Below, piece by piece: positions 1 to 64,000 of a stretch of DNA of 64,000 nt. The stretch spans positions 379,998,001 to 380,062,000 of the forward strand of contig OZ024740.1 of NCBI GenBank assembly GCA_964016885.1, given 5' to 3'. The DNA comes from Eledone cirrhosa. Lineage: Eukaryota. The notes under the pieces were generated by a model. The model worked only from the letters and a program-made list of their open reading frames with translations, did not search any database and was not told where the DNA came from. Numbering within the stretch: the first letter of the stretch is position 1; each line of letters opens with the position of its first letter. The position numbers were made by a program, and so were the translations under genes.

Positions 1-113
1 TAGGTTTCATATGTATGTATATATATTTGATAGGTTTCATATGTATGTATATATATTTGATAGGTTTCATATGTATGTATATATATTTGATAGGTTTCAT
101 ATGTATGTATATA
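1..113. repeat. 30-bp tandem repeat, about 3.8 copies (runs off the left edge)
   Basis: Unit taggtttcatatgtatgtatatatatttga starts at 1, 31, 61 and 91. Confidence 0.95.
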
Positions 114-264
114 CACACTGATATGTATATATATATCAGTGTGTGTGTCCACATGTACAGTAAGTTCTATAAGGATGCATCGTTGTAGAGCTTATTGTGC
201 ATCATAACTCGTCCCACGGACTAAGTGCACTGCCCCCTTGTATATTTTATACTAATTTTTTCCT

Positions 265-324
<60 letters not shown>

Positions 325-329
325 CCCCA

Positions 330-1260
330 AAATACTAAATCTTCTAATATAAAGTATAGTAACCCTCAAAAAACTACTCATCATAAGACTATAATAAATA
401 TTAATAATAAAACTCCTAATAAAAAAGATAAAACACCTAAATCTACAAATATAACTAAAAATAGTTGTGGTGAGATCATTAACATTATTCCTCCTAGTAA
501 AAATCATGATACAACATATAAAAATAATAAAAATAATAAACAACATAGAAACCGTAATAGACGAGTTACTTGGTATAATGCTCCTTTTAATTTACAAGTT
601 AAGGATAATATTGCTAAAAAATTTTTTTATATCCTTGAGAAAAACTTCCCGCCAAACCACAAATACCATCAAATCTTAAATAGGTCTACAGTTAAATTCT
701 CATATTCTACAACAAATAACATAAAACAAAATATAAGTGCATATAATGCATATAAATGTAAGAAAACTATAAGTATACCACCAGTACATCAAATTAACAA
801 TAATATCTCCTCAAATACAGAATTAACGAAAGGATGTAACTGTAGAAACAAAACAAACTGCCCATTAAAAGGGAATTGTCTTGTTAACAACATAGTCTAT
901 AAATGTAATGTTAAAACTAAAGATTCTATTTGCTCATATATAGGAGCTACCTCTAACAATTTTAAGACAAGGTATAATACCCACAAACATAGCTTTAAAA
1001 ATGCCGCACTGGCTAATACAACATCTCTAGCAGAAAAAATCAATAGTTATAAAAATAAAAATATAAAATATGATTTGACCTGGGGTGTGCTCAAAAGAGC
1101 CACCCCTTATCAAAATAATAGAAAGGAATGTAGATTATGTTCCCAAGAACTATTTGAAATAATGAAGTCTAGGGATATCTTATTAAATAAAAGACAGGAA
1201 TTAATTATATCGTGTAATCATAAACTAAAAAAAACATTTAAATATTATAAACCTAATTAA
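330..1260 (+). pseudogene. PLE ORF C-terminal part: RT thumb/linker and GIY-YIG endonuclease
   Basis: Motifs as in the element entry. There is one frameshift in the A/T homopolymer near 620. ORF 1075-1260 is the C-terminus. Confidence 0.9.
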
Positions 1261-1480
1261 TAACATTATTCTAGAATTTAATTTAATTTAAATGTTAGTT
1301 AACCTATAAATTTAATTTTAATTAATATTTTATTATAGATGAGAAAATATTATGTAATCATTAATTTTGAAAAACCTTTAAATATTACTAATATATATTC
1401 AGTAATTTAATTTATAGATTAATTTTAACTTATTTTAACCTTTTATTATAATTTTTTAATTTAGTTTAACCTTTTATTAT

Positions 1481-1514
<34 letters not shown>

Positions 1515-1789
1515 TATAATTCTTTTACAGATAAAATATAACAAAATAATATCATGTATCCTATGACGGAGATAGAATTTTTAGTATTATTGACCTAATT
1601 AATATACATTTTGGAAATATATTTATTATTTAGTTTTAGCTTTAATCAACCTAAAACTTTAATTTTAATTTTAATTTTGCTTAAAATTAGTATCCTTGTA
1701 CAGACGAATTGCAGAATGTCATGTAATCATAGAATGGGAGGTGTTTTTGGATATATACCTAGTTAATATATTCTGTGCAAATTTTTTGA

Positions 1790-3124
1790 AAAAGATATGT
1801 ATATCTATATGTATATGTATATGTGTGTGTTGTATGTGTATCTGTATGTATATTTATGTGACTATATATGTATGTATGTGTATATATATGTATATATATA
1901 TATATATATATGTGTATGTATATGTATATGTATGTGTATGTGTATGTATATGTATATGTGTGCGTATTAATTTTGATTTTTATTTGCATATAATTATATT
2001 ATGCTATTGATGAAATACAATATCTGCTTTATGTATTGTATACCTAATTAACATATACTAATTAACATATACTATTGAAATAAATATATAATTTTTAACT
2101 TAGTTAACATATAATTTATATGCTACTACCGATGTAATACTTTATTTTATTTTTATTTGGGTTTCTTTTCCCTATTACTAAATTCATCTCCTAATATTGA
2201 TACCATAACGTTATTAACTTTAATTTAGTTATAATGTAATTAATAATCTACTACTGTTTGACTTCATAATTCTGCTTCAAATATTATAAACCTAACTAAT
2301 TTACACCTTGGAAATCAATATGTTGACTATCTTTGGTTTAGTTGACATATGATTAATGGTATACTTTTTTATTTTGTGATGCATAGATTTCGTATTTCCT
2401 AGCACTGTAAATATGTGGGAACATACATTGAATTAAGATATGGAAAATATTATATGTTTCTTGAAACATATATTTACTTTGATCCCCTTCTCCAAACCCC
2501 CCCTTTCCCCCATACTATTATCATCTGTTTTTGTAAGTGTATATGTATGAATATATGTGTAGATGAGTGTCTATATAGTTTTTTTGGTATTTATTTCTAA
2601 ATATAAAAATACATATATGAGCATGTAAATATGAATGTAAGATTGAGTGTGTATATATGATTGTACATACATATGTATGTATATATATGTATATATATGT
2701 ATTATATATGTACGTGTATGTGAATGTGTGGTATGTATATGTGTATGTATATGTATATATGTGTGTGTATGTGTATGCTTGTATATAGGAATATATATGT
2801 GTGTATATATGTATATATATGTATATGCGTGTTTGTATGTATGTGTATATGGGTTCTGTATATATTTGTATGTCTCTCTATTTATATGTTTATCTTCGTA
2901 TCTATGTGATATATGTGTGTGTGTGTGCACGTATGCATATGTATGTGTTTGTGTGTGTTTCTATGTGTGTGTGTATATATATATGTGTATTTGCGCACAC
3001 TCACATACACATATATATATATATATATATATATGTGAGTGTGTATGTGTGTCTGTATGTGTGTGCGTGTGTGTATATGTGTATATATATATATATGTGT
3101 ATGTATGTGTATGTGTGTGTATAT

Positions 3125-3166
<42 letters not shown>

Positions 3167-3307
3167 GTATATAGGTGTCTATGTGTGAATATATGTCTTT
3201 ATTCGTATGTGTGTATTTATATATGTTTATATTTAGGTGTATGTATGTATGTGTATGTATGTATGTATATGTATGTATGTGTATGTATATGTGTATATGT
3301 GTGTATA

Positions 3308-3346
<39 letters not shown>

Positions 3347-3707
3347 CTTTATTATTATTGTAATATAACTTATGTGTATATGTGTATAAGTGAGGTTGTG
3401 TATGTATATATACTATGTGTATATATAAGAGTAATGAAATATATATATATATATATATATATGTGCATGTCTGTATTTTATGTGTGTGTGTATATATATA
3501 TGTGTATGTGTGTATATATGTATGTATATATACATATATGTGTACGTGTGTGTATGTTGATATATATATGTATATATATATATATATATATATACATCTG
3601 GATGTTTGTATGTGTTTTTATGGTGGTATGAGTGTGGGATATATATGTTTGTGTATAAGTGTATGTATGTGTATGTATATATATATGAGTCTATGTGTGT
3701 GTGTATA

Positions 3708-3760
<53 letters not shown>

Positions 3761-3960
3761 ATGTGTGTATGTGTTGCGCGTGTGTGTGTCCGTATTTATA
3801 TCTTTTTATATGTGTATGTGTATGTTCGTGTAAATGTATGTGTGTGTATGACAGTATAGGTATGTGTGTATGTATGTATGTGTAGATATCTCTATGTGCG
3901 CGTACATGTATGTATGTGTATGTATATCTGTATGCGTATGTACATTATATTATATGTATT
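1790..3960. repeat. Compound (TA)/(TG)/(TATG) microsatellite tracts
   Basis: Directly visible. They generate the YIYI/CVCV pseudo-ORFs. Confidence 0.9.
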
Positions 3961-4528
3961 ATATTTTATTGTTTTTATTTTTTTATTTTTCATAATTTAT
4001 AGATACATTTATATTAGGCTGTCTGGTCTGACAACCTAATACTGACCCCTCCCCCCCTCCCACCTAATTTCTGTATCTTGATCTTGAAATGTGTGTGCCA
4101 GTGTGTTTATGTGAGTGACTTAATTTCTATTTGCTTATGATTTTATATCCACATATATAAATGTGAGTGGGAGAGTGTGTGTGTTTGTGTGTTCGTGGTT
4201 ATGTGTATATTTATATATATACGCACATGTATGTGTGATTATGCTGATATGTGTGAGTGTGAAGAAAAAATATATTTATGTGCTTGACTCCATAAGTATC
4301 ATTGCGTATCTTATCAGCGCATTAAGCTTACAGAGATATTAACCTTGAAATTTTTTATTTGCATCCATCTTTTTAGTATGCACATACAAATTATACACAC
4401 ATTATTGTAAAATGTGTGTGGGGTTTTACATGTATATACACACACCAAACTGCTTTTTAACCCTTTGTGTTTTCATTGGTCAATTTTGAACTGATATTTT
4501 GAATTGTTGTTATTATCAATAAATATAC

Positions 4529-4683
4529 TTCATTATTTCTGAAGACGGCGTATATATGAGTTGGGTATGTATATTTAATCTTGATAATTTGTATAATTTT
4601 GTATAATTTTGTACATAGATCTGTTAAATATGCATACCAATTATAACACATATATACCCTAGAAACGATCGTTAAATAGTGAA
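4529..4683 (+). ncRNA. Type I hammerhead ribozyme with a very long stem II (PLE pLTR)
   Basis: Stem I ttcattattt/aaatagtgaa, CTGAAGA at 4539, a ~115-nt hairpin stem II, GAAA at 4662, stem III c-gatc-g, triplet GUU. Confidence 0.8.
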
Positions 4684-4728
4684 CTTTTTTTGTTTAATAT
4701 AAGGAATTATTTGTTCATTATTTGTTTA

Positions 4729-4776
<48 letters not shown>

Positions 4777-4778
<2 letters not shown>

Positions 4779-4960
4779 GGCATGTGGCTTAGTGGTTAGA
4801 GAATTCGATTCGCAATTGTTGTGAGTTCGATTACTGGACCGGGCAATGCGTTATGTCCTTGAGCAAGACACTTTATTTCACGTTACTCCTTCTACCTGGA
4901 GCTGCGACCGATAGCTAGTACTAGCAATTGGAAAGACCAATGGAAACATATTTCCGTCCA
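4777..4960 (+). mobile_element. tRNA-derived SINE, family A
   Basis: A box-like tggcttagtggtt, B box-like gagttcgatt, then the core gtccttgagcaagacactttatttcac shared with 30793, 50630 and 61912. Confidence 0.8.
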
Positions 4961-5100
4961 GAAATAGCCGTCTAAACGGCTTGAGCTCTGCCGTCGGGGT
5001 CCTGAATATTTTCCTATTACCCACTCTACTACCCAAAGTATCGAGTACTCTGGTGCGTTATGGTCCACCTGGTTCCTTACCACACTCCCTTCGTTATATA

Positions 5101-5179
<79 letters not shown>

Positions 5180-5498
5180 AGGTGGATCGAAAACTATCGA
5201 AATGAAAATGATCGAAACGAAGAGCTGACGGAAAATGAATTTCATAGAAACATTGAAAATTCGAAGGTGACGAATAACTCTTAAAACAGCCGAATGCCGT
5301 CAATAACAACAGCATGAAAAGAGGGCAAAAATAGCCGTAGGGCCGAAAACCAGTGGTCAGTGGTAACTACAGAGTGGCTGAAAGTTGAAGGTGGGTAAAA
5401 AGTATGAATGATTAAGAGAGGAGTGTGTTGGCATGTAGGGGTGTTATGGGAAGCAGAAAAAAGAAAACAAATGGAGACTAAGTTTAAAATAAATAATT

Positions 5499-5596
<98 letters not shown>

Positions 5597-5685
5597 AGAG
5601 AGAGAGAAAGTAGTTGTTTTAATTCTTTGAAATCGGCATATATCACGGTTTCTATTTATGTATGCATGTTCGTACTTATTTATGT

Positions 5686-5765
<80 letters not shown>

Positions 5766-5767
5766 AT

Positions 5768-6299
5768 GTCAGGTCGCTCTCGACTGCTACAAGTAACATG
5801 TAACTCAGTACAACCCACCTCATGGTCGGGTCGTCGGCAACTAAATCGGCAACCCCACCAAGCTTGCTTGGTGAGGAGGGCGATATTTGGACACCCTGCA
5901 GGATGAAATACAAGACCCGGCAAAGGGGGGAGGAACTCAGCAGAGTCAACGGCCATCCAAATAGTGCTTTTTTCTTTTTTCACCTGGGTGTGAAAAGCCC
6001 CCAGTTGTTGTCACAACACCTTTCTAGGAGAGGGAAACACTGAAAAAGAAAAATCTGCGGCTTCGGAAGCATCCGATGATGTTGACCAGATTTCCTTTTC
6101 GGGTAGTGTTTTCGATGCTCAGAGAGTGGGATTAGTCGAGTGCAAGGCCTTTCCTCACTTAAAAAACATTCAAAGCACAGGCATTGCTTGTTCAGGATAT
6201 GTTACAGGTTTGTGTGACTTGCCCTAGCCTAAAAGTGCACCAAACTCTATAATTCTCCAAGCAATTGCAGTACTCTTAGCAGAGTTTGCAGCCATCATG
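5768..6299 (+). mobile_element. Non-coding structured repeat in (TATG)n, LINE 5'-UTR-like (copy 1)
   Basis: Starts gtcaggtcgctc and ends gcagccatcat. Homologous to 10045, 13868, 42734 and 43439. TATG repeats lie on both sides. Confidence 0.85.
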
Positions 6300-6309
6300 T
6301 ATGTATTAC

Positions 6310-7060
<751 letters not shown>

Positions 7061-7379
7061 CATTGACATGCATTGCATCGTCATAGATTTATTGTCGAAC
7101 CGATAGTGGAAGTAGCATGGGACTATGAGACGTTTATCTGATGTCTCGATAAGAAAACGAGATATAATATAAAGCATTATCTCAAATAATCTCTATATAT
7201 TACATTATGTCAAACTGCAGTAAATAAAATTAGCTATTTCCCAATAAAACCTTTGGAGAATAGTAGCTAGCAGATAAGAACATCTCTTTGGCCATAATCC
7301 ATCCTTAAATACAAAATGAAACTATTATTAAATTTAGCCGCCTCTCCATTCGGAGGGAGGATTTTCCCCATAAAGCTTC

Positions 7380-8010
7380 GGCTGAAAGAAAGGTCTCTGA
7401 GGGTGGTGCAAGTTTACGTGTCAAACAGAGAGCCCAAATACAGATCCTTCTTTTAAGAAGTAACTGCAGCATTAGATTTAGTTAAGACTGAGTCATATAT
7501 CCTATTGGGAGACTTCAATGCACATGTTGGAACTGACTACCTTATATGGAAAGGAGTAAGTGGGAGGAATGGCGAATCCGATCTAAATATGAATGGAGCG
7601 GCCTTATTACACATATCTTATAGTAATAGGCTCTCTATTATGAACACCTTCTTTCAAGCATTCATAAACACACATCGTATAAGGGGAAGCGGAGACTGAG
7701 ATCAATAATTGATTGTGTTATTTTCTCGGATCTCTTCGATTCTGCGCTGACTGTTCGTGTTAACAGAATGGCTGAGCTGTCAACTGATCACTATCTAGTT
7801 ACCTGCAACCTGAGACTACCTAAAGCCAAGAGAGATCACAAAACTTGCCGGTCCAGGTCGTTCTACAGGATAAAGTGGAAAGCGTTGGCAAATAAGGAAG
7901 TAAGAAACAGGTTTGCAAATACGAATGCATCCAAATTCAGACAACTCCCTGATCAAATGAGGACGTTGAAATGGAGCGGAGACTGTTCAGCTCAGCCGTT
8001 TATGCTTCAG
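7380..8010 (+). pseudogene. RTE-clade LINE fragment, AP endonuclease region
   Basis: LLGDFNAHVG, GRNGESDLNMNG, IMNTFF and AELSTDHYLV motifs, with frameshifts. A (GAA)n tract follows at 8028-8091. Confidence 0.85.
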
Positions 8011-9013
8011 ATGTTAAGTGAAAAAACGAAGAAGAAGAAGAAGAAGAAGAAGAAGAAGAAGAAGAAGAAGAAGAAGAAGAAGAAGAAGAAGGTTTATGAT
8101 ATCGGAGACAATTGTTTTACTTTCATTTACAAGTGTAAAGAGCATTAACTATAACCGCAGTAAGATTTGCCAAGGGCAGTGACTCTAGAAACCGAGGGTG
8201 GGGATTAAAATCGAATGCATATTTCTTTCCACCTACTTGTCTATCAGTCACCAATTTGTTAGATACAGAATGCTCTTGAAGGTATTAGTTGAAAGAGCTT
8301 GTGTAACTTTTATACAATTTTAGGGAAGCAACAGATCAATAGTTGTCTGCCAAATCGGTGTATTCATTCTTTACATGATTGTTTGTGCTAAGGCATGCCA
8401 AGTTTGTATTTGCATCTGGCTTTCCATGACTATTATAAATATACAATTTAGTTACTTCCTGTAGAACGTCAACAACGTTTACCCGTCTTTAACTATTAGG
8501 TCAAACTCTGGTGTTTTACAGCTTCCCCAATTTTGTTGAAAGCTGTTTATGTAAGTTTTATTTTTGATATTGCTACATTCTTTCTTATTGATTGTATCTA
8601 GTCATTATACATTTTGATTGAAATGATATCCTTTTTTTTTCATTGTAGATCTAAGATTAATTTTCTTCACCCTCCGATATACAGCTTGCCGATTAGAAGA
8701 AAATTGCGGTTAATGCTGTAATTCAGTAGTCTTTTTTCTGATAACGTAGTTTTTCATTCAACGTCTTTAGGTCGTGTTTTTCAATGTTTGAAAATTTATA
8801 AATTGCAGTTATCAATTTTTTTTTCCAATTTTTAATTACTTGAAGGTTTCCCGTAAGAAAGAAGCTGGTTTCTTATAAAGAAACAAAACATTATCGTTTG
8901 AGTTTGGATAACAAATCAGTGACTGGCACACGTTGGAGAATGTATGTATGTATGTATGTATGTATGTATGTATGTATGTATGTATGTATGTATGTATGTA
9001 TGTATGTATGTAT

Positions 9014-9996
9014 GTTCTTCTGGTTTTATAATTTCACAAATTCTTTCCCAATAGAGAGAGAGTCAGTTTCTAACATAGACACAAGACTCTCATTGGAATT
9101 TACACATCAACTTGGTAGATTATGTATGCATACATGCAGGTATAGATATGGATGTTATTGTATGTGTGGATGTGGATGTTTTGAGTTCTATGTGTGCATG
9201 TGTATATGCTTTGTATCTGTACATGTGTATATGCAGTTATTAGCTGCACATTTTTTGGAATGTTTTACATATTTTTACTATACCATTAATGGATTGTACT
9301 TGTAATTTACTAACTAGTTGTGTTCTTTCTGTTCCTGTGAAGCCTAGCTTCTCAAGATTTGTATTGAGGCAGTTACTAACATACCCCAGTGCCCCAATAA
9401 TCACAGGCATAAATCTGAAGGTGTAATCAGGGTGGAGTATCTGCAGATTTCTCATCAGTTCTGCATAAATATTCTCCTTTTCGCTAATTTTTGATATTAT
9501 ATTGGCATCTTCTGGGCAGCTAATTTCCACTACTGTGCATGCTTTTTTCTCCCTGTCCCATATCATAATATCTGGTCTGTTATGCTTGCATTTTATTGGG
9601 GTTTTTACTGGAACATTCCACCAGTACTCTTTCATATTATGTACATGGATGTCTTCCGCATTGCTGTAGCTTTTAATGTGTTTATTAACGGAGCTATCTT
9701 TTTTACGGATTGCATTGTACAGTGTTTTGGCCACTACATCATGCCTCATAGGTAGATAGTACCGCGATGACATCTTTGGACAGCTGCTGATGACATGGGT
9801 GACATCTTCGATGTTAATTCTGCAGAGTCTGCACTTATTATCACATCTAGGTGTTTTGCCTGCATCCCTATCTCTTTTGTGAATCGAGTATTTCGTGTTA
9901 ATTTCCTTTTCTTGGATTCCAAAAGCGTATCCTTCAAAGTGGTAACCAATATAGCGGTTGTTGGTCCAAGATAGACTACTTTCCTTATCTATATTA
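9014..9996 (-). mobile_element. 5'-truncated R4/Dong-like non-LTR element (CCHC knuckle plus restriction-like endonuclease)
   Basis: The frame upstream of ORF 9240-9773 reads EGYAFGIQEKEINTK...CRLC...HVISSC. The ORF has RHD, NRPDI, VVEISCP, EKENIY and IIGALG. (CATA)n lies at both ends in element sense. Confidence 0.85.
9240..9996 (-). pseudogene. RLE-type retrotransposon ORF C-terminus (PD-(D/E)xK endonuclease)
   Basis: ORF 9240-9773 plus its open upstream extension. Confidence 0.85.
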
Positions 9997-10044
9997 CTAT
10001 GTATGTATGTATGTATGTATGTATGTATGTATGTATGTATTTAT

Positions 10045-10659
10045 GTCAGGTCACCAGTTGGTGCTACTGGTAACATATATCCCAGTACAACCTGTCTCAT
10101 GGTCGGGTCGATGGTGACAAACTGGCACCCCCCCCCCCCCAAGGTTCCTTGGTGAGGAGGGTGACTTTGGACATCCTGCAAGACTAAAAACAAAACCTGT
10201 TAAATGGCAAAGGAGCTCTTAAGAGTCAATGTCCATCCAAAATCACCGGGAGAGATGACCCCTTAGCCTTTGTCAAGGCAGAATTCTAGGAGAAAGAAAA
10301 CTCTGATATAACACCTACAACCCCGATGGTATCCAAGGATGTTGACATGTTCTTCTTTCTGGTAAATATCATCTTGGTTAAGAGAGTGGGGCTGGCTTTG
10401 TGCAGTGCCTTTGCTCACTATAAAAGCTTCACGGCACAGGCATTGCTTTATATCTGGAGATCTCTCTGCACTTGTCGTCACATGGTACCATGGGCCCAGC
10501 ACTATATGTCAATAATTGTCACAAGTGTAGTGTTTGTACCAGAGTTTTCAAGTCGCTGGCTGGACTAAAATGTCACACTCGTTCAGCGCATCGGTAGGGG
10601 TTCTCCTACATGGATGTAAAGTAGTGGCCATACTCGAAAACGAGTTGGCAGCCACCAGG
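10045..10659 (+). mobile_element. Structured (TATG)n-associated repeat (copy 2)
   Basis: gtcaggtcacc...ggtgaggagggtga...gagtcaatgtccatcc...ggccatactcgaaaacgagttggcagccacc, followed by TATG. Confidence 0.85.
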
Positions 10660-11099
10660 TATGTATGTATATATGTATGTATGTATGTATGCATCCATCT
10701 ATGTATGTATGTACGTGTGTATGTATGTATGTATGCATGCATGTGTGTATGTATGTATGTATGTATGGTGTGTGTATGTAAGATCCAATTCGTTATTTTA
10801 GTTATTCCAATTCATCCTATAAAGTATAAGATGGTGTCTCACAGAGAAACAAAGCTTCATAACTGGAATTTAGATAAAAACGCCTAAAGTTCCACTAAAA
10901 TTTGGAAAATGTTTTTTTTTTGTTTTTTTTTTGGCTATTCACTTTCTTTGGCTGAACACCGCGTGCATACATACATGCATTTCTGCATTTCACTACCTTT
11001 CTCTCTCTCTCTCCACACATCTATTTTGAGATTATTTCTTAGAAAACATAACTAAGATTTGTACAAATGTTTATGAATATAATGGAAAAATTATACTCT

Positions 11100-11390
11100 G
11101 GGTAGAAAAATAATTTTTGAAGCAATAACCCATATTCTATGACGAGCACTAACTGTCTTTTGGTGTCATGAATGTTACCTGGATACAGCTTAAGGTCATT
11201 GACAAATAAAGTATTGTTGACATTAGGCTTTCTTTGCTTTGCAGATCCTAATATATAGCATTGACATTTCCTGAACAGGATTGACAAGAGGTTCAATGTT
11301 CGCACAGCCAAGCTGTCACACAGGAATATTTGTTGGTAATTTAATTCTGTTTGTGACTATAGTAGTTGTATCAATCTTTAAAGATAGATG
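11100..11390 (-). pseudogene. Degenerate RT fragment of an R4/Dong-like element
   Basis: NNTLFVNDLKLY matches the xHLLFVDDLKLY catalytic motif. Confidence 0.6.
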
Positions 11391-11397
11391 TGTGTTA

Positions 11398-11838
11398 CAG
11401 TAAGACCCTACTTACGAACTTCCGTAGATAAGAACAGTCTCAAGAAGAAAAAGAATTCGCTGTTTTGTTGTGTTATTCCGGGCTGGGTTCGTTTTTTGTG
11501 GGCTCTTTCAGGCTCTGGGTTCCTTCTTTTGAGACATAAAAACAAGCCGAAATCGTACCTACGGTTTGGGATACCATTCTGATTTTGCAGATTTGAAAAG
11601 TACTTTTTTCTTGAACAATTTATTGTCATTAGCTTTACAGTATTTAAATTACATGTTATATATAGTACCTCTATATACTATATATATATATATATATCAC
11701 TCATATGGAAACCTGCAGTATCAATGTAACATATATAAGATTAGTGGTACATACTGTGATAGACGATCAACTTACGATCAAATCAACTAACGGACGGCCT
11801 CTTGGAACTTAACTCATTCGTAAGTTGGAGACTTACTG
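11398..11838. mobile_element. Tc1/mariner-pogo (Tigger-like) MITE
   Basis: Imperfect TIRs cagtaagaccctacttacgaa / ttcgtaagttggagacttactg, with TA on both sides. Confidence 0.75.
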
Positions 11839-13227
11839 TATTTTACCCATAAGTGTGAGCGTGAGGTAGGGGGGATGTCAAATGTTGTCTGATAATCTAA
11901 CCATACAGTTAGTAGATTTTAGTGATAGTGTCTTGCTTCCCCCATGCGAAGCTGTTCGACAGATTCTTTTTTTCTTCTCCTACCTGCTCTTTAGTGACCA
12001 CATATTTTATTTCACACTTGTCTTGTAGAAACATGTTCAAGCAACGTGTGTACAATTTATGTATAGCAATGGACCTGTATATTTTTCACCGTAGGAGTCT
12101 CATGTTCTTAGGTATGTGCTGTCTGGCAAATCGAGTTTAGCAGCCATTATTATTTTAACAGCTCGACGAGAGCTTCCCTGCATAATCTAAACTTCCAATA
12201 CTAATAGCTGACTATCAGATTTCTCCGTGGTGATTTTTCCATTCGATCTGTTTTCAACAATTCAAAGATATTATATGTTTTGGGAGAGACGCTTGCGCAC
12301 TAATTAATTCGTTGTTCATTTAATCATACAGTACGTCTGTATAGTAGTTCGCGTAAAATATGCATGTGTACATTTAATATATGTAAACATGAGTGTATAT
12401 ATATATGTACGTGTACATATATATATTTGGGTGCGTGAAAAAGTATGCTTATGCTTTAATTGTACTTGACTATATATTTATGTACAACTGGGTACAAAGA
12501 ACACTTGAGATCAGTTGATATCATTTTGTTATTAACTATTACGTTATATGATATACATGCCTTAGGAACGTTTATGTTCATTTTGTGAAGCTACGGTCTC
12601 CTTTGCAAGGTCTTCAGAGAATTGTTCTCTATTATTTTACAAACTTTATAGTTTATAGTTTATCAATGAGGTAGTTGTATACATGCGTGGTTGTAATTAT
12701 ATGAATGTAGATAAATACTATGTTGTTTGTAAAGAGATTAAGAGGTAAATTAGTGCGCCTGTATGCAAACACAAATATATTTTAAAAGAAATGCACATAC
12801 AAACAGAAGTAAATACATGAGATCAAACTTATTTGCAGCTTTATTGGTTCTCCCCCATTTAACAGAATTTTTGTTGTTAAATTGGCCGGACGTCTTTTAT
12901 TGATATGTAGAACATGTTGCGAAGGCGATTTCCTCCAAATAATCAGTATTGTGTGTATATAGACCAAATATATAACAATTCTGCCTTTGATATATTTATA
13001 ATTATTCATGGAATATTATATATCAATTTTAACATTAAAGGGAGCCATGGAATACTACGAAACCATAACATTATATTAAGATACGCACTTCACAGAAAAG
13101 AAAGTATTTCCTTTGGAATTTATATATTTAGGCGTAGTTGTAAGAGTAAAACAGATATATTGTACATACATTTTACAGAGAAAACAGAAGGAAAGATATG
13201 AGTGGAGGGAATGCATGAGAGTAAAGG

Positions 13228-13421
13228 CAGACCTGCCAACCTCTAAATACCCAAACGTGGAGTTCCATGAAAAAAAGTGCCCCAAAACAAGGAGAAATGA
13301 GGTAAAATGGAGAGATTTTACATAATGAAAGCTATACTTATTTTCACAAGAGAAGACATCTCTCAACCACCCAAAGTGGGTGGGAGATTTCCACGTCGGA
13401 CGGGGAGAGTTGACAGGTCTG
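13228..13421. mobile_element. hAT-like MITE
   Basis: TIRs cagacctgccaac / gttgacaggtctg. Imperfect flanking duplication gtaaagg/gaaaagg. Confidence 0.65.
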
Positions 13422-13867
13422 GAAAAGGTATTGCCTTGCTGGCTGGCGTATAATTGATCTTCTACAGAAATCCGCCATAGAGTGAGAGAGATAGCTGTTT
13501 GTACCGTCTTTTACAGGAGAAAATCCTAGTAATTTACCAAAGGTGATGAATATTACAACTCAAGTTGTGTGATACGAAACTTTGTCGTACATTCATAAAG
13601 TAACAATATCAAAGCACGATTTTTCTATCTTACTATACTTTTCTATCTCTTGATTGACCAAAAGATAACATGAGAATGCTTGTTTAATTGTGTGTGTGTG
13701 TATATATATATATATATGTATGTGTGTGTTGTGTGTAAGTATATGTGTATGCTTGCATTATGTATGTACGTACGTATCTATCGATATACTGTATGTATGC
13801 ATATATGTATATGTACGTTAGCATATCTATAAATGTATGTATATATATATATATATGTATATATTTA

Positions 13868-14401
13868 TGTCGGGTCACTCTTGAGTGCTACTGGTAACAT
13901 GTAACCCAGTACAACCTGTCGCATAGTCGAGTCGTCGGCGACTAAACTGGCAACCCCACCAAGTTTAATTCGTGAGGAGGGTGATTTTGGACATCCTGCA
14001 GGACAAAAAACAAAACCTGACAAAGGGCGGAAGAACTCATGAGTCAACGACCATCCCAAAGTATGTAAGTATGTTTATACACATGTACCGCGCGGTTAAA
14101 CCACTGGGAGGGAAGGACCCATAGCCCTCGTCTGGGCATTCTTGTAGGAGAAGGCAACTCAGGAAACTGGGATAACTCCGATATAAAACCTGCGGCTCAG
14201 TAGTTACCGATGATGTTGATCTTTTCTTCTTTTCGGGTTATAGCTACTGTCGCTCAGAGAGTGGGATTGGCTCAGTGCACAATATTTCCTCACTTTGAAA
14301 AATATCTTCACGCACAGGCATTGCACGATAGACTTAATTAATAATTATTAATAATGGTATATCATGCAATGGCCATACTCGATAACGAGGGGGCAGCCAT
14401 C

Positions 14402-14402
<1 letters not shown>
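13868..14402 (+). mobile_element. Structured (TATG)n-associated repeat (copy 3)
   Basis: Same 5' domain as the other copies. The 3' half is nearly identical to 43547-43842. Ends atggccatactcgataacgagggggcagccatcat. Confidence 0.85.
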
Positions 14403-14435
<33 letters not shown>

Positions 14436-15609
14436 ATGTATATATATATATATATATGTATACCGTATATATATATATATATGTATACCGTATATATATA
14501 TATAATATATATATATATATTTATATATATATGTATATATTTATATATATATGTATATATGAAGGTACATGTGTGTTTATTTATGAAGTTGTATGCTTGC
14601 GCGGTCTTTTTGACACACATATTTAAACGCGAGAGAGACAGCGAGCGGGAGGTAGAGAAAGAGAGAGAAAGAGGAAAGAGAGAAAGAGTAACTAAGCTGG
14701 GCTATCCTGTCAACTGAAGAGTGCAGTTTGCATCATAGCATAGACAATGTGTTTCGGTGAGTGACGAATACACCTCATTCTCACTGACTTAGTCAACTGC
14801 CAATTAAACGATTTATTCTATAAGCACATATATTTGTATTGCCCGCTTTACAATTGGTTATTAAATCACCAAAGGTGTTTTAGCCACGATCACCCCAACA
14901 TTCATTTTTAAACATAGAATATCTAGGATTACATTATATGTGTGGTTGGTGCTTTCTAAGGGTTTCATTCTGTTTGTATGCTGCATGCAAGTTTGTGCGT
15001 GAGGGTGCATGTGTGAATGTGTATGTTTGTGATGGTACATATGTGTGAGTGTATTGTATATAGGGTTGTATATGTATGAATGTGTTGTATGTGAGGGTAT
15101 GTGTATGAGCGTGTTTGTTTGTGAAGATATAAGTGTGAAAATATGTCCGTGTTTAAGTATGTAGTTGTGTATCGTGTGAGTGTTTATGTGAATGTGTGTG
15201 CGTGAAAGTATATGTGCGCGGGAGTATGTGTATGAATGTATTTTGTGTGAGTGTATATGTGCGCGGGTGTGTGTGTATGAATGTATTTTGTGTGAGTGTA
15301 TATGTGTGCGGGTGTGTGTATGAATGTATTTTGTGTGAGTATATACGTTCGAAATATTATATGTGTGTACATATATATGAGAGTGACTGTGACATGTATG
15401 TGTTTGTGTGTATATGTGAGTGTGTAAAGTGGGTGGTCGTATCGTAGTAAGGAAGTATAAACGAAGTGTTATAGAAAAGGAGCTTCGAAACAATGAAAAC
15501 ATAAACACATAGTGTATGAAAGTAGTGATAAGTGACGATGATAAGAAACGTTAGAGCTGAAAAAAGCAGCATGACTTTGGAACTTATTTGTGAGAAATTT
15601 ACATTTTAG

Positions 15610-15760
15610 GCTGGTGGATTGGCAGCACAGAGATATCGTCACAACATTCCATCGCGGTATTTAATTATGATCTTTTACGTTCTGAGTTCAATCCCAGCGT
15701 GATCAACGTTACTTTTCACCCTTCCGGGATCGACAGAATAAAGTACCAGTTAAATTCGGG
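15610..15760 (+). mobile_element. tRNA-derived SINE, family B
   Basis: gttctgagttcaatccc B box and the conserved core cttttcacccttccgggatcgacagaataaagtaccag. Confidence 0.75.
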
Positions 15761-15761
15761 T

Positions 15762-15910
15762 AGGTGTGAGCCTCGCGAGATGGAATGGCTCTTCCAGCGC
15801 ATCTCCCTTATTATCTTCCGTGCAAACGTCTTTTCCATTCTGTCCGCCGGGGCTGTGGGGCTCACTATACAGAGAGATGGGGAGGGCGAGAGAGATGGGG
15901 GCGATGACGG
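15762..15910 (+). mobile_element. 3' end of a CRE-like non-LTR element
   Basis: RCEPREMEWLFQRISLIIFRANVFSILSAG resembles the CRE-clade C-terminal WLxQRxSxxxxRGNAxxIL motif. Repeated at 41305 and 41432. Confidence 0.7.
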
Positions 15911-18024
15911 TGGGAGTTCGGCTCTTCCGTGTTCGGACACATTGCACCTGTCAAGAGGGTATATCGATGTAATTATAGCTGATATTACCCTTATACAAAA
16001 ATCGAACCACTCATCTTTTGTTCCACAGCTGGTTCCTTTCATTAATCGAATCTAGAAATGAACTTGTTGAGATAATGTGGCTCCGGGGCCTCTGCACACA
16101 GAAAGATAACAGGATGGTCACGGCTGCAATGTTTTTGATCATAAGTTGCTCAATCAAGACGGATCTGTGGCTAAACAACATTAGCAATAATTATTGCCAG
16201 AAATGACTTTAGGAAATATGAGTAGCGTTTAATATTTTCCTCTTCTCTAAAATGTAGGGGATAAGTGGCCACGCAAAATGAAGCAATATTTTAATTAGAA
16301 ATATTACTCTTTAGATTGCCACAACCTAAAATTGTTGATATTTAGCCCTAGATCAGCTCTGATTAAGAAGACCTATGATCAAGTAAGTGCCAACTCTGTA
16401 TATCCCATATTTTATATCCATGAAAATCTCGTCAATAATTAAGACAATATGAACCAAAAAGTAAGTTACTCTATGTGTTCTTCGTTTCATAAAACGGCAC
16501 TGACTGATTTGACTGATATTTCTAGTAGGTCCAAAGAACACACAGTGGCACATTCGTTTGCTCGTAAGTAATAAATGTTAATGTTGTAATAATCACGAAA
16601 TAATTATTATTTTGATATATTTGACCCCCGATCTTCAACTGGCGTTTTATTCTTGGATATATAGATATGGTAAGTTCTAACGAGGATTCCTTATTTTTAA
16701 ACTAAGGTCATGAACGATTTTATCCACTAAGCCATTGGCATATGGATGTAGTTACTGAAAGCTCTGTCATCTGTAAAGGTAAGTTTAATATTTAAAAAAA
16801 ATCATAATTTTATAAAGAACAATTTACCTTAACAATTTAGACATTTTGATGATTGAATGTTGTAATGTCGCCAAAAAAAGGTAGAACCTTGGTTTAAATG
16901 ATGTACAGTCTTTAGCCTAGGTTCTGTACGTTTTCAGTTGAAACTCATCTAGGAATATTTTCGACATTCTGATTCGTTGAATTAATCACAAATAAAATGT
17001 TGTAATCAATTTGTTTAAGAAATATCTCGTTACATGATAGCTTATTTGAAAAAGAAAATCGATAAAAATAAGTCACTAAGTACAGGAAATTCTGGTAGAT
17101 TTTTAACCTTAGAAAATGTAATTTTCTTGAGATATACGTTAACTGTAATATAAGGGTGGGTGTGTATATAAAGAAACATGTTGTATATAAGTATCGACTG
17201 ATACATTTGATAGATAGATCGTAGTATTGATATTAATGTTACCTGATGTGTATCAAAGAACATAACCTAAACAGCTTCAATTGCGTTATTTGGTTATGTA
17301 GCGAAGATACGAGCTAATTGATTTCCCAAACTTAAAACCTTTATTGAGAAGGAAATGGCAATATGGAATTGATTTTGTTTCAACAGCAATCACTTATAAG
17401 GTAGCGTATGGTATAATATTTTCTAGAGGAGGAATACCGATGAAAATGAAGTCAACATTTCCAGCTCTATTAATAAATGGTCTCAAAATAAATTCAGGAA
17501 TTATGTTTGTTAAACGATACTTCGATGTGTATCATGGTACAAGGAAATACAGTGGAGCAAATTTTCTTTTTCTCCGCCCCACTTAAGACATTAAGATCCG
17601 AGTTGATAGGCTATCGATCAATAGGTCAACAGTTCATATCCAATCATTGACCTAACACTATCTTCATGACAAAGACAGTAAATATTTTAAAAAGTGAAAA
17701 TAAATGAATACTTAAACAGGCACATAGCATTTGTACTAAATAACATTTCGTATTAACCAGTGAGAGAACCTATACATGGTCACTCAATGTGCTAGATATT
17801 GCAACTAAATCTCATACATACATCCATAAATATACACAATTATATCTAGCACTTATAATATAGACTTCCAGCTACGATATTCTTTAAAATTAGGTTGGGT
17901 ATTTGACTATATTTAGAAAGTAAAATACGTGTAATACAAACGTATATTCTCATAATATTATGGGGTAAATGGGGCTCCCAATGAGACAGTTATCATTTGA
18001 GATGATGAAGCACTCATCATATAT

Positions 18025-18108
<84 letters not shown>

Positions 18109-18305
18109 TAAATGTATATAATATTAAATGTATATATTGAGTTAGGAACTCAATATATACATTTAATATGTTGAGCTATTTCAAATGTCGAGTAAACCTG
18201 GCTGCTATTTTTAGTGGTGTGGGTTTTTGAGACTCGCTAGGATGCCATGTGCGGTGTTTTATATTTTATATATAGCATACATAGATGTGTCTAGGATACT
18301 AATTC

Positions 18306-18380
18306 ATCACCCACTGAAGAGCTTGGATTAGTATATCTATTCACAATTAACTTTGCGAAACAACAAGTTGTCTGGGTGAT
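18306..18380 (+). ncRNA. Canonical type I hammerhead ribozyme
   Basis: Stem I atcaccca/tgggtgat (8 bp), CTGAAGA, stem II closed by gc/gc, GAAA, stem III caac-aa-gttg, GUC triplet. Confidence 0.9.
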
Positions 18381-18751
18381 TGGTAGTTACCACAATTCCG
18401 GTTTGTATTTATTTTCTTAATTTTTTCTTAAATTGAGACAAGCGAACCCAATTGTCTATAGTTAGTATTCTTTTCACCTTAGCGAATCAGGTCCCTTACG
18501 ATTTGAACACATATATCTATATATCTGTGTTTGTTTTTTCTTTTATATTCTATTATAATATACAGTTCTTTGATTCTTATATTTCATATAACTGCTCTGT
18601 AAATCATCTGATGTTTTTACATTGAGCTACTTAACTTACTGGTAATAAGGTAGTAATACATTACTGCCTACCACTATTTAGGGTTTGTATAAAAAATACA
18701 TATAACTGCATAAGGTTTTTGTATTTACATAACCATAAATAGTATAATTAA

Positions 18752-18819
<68 letters not shown>

Positions 18820-19212
18820 GTGTATGTGTGAGTGTGTGCGCGCGCGCGCATATATCTAAAAAGGCGTTGAGTAGGCAAAACCATTTGAATATCGACCAGA
18901 ATGCTTTGCGGCATTCATTCTGGCTCTCTGAGCTTTGAGTTCAAAGTTGGAGGCTTTTGGTAAATATAAACGCGATGATAAGTTGAAATCTATATACACT
19001 TAAACCCCACCTCCCTTCCCCCCGAAGAATGAGAAATTGTGTTCATGCACGTTGGAAAGATTACTACATGGGAGCAAATTTTAATTTATATATGTCCCTT
19101 CTTTCTTATTTTTTTACTTCTAAATTATTCCCTTACCTTTTCATTTTTTATCTAATTGGAACTTTATAATTGAACTAAAAAGTACAAACTCCATATAATC
19201 ACCAATAATAAT

Positions 19213-19375
19213 TGTTTCTACTTTTGGCACAAAGTATTACTGGTACTTTATTTTATCGACCCCGTAAGGATGAAAGGCAAAGTTAACCTCGGTGGGATTT
19301 GAACTCAGACCATAAATGGCCGTAACTCTTTGCTGCAAAGCATGGCGTCAGACCCTCTACCGATACTGCCAACCT
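19213..19375 (-). mobile_element. SINE family B
   Basis: Reverse complement of the core: ctggtactttattttatcgaccccgtaaggatgaaaggcaaagttaacctcggtgggatttgaactcaga. Confidence 0.85.
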
Positions 19376-20052
19376 ACTTATTAATCATTAGATGATGCGA
19401 CACGAAGTTTCTCTGATTCATATGAATTTACAATAACTACAAATAGATTCATGCCATACACCTTTAGAAGGACGCACAACTCTCTTTAAATATTCTTGGC
19501 TAAATTCTGCAACATACAATAGATGGACAAAGTTAAGCAAAGAAGGTTTTATGTGATTGCCCCTAGATTGTGTGGAACTCCTATTCACATATGCACACAT
19601 ATGTAGTTGTAGCTAGGGTAAATAAAAAAGATGTCTACGTAAAGTTAGCGATATCACCATGGAAACAAATATACGTTAGAAGAAATGTCGTTGATATTAA
19701 TTCAAGAACTGGTGATCGAAGACTTTTATATCTATTCATGTGTGCTTTGCTTTTTTTTTCTTTTGCTTTACCGGCATATATTCTACCACGCCCAATATAT
19801 TGCCACACGCACACTCATACGTAAACACTGGCAACACACACACATATATATATATTGTGATTCCTACATAAGATATTCCATTTACAACAAATAGTTTCCT
19901 GAGTTAATACAAGCTACATGAAAGCGAATAGAATATCGTCTGTACGAATGGTAATAGAGAAATATTAGCTATTTGTGTATAGAGCAACCTTTCTTTTTGA
20001 TGATATTTTCACCACAAATATATACACACACATTGATACATACATACACACA

Positions 20053-20150
<98 letters not shown>

Positions 20151-20198
20151 TATACATATATATACATATATATACATATATATATATATGTATATATA

Positions 20199-20325
20199 TA
20201 TATATTGGTAAACGGAATAGAAAATGCTGACAAATTGTTCACAGTTGAAAAATGGTTTAATTAGGAATAAAAGAGTATTAGTAATTGTATGGGTCAGCAT
20301 TTTCTATTCCGTTTACCAATATATA
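20199..20325. repeat. 33-bp inverted repeat (fold-back) in (TA)n
   Basis: tatattggtaaacggaatagaaaatgctgac / gtcagcattttctattccgtttaccaatata. Confidence 0.9.
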
Positions 20326-20354
20326 ATAACTTGTGTGTTACACCTCTATTCTTT

Positions 20355-20403
<49 letters not shown>

Positions 20404-20670
20404 GGAAAAAATGAAACGAAATTTCATTTCTCACTCTTAGTACGACTGTTACTTAAATATAAGTATGTATACGTACATACATATATGTATACAGACATAC
20501 AGTAGTATGTATATATATATATACATACATGCACACATATATATATATGTACGTATGGATTCATCGAACATTTATTATAATGCTCGGTTTATTTGTAAAC
20601 AAACATCCCGAATTAAGCCGTACAGTGTTTAGCAACCATCGTTTCCCTTTTGTTCAACACTGACAAAGGA

Positions 20671-20713
20671 ACGATATACTAGTTTCAAGCTTATTAGCTA
20701 TCGTCAGCACCGT
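20671..20713 (-). ncRNA. Minimal type I hammerhead ribozyme
   Basis: The minus strand reads acggtg CTGACGA tagctaataagctt GAAA ctag TA tatcgt, with a palindromic stem III. Confidence 0.8.
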
Positions 20714-21116
20714 ATACCTTCCTGCCATATGATCATGCATATTAACTGCTGAGCAGCCTAATTTGCATATCGAGTGAGTTAATCGGCCGGGCGCACCGAA
20801 AACGATAAATGGAAAAAATGAAACGAAATTTCATTTCTCACTCTTAGTACGGCTGTTACTTAAATATAAGTATATATACGTACATACATATATGTATACA
20901 GACGTACAGTAGTATGTATATATATATACATACATACACACACATATATATATATATGTACGTATGGATTCACCGAACATTTATTATAATGCTCGGTGTG
21001 TTTGTAAATAAACAACCCGAATTAAGCCGTACAGTGTTTAGCAACCATCGTTGCTCTTTTGTTCAACACTGACAAAGGAACGATGTACTAGTTTCAATCA
21101 TCTGGCAGGAAAGTAT

Positions 21117-21159
21117 ACGGTGCTGACGATAGCTAATAAGCTTGAAACTAGTACATCGT
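21117..21159 (+). ncRNA. Minimal type I hammerhead ribozyme
   Basis: acggtg CTGACGA tagctaataagctt GAAA ctag TA catcgt. Confidence 0.85.
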
Positions 21160-21362
21160 TCCTTTGTCAGTGTTGAGCAAAAGAGCAACGATGGTTGCTA
21201 AACACTGTACAGCTTAATTCGGGATCTTTTTTTACAAACAAACCGAGCATTATAATAAATGTTCGGTGAATCCATACGTACATATATATATGTGTGCATG
21301 TATGTATATATATATACATACTACTGTACGTCTGTATACATATATGTATGTACGTATACATA

Positions 21363-21406
<44 letters not shown>

Positions 21407-21768
21407 TATAATACTCTCATGTCTGTAGAAGATATGAAGGAATTGTTTAAAAAGCTATAGATCTATAGTCAATTTACATTTATCTTTGTCACTACCTAAT
21501 ATAGAATGGAATAAGAAATACAATATTTTGTGTGACACTACAAATATGCTTATCTCGATCCAAATCAATCTACACCTTTTCCCTTTTTCAAATCTTACAA
21601 AATGTAATATAATTAATGTACTTCTAATTACTTTGAATCGATGGAATACACTTGTGTCGATAAAAACCTTTCCACATATCAAGAGAGTAAATGTTATAGG
21701 TGAAATGAAATTCAATTGATAATTATATAGAAGAAATCCGGGTCAATTCATTGAATTATAGAGAGGGA

Positions 21769-23697
21769 ATCATCATGGCTTGGCTTCGCGAACGAAGATT
21801 AGGAAGGTTGTCCACGTCGTCTGCAGGCACGCTCATGATTGACAAGTCCGATGCGGGAAAGGCAGGTCCGTGAGCAGTGTCCATAGATGAAGGTAACGTC
21901 CGGTGTGGTGTCAGAGGCGGCTCGGACCTTCCTTCTGCGTCTCTTGTCTTTTTGCGCGTCTCTTCTGTCTTCCTCAAACTCGCTGACTGCGTTGAAGATC
22001 GTGTGGCGCCAGGAATCACTGTCCGCAGCCAGGTCTGACCAGCATTGGTGGTCAACATGACATGCGGTGAGAGACTTTTTGTAGCGTTTCTTCGAGGCTC
22101 CTCTCTCTCGGTGGCCGGTGGAGAGTTCGCCAAACAGGGCAATCTTAGGAAGGCGATGGTTCTCCATTCTGGAGACATGCCCTGCCCATTGGAGGTGGTA
22201 CTTCAGTAGCATGGCTTCAATGCTGGGGGTCTCGGCCTGCTCCAGAACTTCAACGTTTTTGACGAAGTCACTCCAGCGAATGTTGAGGATGGTGCGAAGA
22301 CATCGCTGGTGGAAGCGCTCGAGGAGACGGATGTGACTGCGATAGGTGACCCAGGTCTCCGAGCCGTAGAGGAGAGTGGTGAGAACGACAACCCTGTAGA
22401 CGCTGATCCTTGTCTTGTTCTTCAGGTTTTTGTTGTGCCAAACACGTTTGTACAATCAGCCAAAGGAGCTATTTGCCTTAGAGAGTCTGTTGTCAATTTC
22501 TTCGTCGATCCTTGCATCGGATGAGATGATGCAGCCCAGGTATGTGAACTGCTGTGTTGATTTCAGTTAGGTATCGCAGATAGTGATGTAGGGTGGGCGG
22601 TATTCTTCTTGGGGGGCAGGCTGGTGAAGAACCACCGTCTTCTTGAGGCTAACCTCCAGGCCAAAGAGCCGTGAGGCGTCCGCAAAGCAGGACGTGATGC
22701 GCTGCAGAGCTCGCTCTGTGTGGGCGACGAGGGCAGCGTCGTCCGCGAAGAGAAGGTCTCGGATCAGCCTCTCCTGGGTCTTGGTATGGGCTTGGAGGAG
22801 CCGTAGATTGAAGAGGCTTCCATCCATACGGTACCTGACATACACCCCATCTCCATCATCCAGATCCTCAGCTGCATGCTTGAGCATCATACTGAAGAAG
22901 ATGCTGAAGAGAGTCGGTGCCAGGACACAACCCTGCTTCACGCTGTTGGAGATGGGGAAGGGCTCCGACATGTCACCGTTGAGTCTGATCTGGCCGCGCT
23001 AGTTCTCGTGCAGCTGGATCACCTTCTGTAGAAACTTGGTGGGACAGCCAAGTCGTTCCAGGATGAGCTATAGTCCTGTCCTGCTCACTGTGTCAAATGC
23101 TTTTGTGAGGTCGACAAAAGCAGCACAGAGTCCCTTGTTTTGTTCTCGGCACTTCTCCTGGAGTTGGCGGAGGACGAACACCATGTCCGTCGTGCCTCTG
23201 TTGGCTCTGAAGCTACACTGGCTCTCGGGGAGGTTTTCTTCAGTGATGGTTGGTACGAGCTTGTGGAGCAGAATCCTGGCAAGTACTTTGCCAGCGATGG
23301 AGAGTAGGGTGATTCCCCGGTAGTTGGAGCAGTCAGACTTTTTACCCTTGTTCTTGTACAGGGTTATGATGACGGCGTCGCGATGATCCTGTGGCAGCTT
23401 ACCCTGCTCCCAACAGCAGACAAGAAAATCGTGTAGCTTGTCGTGGAGCGTCGGACCTCCATTCTTCCAGATTTCTGGTGCGATGCCCCCAACTCCTGCT
23501 ACTTTGCGACTCTTGAGTTGTTCTATGGCTTCAGTCGTCTCTTCGAAGGTAGGTGGTTCGTCGAGCTCCTCTTTGAGTGGAAGTTGAGGAACGCGATGGA
23601 TGGAAGCGTCCTGTACGGTGCGGTCAGCACTGAAGTGGCTTTAGAAGTGCTCGGACCAGCGAGCGAGGATGGAAGTGTTATCGGTGAGGAGGTCCTG
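21769..23697 (-). mobile_element. 5'-truncated RTE-clade LINE (RTE-1/BovB-like)
   Basis: RT motifs NYRGITLLS, FVDLTKAFD, VKQGCVLAP and LLFADD. C-terminal LLYGSETW and WAGHVSRM. 3' tail gaagccaagccatgatgat. Stops and frameshifts are present. Confidence 0.95.
21799..22971 (-). pseudogene. RTE reverse transcriptase C-terminal half (ORFs 22567-22971 and 21799-22455)
   Basis: Track ORFs carry QGCVLAP, FADD and the RTE C-terminal motifs. Confidence 0.9.
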
Positions 23698-23787
23698 CTT
23701 ATATGCAAATCAGGCCGATCAGTCACTGTATATATTAGAAAATAGCATATATTTTCACTAGCTCTGACAGTTGGCAGGTGAACAGTG

Positions 23788-23835
23788 AGCTGTACTGATG
23801 AAGGGTAATACCCAGAAACATTAGTGTCTGCAGTT
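23788..23835 (+). ncRNA. Type I hammerhead ribozyme
   Basis: agctgta CTGATGA agggt-aat-accca GAAA cat-ta-gtg TC tgcagtt. Stem I is 7 bp and the triplet is GUC. Confidence 0.85.
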
Positions 23836-24006
23836 CTGTTTACATGCCAACACAAGAGCAAGAATGAAGGGTTCATTCTACTGACATGGCTATAAAAATG
23901 AGGCTTGTTTGTATAATCGAATGAATCGAGCAAATGAATCGAATGTTATTATTAATATTCGAAAAACTCAGATTACATTTATTGTATTCAGCCATGTAGA
24001 GCGAAA

Positions 24007-24052
<46 letters not shown>

Positions 24053-24850
24053 GTGTGTGTGTGTGTAGATGCTCAAATTGTATCGTGGGGTAACATAAGA
24101 AGCTAGTCAATACATTTGTAGAGTATAGGCACTTTTTATTTTATAGAATTTATTATGTATATATTTCAATTTATTATACATATATTTAAATTTACTTAAA
24201 TTCTCTTGTATAGGCCGAATATATTGTTTGCAAGACAATACTTACAAATGAGGATAACTTCTCTTAATTTACTGATTAACCATTTAAATTTTAATAATTA
24301 GTGTCTTTTTTTTGTAATCCGAAACTTTGGTCTAAGCAATTATAATTTTACAATTTTATTGTAAGTACAATAGCATTTGCCTTTAAATGTATTTCTACTG
24401 ACTATGTTTTGTTTGCTATATATATATATTATTATACCTAAATAATATTGTGTAAATGATGCTCTGAAAAGGTGTATTTTAGCCCTTAATATTCATTGAG
24501 TTTTATATGGTATATTATATATATATATCAATGAAAAAAGAAGGCAAAATATAAACTGCCGTAATCCAGTAATTGTGGAATTACACCTCATGACGTCGCT
24601 ACATGTCTTGCGTCATGATCTGATGACGTAAACCATAGAAATACGTATTGGAAATTTTGCAACATTAAAGGATTATTTGGAAACCAGCCGTTTTTTTATT
24701 TAAGCATTTAACCCCGATCCTGCATCAACCAAATTGTATATCATATCTACGAGGAATGATATGCACAACATTGAGTCCTTGTGTTTATTGCATGATATTC
24801 TGCTAATCGGAATGATTAGCTCTACCCATTAGTTAAACCATCCAATGTAA

Positions 24851-24903
<53 letters not shown>

Positions 24904-25099
24904 GGTGTATTAAAAATAATCAGTCGATTTCATTTACAATTTTTACAAATGCTTAATATGTAAATAACTTTATAAATATTTATAAAATTATAAAAATAAA
25001 TTTATATTCAGACAGCTATTTTACAAGTTACTGCATGGATATGTGGGTATTTGTTTAAAAAATATATCCTTTTGAAATAACACCCACCAAGATCGGATT

Positions 25100-25382
25100 G
25101 CAGTTTTAGTTACTGTAAAAGGTAAGGAGGAGGTCTTATGTGTTCCTATTGCGAGAGATGGAACCGGATGAATAGTCGCTGAGTTCGACTGAAATTCAAC
25201 AACTCAAAAGTCAGGATAGAATAATTGGTATGTCCTTTGACATCACAGCCAGTAACACCGGCATGCACCAAGACGTTTATAGAAACGTTGAAGCAGCTTC
25301 TAAAAAAATCTCTCTTGTGGCTGGCTTACCGCCAACACATTCTTGATTTGAATTTGAAGGATGTTTACGAAATCATTTGGTC
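25100..25382 (+). pseudogene. hAT (hATm/hAT19-like) transposase fragment
   Basis: IIGMSFDITASNTG at 25221 and LLWLAYRQHILDL at 25312 match the FDTTASNTG...LLWLACRHH motifs. Confidence 0.7.
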
Positions 25383-25384
25383 GT

Positions 25385-25602
25385 CTAGTGAGAGAGTGTG
25401 AGGTATGTAGTGGGTTATAGAGAGAGGGAGAGAATTTATTGGGCTAGTGAGAGAGGGTTTATTGTGAGAGAGAGAGTGATGTATGCAGTTGTATACAGAG
25501 AGCGGGAGGGTGTTTGTTGGTTTAATAAGAGAGGGGGAATGAAGAGAGTGAAAGAGAATGAGTTATGTAGTGGAATAGAGAGAGAGGGGGGTATGTAGTG
25601 AG
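25385..25602. repeat. Degenerate GA-rich minisatellite (left part)
   Basis: Units like agtgagagagagtgaggtatgtagtgggatatagagag. The array resumes at 30183. Confidence 0.8.
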
Positions 25603-25606
25603 ATAT

Positions 25607-28600
25607 ATATTTCTATTTATTTGCCACCAGGGCATTAAAGATTGGGACAAATACAAAGGGGGGAGTTTACATACATTTAAAAAGACGTGTAAAAAACATA
25701 TAACAAATTAAATTTAACAATCGATGTCCTCAATAGGGAGGGGCGTTGACATGGGTCGCACCCACCCCCGAAAAAATGTGCAACCCTCCTCTTCAGGAGC
25801 ACAAAGAGCGGGTGCTTCCTTCCTCTTCTCATTCTTCTCCTCTCTCACCTACAGGCTGATATAGAGAGAAGGCCGATTCACTCGGGCCATTCTCGCTACT
25901 TTCACCCATCTTTCATAAAACTTGCTGGGGTAGAGCACCTCTCTCTCCATTCTGATCCTTCTTCTAAAGTAGTACTTGAAAAAAAAGACCAGTTGTTGGC
26001 CGGAGAGAAAGGTGTCTGACCTCAGCCCTTTCAACCTTGTCCACCATACTTCTTTCGCCATGGCTATCACGCAGAGGAAAACTGCCTCTCCTTCGTTTTT
26101 GAAAGGGGGGGGGGGGGGGGTTGATCGTGACATTGTTTTCGGTGGTCAACCGGATTGGTCCCACCCGCGACAGTAGTCGTTCCACATAGCCCCACAGGTC
26201 AGCAACGCCCGGGCAGTGTACGAATGCGTGTGCGACGGTTTCCTCGTCACGCACGGATATCGGACAGATCTTCGAGGGGTCCCTACCCGGGCGCCCGTGT
26301 CTGTAGAGCTTGTCTCGAACGGGTAGAGCTCCTCGGTAACATTGCCAAGCCAGGGACTTTTGGAAATTGTCCATCGGTCCCGGGCCAAACGTCCTACCGA
26401 ACAGACTGGCCAGCTCGTCTTCCTCCATGCCCAGAGCCTCTCCGAGAGCGTCGTCGCACTTACTGCGCACCAACCCTCTATAGAATGTTGAGGTTGAGTC
26501 TCCACTGATTGCCGGATCCACTTGCCAGAGGGCTGTGATGCCTGGGCACATTCAATGTGCCAGTCACCCACTTTTCTCGGTCTTTGCTTGACCCAGGATT
26601 GCAGCTCGGTGAGTGAGACGAGTCTCGGAAAGGCTCGCCTCACAAACAGGGCCCACACCGGCTGACCGGTGAGGAATACCTGGAGGTGCCGTAGCCTTAA
26701 TGCGTGTCTACGCATCGTCAGCCACGGCATCCCCAGCCCTCCGTTCGAAGGGTGTTGACAGCAGATGGATCTTCTCAGCAAAGGAGCTCGCTTCTTCCAA
26801 AGAAATCTGAAGAGCGCCCGCTCCATTTTGGCGAGTGTTTTCTCTGGGCAAGGCACGACGGTCAAGCGGTAGTAGATGACGGACGCTATATAAGCGTTCG
26901 CCACCTCCGCTCGACCTTTCAGGGATAGTTTTCACTCGTCCCACTTCTTGTCGAGTGCAAACACCTTGCCCGTTACCTCGTCCCAGTTTTTCTCCACCTG
27001 ACAGTCCGGTCCGAACCAGACCCCGAGCAGCTTCACCGGTCCCTCCGTCCAGCGTCCGACGATGCCGTCGGAGGGCATCGTTTTGCCCCTCCACATCCCG
27101 AGTTGCAAACCGACGGACTTGTCCCGGTTCATCTTGGCTCCTGTGAACCTTTCATATTCCTCCAGTAAGGTGCCGATCTGCCCGATTTCCGAGGCGCACG
27201 ACACCATTACTGTCACGTCATCGGCGTAGGCCGACACCGCTTTCCGCATTCCCGGTTCCAAGGGGATGCTCTGCAACAGCTCCAGCTTCCGCAGTAGTGG
27301 CTCGAGAGCCAGCACATACGGGAGGAAGGAGAGAGGGCATCCCTGTCGAATGGGTCGCGTGATTTGGAACGGCTCCGAGAAGTAGCCGTTCACCTTGACC
27401 CTCGAGCAGGTGTTGCTGCTGTGCATTGCAGCAATCCAGCCCCTGAAAACGGGTCGGAAGCCTGCCGCCGCGAGCACCGCATCCAGGTACCGATGGTCAA
27501 CCCTATCGAACGCCTTTGATTGATCCAAGTTGATCAGGGCCCCACCAAAGCCGGGTTCGTTCCCTACCCTCTCTACGATGTATCGCATGAGGTGGAGGTT
27601 GTTGTGTATGGACCTGGACGGGATTGCGCATGTCTGCGCTTCTCCCACCAGGTTCCCGACGACAAGCGCCAACCTCTTCGCTAACACCTTGGCCAAAATC
27701 TTTAACTCTGTGTTTAGCATAGTTATGGGCCTGAAGTTATCTATGTCATCCCCCTTGTTCTCGTCCTTCCTCACCAGCGTGACTACGCCCTTGGTCACAG
27801 AACTGGGAATTCTCCCGTTCTATTGCCAGTTGCAGTAGACCGCCTCGAGGAGACCGGAGAACAAGCCCGGCATCGCTACATAAAGTTCGTATGGTAGACC
27901 ATCGAGACCCGGAGATTTGCGTTTGCCGCATTGGCTCAGCGCTTCCCCTATTTCAGCGGCTGAAATCGGCCTCTCGCAGGACTTCGCCTCCCCGTCCGAG
28001 AGCCGCACCAGACCGTCGAGGTATGGACCGAAATCCATGTCCCCACCCGGCCCGCCACCCCTCCCGAACAGTCGTGCAAACGCCGTTGAAAGGGCAAGCT
28101 TATCCGCTCAGGTTCAAGGATCACGCGTCCATCCTGGTCCTTCAAAGACCGAATTGTGGACTTGTTTCCACTTTTTGCCTCTGTCACTCGGGCCCAGCTA
28201 ACAGCTTTGGCTCCCTTGTTACCCAGAGCACGTATTTTACTCCTGACAACGCAGCCCTCGTGCTTTGCATCAAAGAACTGGTCTAGGGCCGTTCTTGACG
28301 CCAGCAGGCCGGCCACGTTGCCACTCCTAATCGCCTCTTCTACTCTATTTGTTAATTCCCTTTCAGTTCTATTCCTATCTGATGCTAATTCCCGACTAAA
28401 ACCTATCGATTCTATTCTAATTTCTCTCTTGAGAGAGCCCCACCACCTGCTGTTGACAATTGCCCCCTTCAAACGCTGCTTAACTAGTGTGCTAATCCGC
28501 TTACTGTAAGCTTTGTTTGTCGGTAAAGACAAGCTTAGCTTCCAGTAACCGGGTCCCTGTCTATGAGTTCTATGAAGGTTGACCACTCCGGTCACCAACT

Positions 28601-30182
28601 TGTGATCGGAATAGTCAACCATGAACATTCGTGGACAGCTTAATATGTCCCTATCCTTATTTCTAACTAGGAACCTATCTAGGTACGACCTAGATGTTCC
28701 GCTGCGATTACTCTACGTCCACCGTGGCACAGTCGGAAAATCTAGTCGATATCTATCGGCCAGATCAAATCGGCCGATTAATCGTTTGAGGCTGTTACAC
28801 CCCCCTATATCGGGACATGCCCCTATATAGTCCCAACGTGCATCCAGGATACCATTCCAGTCCCCCACTAAAAGCAAGGAGCATGACGTTCCCAGGAAAT
28901 TCTCCAGGCGTCGGAAGTAGTCCGGTCGCGGTGTCCCAGATGGGGCATACGCTGCCACCAGTCTGAAAGCTCCACCTTCACCACTGCCGACGTCTAAAAC
29001 CACCAGTCGACCCTCCGGGTCCAGGTGTACCTTCCGTGTGGCAAGACCCAGGTATTTTCGCAGCAGAACAACAACCACACCCCACCCCTCGGCTGACAGA
29101 GAGATGCGTAGATCTCAAAGTCGTCGAAGATGGGGGCCAGTTGGCGCTCGCTGCTGATCCTGGACTCGCAAATAACCATTACATCCACTCTGTGCGACCT
29201 GAGGTCATTTAAGAGTTTGCCCTGTTTCCAGGACATCCCCAAGCCACGTGCATTCACACACCCAACTCTTATATTGGCCATGTTGGTGCTGAAGAGTTAA
29301 AAAGGAAGAGGAAAGGAAATTACTTACCCCTTCGTCTCCTGGGGACCAGGCTGCACAATTTCCATGGGGGTGTTGGAAGGGTTGTTTGGTGGGGTGGTGG
29401 TTTGTGGTGGGGTGAGGACATCAGTGTGTGGTGGGATTAGGGTGTTTGGTGGGGTGTGGGGGTGGGGAAACATCTCAATAGGACGCTGTTATGTGGTTTG
29501 GTGCAGTTGGTCCCCACATGCATTGGATGGTTCTTTTTCAAAGTTACATAGGTTTCCGTTGGGACCCTAATCATCATTAGGTGCGGTTTGTTCGCTGCAT
29601 AGGCGAAAGTGATCCCTTCGGTTTCCACCGAAGGGTTATTTTCTATCACTTTCATCAACGTTTTATTGTTCTTGTTAATGTATGTATAGAGTTTTTGTTG
29701 TGTTGTGTTTGTTTTTGTTTGTTGTTCTTGTGCGTGTTTGCGTTTTGTAGTACGTGTTATGTTTTGGGGAGAGTGGGTTTTTTTTATTTGTGATGTTTGT
29801 TCTGTTTGTGCTGGTGGTTGTGTGTTTGTGGCATTTTTGTTAATGTGGTGCCTTTTTTTTCCTTTTCACCTGTTGAAAGGGTTCTCCCTCGTCCTCACTG
29901 GGTGACGTTGATACGGAGTTCTCTTCCGTGTTGTTGGGGAGGGTTATATTTTGGGGTTTTGTTGTGGTTGCTTTTGTATTTGTTTTAGGTAGGGAGGGGT
30001 TGGGTGGAACAGTGTTTTGTGTTGTTATTTTTCCGTGTTGTTGTGGTTGTTGTTGTTGTTGTTGTTGTTGTTGTGGTGGTGGTGGTGGTTGTGTTGTTGT
30101 GTTCGGGGTTGGCAGAAGAGCCTTTTTTTTTTTACTCGTTAATTGAGGACAGGCAGCCCTCAGGTGACCCCTGCTTAAGCAG
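25607..30182 (-). mobile_element. L1-clade (Tx1-like) non-LTR retrotransposon, 5'-truncated in ORF1
   Basis: ORF1 remnant with a knuckle (CLSRGHLRAACP) and a P/Q/T-rich region. ORF2 from ATG 29281 carries EN (NARGL, GDWN, SDH), RT (RPITMLN, DQSKAFDRV, RQGCPLS, AYADD) and a C-terminal CxxxxxxxETVAHAFVHC. aataaa lies at the 3' end. Confidence 0.95.
25849..29281 (-). pseudogene. Tx1/L1 ORF2 (APE-RT-Zn knuckle), frameshifted
   Basis: Colinear track ORFs 28994-29281, 28713-29078, 27948-28628, 27820-28038, 26932-27798, 26146-26904, 25964-26551 and 25849-26133. Confidence 0.92.
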
Positions 30183-30735
30183 TGGTAAGAGAGTGAGGTA
30201 TATAGAGAGCGGGAGAGAATTTGTTGGTTTAGAGAGAGGGGGAGAATTAAGTGCATGGAAAGAGTGAGTTATGAAGTGGAATATAGAGAGGAAGGGAGAA
30301 TTTGGTGTTCTACTGAGAGAGGGGGAATTGTGAGAGAGAGAGTGAGGCATGTAGTGGGATATAGAGAGGGGTAGAGAGTTTGATGGAATAGTGAAAGAGT
30401 CATAATTACGAGAGTGATAGAGAGTGAGGTATGTAGTGGGATATAGAGGGTGGCAGAGAGTTTGGTGGTTTAGTGAGAGAGGGGTAATTGTGAGCATGAT
30501 AGAGAGTGAGGTATGTAGTGGTATATAGAGAGGGGGAGAATTTTTGAGAGTTTAATGAGAGAGGGGTAATTGTGAGAGTGAGAGAGTGGGATATGTAGTG
30601 GGATATATACAGAAGGGAAGAGAATTTGGTTGTTTAGTGAGAGAGGGAGGATGCTGGTCTAGTGAGAGAGAGTGAGGCATGTAGCGGTATGTAGAGAGGG
30701 TGAGAAAGGGGTAGTGTTTTGAGAGAGAGAGAGTG
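30183..30735. repeat. Degenerate GA-rich minisatellite (right part)
   Basis: Same unit as 25385-25602. Confidence 0.85.
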
Positions 30736-30792
30736 ACAAATTAATTGTAGGAAGGAAGAAATACGTTTTAATATTGGGTTTCACAGTAAAGT

Positions 30793-31050
30793 TGCGGTGC
30801 GTTGTGTCCTTGAGCAAGACACTTTATTTCACGTTGCTCCAGTCCACTCAGCTGACAAAAATAAGTTGTACCTGTAATTCGAAGGACCAGCCTTGTCACA
30901 CACTATGTCACACTGCATCTCCTTGAAAAGTACGTAAAGGGTACGCGTATATGCGGAATGCTCAGCCACTTGCACGTTAATTTCACGTGTAGGCTGTTCC
31001 GTTGATAGTATCAACTGGAACACTTGTCGTCGTAACCGACGGAGTGACTC
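30793..31050 (+). mobile_element. SINE family A, 5'-truncated
   Basis: gcgttgtgtccttgagcaagacactttatttcacgttgctccagtccactcagctg core followed by a tail. Confidence 0.8.
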
Positions 31051-31067
31051 CATTTGTATGTGTGTGT

Positions 31068-31108
<41 letters not shown>

Positions 31109-31110
<2 letters not shown>

Positions 31111-31184
31111 GGGTGTCCCAAAGAAATGTCTACATACTGATTAGAATGGTGTTGAAGTGTGTATACACTTTTTGGGACACCCTA
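31109..31184. mobile_element. 76-bp Tc1/mariner-type MITE
   Basis: TIRs cagggtgtcccaaa / tttgggacaccct. Confidence 0.75.
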
Positions 31185-31256
31185 TGTACATATATGTGTG
31201 TATGTATATACTCTGGGGCGTTATGGTCCACCTGGTATCTTAACACACTTTCTTTG

Positions 31257-31379
<123 letters not shown>

Positions 31380-31719
31380 GGTCGTGATTAAAATGATTGG
31401 AAATTTATACCATGTCTTCGGATCTTTATTTTGATACAAATACTGTTTTACATCATCTAGCTGTTCCCATAAATGGAATTGGAGATATAAAAAAGCGTGG
31501 AGAACTTAATATTGCTAACAAAAGTTTATTGGACCGTATGACACAACCAATAATACACCTTACTATATAACAACTATATATATATATCCAGAGTCGGGCT
31601 AGATCGATACAGATCGAACCTTGAGCTGATGAATAGCTAACTCCAAGTCACTACGCAATAAACGTAATTATAAAAACAAATCGTCCTTTTTATTAATATA
31701 TTATCACTTTATATATATA

Positions 31720-31794
<75 letters not shown>

Positions 31795-31855
31795 ATGTGT
31801 GTGTATACATATGTGGTTGCTTGTGACCTATATACACTGGTCACCGACACAGATA

Positions 31856-32038
<183 letters not shown>

Positions 32039-32461
32039 TTACACTTAGAAACCCTTCCTATTTAGCAGGAAATATTCGCTACAAACATCCTTTCCTAACA
32101 CAAGTTATATTTAGTCACCAAATTGGAACTAGATACTGTAATGCTGCATTCGATTCTTTCACCTGTTATAATTTTACTCAATAACACCATCAGCTTTCTC
32201 CCACTCTCTCTCTCTTCCATTTTCCTTCTCTGTTTCTTCTCTCTCTTTCTATCTCTTTTTATCTACTCTCTCACAACACTATCTCTTCCTCTCTATCTTT
32301 CTCCCTCTCTATTTATGAAGATACCCAGAAAAACCCCGATTCCCTGGAACCCGTGCTCCGATTTACGCGATACTTATTTTATTCCATCTGTATTCCTTTC
32401 AAAGTATTTTCCCATTAGCTGTATTAAATTACAGACAAGCACACAATCATAGAGTTTTAGT

Positions 32462-32531
<70 letters not shown>

Positions 32532-32844
32532 CATTATATATACACACACACACGTACATATATGTATATATATATTCAGTAGTTAAGCAAATCAAGACCA
32601 CAAACTCACATAGAAGACATTAGTCAAAGAGTATCCATATTAAGCGCAGTTTAATATAAAAAAAGAGAGGATAAAAATGTCAGTTTACAATTGTTTCATT
32701 ACTCCATATAATATTTCTGGATCAATCGATGGTAAGATCGTTATTGATTTGGTGCAGAGAAAGATAAGTAACATAAAATAATATTATGGAGCAGATCCTC
32801 GGAACTTGAGATGTGATAATGAAATTATTAATATATATAAAGTA

Positions 32845-32907
<63 letters not shown>

Positions 32908-33769
32908 CAAATGCATACGCACAACTACACAAAAATATGTGTGTGTATGTAAATGTATATATATATACATATACATAAATGAGTGAAATGTAGCTTGTAG
33001 TTAGAAGTAAATTTACTAATGATCTCTGTCTGTCACCAATCCCTTTTATCGATAAAACTATGTCTATGTTAAATTAAATGTAAGAGAACTGACTTAAGTA
33101 GTTGATAAATATAGATTTGTAGATTAGTCGCAATTATTTATAACCTCCATACAGGACAATCCTAGAGAATAGAGTTACTTTGAAATGTCAGTGTTTTGTT
33201 GTTTAATAGCGAGTATTATTTCCTTTGACACTTTTAAACCCTCAGTAAAGTAGATGAAAAAAATTGCTAGGTAAGGACGAGGAAAAAAAAATCCAATCAT
33301 TTAAAAATTTCTGCTTAAAATATTTTAGTAATCTTTTTCGCTTTCTTTGTTTAAAAGAATATATTGTTGTATGGCATTATCACTACAGATTCTAAAACAC
33401 AAAACAAAGGTCAAGTTAGACAGTTATTATAGAGTTTACTGAGAAATTTGTAGACACGAACTGTTAACGGTAGTAATTGTTAGTAATGTTGATAGCTTTC
33501 ATTAACATGTTAGACTTAATTTGAAAATAGACAACATCTGCAAGATAATCGTAAACTGCGGTAGTTATAAGTTAAATATCTTCGCATTGAAATGTGAACA
33601 CATCGATGAGGTCATAACAAGGAGAATCGATATATATTTTTGTTCAGTTATTCTGCTTGCTTAATATATTTTTCTCCCTGTTTGTGCAGAAGACCTATAT
33701 TTCCTTTGTGCACGATTGTGAAATGTAATTGAAAGGATATTACAAACATTCAGCTAGCTAGTTAATAAA

Positions 33770-34060
33770 TAGTTTCTAAAATAGGCACGAGGCCAGATAT
33801 TTTGACAAGAGGCAATGTTGATTATATTGGGCCCAGTACTTTACTGGTACTTTATGTTACTGACCCCGGAAAGATGAAAGGTAAAGTTGACCTCGACAGG
33901 ATTTGAATTCAGAACATATGTCCGGTTTGTTAACGATTCTGCCAATCCACTACCCTCAGATGATTTTTAATTTTGGTACAATGTAAGCAGTTTTCGGGAG
34001 GGATAAATCGATTACTTCGACCCAGTGCTTCACCAGTACTATATTTTATCGACCTCACAG
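33770..34060 (-). mobile_element. SINE family B copies (one long, one partial in the opposite sense at its 3' part)
   Basis: ctggtactttatgttactgaccccggaaagatgaaaggtaaagttgacctcgacaggatttgaattcagaac, plus a second partial match at 34000-34060. Confidence 0.65.
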
Positions 34061-34739
34061 GACGTTTTGGCCAACGCTTTAACAATTCTTCCAATATTCC
34101 ACCCTTGCATGCGAATAAATGTAAACGATGGACACATTTTAGGTGTCTCGTTTTTTCGCGCCATATCAAGTATATAAAGTCTGTCTCAAGCTGAGAGGCT
34201 CATCAGATTATCCCAGTTCCTGTGGCGTGGACCGACTAAAAGTACAAGACATCACCTTGAACAGGACGCCAGTCCATCTCATGTGTTTTACTCGAGAACA
34301 AAACACAACCAATTCCAGGAATCGAACCTACGACATTATGATCACAAGTCTCACACCCTTATTACTAGGTCATGCGCCGTCAATACCAGGTAAGGTATAG
34401 TCGACTAGCACTATGATCAAAATCATTTTTACCATGACACTATTACGTTTATATGACGTTTAAATCTCCATTCTGACGTTTAAATCTTCTGAAGAAACAC
34501 GAATATATTTGTAATATTTCTTCTGCAAAACTTAAGGTGCGAATTGGCAGAGTCGTTAGGGCATCGGGTTAAATGCCTCAAATGCATCAGTTCTTTGCAA
34601 CAAGATAATTAGATATTATAAAACAATTTTACATTTAAGAAATATCAGAAGTATTTAAAAACATTGTTAGAATCACAAACAAAACAGGCAATAATTTTTA
34701 ACAGTATAAGTTTTTGAAAGTCTCAAATTGCTTCTAATG

Positions 34740-35560
34740 AAATATCTGAAATGGTAGCACAAAAAAAGGAAGTCGCATACTTTGACGGACTCAAGTATTT
34801 TGTCTGTCGGTGGAAAGATTAAGACAGTGCTAGTAGATGAAGAAGAACAAGAAGTAATTAAACTTCCTTTCAGATGATAACCCGTAGGCGTATTTTGCAA
34901 TTGTCTCTTGACATCAAGGAAATTGCGTGCCGCGATAAGCTTCAACGTTCAAATTTTGCCTTGCAATTTGATGAGTCAACAAACAATATCAACAAAGTTC
35001 AGCTATGAGCATTCATTCTTTCTATATTTGGTGAACAATTAGTAAACCAGTGGAACCAGCAAACGGCAAAGTCAATTTTCGCATTTTAAATAATTCCTTA
35101 TAAAAATAGGAATTATCATGGAAGTTATATGTTATTTGTAAAGATGGCGTACCAACAACATAGGGCTCAATGAAAAGGCGAACATATGTAAAAAAAAAAA
35201 AAAAAAAAAAATGTAATCTAATGATATTGTAACTCACATAAAGGGTTTGCAAACATATTGAGGGTTGAATTGGAACATATTTCAGGATACGTTGTTGAAA
35301 AACGTTGTTGAAAACCTTTATTGACATCTTTGTTTGGAAAAAAACAACAACATTGTATTGATGTAGTTTCACTGAACACCGAAGTGAGAATGTCACCAAG
35401 TCAGTAAAGAGGTTGTTGCTTTTTTGAATAGTTAAATTAAAAATACTTTTGTAAATGTCTTGAATGTGAGTGATGGTCTTTTAACCTGGAATACTTGATA
35501 AGCATAATTCAGTACGTTAATACCTTGAACAGAAATATGCAAAGGAAAACAATAATAATA
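34740..35560 (+). pseudogene. Highly degenerate hAT (Charlie/Buster-like) transposase
   Basis: FALQFDEST at 34955 and ICKDG at about 35134 match the FALQLDEST and ICTDGA motifs. Confidence 0.6.
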
Positions 35561-36094
35561 AAGACATAAATTACATTAAAATTAATAAAAATGTCATCAA
35601 ATCTACAAATAAACAAACATTTCAGAAAAATATAGTAATTTATAAAATACAATTTAAAGATCTATCACATTTGAGGATTTCGTAATTTTAAAGGGAAACT
35701 TGAGATTAGTTTCTATTATTAAACAAAGTACAATATAGGATTCAAAAGGCCTCCATAGAAATTCCAATTGTTGCCGGTTTGAAATTAGCTGGAATAGAAT
35801 TGAATTCTCTATTTAGTGACCGCGGACTAAAAATTCGACAAAACTTATCTCTTAAAAAGTCTTTGTATCTGCTAAGAAGATTTTGTATATTTTGATTTAA
35901 TTTCCAGCATTATATTTAATTGAATTAGGAGTTCTTTTCATCAACATTAAATGATAAATAAACAAATAGATAAATGAATTATAAAAAACAGTATTAACGA
36001 AGGGATGAGGATCCGTTTATCGTACATTTGACTCATCATCGAAAATATATTAGAACATAAAGCTCATGTTTACAACGTAAGCAAAAGATTATAT

Positions 36095-37915
36095 ATATAT
36101 ATATATATAATTTAATGTATAATAAACAATACAATATACTTACCTCATTACCAGAGGTTTCCCGAATAAGACGAATACGAAAAACGTCCTCATTCGTTCG
36201 TCGGACAAGGCAATTTAAAACATAGTGAAATATTTGGAAAGTCTCCTCAAGAAATGCAAAAAATATATAAATAAAAGTAATGAAAGAGATATATAAAAAA
36301 ATATAAGGAAATATAGTTAGGGTATGTGTATATGTATGTATATACACTCACAAATGTACATATGTGTGTATGTACAAATGCATGTGTATGGTGAAAATGT
36401 GTACGTAAGAACATATATGAGGACAAGTATATTTGTGTATATGTGACCACAAATCCGTATATAATATGAGTTGAAAAAGAAAATGTATGATAATATAGTT
36501 GACACACATCCACATACAGGTATTAAATACACATACGAGTATGAAAGCACGCGTATAAACACACATACACGCGCAGTCACTTATATGCGAAGATAAAGAG
36601 GGAAGGAAGTGTAATAGTAAAAAGAAGTGTCATTCTCAATATATGTATAAAAATGAAACAATATATGAGAATGAAACATTTTTAAATCAAAGAGAAAGTA
36701 ATCAATTAACACTAGAGAAAAGAAAACAAACATAGGTACGCACGTACATACACATATATTTATAAAAAAATATTTATACACACAAATACGTACAGACAAA
36801 AGCGCATGCATGCGTACATACATACACACGAGGCACGTATATATATATATATATATATATATATCGCCACATGTATATCTAATCACACGTACGTACGCGA
36901 CTATATATATATATATACATATACATACACGCCCATACATATACATATACACACATATACATACACATACATATACATTCACCCGCATACACACACACGT
37001 AAAAATAAGAATGTAAAAAACATAGATATAAAAACATAGATATAAAAACACACATACACACACATATATATACGTACGCACGCACACATACGGAGGCGTT
37101 CGTATACATATACAGAACGTATACACACATAAGCACACTCAGACACATAGATACAGATTATAAATCAGCCATATGAATAAATGAGTACAAATATAAAATC
37201 GGCTGCGAAACAACAGAATATATCTGGAGTGGAAAACGCAAGTGACATGTATTATCAGGTAGTGAAAGAAAATGGGGAAGTAAAATGTGGAATGTGAAGA
37301 TATTAGGTAAGTGAATCGAAAAGTAGGGGGGGGGGTTACTGGTGGATGTGAAGTAAAAATAAAAATAAAATAAAAAATAAAGTTAAAAATGAAAGTAAAT
37401 CAGAAAGAGAAATCTGTAAGGAGGATAATTTAAGGAAAGTGAAGAATAAGAGTTTATGGAGGATAAGTATCTGAAAGTGAGTTAAGTTTATATGAGCTGG
37501 AAAGCAAGTATGATTTCATGTGTGGGCAACTGGTGAAAATGTCTGTTTTTGTATTTAGGCAGGTTTTTGGTGATTTAAATTCTGTAAAATCCAATATTTT
37601 TCACTTATGCAGAGTGTGCATCTTCTTGTTCCTCTTGCATATTCTTTAGATTGGTTCAAAATTGACCAATCCAATTTATATTGGATACCTTGGTCTTTCA
37701 AATCCCATATTCTGCTAGCCAGAGCTGTTGTGAATCTTTTTTTCTGGATGTCGGAAAGATGCGACATGTGAGTAATAACGCGTTTTGAATTTGTCTTGTG
37801 TCATACCCACATATCGTTCGCTGGTGGCTGGTTGGTTGTTGCTGATGGTTGTCACTTTAGCCGCATATACAATGGCTTTGGTGTTGCATTTACCTTGTAA
37901 TGGGCATTCACACAC
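36095..37915 (-). mobile_element. 5'-truncated Penelope-like element (Neptune-type)
   Basis: CECPLQGKC, IVYAAKV...YVGMTQDKFKTRYYSH, TALASRIWDLK and CTLCISEK in ORFs 37715-37915 and 37555-37767. A hammerhead-like motif lies at 36140-36213 on the same strand. Confidence 0.85.
36140..36213 (-). ncRNA. Hammerhead variant with a CCGACGA core
   Basis: ttgccttgt CCGACGA [acgaatgaggacg...cgtcttattcg] g GAAA cc-tct-gg TA atgaggtaa. Stem I is 9 bp including G-U pairs. Confidence 0.7.
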
Positions 37916-38242
37916 ACACGCTTACACCTCCACTTATTCTCTCTCACACACACACATACACACACAAAGACCAGTTCTAACACGAGATAACATCTATCCC
38001 CCACATTTACGTATAGACATATCTTCTCACTCTCACACACACACACTCACATATTTACACCTTCATGCATTCTCCCACACACTTAAACAGGCATGTAAAA
38101 AAAAAAACATTTTAAAGGGAGACTACTTTTTATCCACCTAACCTTAACTCTTTGACATTAGAGATAGAACAGATACTCTATACCATTTCCTGTCAGCATG
38201 ACTTGGCAAGCTATTTAGAACACTGGTTTAACCGCTTTACTT

Positions 38243-38280
38243 CCCTCCGAAGAAGAGATATTATCTCGAAAATTAAGGAC
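38243..38280 (+). ncRNA. Possible degenerate minimal hammerhead (CCGAAGA core)
   Basis: cct CCGAAGA agagata-t-tatctc GAAA atta agg. Stem I is only about 3 bp. Confidence 0.4.
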
Positions 38281-38452
38281 ATTTAAATAAATCTAAGGTA
38301 AAAGACTAATTGTCAACAATATCTTTTGCATTTGCATTCTTTATTCTATGTCCATACATGCATTGTTTTGGCTTTATTATACATATACAAACGTTTATAT
38401 ATATATATTGTTATGCTTTAGGAGGGTCATGTTGCCAACAAATTCAGACACG

Positions 38453-38503
<51 letters not shown>

Positions 38504-38805
38504 GAAATATAAGAATCAAAGAACTGTTCAAAACATTATTGTGCTTACAGCTGTTTCCTCCAGACCGAGGTTTGGATTCTTCGGAGCAATTTATTAATGA
38601 ATGGACCTCCTTTATGACCTCCTTTTCAGCCAAGAGACATACCGATACATATGCAAATATTGTGGGTCAACATTCATTACAGAATTTAGAGTGGCAGTAC
38701 ACACTTCGAGATTACATTCATATTAAAAAATATATATATATATATATATGGTGGTGCTATTAAGTTAGACATAGCTTGGGTCTATACTGACCGAATCCTA
38801 TGTAA

Positions 38806-38898
<93 letters not shown>

Positions 38899-39304
38899 AG
38901 CGTTAACCTAATATATACCTTCCATATACTTTACCGATCGTGTTGTTATTTTTGTTTACCTTTTACATACATATATTTACACTATCGAATTCGTTTGAAA
39001 GGTGCCAGAAATTTTTTTTTTCTACTGATCTCACGTCTATCACGAAAACAATTCAAGGTCACTGAGGTAGTCTATTACTATTATGATTATAATTTTCCAG
39101 AATCAAGCCTGAAAACATAAATTCACTATTAGATGACTGTTTAGATTTTTTTACTCAGCCTGATTTATGTAATTTACGAAATACATGACAGCATTCCAAT
39201 AACACATTTCAGCAATAGTAGAAATAAAATGATGCAAATCTTTTATACATTGTTATACAAATCTTTTATACATCTGCAACAGCTAATAATAGTTTATTAA
39301 CTGT

Positions 39305-39535
39305 CGGGGAAGTCACTATGTAGTCACTCAGACTACTAAAAACAGTAGTAAAATCTCAAACCATACAGTAGTAAAATCTCAAACCATATCTTACAATCTT
39401 AAACCAGGAAAGGACACGTACGATAATAGATTCCTACGTATGCTTAAACTGAAAGGATAGTCATGGATTAAATGCATTTGATCATAGGTCTAGTCCAACA
39501 TGGCTAACATGAGAATAAATAACAACAAAAACAAC
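39305..39535 (+). mobile_element. Old dispersed repeat, family C
   Basis: Motif like gtcactcgacctgctagaaatagcagccaaatctc, also seen near 17765, 51935, 59070 and, reversed, 46700. Confidence 0.55.
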
Positions 39536-39808
39536 CGTAGCTCTTCAATAATAACCTTCACTCACATGTTGCAAATGAAATAAAATGGAATACTTGTCAA
39601 CAGAATGTCACACTTTGGTCAAGGGAAATTTATCTCTCTTTTACAAATCCATTTAAGTATATAAAAAACAAATAAACGTTTTCCACAGACACAATACTTA
39701 AAATTGTGAGGCCGGACGATTCATTAATTCTCTACGTCTTATGGTTTTCGATGGACTATATGTATGTGTGTATGTGTATTTATGTGTGTGTGCGTGTGTC
39801 TATGTGTG

Positions 39809-39862
<54 letters not shown>

Positions 39863-40109
39863 TACATATCTGTGCGTGCGCGCGCGAGTGCATGTGTGCA
39901 TGTGTGTGCGTGCGTGTGTGTGTGTAAGGTGAGATGGACATGGCTATTAGCAAGATAGACTGTTAGGTAGACGTGTTATTTAGTTAACACTTCCGTTTAG
40001 GTTAGATTGTACCATCTAGTCAGCCCCTAATGTGTGTATGTGTGTTTGTGTGCGTGTATATGGTGAGATAGACATAGCTATATAGAAGATAGGGTGCGTA
40101 GCTCAAAGA

Positions 40110-40443
40110 TCAGAGAGTCACTCCAGGTGGAGCTGCTGCTTCTCCGAATTGAGGGATCGCAGCTCCGATATTACAGACATGTGGCTGGAATGTCTCAAGA
40201 AAGAATCGCTGGACAGATTTTGCGGACAGAACCAGCCAGCAGGAGACCCAGCGATGGACACTCTTGAGCAGGATGTTTGGATAACATCCATGAGCTTGGC
40301 TGGTCTTGCTTGGGGATCCAACCTGATCAATGTGAGACGGTTGCTTCTGAGAGGGCCTGCTGGAGGGAGTACTTGAGGACTCTTTCCCCACGACCCTCCC
40401 AGAAATAAGTGGATGATCATAATGATGATGATGATGATGATGA
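40110..40443 (+). mobile_element. RTE (Expander-like) LINE 3' end with a (GAT)n tail
   Basis: Reads VELLLLRIE..SQLRYYRHVAGMSQERI...WREYLRTLSPRPSQK*, then gatgatgat. Confidence 0.8.
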
Positions 40444-40544
40444 AGAAGCCTGTTGGGTGGGCCTGTCATTTAGAGAACACTTACGTTTGGGTTAGACTGT
40501 AATACCTGGTCAATAGAGATTGTATTTGAAAGTCATGCCATGAG

Positions 40545-40930
40545 ATTTATTACTGATAAACCCCTAGAAGAAAAACTTAACAACCTCCCGTCAGTAACAA
40601 CAACGGAGCTAAAGGCGAGCGAGGCACTGCCCTCCCGGAGCAGATACAAACTGTGCAGTGGGGAAATGCTTAAAAGACCTGGTGTTGGAGGTGCAAAAGT
40701 CACTCTTGCAAAATGGGGATATTTAAAGGATGGGGGTGTTGTGTGTGACTGCGGCATCGAACCACAGACTACGCAGCACCTCCTGATACACCCCCTGCTG
40801 GAACACTCCTGCACAGCATTGGACTTGTCAAAGTTTAATGAGAAAGGACAGCAATGTGTTCAGCTGTGGTGGAACCACATCTGACCAAGCTTTGTAACTG
40901 ACAATCTTGTGGTCACGACAAGAAGAAGAA
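40545..40930 (+). mobile_element. Vingi/Ingi-like LINE 3' end with a (GAA)n tail
   Basis: GVGGAKVTLAKWGY...CDCGIEPQTTQHLL in ORF 40540-40884. Tail ggtcacgacaagaagaagaa. Confidence 0.7.
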
Positions 40931-40934
40931 TAAA

Positions 40935-41115
40935 GGGGCGATGAGTTGGCAGTACCAGTAGTACATCGGTGGCATATAGTTACGGCCTTTTATGTTCTGA
41001 GTTCAAATTCCGCCGAGGTTAGCTTTGGTTGATAAAATAAAGTACCAGTAATCGATTTAACCGACTTATCCCTCCTCCAGAAATTGTTGGCTTTGTGCCT
41101 AAACGAGAAATCAAT
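40935..41115 (+). mobile_element. SINE family B
   Basis: ggcgatgagttggcag...ttctgagttcaaattccgccgagg...gataaaataaagtaccagta. Confidence 0.8.
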
Positions 41116-41233
41116 GTTTAACCATATCAAATGTTTATTTCATTGTCTCTCTCTCTTTCTGTCTCTCTTCTCTCTCTATTACTCCTCTCTCTCTCCCCTC
41201 TCTCTCTCTTCTCTCTCTCTCTCTTCTCTCTCT

Positions 41234-41306
<73 letters not shown>

Positions 41307-41431
41307 TCTGTCCGCCGGGACTGTGGGGTTGCCAGCACGGAGAGATGGGGATGGCGAGAGAGATGGAGGCGATGAAACAAAATTAAGTACTTCTTTTTCA
41401 ATATACCATATACACTATAGCAGTTGAACTG

Positions 41432-41668
41432 TCATCGCCTCCAATCTCTCGCCCTCCCCATCTCTCTGTATGGTGAGCAAATGGGGTCCCACGTGCTGGC
41501 CTCCCCACAGCCCCGGCGGACAGAATGGAGAAGGCGTTTCCCCGGAGGATGGTAAGGGAGATGCGCTGAAGAACCATTCCATCTCACGAGGCTCACACCT
41601 GCGGCTGACCAGCTCAGCACCTATGGTGGTAAGTAAGGAGGTAGCCCTAGGGCCAAGGACACCAGTAG
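41432..41668 (-). mobile_element. 3' end of a CRE-like non-LTR element, facing a shorter + copy at 41305-41375
   Basis: The minus strand reads TGVLGPRATSLLTTIGAELVSRRCEPREMEW...RISLTILRGNAFSILSAG. Confidence 0.75.
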
Positions 41669-42228
41669 GACGAAATAAAACAAAATACGTGTATTTTGTC
41701 TCATAGTCGGCTGAAATCGGAAGTAACGACTGAGAGGAAGGGATTATTCAAGATAGTAAAACATTAGCATTTCATAACCGTTCCCAAGATACAACACATT
41801 TTCGGAAGTTCGAAGAAGGCGTCTGAAGTACATTATGTATGTTATTCAGGTGTTGTAATTGTCAAAATGCATTAAGTCTTCAATGAAAAATCACGTTAAC
41901 TGTGGATACGCTCAGCTAAATCACATTTGAAATTTTATTCCGTAAGCCTCCTGTCATTTCACACTCGGATAAGATATATTATGCCATTGTGTTATTAAGA
42001 TATGTGTATATAAATCTATTTATATATATATATTTATTAAGGTTTGTTGGTTCACCACTGGATAGAACTGGTCATTCCGTATGGTCAACCTCGATGTAAT
42101 ATTATAGAGTGCACTCGACGTAATGCAACTCACCCGTCTTCGTTTGTGTTGTTGGTGGTGCGAGTACGGATTTAATTATTATAAAATAACAGGAGGCTGG
42201 ACTGGTGCAATTCCTTAAAAGGTTTATT

Positions 42229-42286
42229 ATACTATGATCATTTCAATGACCGGGTTCAGTATGAATCCGGTGACATCATCAGGTAT
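42229..42286 (-). ncRNA. Type I hammerhead ribozyme (left arm)
   Basis: atac CTGATGA tgtcaccggattca-tac-tgaacccggtcatt GAAA tgatca TA gtat. Confidence 0.8.
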
Positions 42287-42336
42287 TCGAAATATAACAA
42301 AGGAATTTAATATTATATTCCTTTGTTTTATTCCGA

Positions 42337-42394
42337 ATACCTGATGATGTCATCTGATTCATACTGAACCCGGTCATTGAAATGATCATAGTAT
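42337..42394 (+). ncRNA. Type I hammerhead ribozyme (right arm)
   Basis: Same motif as the left arm, with two substitutions in stem II. Confidence 0.75.
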
Positions 42395-42438
42395 AATAAA
42401 CCTTTTAAGGAATTACACCAGTCCAGTCTCATGTTATT

Positions 42439-42488
<50 letters not shown>

Positions 42489-42733
42489 TTTGTTTATAAA
42501 TTTATTTTAATTTATTTTTCCTTAATGGTAAACACTCAAGGTACTGTAAATTTCATAGTTTTTTCTTTGTCTTGTTTTGTATATGTGTTTATTTACTCTT
42601 TGTTTTGTTTTGCTCTCAAGTTTATGTTGTTTTTTTTTACACTCATTTCTCGTCCTGTGAATATGTATGTATGTTATATTTTACACTCTTTTATCGTCCA
42701 TGTATATGTATGTATGTAATTATGTATGTGTAT

Positions 42734-43216
42734 GTCAGGTCGCTCTCAAATGCTACAAGTAACATGTAACTCAGTACAACCACCCTCATGGTAGGGTCGT
42801 CAGCGAGTAAACCAGCAACCCCACCAAGCTTGCTTGGTGAGGAGGGTGATATTTAGACACCCTGCGGGATGCACAAGACCTGGCGAAGGAGGGAGGAACC
42901 CAGCAGAGTCAATGGCCATCCAAATAGTATTTTTTCTTCATTTTTTTTTTTCACCTGGGAAACTCTGAAAAATAAACCTGCGGCTTCGGAGGCATCTGTT
43001 GATGTTGACCAGCTCTCCTTTTCGAGTAGTGTTTTCGATGCTCAGAGAGTATGACTGGTCGAGTGAAAGGCCTTTCCCCACTTAAAAAACCTTCAAAGGA
43101 CAGGCATTGCTTGTTCAGAATATGTTACAGGTTCGTGTGGCTGGCCATAGTCTAAAATTGCACCGAGCTCTATAATCTGACAAGCGATTGCTCTTAGCAT
43201 GGTTTGCAGCCATCAT
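42734..43216 (+). mobile_element. Structured (TATG)n-associated repeat (copy 4, close to copy 1)
   Basis: gtcaggtcgctctc...gcagccatcat, flanked by TATG. Confidence 0.85.
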
Positions 43217-43232
43217 GTTTGTATGTATGTAT

Positions 43233-43415
43233 GGGTAAAATTCCGTTATAACGAATACCATTATAACGAATTTTTCAGTATATCTACATTTTTTCAACCC
43301 CCGTGGTAATAACAAACAAACGCTTGATTTGTTTCGATTGATCTCGTTATAAAGAATTTTCGTTACAACGAATTTTTTTATACCCCAGGAAGTTCGTTTT
43401 AATGGATTTTCACTG
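43233..43415. mobile_element. Tigger/pogo-like MITE
   Basis: Imperfect TIRs gtaaaattccgttataacgaa / ttcgttttaatggattttcactg, with internal ataacgaa repeats. Confidence 0.6.
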
Positions 43416-43438
43416 TATATGTATGTATATGAATTCAT

Positions 43439-43842
43439 AAGCGTCAATGGCCATCCAAAAATGTGTAAATATGTATATGTATATGCATATATACATATGT
43501 ATATATATGCGCGGATACATAGAAATAATCGGGCTGGATACCCGATCGCGCGGTTAAACCACTGGGAGTGAAAGACCCCTAGCCTTTGTCAGGGCATTCT
43601 TGTAGGAGAAGGCAACTCAGGAAACTGGGATAACTCCGACATAAAACCTGCGGCTCAGTAGTTACCGATGATGTTGATCTTTTCTTCATTTCGGGTTATA
43701 GCTACTGTCGCTCAGAGAGTGGGATTGGCTCAGTGCACAGTCTTTCCTCACTTTAAAAAAATATCTTCACGCACAGGCATTGCACGATAGCATTAATTGA
43801 TGATAATTATTAATAATGTTATATTGTGCAATGGCCATACTC
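43439..43842 (+). mobile_element. Structured repeat, 5'-truncated (copy 5, close to copy 3)
   Basis: cgcgcggttaaaccactgggag...ggcattgcacgatag...atggccatactc. Confidence 0.85.
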
Positions 43843-43870
43843 AATATGTATATGTATGTACATATAATAT

Positions 43871-43901
<31 letters not shown>

Positions 43902-45489
43902 ATGTATGTGTGTGTGTGTGTACATGTGTCTGTGTCTGTGTGTGAGTGTGTGTACACAGACTCACCCGCAGACACACCTAACACCAAATGCAAAAAATAT
44001 ATATATATATAATATATATATATATTTAAAATTTGATCGTGCTCACGTTTTCTACATTTTATTAAGGGTTTTTCCGTTATTCATAGTTTACTTGAAACTT
44101 TGTCGTTCTTAGATCCATTAATGATTCCTGACCTATGATGTGTCTTCTGGATAAATTGGTTATTGGTGGTGCGTGTTATTTCTGTTTTATAGCATGAAGA
44201 AGAAACAACGATGACATGTCTTGACATGGTTATTAAAATCAACATGTTGTTAAGCTCCAATAAAACAAATGTTTTATTCTGACCTAAATTTAAAGTGCTT
44301 GTGAAGTGGTAAAGAAATAAAAGAAATAATAATTGACCGATATTTTTTGCATATTTTTCTAGCATAGTTGTTTGACCGCCGAGTTGAATAACCCCCTCGG
44401 AATTTAGCGAACTGGAATTCATCATTGTCTCTATGGATTTAAATTCTTTCAGCATTGCCATAATATTTCCTCGTAATGAACCAAAGAACTAAGCGTTTTA
44501 TAAACCATTTAGATGTTTATGTTAACATTCCAGAATAATGTAAATATTATGGAAAAAATAAGTTTTGATTGATTACTACAGTCGGTAAAATTCTTTTTTT
44601 AGAAATATTTTAATCAGGTAAATATTAATGTGATTATATTACTACGTGGAGTTACAGTGTGTTGAATCCTTAGAGTGTTGGTTCATAGGTCAATGAGGCG
44701 CACGTTCAAATACAATGAGCGGTAAATTAAAATAATTTTAACTTCATAAAGTATATTAACACATTACCTTTGTTTTTAAATAAGTACCACTGGGAGATCT
44801 AGTTTACAACCCCTCATTTATGGTACAATCTTTCTAATAGTTCTAATTACTGATGTATTGACTTCATTCTCAAACCTGATGGAGACTGTACTAATGTTAA
44901 ATCACCCTCTCCACTTAGTGAGCGAGTTTTCTGTAGAGACAAATCTACCGTCGTTCATTTTCTCTACGTTACACAACATTGCGAATTCATTGATATTTAC
45001 CTTGATAGCAACAATGTCTTCCATCTCTGCTACGAGTAATGTTTATGAAAGTTGTTCACATAAAAGAAAACCCAGCTGCATATCATATGGAACATATATT
45101 GAGAGATTCCTAATTTTCTCCAAACTTAGTGAAAGAGCTTCACTGTAGTGAAAGAGCTTTATGAACTGAATGCAAAAGTTGCTTGACTAATAATAACTAA
45201 AGAGAAACTCACGCGTGTTTTATTGCCAGCATGACCCTCCCAATGTATAAATATATGTTTCAACATATAATTTCACATTAAATATCTTGCCAAAAAAACA
45301 AGGTATATATATATATATATATTTATATATGAGCACAACCCCACCTATGCGCCGTATTGACATGCGGCGTTTCTTTTTAACCTGGTGGAGCCCATCTTCT
45401 CTCCAGGTCTGAATACACCAGATTTCTTCCAGAGAAGGATAGAGAGTGAGAGAATGGAAGTAAGAAAGAGATATAGACGAAGAATCAAC

Positions 45490-45635
45490 CCCTGTAAAAG
45501 ACTAGCACTTTTCATGGACCTCGAATGGATGAAATACAAAGTTGACCTCTGTGAGATTTAAACTTACCGAGCAGAGAGCAGAAACGAATACCGCAAAGCA
45601 CTCTCCGCCATTCTAACGACTCTGCCAATTCGCCT
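45490..45635 (-). mobile_element. SINE family B, diverged
   Basis: ggatgaaatacaaagttgacctctgtgagatttaaact...ctgccaattcgcc. Confidence 0.6.
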
Positions 45636-45810
45636 TTGTATGTATATATATTTATATATAATTTGTTCTCACATGCATTAAATTGAACAGTCGCTTTTAT
45701 ATAAGCTAGGGATTTTCTTCAAGACCAGGAATCATTTGAAAAGGTTAGTTGAAGGGTGCACTGTGATATTGTACTATTCAATCATATCTGTTGTATATAT
45801 ATTCCAGACT

Positions 45811-45842
<32 letters not shown>

Positions 45843-45862
45843 CAGAGGAGAGAGAGAGAGAG

Positions 45863-45952
<90 letters not shown>

Positions 45953-46329
45953 GCACCACCCGACTTATTGTAATATATTCTTTCACTACCTGAAAACTAT
46001 TATTCTAACTACGTATTGTTCCCTTCTTCCCTTCTTCCGTCTCTTCTAGCAAGCTATATACATCCATAACAATGCCCACACGATACATCTACTTTTCTCC
46101 TTAAGGTCATTCCTATTTTGCTTCACATTTGTTCAGTTAAAAACTATTCACTTAGGTTTTCGATACGACAACCTTTGAAATCCTTTCTTCCCCTAAACGG
46201 AGTTCCTTATTGGATAGAAGTCCACGAGGAAATGTCTATGCATCTGTTACGCGCATTAGAAATGTAATTGAAGTTAAATGGCTTTAACCTGGAATAGAAG
46301 CAATGCATTGAACTGTGCCTACCGGAATC

Positions 46330-46520
46330 ACTTTATTCCCTTGCATGTTTCAGGAATTAAGACGGGTTCCGCTTAGTTTTTGTCTAGCAAATTTCACTAA
46401 GCAGGCATTGGTCAAACCGTGGTTTAATAGAAGAAATTTACCCAAGGTGCCACGCAATGGGACTAAACCCGAAACCGCATGGTTGCAAAGCAAAATCCGT
46501 AATTACACTGTCATGCCTGT
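46330..46520 (-). mobile_element. tRNA-derived SINE with a CORE-like segment
   Basis: The minus strand has a tRNA-like head followed by gtggcaccttgggtaa. Confidence 0.55.
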
Positions 46521-49003
46521 TTCATTAACAGTTGCACTCGCTCTCTCAATTTTGTATTTACCTCAAGAATAATTTGTCCTTTTCTTGCTGATTAGCTTTG
46601 GGTTCACCCTGTAACCAAAGGCATTTCCGGCATAGTGTTCTGTATTTTTGTGTGGTATCTATGTATCTAGGACTATAAAGGAAGAGTAATTAGAGGGAGA
46701 TTTGCCTTCTATTTCTAGCGGCTTGAGTGACCGCGTAATCTTCCTTATTAGCTGGAACATTTATATTTGTGACTTGCTTTGTCATTTCATCTAACCTTTC
46801 TTTTTATTTCAGCTTTTCATTAAAGTAATTATATCTTATCATTAACGATCTCATAGTTATACCTAAAGTATTTTCATATGATGGACTTTGTAAAGATTAA
46901 CATTTTATATTTTCACTTCGCTACCGTCTTTCATTTTTAGTGTAGCGTCATTTAAACATAACAATTCACATAAAGTGAGTCATTCTAATCCCAATAAACT
47001 ATTGATGACACTGAACATGATAGCAAAAATATCGCAATTATTTCTGGAATTATAAATTAAAAAGTGTTTTGTGAAAATTGCTCTAAAAAATCTGTTTGTA
47101 ATCTTAGCTTTCAAACCTTAATGTTATTGATAAGAAATGGGATTATTTATGACGGTATCATTGGTTATTTAATGAGGTATTTCAAAATGTAAGCAAAACA
47201 AGAAGCCATTAGAGAGATAAGGGATGGATATTTAACTGTAAGGAGGAAATATGCAAATGCTATAGAATGAAAAAAGACCTCTTGGTAAGAGAAGCTTATA
47301 ATTTGATGAGGTTGTGATTCCTAGTCGGTATCATCTCACTATACTCATCAAATACATTTTAGAATTGTTAGAAGCTCACGTCTTTCTATCTCCTAACATT
47401 AAATAGTTAGTGGTTCTATGAACAAAACATTAACTTGTACCTGTTATGCACGAAAATGTACTGTTCTTGAGATAATACATTTCAGTCTTCGGTGATATCC
47501 TAATGGCTTATTGAGTTATGTGGAAATCAACGTTGTCTTTCATCTTTGTAAACGATAAAATATAGTACCAGGCAACAGCTAAGATCGATTTAATCGAGCC
47601 TCGACAAAATATTACAGAATTTACTGTTTATGAATTAGATCCAAAAGGATGAAAGGCTAAGACAACTCTGACTGGAATGGAACATAACTAAAAAGCGCAA
47701 AATATTTTGTTCAATGCTCTACTGATTCGAACACCCCCCCCCCCATATTTACTAATTATTAATAATACATAGTATGTAACTATGTAATGGAATCCAGCCA
47801 TACTTGAATTATTTAAAGTAATTTGTTGGTTTCTAAATATGTAGTGAATTGTCAAAGCCGTTAGAACGACGAATGGAATGCTTTGCGGTATTCGTCTAGC
47901 TCTCTACACTCGGTTGCAACCTTTTAATCACTCAACCATACCTGCGTCGAAAGCAAGGAGATATGTTTTGGGGAAAGAGATGTCAACACTAGTACTTAAC
48001 TGGTATTTATTTGTTACATCAACTATTATCAGTACATTTTGAAGTGTCCTGGCTCAGAAAATTTGGTGATTTAGACAAGGTTAGAAAATGTAATTCAGAA
48101 TTTGCAGAATGACGTCAGGAGTTCGTCTTATGGTAGAAAAATAGTAAGGCAATTCTTCGCTATGTTTAGCTAGTAATTTGTCCTCTTGAAGAAATTTATC
48201 ACATATCATATTATAATACACTTTTTTAGCGAGTTAACAGCGTGGCTGCTGAATTTCTAATCTAAACTTAGCATCCACTATAAGATAAATATTTTTGTTT
48301 TTGTTAATCGTCATCTAATATATAGAGAGGGGATTTATCTATCATTTACTTCATCAGAAGAGTCGGTAAGACTATAACTACGACCTCTTTTTCGTTGAAG
48401 CTTTTTCAATGAATTTCACAAACCGAATAGCATTGATTGCCGTGAAGAGAAAACATTCAAAATTTCACCAAATTTCAAATAAGACGTTTTGGTACAGATA
48501 TTGTTAATTTTCCATCACAATTCTCTGATACAATTGATGTATTTTAGAAAAATTAAAATATATGTGCCAAGAGAGAAGATGCCTCTACAAAGTTTCTATT
48601 CTCATGTTACCTCGCAACTGATTTAACGTCATGCACACCCATATTTTCCGCCTGATAAAGGAAATATTATTTAACGCAATAGAAAACAATTGGCCAGGAG
48701 AAAATAGGCAACAATTCTCTGTAGTGGCTGCAAACCACTTTTATATAAGTATCAGTGGTATACTTAAATTAATTCAACCAACTATCAAATGTGCTAACAA
48801 TAAATGATAAGAATTTCTTCGCCCCCCCCCCCCCCCCCCAACAAATTCTGATTTCTAAATTACCAAGTTTTATTAATTTACAAAATAATTAGGTACTCCG
48901 CAATATTTTTAATTATGTGGTGAAATAGCAGAGACAGAACGTCGGATAGAATGCTCATACTATTCCATCTGTAGGTACGGGTCTATACATACACAACATT
49001 ATA

Positions 49004-49175
49004 GGCGGTGGATTGGCAGTATCGGTAGAGGGTCGGACGCCATGCTTTCCAGCATAGTTACGTCCCTTTACGACCTGAGTTCAAATCCCGCCTTTCATCC
49101 TTACGGGGTCGATAAAATAAAGTACCAGTAATGCACTGGATAATTGCTGACCTTGTGCCTAAAGTAGAAACAATT
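49004..49175 (+). mobile_element. SINE family B
   Basis: ggcggtggattggcag...gagttcaaatccc gcctttcatccttacggggtcgataaaataaagtaccag. Confidence 0.85.
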
Positions 49176-50629
49176 ATTTTGATTATAAATTATTTACAGC
49201 TATCATACTTTCAAGTTGAGTGGTAAAAACTCCTTTAGATTGACCCCTTTTTGATACTTTCCTTAAAACATAATATCTAATGATGACTCACCGGCCCATT
49301 AAGATTTATAGGACATGTCCATATTATAATAACTAGTTGGACAGAATGATAAAGCGCCAACCAAATAGTCGTGAGTTCTCATTTTATCATTTATAGTATG
49401 AACTATATACTGGATACTTCCTGCTTCATCTTATCTAGCAGCAAAGCATGTTAAATGATGAGAGAAAGTAATTCACTGGTTGGATGAACTATCACCATTG
49501 AATCCTTTCAACGATTATTGAGAGGCCTTAATATCTCCATTGACCTGTTTAATCAACAAATGGCATTTCATTTTCATATCTAAAGTCTAGTAATAGTGAA
49601 AGTTTATTTTATACGAAATAACTTAGTGCCAATGCAAATCACGCTGTATGACTCCATGACACTTTAATTTGTGTTTTTGTCTGCTTTCAGCGGCATGGAT
49701 TGCAAACTGTTGTATAGTTGTATATTGGTTAAAACAACAATCTTGGCAAAAATGTTGTTGTGATAGTCAATTAGTCAGCTAGGTTTTCGAAGTTCAGTGT
49801 AATTGTATTTTTTTGTTTTTTACTAAAACAAATTGATTTAGATGCAACCGGTATATTATAAATGATGGTTTCTTATTGTTTCAATCTTTACTCACGTTTA
49901 CAATATATTCTTGTTAAATGTGTCTCTTCATTCAATTCTCATTCATCGACTTCTATTTGTGTATTTCATTCTATGGTCTCAGTGTGTGTGAAGAGAGAGC
50001 ACATACGCTTGTGTGCGTAATGTTGATGACAATTTATATAAATGTCTACAAGGAATTTGATATTTTCATATAAATGTCAATGCGTTGCTGTAAATCTTGT
50101 CGGACTGGCAGTTAATTAATGTCGATACAACGCAACATATATTAACTGAGAGGAAAAAATAATTATATGGGTTCACTGACGTGTCACGTTGAATAGTAAA
50201 TAAACATGCTAACCATATGTTGATATGAACTACAATACCCACCCCCTCCTATGACTATAGTAGTCGTATAGAAAGAATAACAAATGATTTTAAGGGGCTT
50301 CCATAATAAAAGTGAAACTGATGGTGTCCTATGTCGTGAACGACGCATATTTTCATGCGCAGTCAAACGGCTTCACATAAGAAAAATAACAAAACACTCA
50401 TATGAATGAAAAAGCAACAAACAGCATTAAGTCGTTTATATTGTACAATTTAGACCGCTATATTTTTCATGAATATGTGTGTCTGTGTGTATATGTGTGT
50501 GTGTATGTGTGTGCCTGTGTGTGTGTATGTGAGTGAGTGTGTGTGTGTGTCTGTCTGTCTGTCTGTCTGTCTGTGTGTGTATGTGTGTGCGTGTGTGTGT
50601 GAATATCAACAGTGGAGTAGTATATGTGA

Positions 50630-50810
50630 AAGTGCGTGGCTTAGTGGCTAGAGAATTGCATTCACAATAACGAGGTTGCGGACCGAGGGATGCGATATGT
50701 TCTTGAGCAAAACACTTTATTTGACGTTGCTCTTTCTGCCAGGAGTTGCGATCAGTAGATAGTGTCAGCAATGGAAAGACCAATGAAAATATTGTTTCCT
50801 TGGTCCGATT
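50630..50810 (+). mobile_element. SINE family A
   Basis: gcgtggcttagtggctagag...ttcttgagcaaaacactttatttgacg...aatggaaagaccaatg, matching the 4777 copy. Confidence 0.8.
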
Positions 50811-50929
50811 TGACGAGTTCCACCTCACTTGGTAAGCAAATGAGGTCTGAGATCTTGCCGATCGATACATATATGTACGTATGTAAATGCGGATGATGTT
50901 ACATGTGTGGATGTGTATATTTTCATTTA

Positions 50930-51130
50930 TATTTGTGTATACATGAATGTTTCCATGTCTACACATGTGAATATGCACTTAATGCATGCTGGTCTTCTGG
51001 AATGTTTCATATATTTTCACAGTTCCATTAACAGCTTGTAGTTTTAATTTCCTACTTAAGACTATCCGTTTTGGTTCCCTGAAGTTTGGCTTGGTGCAGA
51101 AGCAGGTAGGTACGACTTAATACCCCAGGG
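50930..51130 (-). mobile_element. 3' end fragment of the R4/Dong-like family
   Basis: Aligns by eye to 9200-9390 (ggaatgtttcatatattttcacagttccattaa versus ggaatgttttacatatttttactataccattaa). Confidence 0.6.
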
Positions 51131-52859
51131 AAAGATAATACCACGACGAAATTTTCAGACACCTGCTTATTACATGAGAGATACTCATAGTGTAATTCCA
51201 CAGTGTCTGAATTGGTCATCAGGTCTAGCTATTTTCTCAGCATCCCCATTCCTTTCAGGGATCACGTATTTCGTTGTTATTCCATAGTCTCGCATTGCAA
51301 AAGTAAACACTTCAAAGGGAAGCCTATTATCCCAGATTTAATGTTACTGTCATTTTGAAGCTTTCTGACGAGTTAGAATAACCTGAAGATTGTTTTTCAC
51401 AATTAAAAATATGACAGAAAAGGAGTTAGACATTAATAAAGTTGTGTGTATTTATGCAATATTGGTCTATGACTAGCTATAGCTAATTTTGTATGAACAG
51501 ATATTGGAGAAATATCATGAGATCAAAAATATCTGACTGGTGAAATCGTCATGATTGATGTTGTGAACTCCAAAATATTGATATTTTCGTGTACATATAT
51601 GAGCAATAACATTATTTGAAGAAAATATTAGGAATGTACATTGAGCGGTATCTTAAAGGTGAAGTACAGCAGGGATGGAGATTTAAGAAAAAAAGAGTGT
51701 ATGCTTAAATGTATACTAGCTTCAGTATTCCAACAATGGTCATACGTTTTCGGGGTAGCAAAATCTACCAGCTACCGTGGTAATATGACCAGACAAGCAA
51801 TCTTTGCTCTCGAAAGAAATAGAAACAACACTATAAAGAAAAAAAAAAAATTCCTAAGGTGATAGGCACCGTTTTAATTAGTTTTCATTCTTTTGTTGGT
51901 TAATGATGCTGAATTACAACTTTCCTATATTAAAGAGAGCGTCTCAAAATTGTGGTTCAACCTGCTAGAAATAGCAGCCCAAAACTTTCTACACAGTTCA
52001 ATAAGACTCGGCATCGGCATTCATAAACATTGTTCCATATGCTATTTATTTGTCTACGTCTTATGCTTTACTGTTTAGTCAGGGAGGGAAAAGCAATGTG
52101 CTTAGCCTTTAGGAAGGAATACTCAAACAGGATAACTTTTTCGAATGCTAGCAACAGAATGGGTTCTGTTAAAGGTGTACAAAGGTCAGGTTATGGAGTT
52201 ACCACCAAATAGTGTTGCATGAATTTCCTGCTATGTTAACTATGCTATTTCTGAAATGAAGGTGAGAAATTTCTTCTTAAACCTCAAGAGAAAAACATTA
52301 ATTCTGTTTGTGTAGTTGTTATCTATAAAGAAAAGCAGGTAATTCTGATTACGTTGTCATAGATACATTATATCTGAACTATAGAAGGGGTGGTCTCAAC
52401 TGGAACTTCTTAGATCATAAGTTTCGTCAATAAGAAGTACCTTGGGGCTTAAGAACAACAACCCATAATACAAAGAAATTCAAACGTTCACTAGTGTAAC
52501 AGCAACAAAGTCAAACCAAAATGAGGCTGGTTTATTCATCAGTGTAAACAACAGCAGCAACAGCAGCAACAGTACTTTTCTGTATCCAAGGATTCTATAA
52601 CAACAAACTTGTGTGTGTGCTATTGAAGATGTACAACATTGTCCACTACATTAGCTTCAGGCATATTTAATTCAAATGAAAATGAAATGTTTTCCTAATG
52701 GTTTCTACAATATAAAAGCTATCGTCATGGTTACAGACCCGTAGTAATAAATGGGGCTCTCTACAGTTGATACAACTTACTATCATCATTAATTTTAGTA
52801 TTGTTAATGTAAAACTGATGCGATGGACGTTGTTCTAGTCGTTTTTATTATTATTGTTA

Positions 52860-53055
52860 TTGGCAGTATCGGTAGATATGCTTCGTGGCACAGAGTTACA
52901 ACCCTTTACGTTCTGAGTTCAAATCCCACCGAGGTTAAATTTGCCTTTCATCCTTACGGGGTCGATAAAATAAAGTACCAGTAATGCAATGGAGTTGATT
53001 TAACCGACTTTCCCCTCCACCCAAATTGTTGGACTTGTGCCTAAATCAGAAAACA
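52860..53055 (+). mobile_element. SINE family B
   Basis: Full core: ttctgagttcaaatcccaccgaggttaaatttgcctttcatccttacggggtcgataaaataaagtaccag. Confidence 0.9.
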
Positions 53056-53521
53056 TTATTATTGTTATTATTGTAGCTATTGTAATTATTGCTATAGTTA
53101 CCATCGCAATCATTGTTATGTTTTTGTTATCCCAATCTCTTTTGCATTGCTCATTTTGGATGTATTGTTATGTTTGTTGCTGTAGTTGTTATTGGCATCA
53201 TTTCTGCCTTTGATAGTTCTCATATTGGCTTCATTCTTATTGTGTGTAGACATTTTGATACATTTTATGTTTGAAGTTCTTTTAGCTTTCGTTTCTCGTC
53301 GCCATTTCTACATTATCCGTCTTTGGTGGCATTACTACATGTTAGCAGCAACAGTAATAGCACCAGCTCCATCATCACTACATAGTCGCCTTATATACTG
53401 GAAAAAGCAGCAAAATCACACTTTACTATCTTGGAAATAACATGTTCATGAAAGGAACATACAAGTAACTCCCCAGACATAGGTGCCCTTAATGCAATTC
53501 TCAGGGAGATATTACGTGATA

Positions 53522-53610
53522 CAGAGGTCCTCAAAGTGGGTGCTACTACCCCACAGGGGATGTTGAGAAGCTCCAAGGGAACGCTGGGGCCAAAAGGGGC
53601 GGTAGAGATT
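53522..53610. mobile_element. Possible hAT (Charlie-like) terminus
   Basis: Begins cagaggtcctcaaagtggg. I did not find a partner TIR. Confidence 0.4.
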
Positions 53611-53974
53611 ATATAATAGTATATTAACTATCTAATGATACATATTATATATAAATATAGTAAAAGAAAAAAATATATATTTATTTATATATAGAATATA
53701 TTGACAAGTAAATGTTTTGAAACAGCGAGCGAGTTTGAAATTAGAAATAGAAGCTTTCGTCATATTTTTTTGTTAAAGAAATTTTAGCCTGATTAAAACC
53801 CTCTAAGAAATGGAAAAAAAAAGATGAGTGTTAAAGAACATGGAAGTCTAACCCACATCTTTGGTTATCCAGACCACTGCGCTACCATTACGCCAACTCA
53901 TCACGATGTCCCAAAGCAGTATATATTATATTATTCATTATATATATAAATTAACGATTTGATTTATTGTATAT

Positions 53975-54114
53975 TGTTTCTACTTTTGGCACAAGGCCAG
54001 CAATTACTCAGTGCATTACTGGTACTTTATTTTATCGATCCCGTAAGGATGAGAGGCAAAGTTAACCTCGGCGGGATTTGAACTCAGAATGAGGTTAACT
54101 TTGCCTTTCATCCT
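53975..54114 (-). mobile_element. SINE family B with a short 5' inversion
   Basis: Reverse core, plus the inverted repeat aggatgagaggcaaagttaacctc / gaggttaactttgcctttcatcct. Confidence 0.8.
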
Positions 54115-54214
54115 GATTTATTATATATTGTTTACAATTTGCATGTAGACAGGTCTCCATAGAATTAGGGCTGGAGACGCTGAGGGTAATATGTGGTCGT
54201 GGAGGGGGGGGGGG

Positions 54215-54385
54215 ATAACCTCCTACGTAATACAAGGTGTGATCTGGCTAGCACTTAGAATTACAGGTACAACTCGGAACAATGTAAAATAAAGTGTATT
54301 GCTCAAGGACAAATGCGGTAATGGAAATCGAATTGACACTCTAAAGATCGCCAGAAGTACACCTTAACAAATGAACCATGTCACT
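54215..54385 (-). mobile_element. SINE family A
   Basis: aaataaagtgtattgctcaaggacaaa is the reverse of the family A core. Confidence 0.65.
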
Positions 54386-54725
54386 TAACAACACTCACGC
54401 ACAGACACTTACTCACACATACACACGCACACATATATACCTACATACAATGAAATAGTTCTAGTTATGTAGAAGTTATTTCAATGAAATAAATATACTT
54501 ATTCACTACTAACGAATTAAGTACTTTATTTAACTGTAGTTATTTCCCGATTCTATTCGGGATAACGTCATTAATTATATATATATAATTATAATGTAGG
54601 AGGTGAGTTTTATTGTAGTACAATAAAGCAATCGGATACAGGTACAACTCGGAACAATGTAGGACTGGAGTATGTAGGACTGGAGTATAAATCATATAAG
54701 ATCAAAAGATGGTTAAAAGAGTTCC

Positions 54726-56240
54726 ATGTCTTTTATTATGCGCATTTCAATAACCATCTTAGAATTCAACAGTGAATACTGGACTAGAGCTGATACCTCC
54801 AACAACTTTGATATTACAATGGGTGCATCCGATTCATCGCAATTGACTGATTTAATTGGTATCTTTATTTTGAATTCTTTAAATCGGAAAATTCCTCAAC
54901 TTCGCGGTGGAATTTATCGTGACGATGGACTTTTTACTATCTTAAATTGCAATATAGTTAACCTTAATATTATTAAGAACAATATACGTGATCTCTTTAA
55001 CCAACATAACTTAAAAATTGAATTTGATAACAACGTCAAACTAGCTAACTTCTTAATCTTGACACTGGCCTATATTATCCTTACCATAAAAACAATGAGA
55101 ATCTAAATTATGTTAATTTTAAATCTAACCACCCTACTAACATTAAAAATGCTATAGTTAGTAATATTGGAAAAAGAATATCAAACCTATCATCTAATAA
55201 AAAATATCTTTGATGCTAACGCCAATTACTATAATAATGCGCTTTCTAAAGCCGGTTATCCTCATAAAATCAAATACAGTAAAGAAACCAATCCTAGAAG
55301 ATCTTACAGTAAAATAATTAATTATGATCATTCCAATAACTTAAATAAAAGACCTAGATACAAAAATATAATCTGGTATAATGCTCCTTTCTCTATTTCT
55401 ATTAATAATAATATTCCTAAATTATTCTTTAGTGCCTTAAATAAATGCTTCCCTCCCTCATATATCTATAGTAAAATATTTAACAAACATACAATAACAT
55501 TTTCCTATTCCACCTCCTCCAACATCTCCAACATTATCTCTAAACACAACAATAAAATATTAAATACTAAATCACTTCCTTCCAACACTGAATGTCATAA
55601 TAATAGCAGTAGTACTCCCGACGTCATTGTTAACTCTAGGCTAGTTTCTGCAAACTCAAATACGACGTCAAACGTAACTTCGTCAAATGTTCTTAATACC
55701 AATCTAAATCAGGAAACTATTATTCCTATCGTAAATAACTTCTCCAATCCAATTCCTCCTATAGATAACACTAGGTCACTTGTTAATAACTCTGTTAATT
55801 TCTCTAATCGCAATTGTAATTGCCCTGTTAAAAATAAATGTCCTCTCACCAACCATTGTCTTGAAAAAGACTTAGTCTATGAATGTAAAGTTATAACTGA
55901 TACCAATTCCTTTACCTATTTCGGCTCCACTTCCACCTCCTTCAAAGCCCGTTTTTATAATCACAAATCTTTTAAATACCAACTTAAAAGAACCAACACA
56001 GCACTCTCAGAACTCATATGGTCCTTGAAAGACAAAAATATTAACTATAACATCTCTTGGAGGAAAATTTGTTCTGCCTCTCCCTACTTGAATGCCTCCC
56101 TATCCAGAACGTGTAATCTTTGTTTATGTGAGAAATTCACCATTATATCTAATTTAGATTCTATAATAAATAGACGCACTGACTTATTTTCTCTCTGCTT
56201 GCATAAATTCCACAGAACATTCCATAAAGTATACAGCTAA
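54726..56240 (+). pseudogene. PLE RT (C-terminal half) plus GIY-YIG endonuclease, frameshifted
   Basis: Track ORFs 54726-55106 and 55167-56240. Confidence 0.92.
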
Positions 56241-57370
56241 TATCTAATACTTTACCAGTTTAAAATCCTTTTTCTCAAAGGCTTATATATATATTTCTTT
56301 AAAAATATACCCATCTTTCTACCTTATTTCAATATTATTTATTATACATTATATAATACTAGTTACTCATTCTATATCATTCCTATTTATCACTTTCCTT
56401 TCTTCCCCTTTTCTTTTAATTTCTAACCTCTAATCTGTACTTTTTCTTCCTAAATACTTCTCAATTCTTATTATTACTCACCACAACATATCCACTCTTC
56501 CATCTTTCTTCCTATCATTGGCCATAAAAATTATTATTACTTTTTACTTACTTTATAGCATTACCTTTAAAATTCCTTCGTAAACATAAACATTTTTTTT
56601 ACCTTAGATTATTCCTCCTCAGTTCATTATATTTTTCTCCCTTTCAGGCTCGTCTGACTTTTACATATTACATATCACAATACATAAAAACAAAATTAAA
56701 CCCTAACTAATCTCCTTTATTACATTATATTATTACCATTAGAAAATACTTCATAAACATATATATTTTGATGTTAGAGTCTTCTCTTCCTTAAACACTA
56801 TTTTCTTCTTTGCTTTCTGCGCTCATTTGTAAACAAATTATTTACTTATATTACTCATACATATTATATTACATAAAAACAAACTTAAACACTAACTAAT
56901 TCCTCTAAATTCATAATTTATCCACTCTTCTATTTCTTTTCACATTATATCCTTAATAACATTAATATTTTTATTTTAATAATACATATTAACAATTTCT
57001 TTTCATCGCATATTAAACCCTTCAATATACAAACCTTAATTTAATATTATTCTTAATTTTTTCTCTTCATCAACTTTTCATTTTCAAATTCTTTTAAATT
57101 ATATATTATCTTCCAACGGCTTTTTAACCTCTCTCTGTGAAACAATATATATTTTTTCTCAGTTATAAAGGATATCTCTTTCTTTCTATCACCCATCTCT
57201 CCTCCTATCTCATCCTTCCTTATTATACTCCTCCCCCACCATTCTTTACTCTCATCTCCTCCTCTTTTTCACCCCTTCATTTTTTCCCAATATCACACAT
57301 CAATCTTAAATTACTTTTCATATGTTGATTTAAAACTTCACTATTCACAAGTGTTTTTTAACCTTCATAT

Positions 57371-57455
57371 CATGTATCCCTATTTTATCTGACGAAAACG
57401 CAAATGTCATCTCATGATGATATTTGTTTTTGAAATGCGATTAATATAATACATG
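57371..57455 (+). ncRNA. Hammerhead ribozyme of the PLE pLTR (stem III degenerate)
   Basis: tattttat CTGACGA aaacgcaaatgtcatc-tcat-gatgatatttgttttt GAAA tgcga TTA atataata, with an outer catgtat/atacatg stem. Confidence 0.7.
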
Positions 57456-57510
57456 GAACTCTTTTAACCATCTTTTGATCTTATACTATATATAATTATA
57501 TATATATATA

Positions 57511-57602
<92 letters not shown>

Positions 57603-57692
57603 AAGGTTAAACAAGGTTCAATGAATAAATAAAAGAATAAAGTTTTACAATAGATTAGAAGCACTCCACAGGTACGTTTTCCGGAAGTATTA

Positions 57693-58032
<340 letters not shown>

Positions 58033-58297
58033 AATACATACGAAAGCAGGATATAAAGAGAGTAAAACTTAACCGTAAGTTAGTTTTACAATAATTCACA
58101 AGTTACACTAAAATAATTTACTAATTACCGTCCCTGTAATTTAAATATCAGTATATTAAAGCACTAACCGCTCGCTTTTGAATAATAACTAGAACAAGGA
58201 TAAAACTGACAAGACAAAAATATGATGGAAAACAGAAGAGATTCAGTCTGTACTTTGTGAAGAAATTTAATTTATTTGATTAAGTAACCAGTCCTTA

Positions 58298-58460
58298 AGG
58301 TGACGTATCGGCAGTCTAGTTTGGGCGTAGGTTCAAAAATGTTTCAGTATTTGTTCTGGCTAGCTGAGTTCAAATACCGCTGAGGTCAACTTTATCTTTC
58401 ATTCTTTCGAAATCGTTACATAAAGTACCACTCCAGTACTAGGGTCGATTTGTTCCCTCT
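58298..58460 (+). mobile_element. SINE family B, diverged
   Basis: ctgagttcaaataccgctgaggtcaactttatctttcattctttcg...taaagtacca. Confidence 0.7.
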
Positions 58461-58726
58461 CTCCTTCTATATTTCCCATTATACCTAAAGGATTATGTCT
58501 AGTCATACACTAATCACTACATCTGGTTGACGTCACATACTTTGTAGTTGTCATCTACGACCCATTATTATTTTCAATTGTCTATTTCAAATACATTCGG
58601 TTACTTGCGGGAAATGATAGGGTGTATTTCATTGCACAGTTACCTACAAATTACACACACACACACACATGATATATATATATATATAATATTAATAAAT
58701 GGAAACTATCTTTATAAAACCATATT

Positions 58727-58788
58727 TATTTTATTATGTATATTTCAAGGGTACCAACATTTTTGGTACGCTCTCATCAGATAAAATA
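58727..58788 (-). ncRNA. Type I hammerhead ribozyme
   Basis: tattttat CTGATGA gagcgtaccaa-aaatg-ttggtaccctt GAAA tatac ATA ataaaata. Stem I is 8 bp. Confidence 0.8.
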
Positions 58789-59916
58789 CAAAAGTTGTTT
58801 TATAGATAGGGACATATCCAAAACCAAGAACTTATCGTTTTAAGTTCTCTTTGCTTATATATATATATATATTTTATTATAAATTTCCGGTTGGTTGGTT
58901 GGTTCTATAACCGGATGGTCGTTCATATATTGTCAAAGTTCTTTTGTCACACATTCTGTGACCTCTTCAGTCACTGGGGATTCTTTTCTTTATGTTGTGC
59001 CTCTCCTTTGTTCTGTCCTACGCCATCTTGTTTTTGTGTAAAAACAATTGCAACAAACTAAATTTGAAGCTCCTACGCAATGGCTTGAGCTGCTGGGAAT
59101 AGCAACAACATCTCGCAAAAATTATATCTTTAAAAATGATGGATACATTGGATGATGAAGTCCTAACTTTAATTCAGACAATATAGTCACTTCTGGCATA
59201 TTCGGTTAGCACTGACCCCGGCAAAAAACAACAAGAACAATTTATAGCAAATCATCATTTCCACTTGATAAACATTTCCTTATTCTTCTCATTCGATAAC
59301 AGAAAGAATAACAAAGTACATGTGATGTAATATTTCAAGTAATGAGAAATTCTTGATAGCTTATCAATGCATCTCAGCATGACGTAATTTCAATATTTCT
59401 AAACCCTCCCAGGAATTTCTGAGCGCTTTAACTTTACAAATGAAATCCATGTTTACAAAATTATTTTTAGACTCTCAGAAAACGTCAGAGATATGATCAA
59501 AAGATAACGTCACTAATTTGTTGTATATCCTTACAGGCTGAATACATTTATTGCATTATAGTTGCTTGAATTCCTCGGTTTATAAAATAGTACTATCTTA
59601 TAACAATTATATTGTGGAAGTATCATGATGGCTATGATATAAATATGCGGTTATATTTCTGTTGCCTTTTGTAGTATTATTCATATTGTATAATGTTAAA
59701 AGACTTCTATATAATGTATGACATAATCACTAACCCTTTTTAGTATTTAAAAATAGGACAAACTAAAACATACATGAATATACGATAGAACTGATTCCTC
59801 TTAATTGCATAATCTGCTGATTAAATTTTTTTATGTAATTACTAGAGTGTACAATTAAGTGAATTCGCAGTACCAGTAGTAAATTACGAGATTGCTATAT
59901 ATTGCCAGAATTGGGA

Positions 59917-60070
59917 AGGTGGCGAATTGGCAGAGTGATTATGAAGTTGGAATGAAAATAAATGCCTCGATATTTGTTTCGGTTTACTGCTTTCTGAGTT
60001 CAAATCCCACCGAGGCCAACTTTACCTTTCATCCTTTAGCAATCAATAAATGAAGTACCAGGATTGGGGT
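59917..60070 (+). mobile_element. SINE family B
   Basis: ggtggcgaattggcag...ttctgagttcaaatcccaccgaggccaactttacctttcatcc. Confidence 0.8.
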
Positions 60071-61246
60071 AGATTTTGGTTCTCGCTATGGCATAATTTG
60101 CTGTTTTCTGCCCTAAAAAGAAAAGGGTTTTGCCCTAGACATGTCGTATATCAGGACGGCGTCTCCACGACTCCACCAGATATTGTGTCTATATTACAAC
60201 TGCATGGATTATACAATAGAGCAACAATAAAGCGCTTTCTCTTTCACTTAGTTTTTGGTTTCGCACACATAATTTACTTATGTTCTACTCAGTCCAATTT
60301 ATTTTTAATTGATATGTATTACTAACATATACTGTGTACGGGTTATCAATTTCTTTTTATATTTATCAATTTCTCAGGTTTTCCAGATTCATATGCCCTA
60401 ACAATGACTTTCAAACATTTATAATCATTTAATGATAAGAATTAGGTGCATGCACGATAAACATAATCAATCGGGTCGATTACAGACAAATGTGTTTGAT
60501 AAGTAAAACAATAAAATAGCATTCGTTATCCGCTTGATTCAATGCTATCTTTAACCAATTTTATCTGCAATGAAGATTTATCTATTAAAGACATTTGTTA
60601 CACTCTGTATCTCAACTTCGATAGTGTTTAATTCATTGAATGGATAAAAATAACTTAAATAAATCTTATTGTTTTGACATCGGTTGTTTGTAAACATGAA
60701 GTATTGAACAATGTTATATTGACTCATCACGAAAACGGAAGCTTCAAGTATCACTTTATTCATATCAAATAACGTTCAATTTTATACTACATTTTGCCAA
60801 GGTTCTATTCAAAATTTGAATTAATCTCATACAATTATCGAAATTGACAACATTTGCATATGTATTTAACCGATCATTTGTACATAGATTTGAAGCCAAA
60901 CTGTTTGTTATTTTGTAAATTTATTCGATTAACCGACTTGTGCAATTCAAGGCGATCACTAACAAACTGACAAGTTAGATTCAAATCCGTAATAAGTGAG
61001 GGAATAAATGTCTGCGTGTATGTCGGTGTACGTATGGATATAATTGTCTTTTCATAATGTGTATACATGCTTCTTTAGTAAATGAATGCTTGATGAAATT
61101 GCATATATATATGTCTGTATGTTAATTGCGAATAGAGAAGATTTTGGAATGATTTAAAATCTTCATAATGTACCTTAAACGACTGCATTTGGAGGACGCC
61201 ACGATTTCCGTAAGTAAGTGCAATTTATGTGTCTTTGACGGGACCT

Positions 61247-61576
61247 CTAGGAAATTTTATTCAGCAGGTGACATTCGAAATAGTTTTGAAAACATTGTAA
61301 TATCTTATTACAAGATTGGTTTGCAGACACTATTGAACAGCTGAGGATCATGTGGGTGATATCTTCCACATTGAAATGACACAATCTCAATGTGGAGGTA
61401 TCCATACAACTTTTATTGATAAAATATTTAGTAGCTCTTTCCTGTTCATGAATAGCGAAGGTGTATCCTTCCAGGAGGGATATGCTGTGTCGATCACAGA
61501 TGGGTGATGAGATAATCTTATTGTTAATATCGATATTATCCCCTAGCTTTTGGAATATACTATTCATGCATAACAA
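61247..61576 (-). pseudogene. Degenerate R4/Dong-like fragment (Zn knuckle region)
   Basis: LEGYTFAIHEQERATKY...RLCHFNVEDITHMILSC parallels the 9773-9996 frame. Confidence 0.7.
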
Positions 61577-61911
61577 ATTATATCTGTTACACGTGGGTCA
61601 CACGCAATAGTTGTACACTTAGTGGATTGTTCGTAAGTTTTTCACTTATTCTCAGATTGTTATTATTTTCAATGTTGAATACACATCTGATTTAGTTATT
61701 TACCTTTTGACAATTCAGTAGGCGTGGTTTACGTAATACTGTGAGGCACCTTAAAGCCGTTTCAACGTGCTTTTGTCTGTATCACTCGTGTCACTGTCAC
61801 ACTTGATGTGGAAGATAGCAGTAATGATTAATATCATATATTCTTAGTTTTGATGCCCAAATTGTGGATTTCTTCAAGTATCATAGCACCAGCATATGGT
61901 GAGAGTACATG

Positions 61912-62020
61912 AGAGTAGTGGTTAGAATGTTAGATTCATGATAATAAAGTCATGGGTTCGATTCCTGGATTGAGCAATGCATTGCGTTTTTAAGCAAGAT
62001 GCTTCATTTCACGTTTCTTT
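61912..62020 (+). mobile_element. SINE family A head
   Basis: tagtggttag...gggttcgattcc...taagcaagatgcttcatttcacgtt. Confidence 0.65.
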
Positions 62021-62470
62021 TCCTGTTAAGACGAGGACTTCTATGATTAAAACAGCAAAGAAGCTCCCTATAAGACACAACACCGGAACATACTATCAAG
62101 CCAGCTAAACCATCATAGGTGTGAGCGGTAAGTTTCGTTTTTTTTTTCACCAGTATATGCAGCATTGTCACCAATTCCGGAATACTAGTAGCATTCGTCA
62201 ATTAGTGACAGGGAATATGGACAGGTAATTGATATTAATATTCCTTATCTAGTCAACAATCTCTCCTTATGAGCACTTATCCTAACCAAACTCCTTTCCC
62301 ATGTAAGAATGATGTGACCAACTCTGTCTCGGTTTAATGAATATAGTTTATCGACAAAAGTGTCTAGGTTACATTAATGTTTCATTACTCTGTGGTAAAA
62401 ATGAAGTATTCTAGTTGGATTGTTTATCGACATAGACGTGAGGGAAGGTCCCTCGTCTATTTACCATTTT

Positions 62471-64000
62471 TGTAAGTGAGAATTATGACAAAGTGAGTGG
62501 GTGTGTGCGTAAACAAGACAATAACCACAACAAGAGTTATATTCAATAAATGTAAATAATGGTGATGTTTATTTTGTTTATATGTGTTTATTATATTACA
62601 AATGGAACATACCAAATATAGACGCGGCCAGTTGTGGTGAATTACAATTACAAAGGTATTGTGGGGTTTGCTGTTTGCTGTTCTCAACGAGGGGGAGACA
62701 ACTAGGGTTGTTCCATTATCCGCCAGGAGGCGTGAGGCGTCTTACTACAGTATCCCCTGCCAGATTTTCAAATCATCGAAAATCGATGTTATTACTCACA
62801 CGTGTAGTAAGATGGCGAACAATGCAACAAGGGGGAGCTATTCGCTCTACCAATTATTAAATCCAAAATAAGGATTTGAAAAATGTTAAAAAAAAACAAC
62901 AACATGCATGCATAAAAAACAGGCAAAGAAAAAAGCAGAAACACAGAAGCAAAAAAAAGGTGCAGCTGACACAGTCTAAATATAGACGGTGCTGCAAAAT
63001 CTTTTGGGCCAGTGGACCCTACGACCTGAACGGGTCGTGGTCTTGTAACGTGGCGATGGTGCTGGTGTAGGGACAGGCGATGATGGTGGTTCAGGAACAG
63101 GCGTTCGCTCAACAGGCAAATACGAAGGGGTTCGTGGATCAGGAACCACAGCGTCCGTGTCAAGTGTGCCTGCTTAAGCCTGTCTATTGTAACTGTCTCC
63201 CTGGACCCTTTAATATCTAAAGTGAAATGCTTAGCCGAGCGCGCTAAGACATGGTAAGGTCCAGTGTAAGGCTGTGTGAGCGGGGGCTTCACAGAATCTT
63301 TCCTTACAAAGACATGCGTCCACGAGGCAACATCCCTCGGGACAGCAGTCTTGACAGTTTGTTTCCTAGTGTCCATTGGCGGCAAATCCTGGAAATAGGA
63401 GCGCGACGGGACACGTAGGAAGCGTGATCTTGGGCATCAAGATCGATAGGGGCAAGCATTTGCCCGGGCAACGTCAGAGGGGCACCGTACAGTACTTCGG
63501 CCGGTGAAAATCCAAAGTCGACCTTCACCGTTCACCGAATCCCTAGTAGCACAATAGGGAGGTACTCGCTCCAATGCGCCGAGTCCATTGAGGCCATTAA
63601 GGAGGCCTTCAGTTGTCGGTGAAAACGCTCCACCATACCATTCGAAGCGGGATGGTACGCCGTAGTTCTAATGCGTTTAGCACCAATTAAATTTGACAGT
63701 TCGAGGAAAAGGCTCGACTCGAACTGTCGTCCACGGTCGGTAGTTACTGTGGATGGAACTCCATAACGAGAGATCCATCCAGACACAAGAGCACGCGCTG
63801 TTGTCTCAGCGGTGATGCTTTTCAAGGGGATGGCTTCAGGCCATCTTGAAAAACGGTCAATTATGGTCAGCAGATAAGAATAACCATCGCTGACAGGCCA
63901 AGGTCCCACTATATCAATATGAATGTGCGAAAAACGCGCATCTGGGTTAGTAAAGGTACCCAGAGCCTTGACGTGTCGATGGACCTTTGATTTCTGGCAA
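62471..64000 (-). mobile_element. Ty3/Gypsy LTR retrotransposon 3' part (integrase, possible 3' LTR)
   Basis: Integrase and GPY/F motifs are clear. The LTR at about 62471-62850 is only tentative: it ends in aca and has aataaa on the minus strand, but no clear polypurine tract. Confidence 0.85.
62990..64000 (-). pseudogene. Gypsy integrase (rve D,D35E and GPY/F), frameshifted at the C-terminus
   Basis: [25 protein letters not shown] and [14 protein letters not shown] in ORF 63532-63909 and its upstream frame. PYTGPYHV in ORF 62792-63385. Confidence 0.93.

Follow-up and report, generated by a model that had tools for sequence, protein, structure and literature searches.

The repeat family in the window

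The window analyzed here is a stretch of 64,000 nucleotides from a 3.0-Gb, microsatellite-rich animal genome and it contains four full copies of a (TATG)n repeat family, which start at 5768, 10045, 13869 and 42734 (the third was placed at 13868 in the first-pass annotation). Each of the four is preceded by a (TATG)n-type tract, and the hairpin letters that had been quoted for the family are all present where they were placed. A profile search of the window finds the four copies and one diverged fragment (6303-6452), and over the four copies no Rfam family is found at gathering level.

Copy 1 (5768-6297, plus strand, like all copies described here) is a full element of subfamily C1 and an internal-deletion derivative of a C-type autonomous RTE, in which the 5' UTR is fused to the last ~50 nt of the C-type RTE. 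In its head (5768-5827) helices P3 and P1 are damaged by changes common to copy 4, and the remainder of the 5' domain (5828-5961) contains a series of local hairpins, with P4 enclosing the CGACTAAA loop, followed by P5 (CACCAAG/CTTGGTG), P6, P7 and P8. The diverged fragment, an old 5'-truncated copy of the 5' domain, lies immediately 3' of it. Copy 2 (10045-10657) is a full non-autonomous element of subfamily B, made of part of an RTE 5' UTR and an RTE 3' end; it sits between (TATG)n tracts and runs into the one at 9998-10046 (plus strand), which is the usual flank and tail of subfamilies A-D. Copy 3 (13869-14402) is a full element of subfamily A whose middle module and 3' end are common to a young intact RTE family, here called Y; its xrRNA-like head (13869-13928) has a G-U pair in P1 and one private change, in the 3' strand of PK2. 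Copy 4 (42734-43215), again of subfamily C1, has a damaged head and an internal deletion of ~50 nt, and a headless 5'-truncated subfamily-A element that consists of the middle module is found at 43444-43846.

Not one of the four window copies is intact. Copies 1 and 4 have in common five differences from the C1 consensus, four of them within the first 51 nt, while their flanks are unrelated. Genome-wide, the exact head-breaking variant occurs only in these two copies, which points to a local duplication or conversion and not to an active lineage. As copies 1 and 4 belong to one subfamily and have these head-breaking changes in common, the copies in the window cannot be counted as four independent samples.

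Other repeats are found in the same window. Positions 9240-10040 (minus strand) hold a LINE 3' fragment with a CCHC finger and restriction-like endonuclease motifs, which by these motifs we take to be Dong/R4-like, between the (TATG)n tracts at 8940-9015 and 9998-10046; Pfam gave no match on this fragment. It shares the microsatellite on the opposite strand, and the same arrangement is seen at five other loci (L002, L005, L006, L227 and L243). A second type of RTE has left a decayed endonuclease region in the window (7270-8020, plus). The window also contains a 5'-truncated RTE that ends in (ATG)n and is unrelated to the family's tail (21756-23640, minus) and a Tx1/L1-like LINE (25964-29114, minus), and at 53832-53902 (minus) a tRNA-like sequence reaches the Rfam gathering level. 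The frames at 256-1260 and 54717-56240 (both plus) are, judging by motifs, presumably Penelope-like RT/GIY-YIG-type frames.

Family size and lineages

A 23-nt core of the family has 16,087 exact matches genome-wide, against 0 for the reversed control, and the density of the family in arbitrarily placed sequence (three matches per 400 kb) is in line with this count. From 158 near-full copies, after two outliers were dropped, five lineages were resolved: A (copy 3), B (copy 2), C1 (copies 1 and 4), C2 and D, whose copies diverge by 1.6-11% from their own subfamily consensus. An older lineage, E, was found by pattern search and has a different tail and non-microsatellite flanks. Family-E heads have also expanded as tandem minisatellites with units of 30, 53 and about 102-107 nt (L387, L395-L398, L403-L410, L423, L431 and L436), and in the long ones the junction falls at a short repeat shared between P5 and the 5' end.

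Origin from RTE retrotransposons

The repeat is the extreme 5' end of an RTE 5' UTR, together with short non-coding derivatives of it. When 30 RTE loci were picked solely by the endonuclease N-terminus of a homologous protein, and thus not for the 5' domain, the 190-nt domain was found ~600 nt upstream of the endonuclease start in 21, and in 15 of those 21 it began at the first one or two model positions, which gives the domain a sharp 5' boundary. At their 3' ends, A and B match the 3' end of an RTE LINE, and full-length C-type LINEs terminate in the 3' sequence that copies 1 and 4 also have. The marks of the RTE clade are thus found in the family: a 5' part homologous to the 5' UTR of an autonomous RTE, whose single ORF combines an APE-type endonuclease with RT, a LINE-type 3' end and a microsatellite tail; the ORF of the related family Y encodes Exo_endo_phos, RVT_1 and C2H2 fingers. 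Since the 5' domain lies in RTE loci and the 3' ends are common to the LINE, the short elements are therefore bipartite RTE derivatives in the sense of Kojima, 2018 (PMC5786205). Bov-A, RTESINE1/2 and WALLSI3 likewise combine a 5' UTR with an RTE LINE 3' end, and they too have a microsatellite tail and no small-RNA head; in contrast to our elements, no 5' xrRNA-like fold is described for them in that paper, which points to self-cleaving ribozymes as the 5' module (PMC5786205).

The first-pass annotation had described the repeat as having no tRNA head, TIR or ORF. This holds for the short elements, while the ORF part fails for the family, as the 5' domain also leads full-length RTE LINEs. It had further named a known LINE 5' UTR structure as an outcome that would remove the novelty; the domain is a LINE 5' UTR, although we found no published structure for it.

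The youngest of the RTE families is Y, in which open frames of ~1,200 codons are numerous (L443-L462, L256-L265). It shares the middle module and the 3' end of A without the head, and hence the head is an exchangeable 5' module. In Y the head is replaced by captured-looking sequence within a 5' UTR of ~1.8 kb, and some copies are 5'-inverted (L262, L273). The 5' cut points of the Y copies are staggered; four of 20 begin at a common other start ~1.84 kb upstream, so a sharp 5' end does not require the head. A head does lie 1.1-1.6 kb upstream in two of the 20, and we read these as neighbouring insertions.

The RTE and Dong-like elements of this genome resemble those described in PMC9115989, which together with the character of the genome suggests an octopus, and the element sequence is absent from the searched supplements of PMC9115989, PMC13282606 and PMC10294476. 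The domain is covered in sequencing-run contigs of four organisms and in one invertebrate RNA library, which speaks for presence only and not for a level of expression or for the position of RNA ends; a metagenome scan yielded four RTE loci, none with the 5' domain. An RTE beside L030, considered as a source of the 5' UTR, turned out to be a truncated passenger of another repeat and gave none. At L091-L121 a 5'-truncated RTE occurs in more than 200 candidate copies behind a fixed upstream unit, which starts with an inverted-repeat element of ~450 nt.

RNA structure is kept between lineages

The proposal of the first-pass annotation that RNA structure is kept between subfamilies is borne out. 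Of the 16 non-majority pair types that the six lineage consensuses show across the domain, 15 are standard pairs and six are two-sided, against 0.31-0.39 for private changes in copies, and variable columns are fewer among paired (13/100) than unpaired positions (24/92; Fisher p 0.028); since the helices were picked by eye on the same sequences, these pairing statistics lean toward the favoured reading. All six two-sided changes are located in P2 and P5. The first hairpin in which compensatory changes had been seen is P2, and its covariation is real between subfamilies, with the caveat that a G-C/G-U/A-U series in P2 could also result from CpG decay. Two further proposals did not survive. The ccaagg-tt-ccttgg change is private to copy 2; in its subfamily, B, the stem CCAAG/CTTGG is invariant and the 4-nt loop is variable. 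The long-range helix that was thought to close the 190 nt is fully paired in subfamily A alone, the consensuses showing a U.U mismatch in B, A.C in C1 and C2 and both in D, because its distal ACCYG strand covaries with a local CRGG; the partner of CAGGT that is kept in every lineage is an ACCTG 45 nt downstream.

The core of the head (P1, P3, PK1 and PK2) is nearly invariant, with no two-sided change in 20 pairs of eight copies. Covariation is found in P2 and the downstream hairpins and is thus no proof of the core fold. An inner P1 pair of C-G type in four D-type copies was considered as covariation, and it was not counted after an unselected count, in which the first 100 of 117 listed copies gave C-G once, C.A four times and U-G four times. 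Pattern searches found no further family with a C-G outer P3 pair, and for a changed fourth P3 pair they found five decayed copies and no further family. Heads of family E have an unrelated 5-bp stem in place of P2, and in PK2 the A.G mismatch is converted to C-G, which gives a sixth pair.

The head is predicted to fold as an xrRNA

The first 60 nt very probably have the architecture of a flavivirus subclass-1a exoribonuclease-resistant RNA (xrRNA), as predicted from their layout and letters. This subclass is defined by a three-way junction with a single C between P2 and P3, a G-C pair as PK1, a base triple of a U with an A-U pair, and a PK2 of 2-7 bp (PMC8374639, PMC8571300 and PMC7527734, in their descriptions of the subclass). 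At the level of sequence, all these defining letters and pairings are present in the element head, which reads in order: G-U, a 5-bp P1, the P2 hairpin, one C, P3, a C followed by A or U, the P1 partner, a spacer of 2-3 nt and a strand that can pair with L3. The P1-P2-P3 junction can pair in six of six lineage consensuses, the single C is present in all lineages, and PK1 (the 5' G with the C after P3) is an invariant G-C in all six. The letters from which the base triple is predicted are also kept in all lineages; its A-U we take to be the second P3 pair, as in crystal structures. PK2 has 4 bp and a flanking pair in A-D and 6 bp in E, so that all six lineages keep the pairing and the putative knot is retained in each. 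Of the 158 copies, 134 have C-A as the linker after P3 and 16 have C-U, and viral linkers are likewise dimorphic.

In copy 2, the predicted fold of the subfamily-B head (10045-10103, plus strand) can be followed position by position. G10045 belongs to PK1 and U10046 to the base triple; P1 is 10047-10051/10090-10094, P2 is 10052-10055/10060-10063 with C10064 as the junction, and P3 is 10065-10070/10082-10087 with L3 at 10071-10081. C10088, the partner in PK1, and A10089 precede the second P1 strand, and after the spacer comes the 3' strand of PK2 (10098-10103). A single private change in L3 makes PK2 weaker in this copy.

For a near-consensus B head, as for copy 2, energy minimisation returns precisely P1-P2-P3. 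In a 200-nt context ViennaRNA gives P1 a probability of 0.91 in B and of 0.00-0.12 in A, C1, C2 and D, and in subfamily A the long-range helix is preferred (0.98); most viral xrRNAs fail the same test, which therefore has no discriminating power. In six of seven heads, the control among them, the folding z-score does not reach significance. In the energy model the upstream UAUG repeat is able to pair with the PK2 strand.

Comparison with viral xrRNAs

When a near-consensus B copy was compared with 4,227 Rfam families, the best match was Flavivirus_SLIV (RF01415), with 24.6 bits and E 0.067 over the first 72 nt, against a gathering score of 54.5. The match appeared only with the near-consensus copy: the raw window gave microsatellite noise only, and a C2 copy gave no RF01415 match at E up to 10. 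As a calibration, the two xrRNA sites of a Zika-like viral locus (L309) score 29.7 and 25.0 bits and thus also stay under 54.5, so the RF01415 threshold does not define the class. Two sites in the viral contigs match the published ZIKV and WNV xrRNA1 starts given in supplement rows of PMC8571300, and the first site of L309 is the one that matches ZIKV xrRNA1.

The nearest counterparts of the head are flaviviral subclass-1a xrRNAs, among them ZIKV xrRNA1, WNV xrRNA1 and MVEV xrRNA2 (RF01415; structural descriptions in PMC8374639, PMC8571300, PMC7527734 and PMC5760640). The element has in common with them the 5' G-U, a 5-bp P1 that starts with CAGG, a variable P2, the single junction C, an A-U as second P3 pair, the C-A/C-U linker, a short spacer, the L3 pseudoknot and a P4 hairpin after it. 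The lengths also agree with the reference of 13 flavivirus-size sites: 12-14 nt for P2 (8-15 in the viral sites), 23 nt for P3 with L3 (17-24), 2-3 for the spacer (2-4) and 21-22 nt for the span (19-24), the D row being biased by pattern-selected copies. When 23 core positions are compared with the majority letters of 16 viral sites, the element departs mainly at four, and these amount to two swaps of a C-G pair for U-A, in the inner P1 and the outer P3 pair; the viral contigs were chosen by motif letters, so the letter identity is partly circular. Unlike the viral xrRNAs, which stand in tandem in a 3' UTR, the element's head is single and forms the 5' end of a chromosomal retrotransposon; in all lineages but one of the six, PK2 contains an A.G mismatch, and the resistance of the head is a prediction.

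Several controls bear on chance similarity. A descriptor passes 94 of the 158 genomic copies and two of the four window copies, while of 20,000 dinucleotide shuffles ten pass anywhere and none in the first 10 nt, and 800 kb contain three non-family sites. Given the motif letters, a PK2 of at least 4 bp with full pairing is found in 0 of 80 prokaryotic chance motifs and in 9 of 17 sites from contigs of flavivirus size; among the remaining viral sites it is found in 1 of 65. A covariance model built from eight element copies alone was searched against 80 viral loci; its top 16 were 13 flavivirus-size 3'-end sites and three sites in two small viral contigs, and five of the 16 had not been picked earlier by pattern. 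The viral scores on this model range from 14.5 to 25.6 bits, a range into which prokaryotic chance motifs with element-like letters also reach (19.8 bits).

The three sites in the small viral contigs (L295 601-655; L300 254-321 and 601-655, in contigs of 4.3 and 3.7 kb) are subclass-1a-like and have a U-A outer P3 pair as in the element, and L300 carries two of them. It is possible that the subclass extends beyond flaviviruses.

Proposed function and alternative explanations

In xrRNAs the 5' end is threaded through a ring, by which Xrn1 and unrelated 5'-3' nucleases are blocked, and Xrn1 halts 5-6 nt before P1 (results reported in PMC5760640). We put at roughly two in three (0.68) the probability that the head folds in this way, stalls 5'-3' exonucleases and thereby halts the trimming of read-through RNA and sets or shields the 5' end of the element RNA. 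An element without a start of its own would be transcribed inside a host or tandem read-through RNA, or in intron RNA, which splicing, 3' cleavage or decapping would open to 5'-3' decay. Xrn1 or Xrn2 would then trim it down to the knot and leave a defined, protected 5' end, and the RTE protein would bind the 3' end and copy the trimmed RNA into (TATG)n tracts. The knot would be a swappable module with the same job as the HDV-like or twister ribozymes of other LINEs. More speculatively, trimming might help the knot to close by removing the upstream UAUG that can pair with the PK2 strand.

The genomic 5' ends bear on this scheme. Counted from the PK1 G they are 0-3 nt upstream, which places them 2-5 nt before P1, as compared with the Xrn1 halt at 5-6 nt, and they are compatible with it only if a few nt are often lost or hidden at integration. 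Nothing is conserved beyond ~3 nt upstream of the head; C2 keeps a subfamily-specific letter two places upstream and about half of the E copies, in a slightly query-biased set, keep one extra G. Target duplications of family E abut the PK1 G in three of six analysable cases (30 loci tried), against 2 of 30 in the control.

A different explanation, which we regard as unlikely, is that the head is an internal Pol II promoter whose transcription start is the 5' end, with the fold secondary or a second function. A sequence-invariant core suits a DNA motif equally well, family Y has exchanged the head for another 5' sequence, and Pr77 of L1Tc is an example of promoter and ribozyme in one, according to the summary consulted. 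The nearest precedent for a swappable 5' module, the LP-SINE / Nimb-17_LMi / I-3_DR / RTE-9_CPB 5' domain (Matetovici, 2016; PMC4758252), is like the head a ~70-nt module exchanged among LINEs and SINEs, in molluscs and others; its function is left open there, and it is read as a promoter. Yet the LP-SINE head in the supplement of that paper is a different sequence in the part compared, with no three-way junction evident (PMC4758252). Nor would a promoter explain why P2 as a whole gave way to a different perfect stem, why PK2 was repaired in family E, or why the geometry matches that of viral RNAs. Further, the copies retain letters upstream of the A of TCA, where subfamily A has a G, which argues against an initiator-type start, at least under what we take to be the initiator consensus.

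We consider it distinctly improbable that an uncatalogued ribozyme forms the head and cleaves itself directly upstream of the first G. Such a ribozyme would fit the clustering of the 5' ends at this G or within 3 nt of it, but the xrRNA template accounts for every conserved letter. No U6 fusion was found at the head junction in a search with what we take to be the U6 motif, which is a weak test. No Rfam ribozyme family matched the B and C2 copies at E up to 10, and this includes the covariance models of twister, hammerhead, pistol and hatchet; hammerhead and twister core words are absent. The nested double pseudoknot of HDV-like ribozymes (G1, P1.1, catalytic C in J4/2) was found neither by Rfam nor by a loose descriptor, which gave nothing in A, C1 and D and mutually inconsistent fits in B, C2 and E. 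As no tRNA model matched over the elements either, the first-pass annotation was right that the repeat is neither a tRNA-SINE nor a standard HDV, hammerhead or twister ribozyme. A ribozyme at this place would have company, since RTE and five other LINE clades have 5' ribozymes (HDV-like in R2, RTE and Ingi among others, as cited in PMC5786205) and twister variants occur in Perere-3 (PMC8501958). Like them, the head would be a compact RNA with pseudoknots, placed precisely at the 5' end and able to release the element from read-through, but neither a catalytic core nor a ribozyme topology was found in it, and its predicted product would carry a 5'-phosphate from trimming where theirs carry a 5'-OH from cutting.

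It is more doubtful still that the fold is real, perhaps derived from an RNA virus, and now serves as a handle for protein binding, packaging or translation and not as a nuclease block. The short elements retain the whole 5' UTR, including downstream hairpins with covariation of their own, and the 5' ends fall a little short of those expected from an Xrn1 halt. On the other hand, the head stands at the very 5' end with nothing conserved past ~3 nt upstream, which is where the halt site would be, and since family Y is active without the head, the RTE protein does not need it. That the resemblance is accidental and the head an ordinary hairpin-rich UTR is hardly credible: the Rfam score is sub-threshold after a scan of thousands of families and the core is invariant, but against this stand the shuffle and chance-motif controls, the reciprocal ranking of viral sites by the element model, the pair-swapped nature of the core differences and the family-E changes in P2 and PK2.

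Novelty and implications

A 2021 review describes xrRNAs as characterised only in viruses and poses their cellular occurrence as a question, in the passages that deal with their distribution (PMC8374639). In the literature searched at the level of listings and abstracts, we found no xrRNA reported to occur naturally in a retrotransposon or in any other RNA of cellular origin. Repbase or Dfam may list the family, and the RTE family may well be catalogued; what appears new is the assignment of the fold.

It is on balance probable that this animal's chromosomes contain a working flavivirus-type xrRNA, present tens of thousands of times, as the 5'-end-forming module of a LINE family. Retrotransposons would then have a third route to their RNA start beside promoters and ribozymes. 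The pair-swapped identity with the xrRNAs of flaviviruses and of small RNA viruses would suggest an exchange of modules between RNA viruses and retrotransposons.

If the head does resist Xrn1, the question of whether cellular genomes hold xrRNAs would be answered, with a 60-nt candidate, and the result would bear on the origin of the flaviviral fold. LINEs and SINEs that lack a promoter would be seen to have a new means of obtaining a defined, stable 5' end, and resistance would account for the many 5'-complete copies. The thousands of copies in introns and UTRs could leave stable decay intermediates in the transcriptome of this animal, and the RNA decay of the host would become a maturation step for the RNA of the element.
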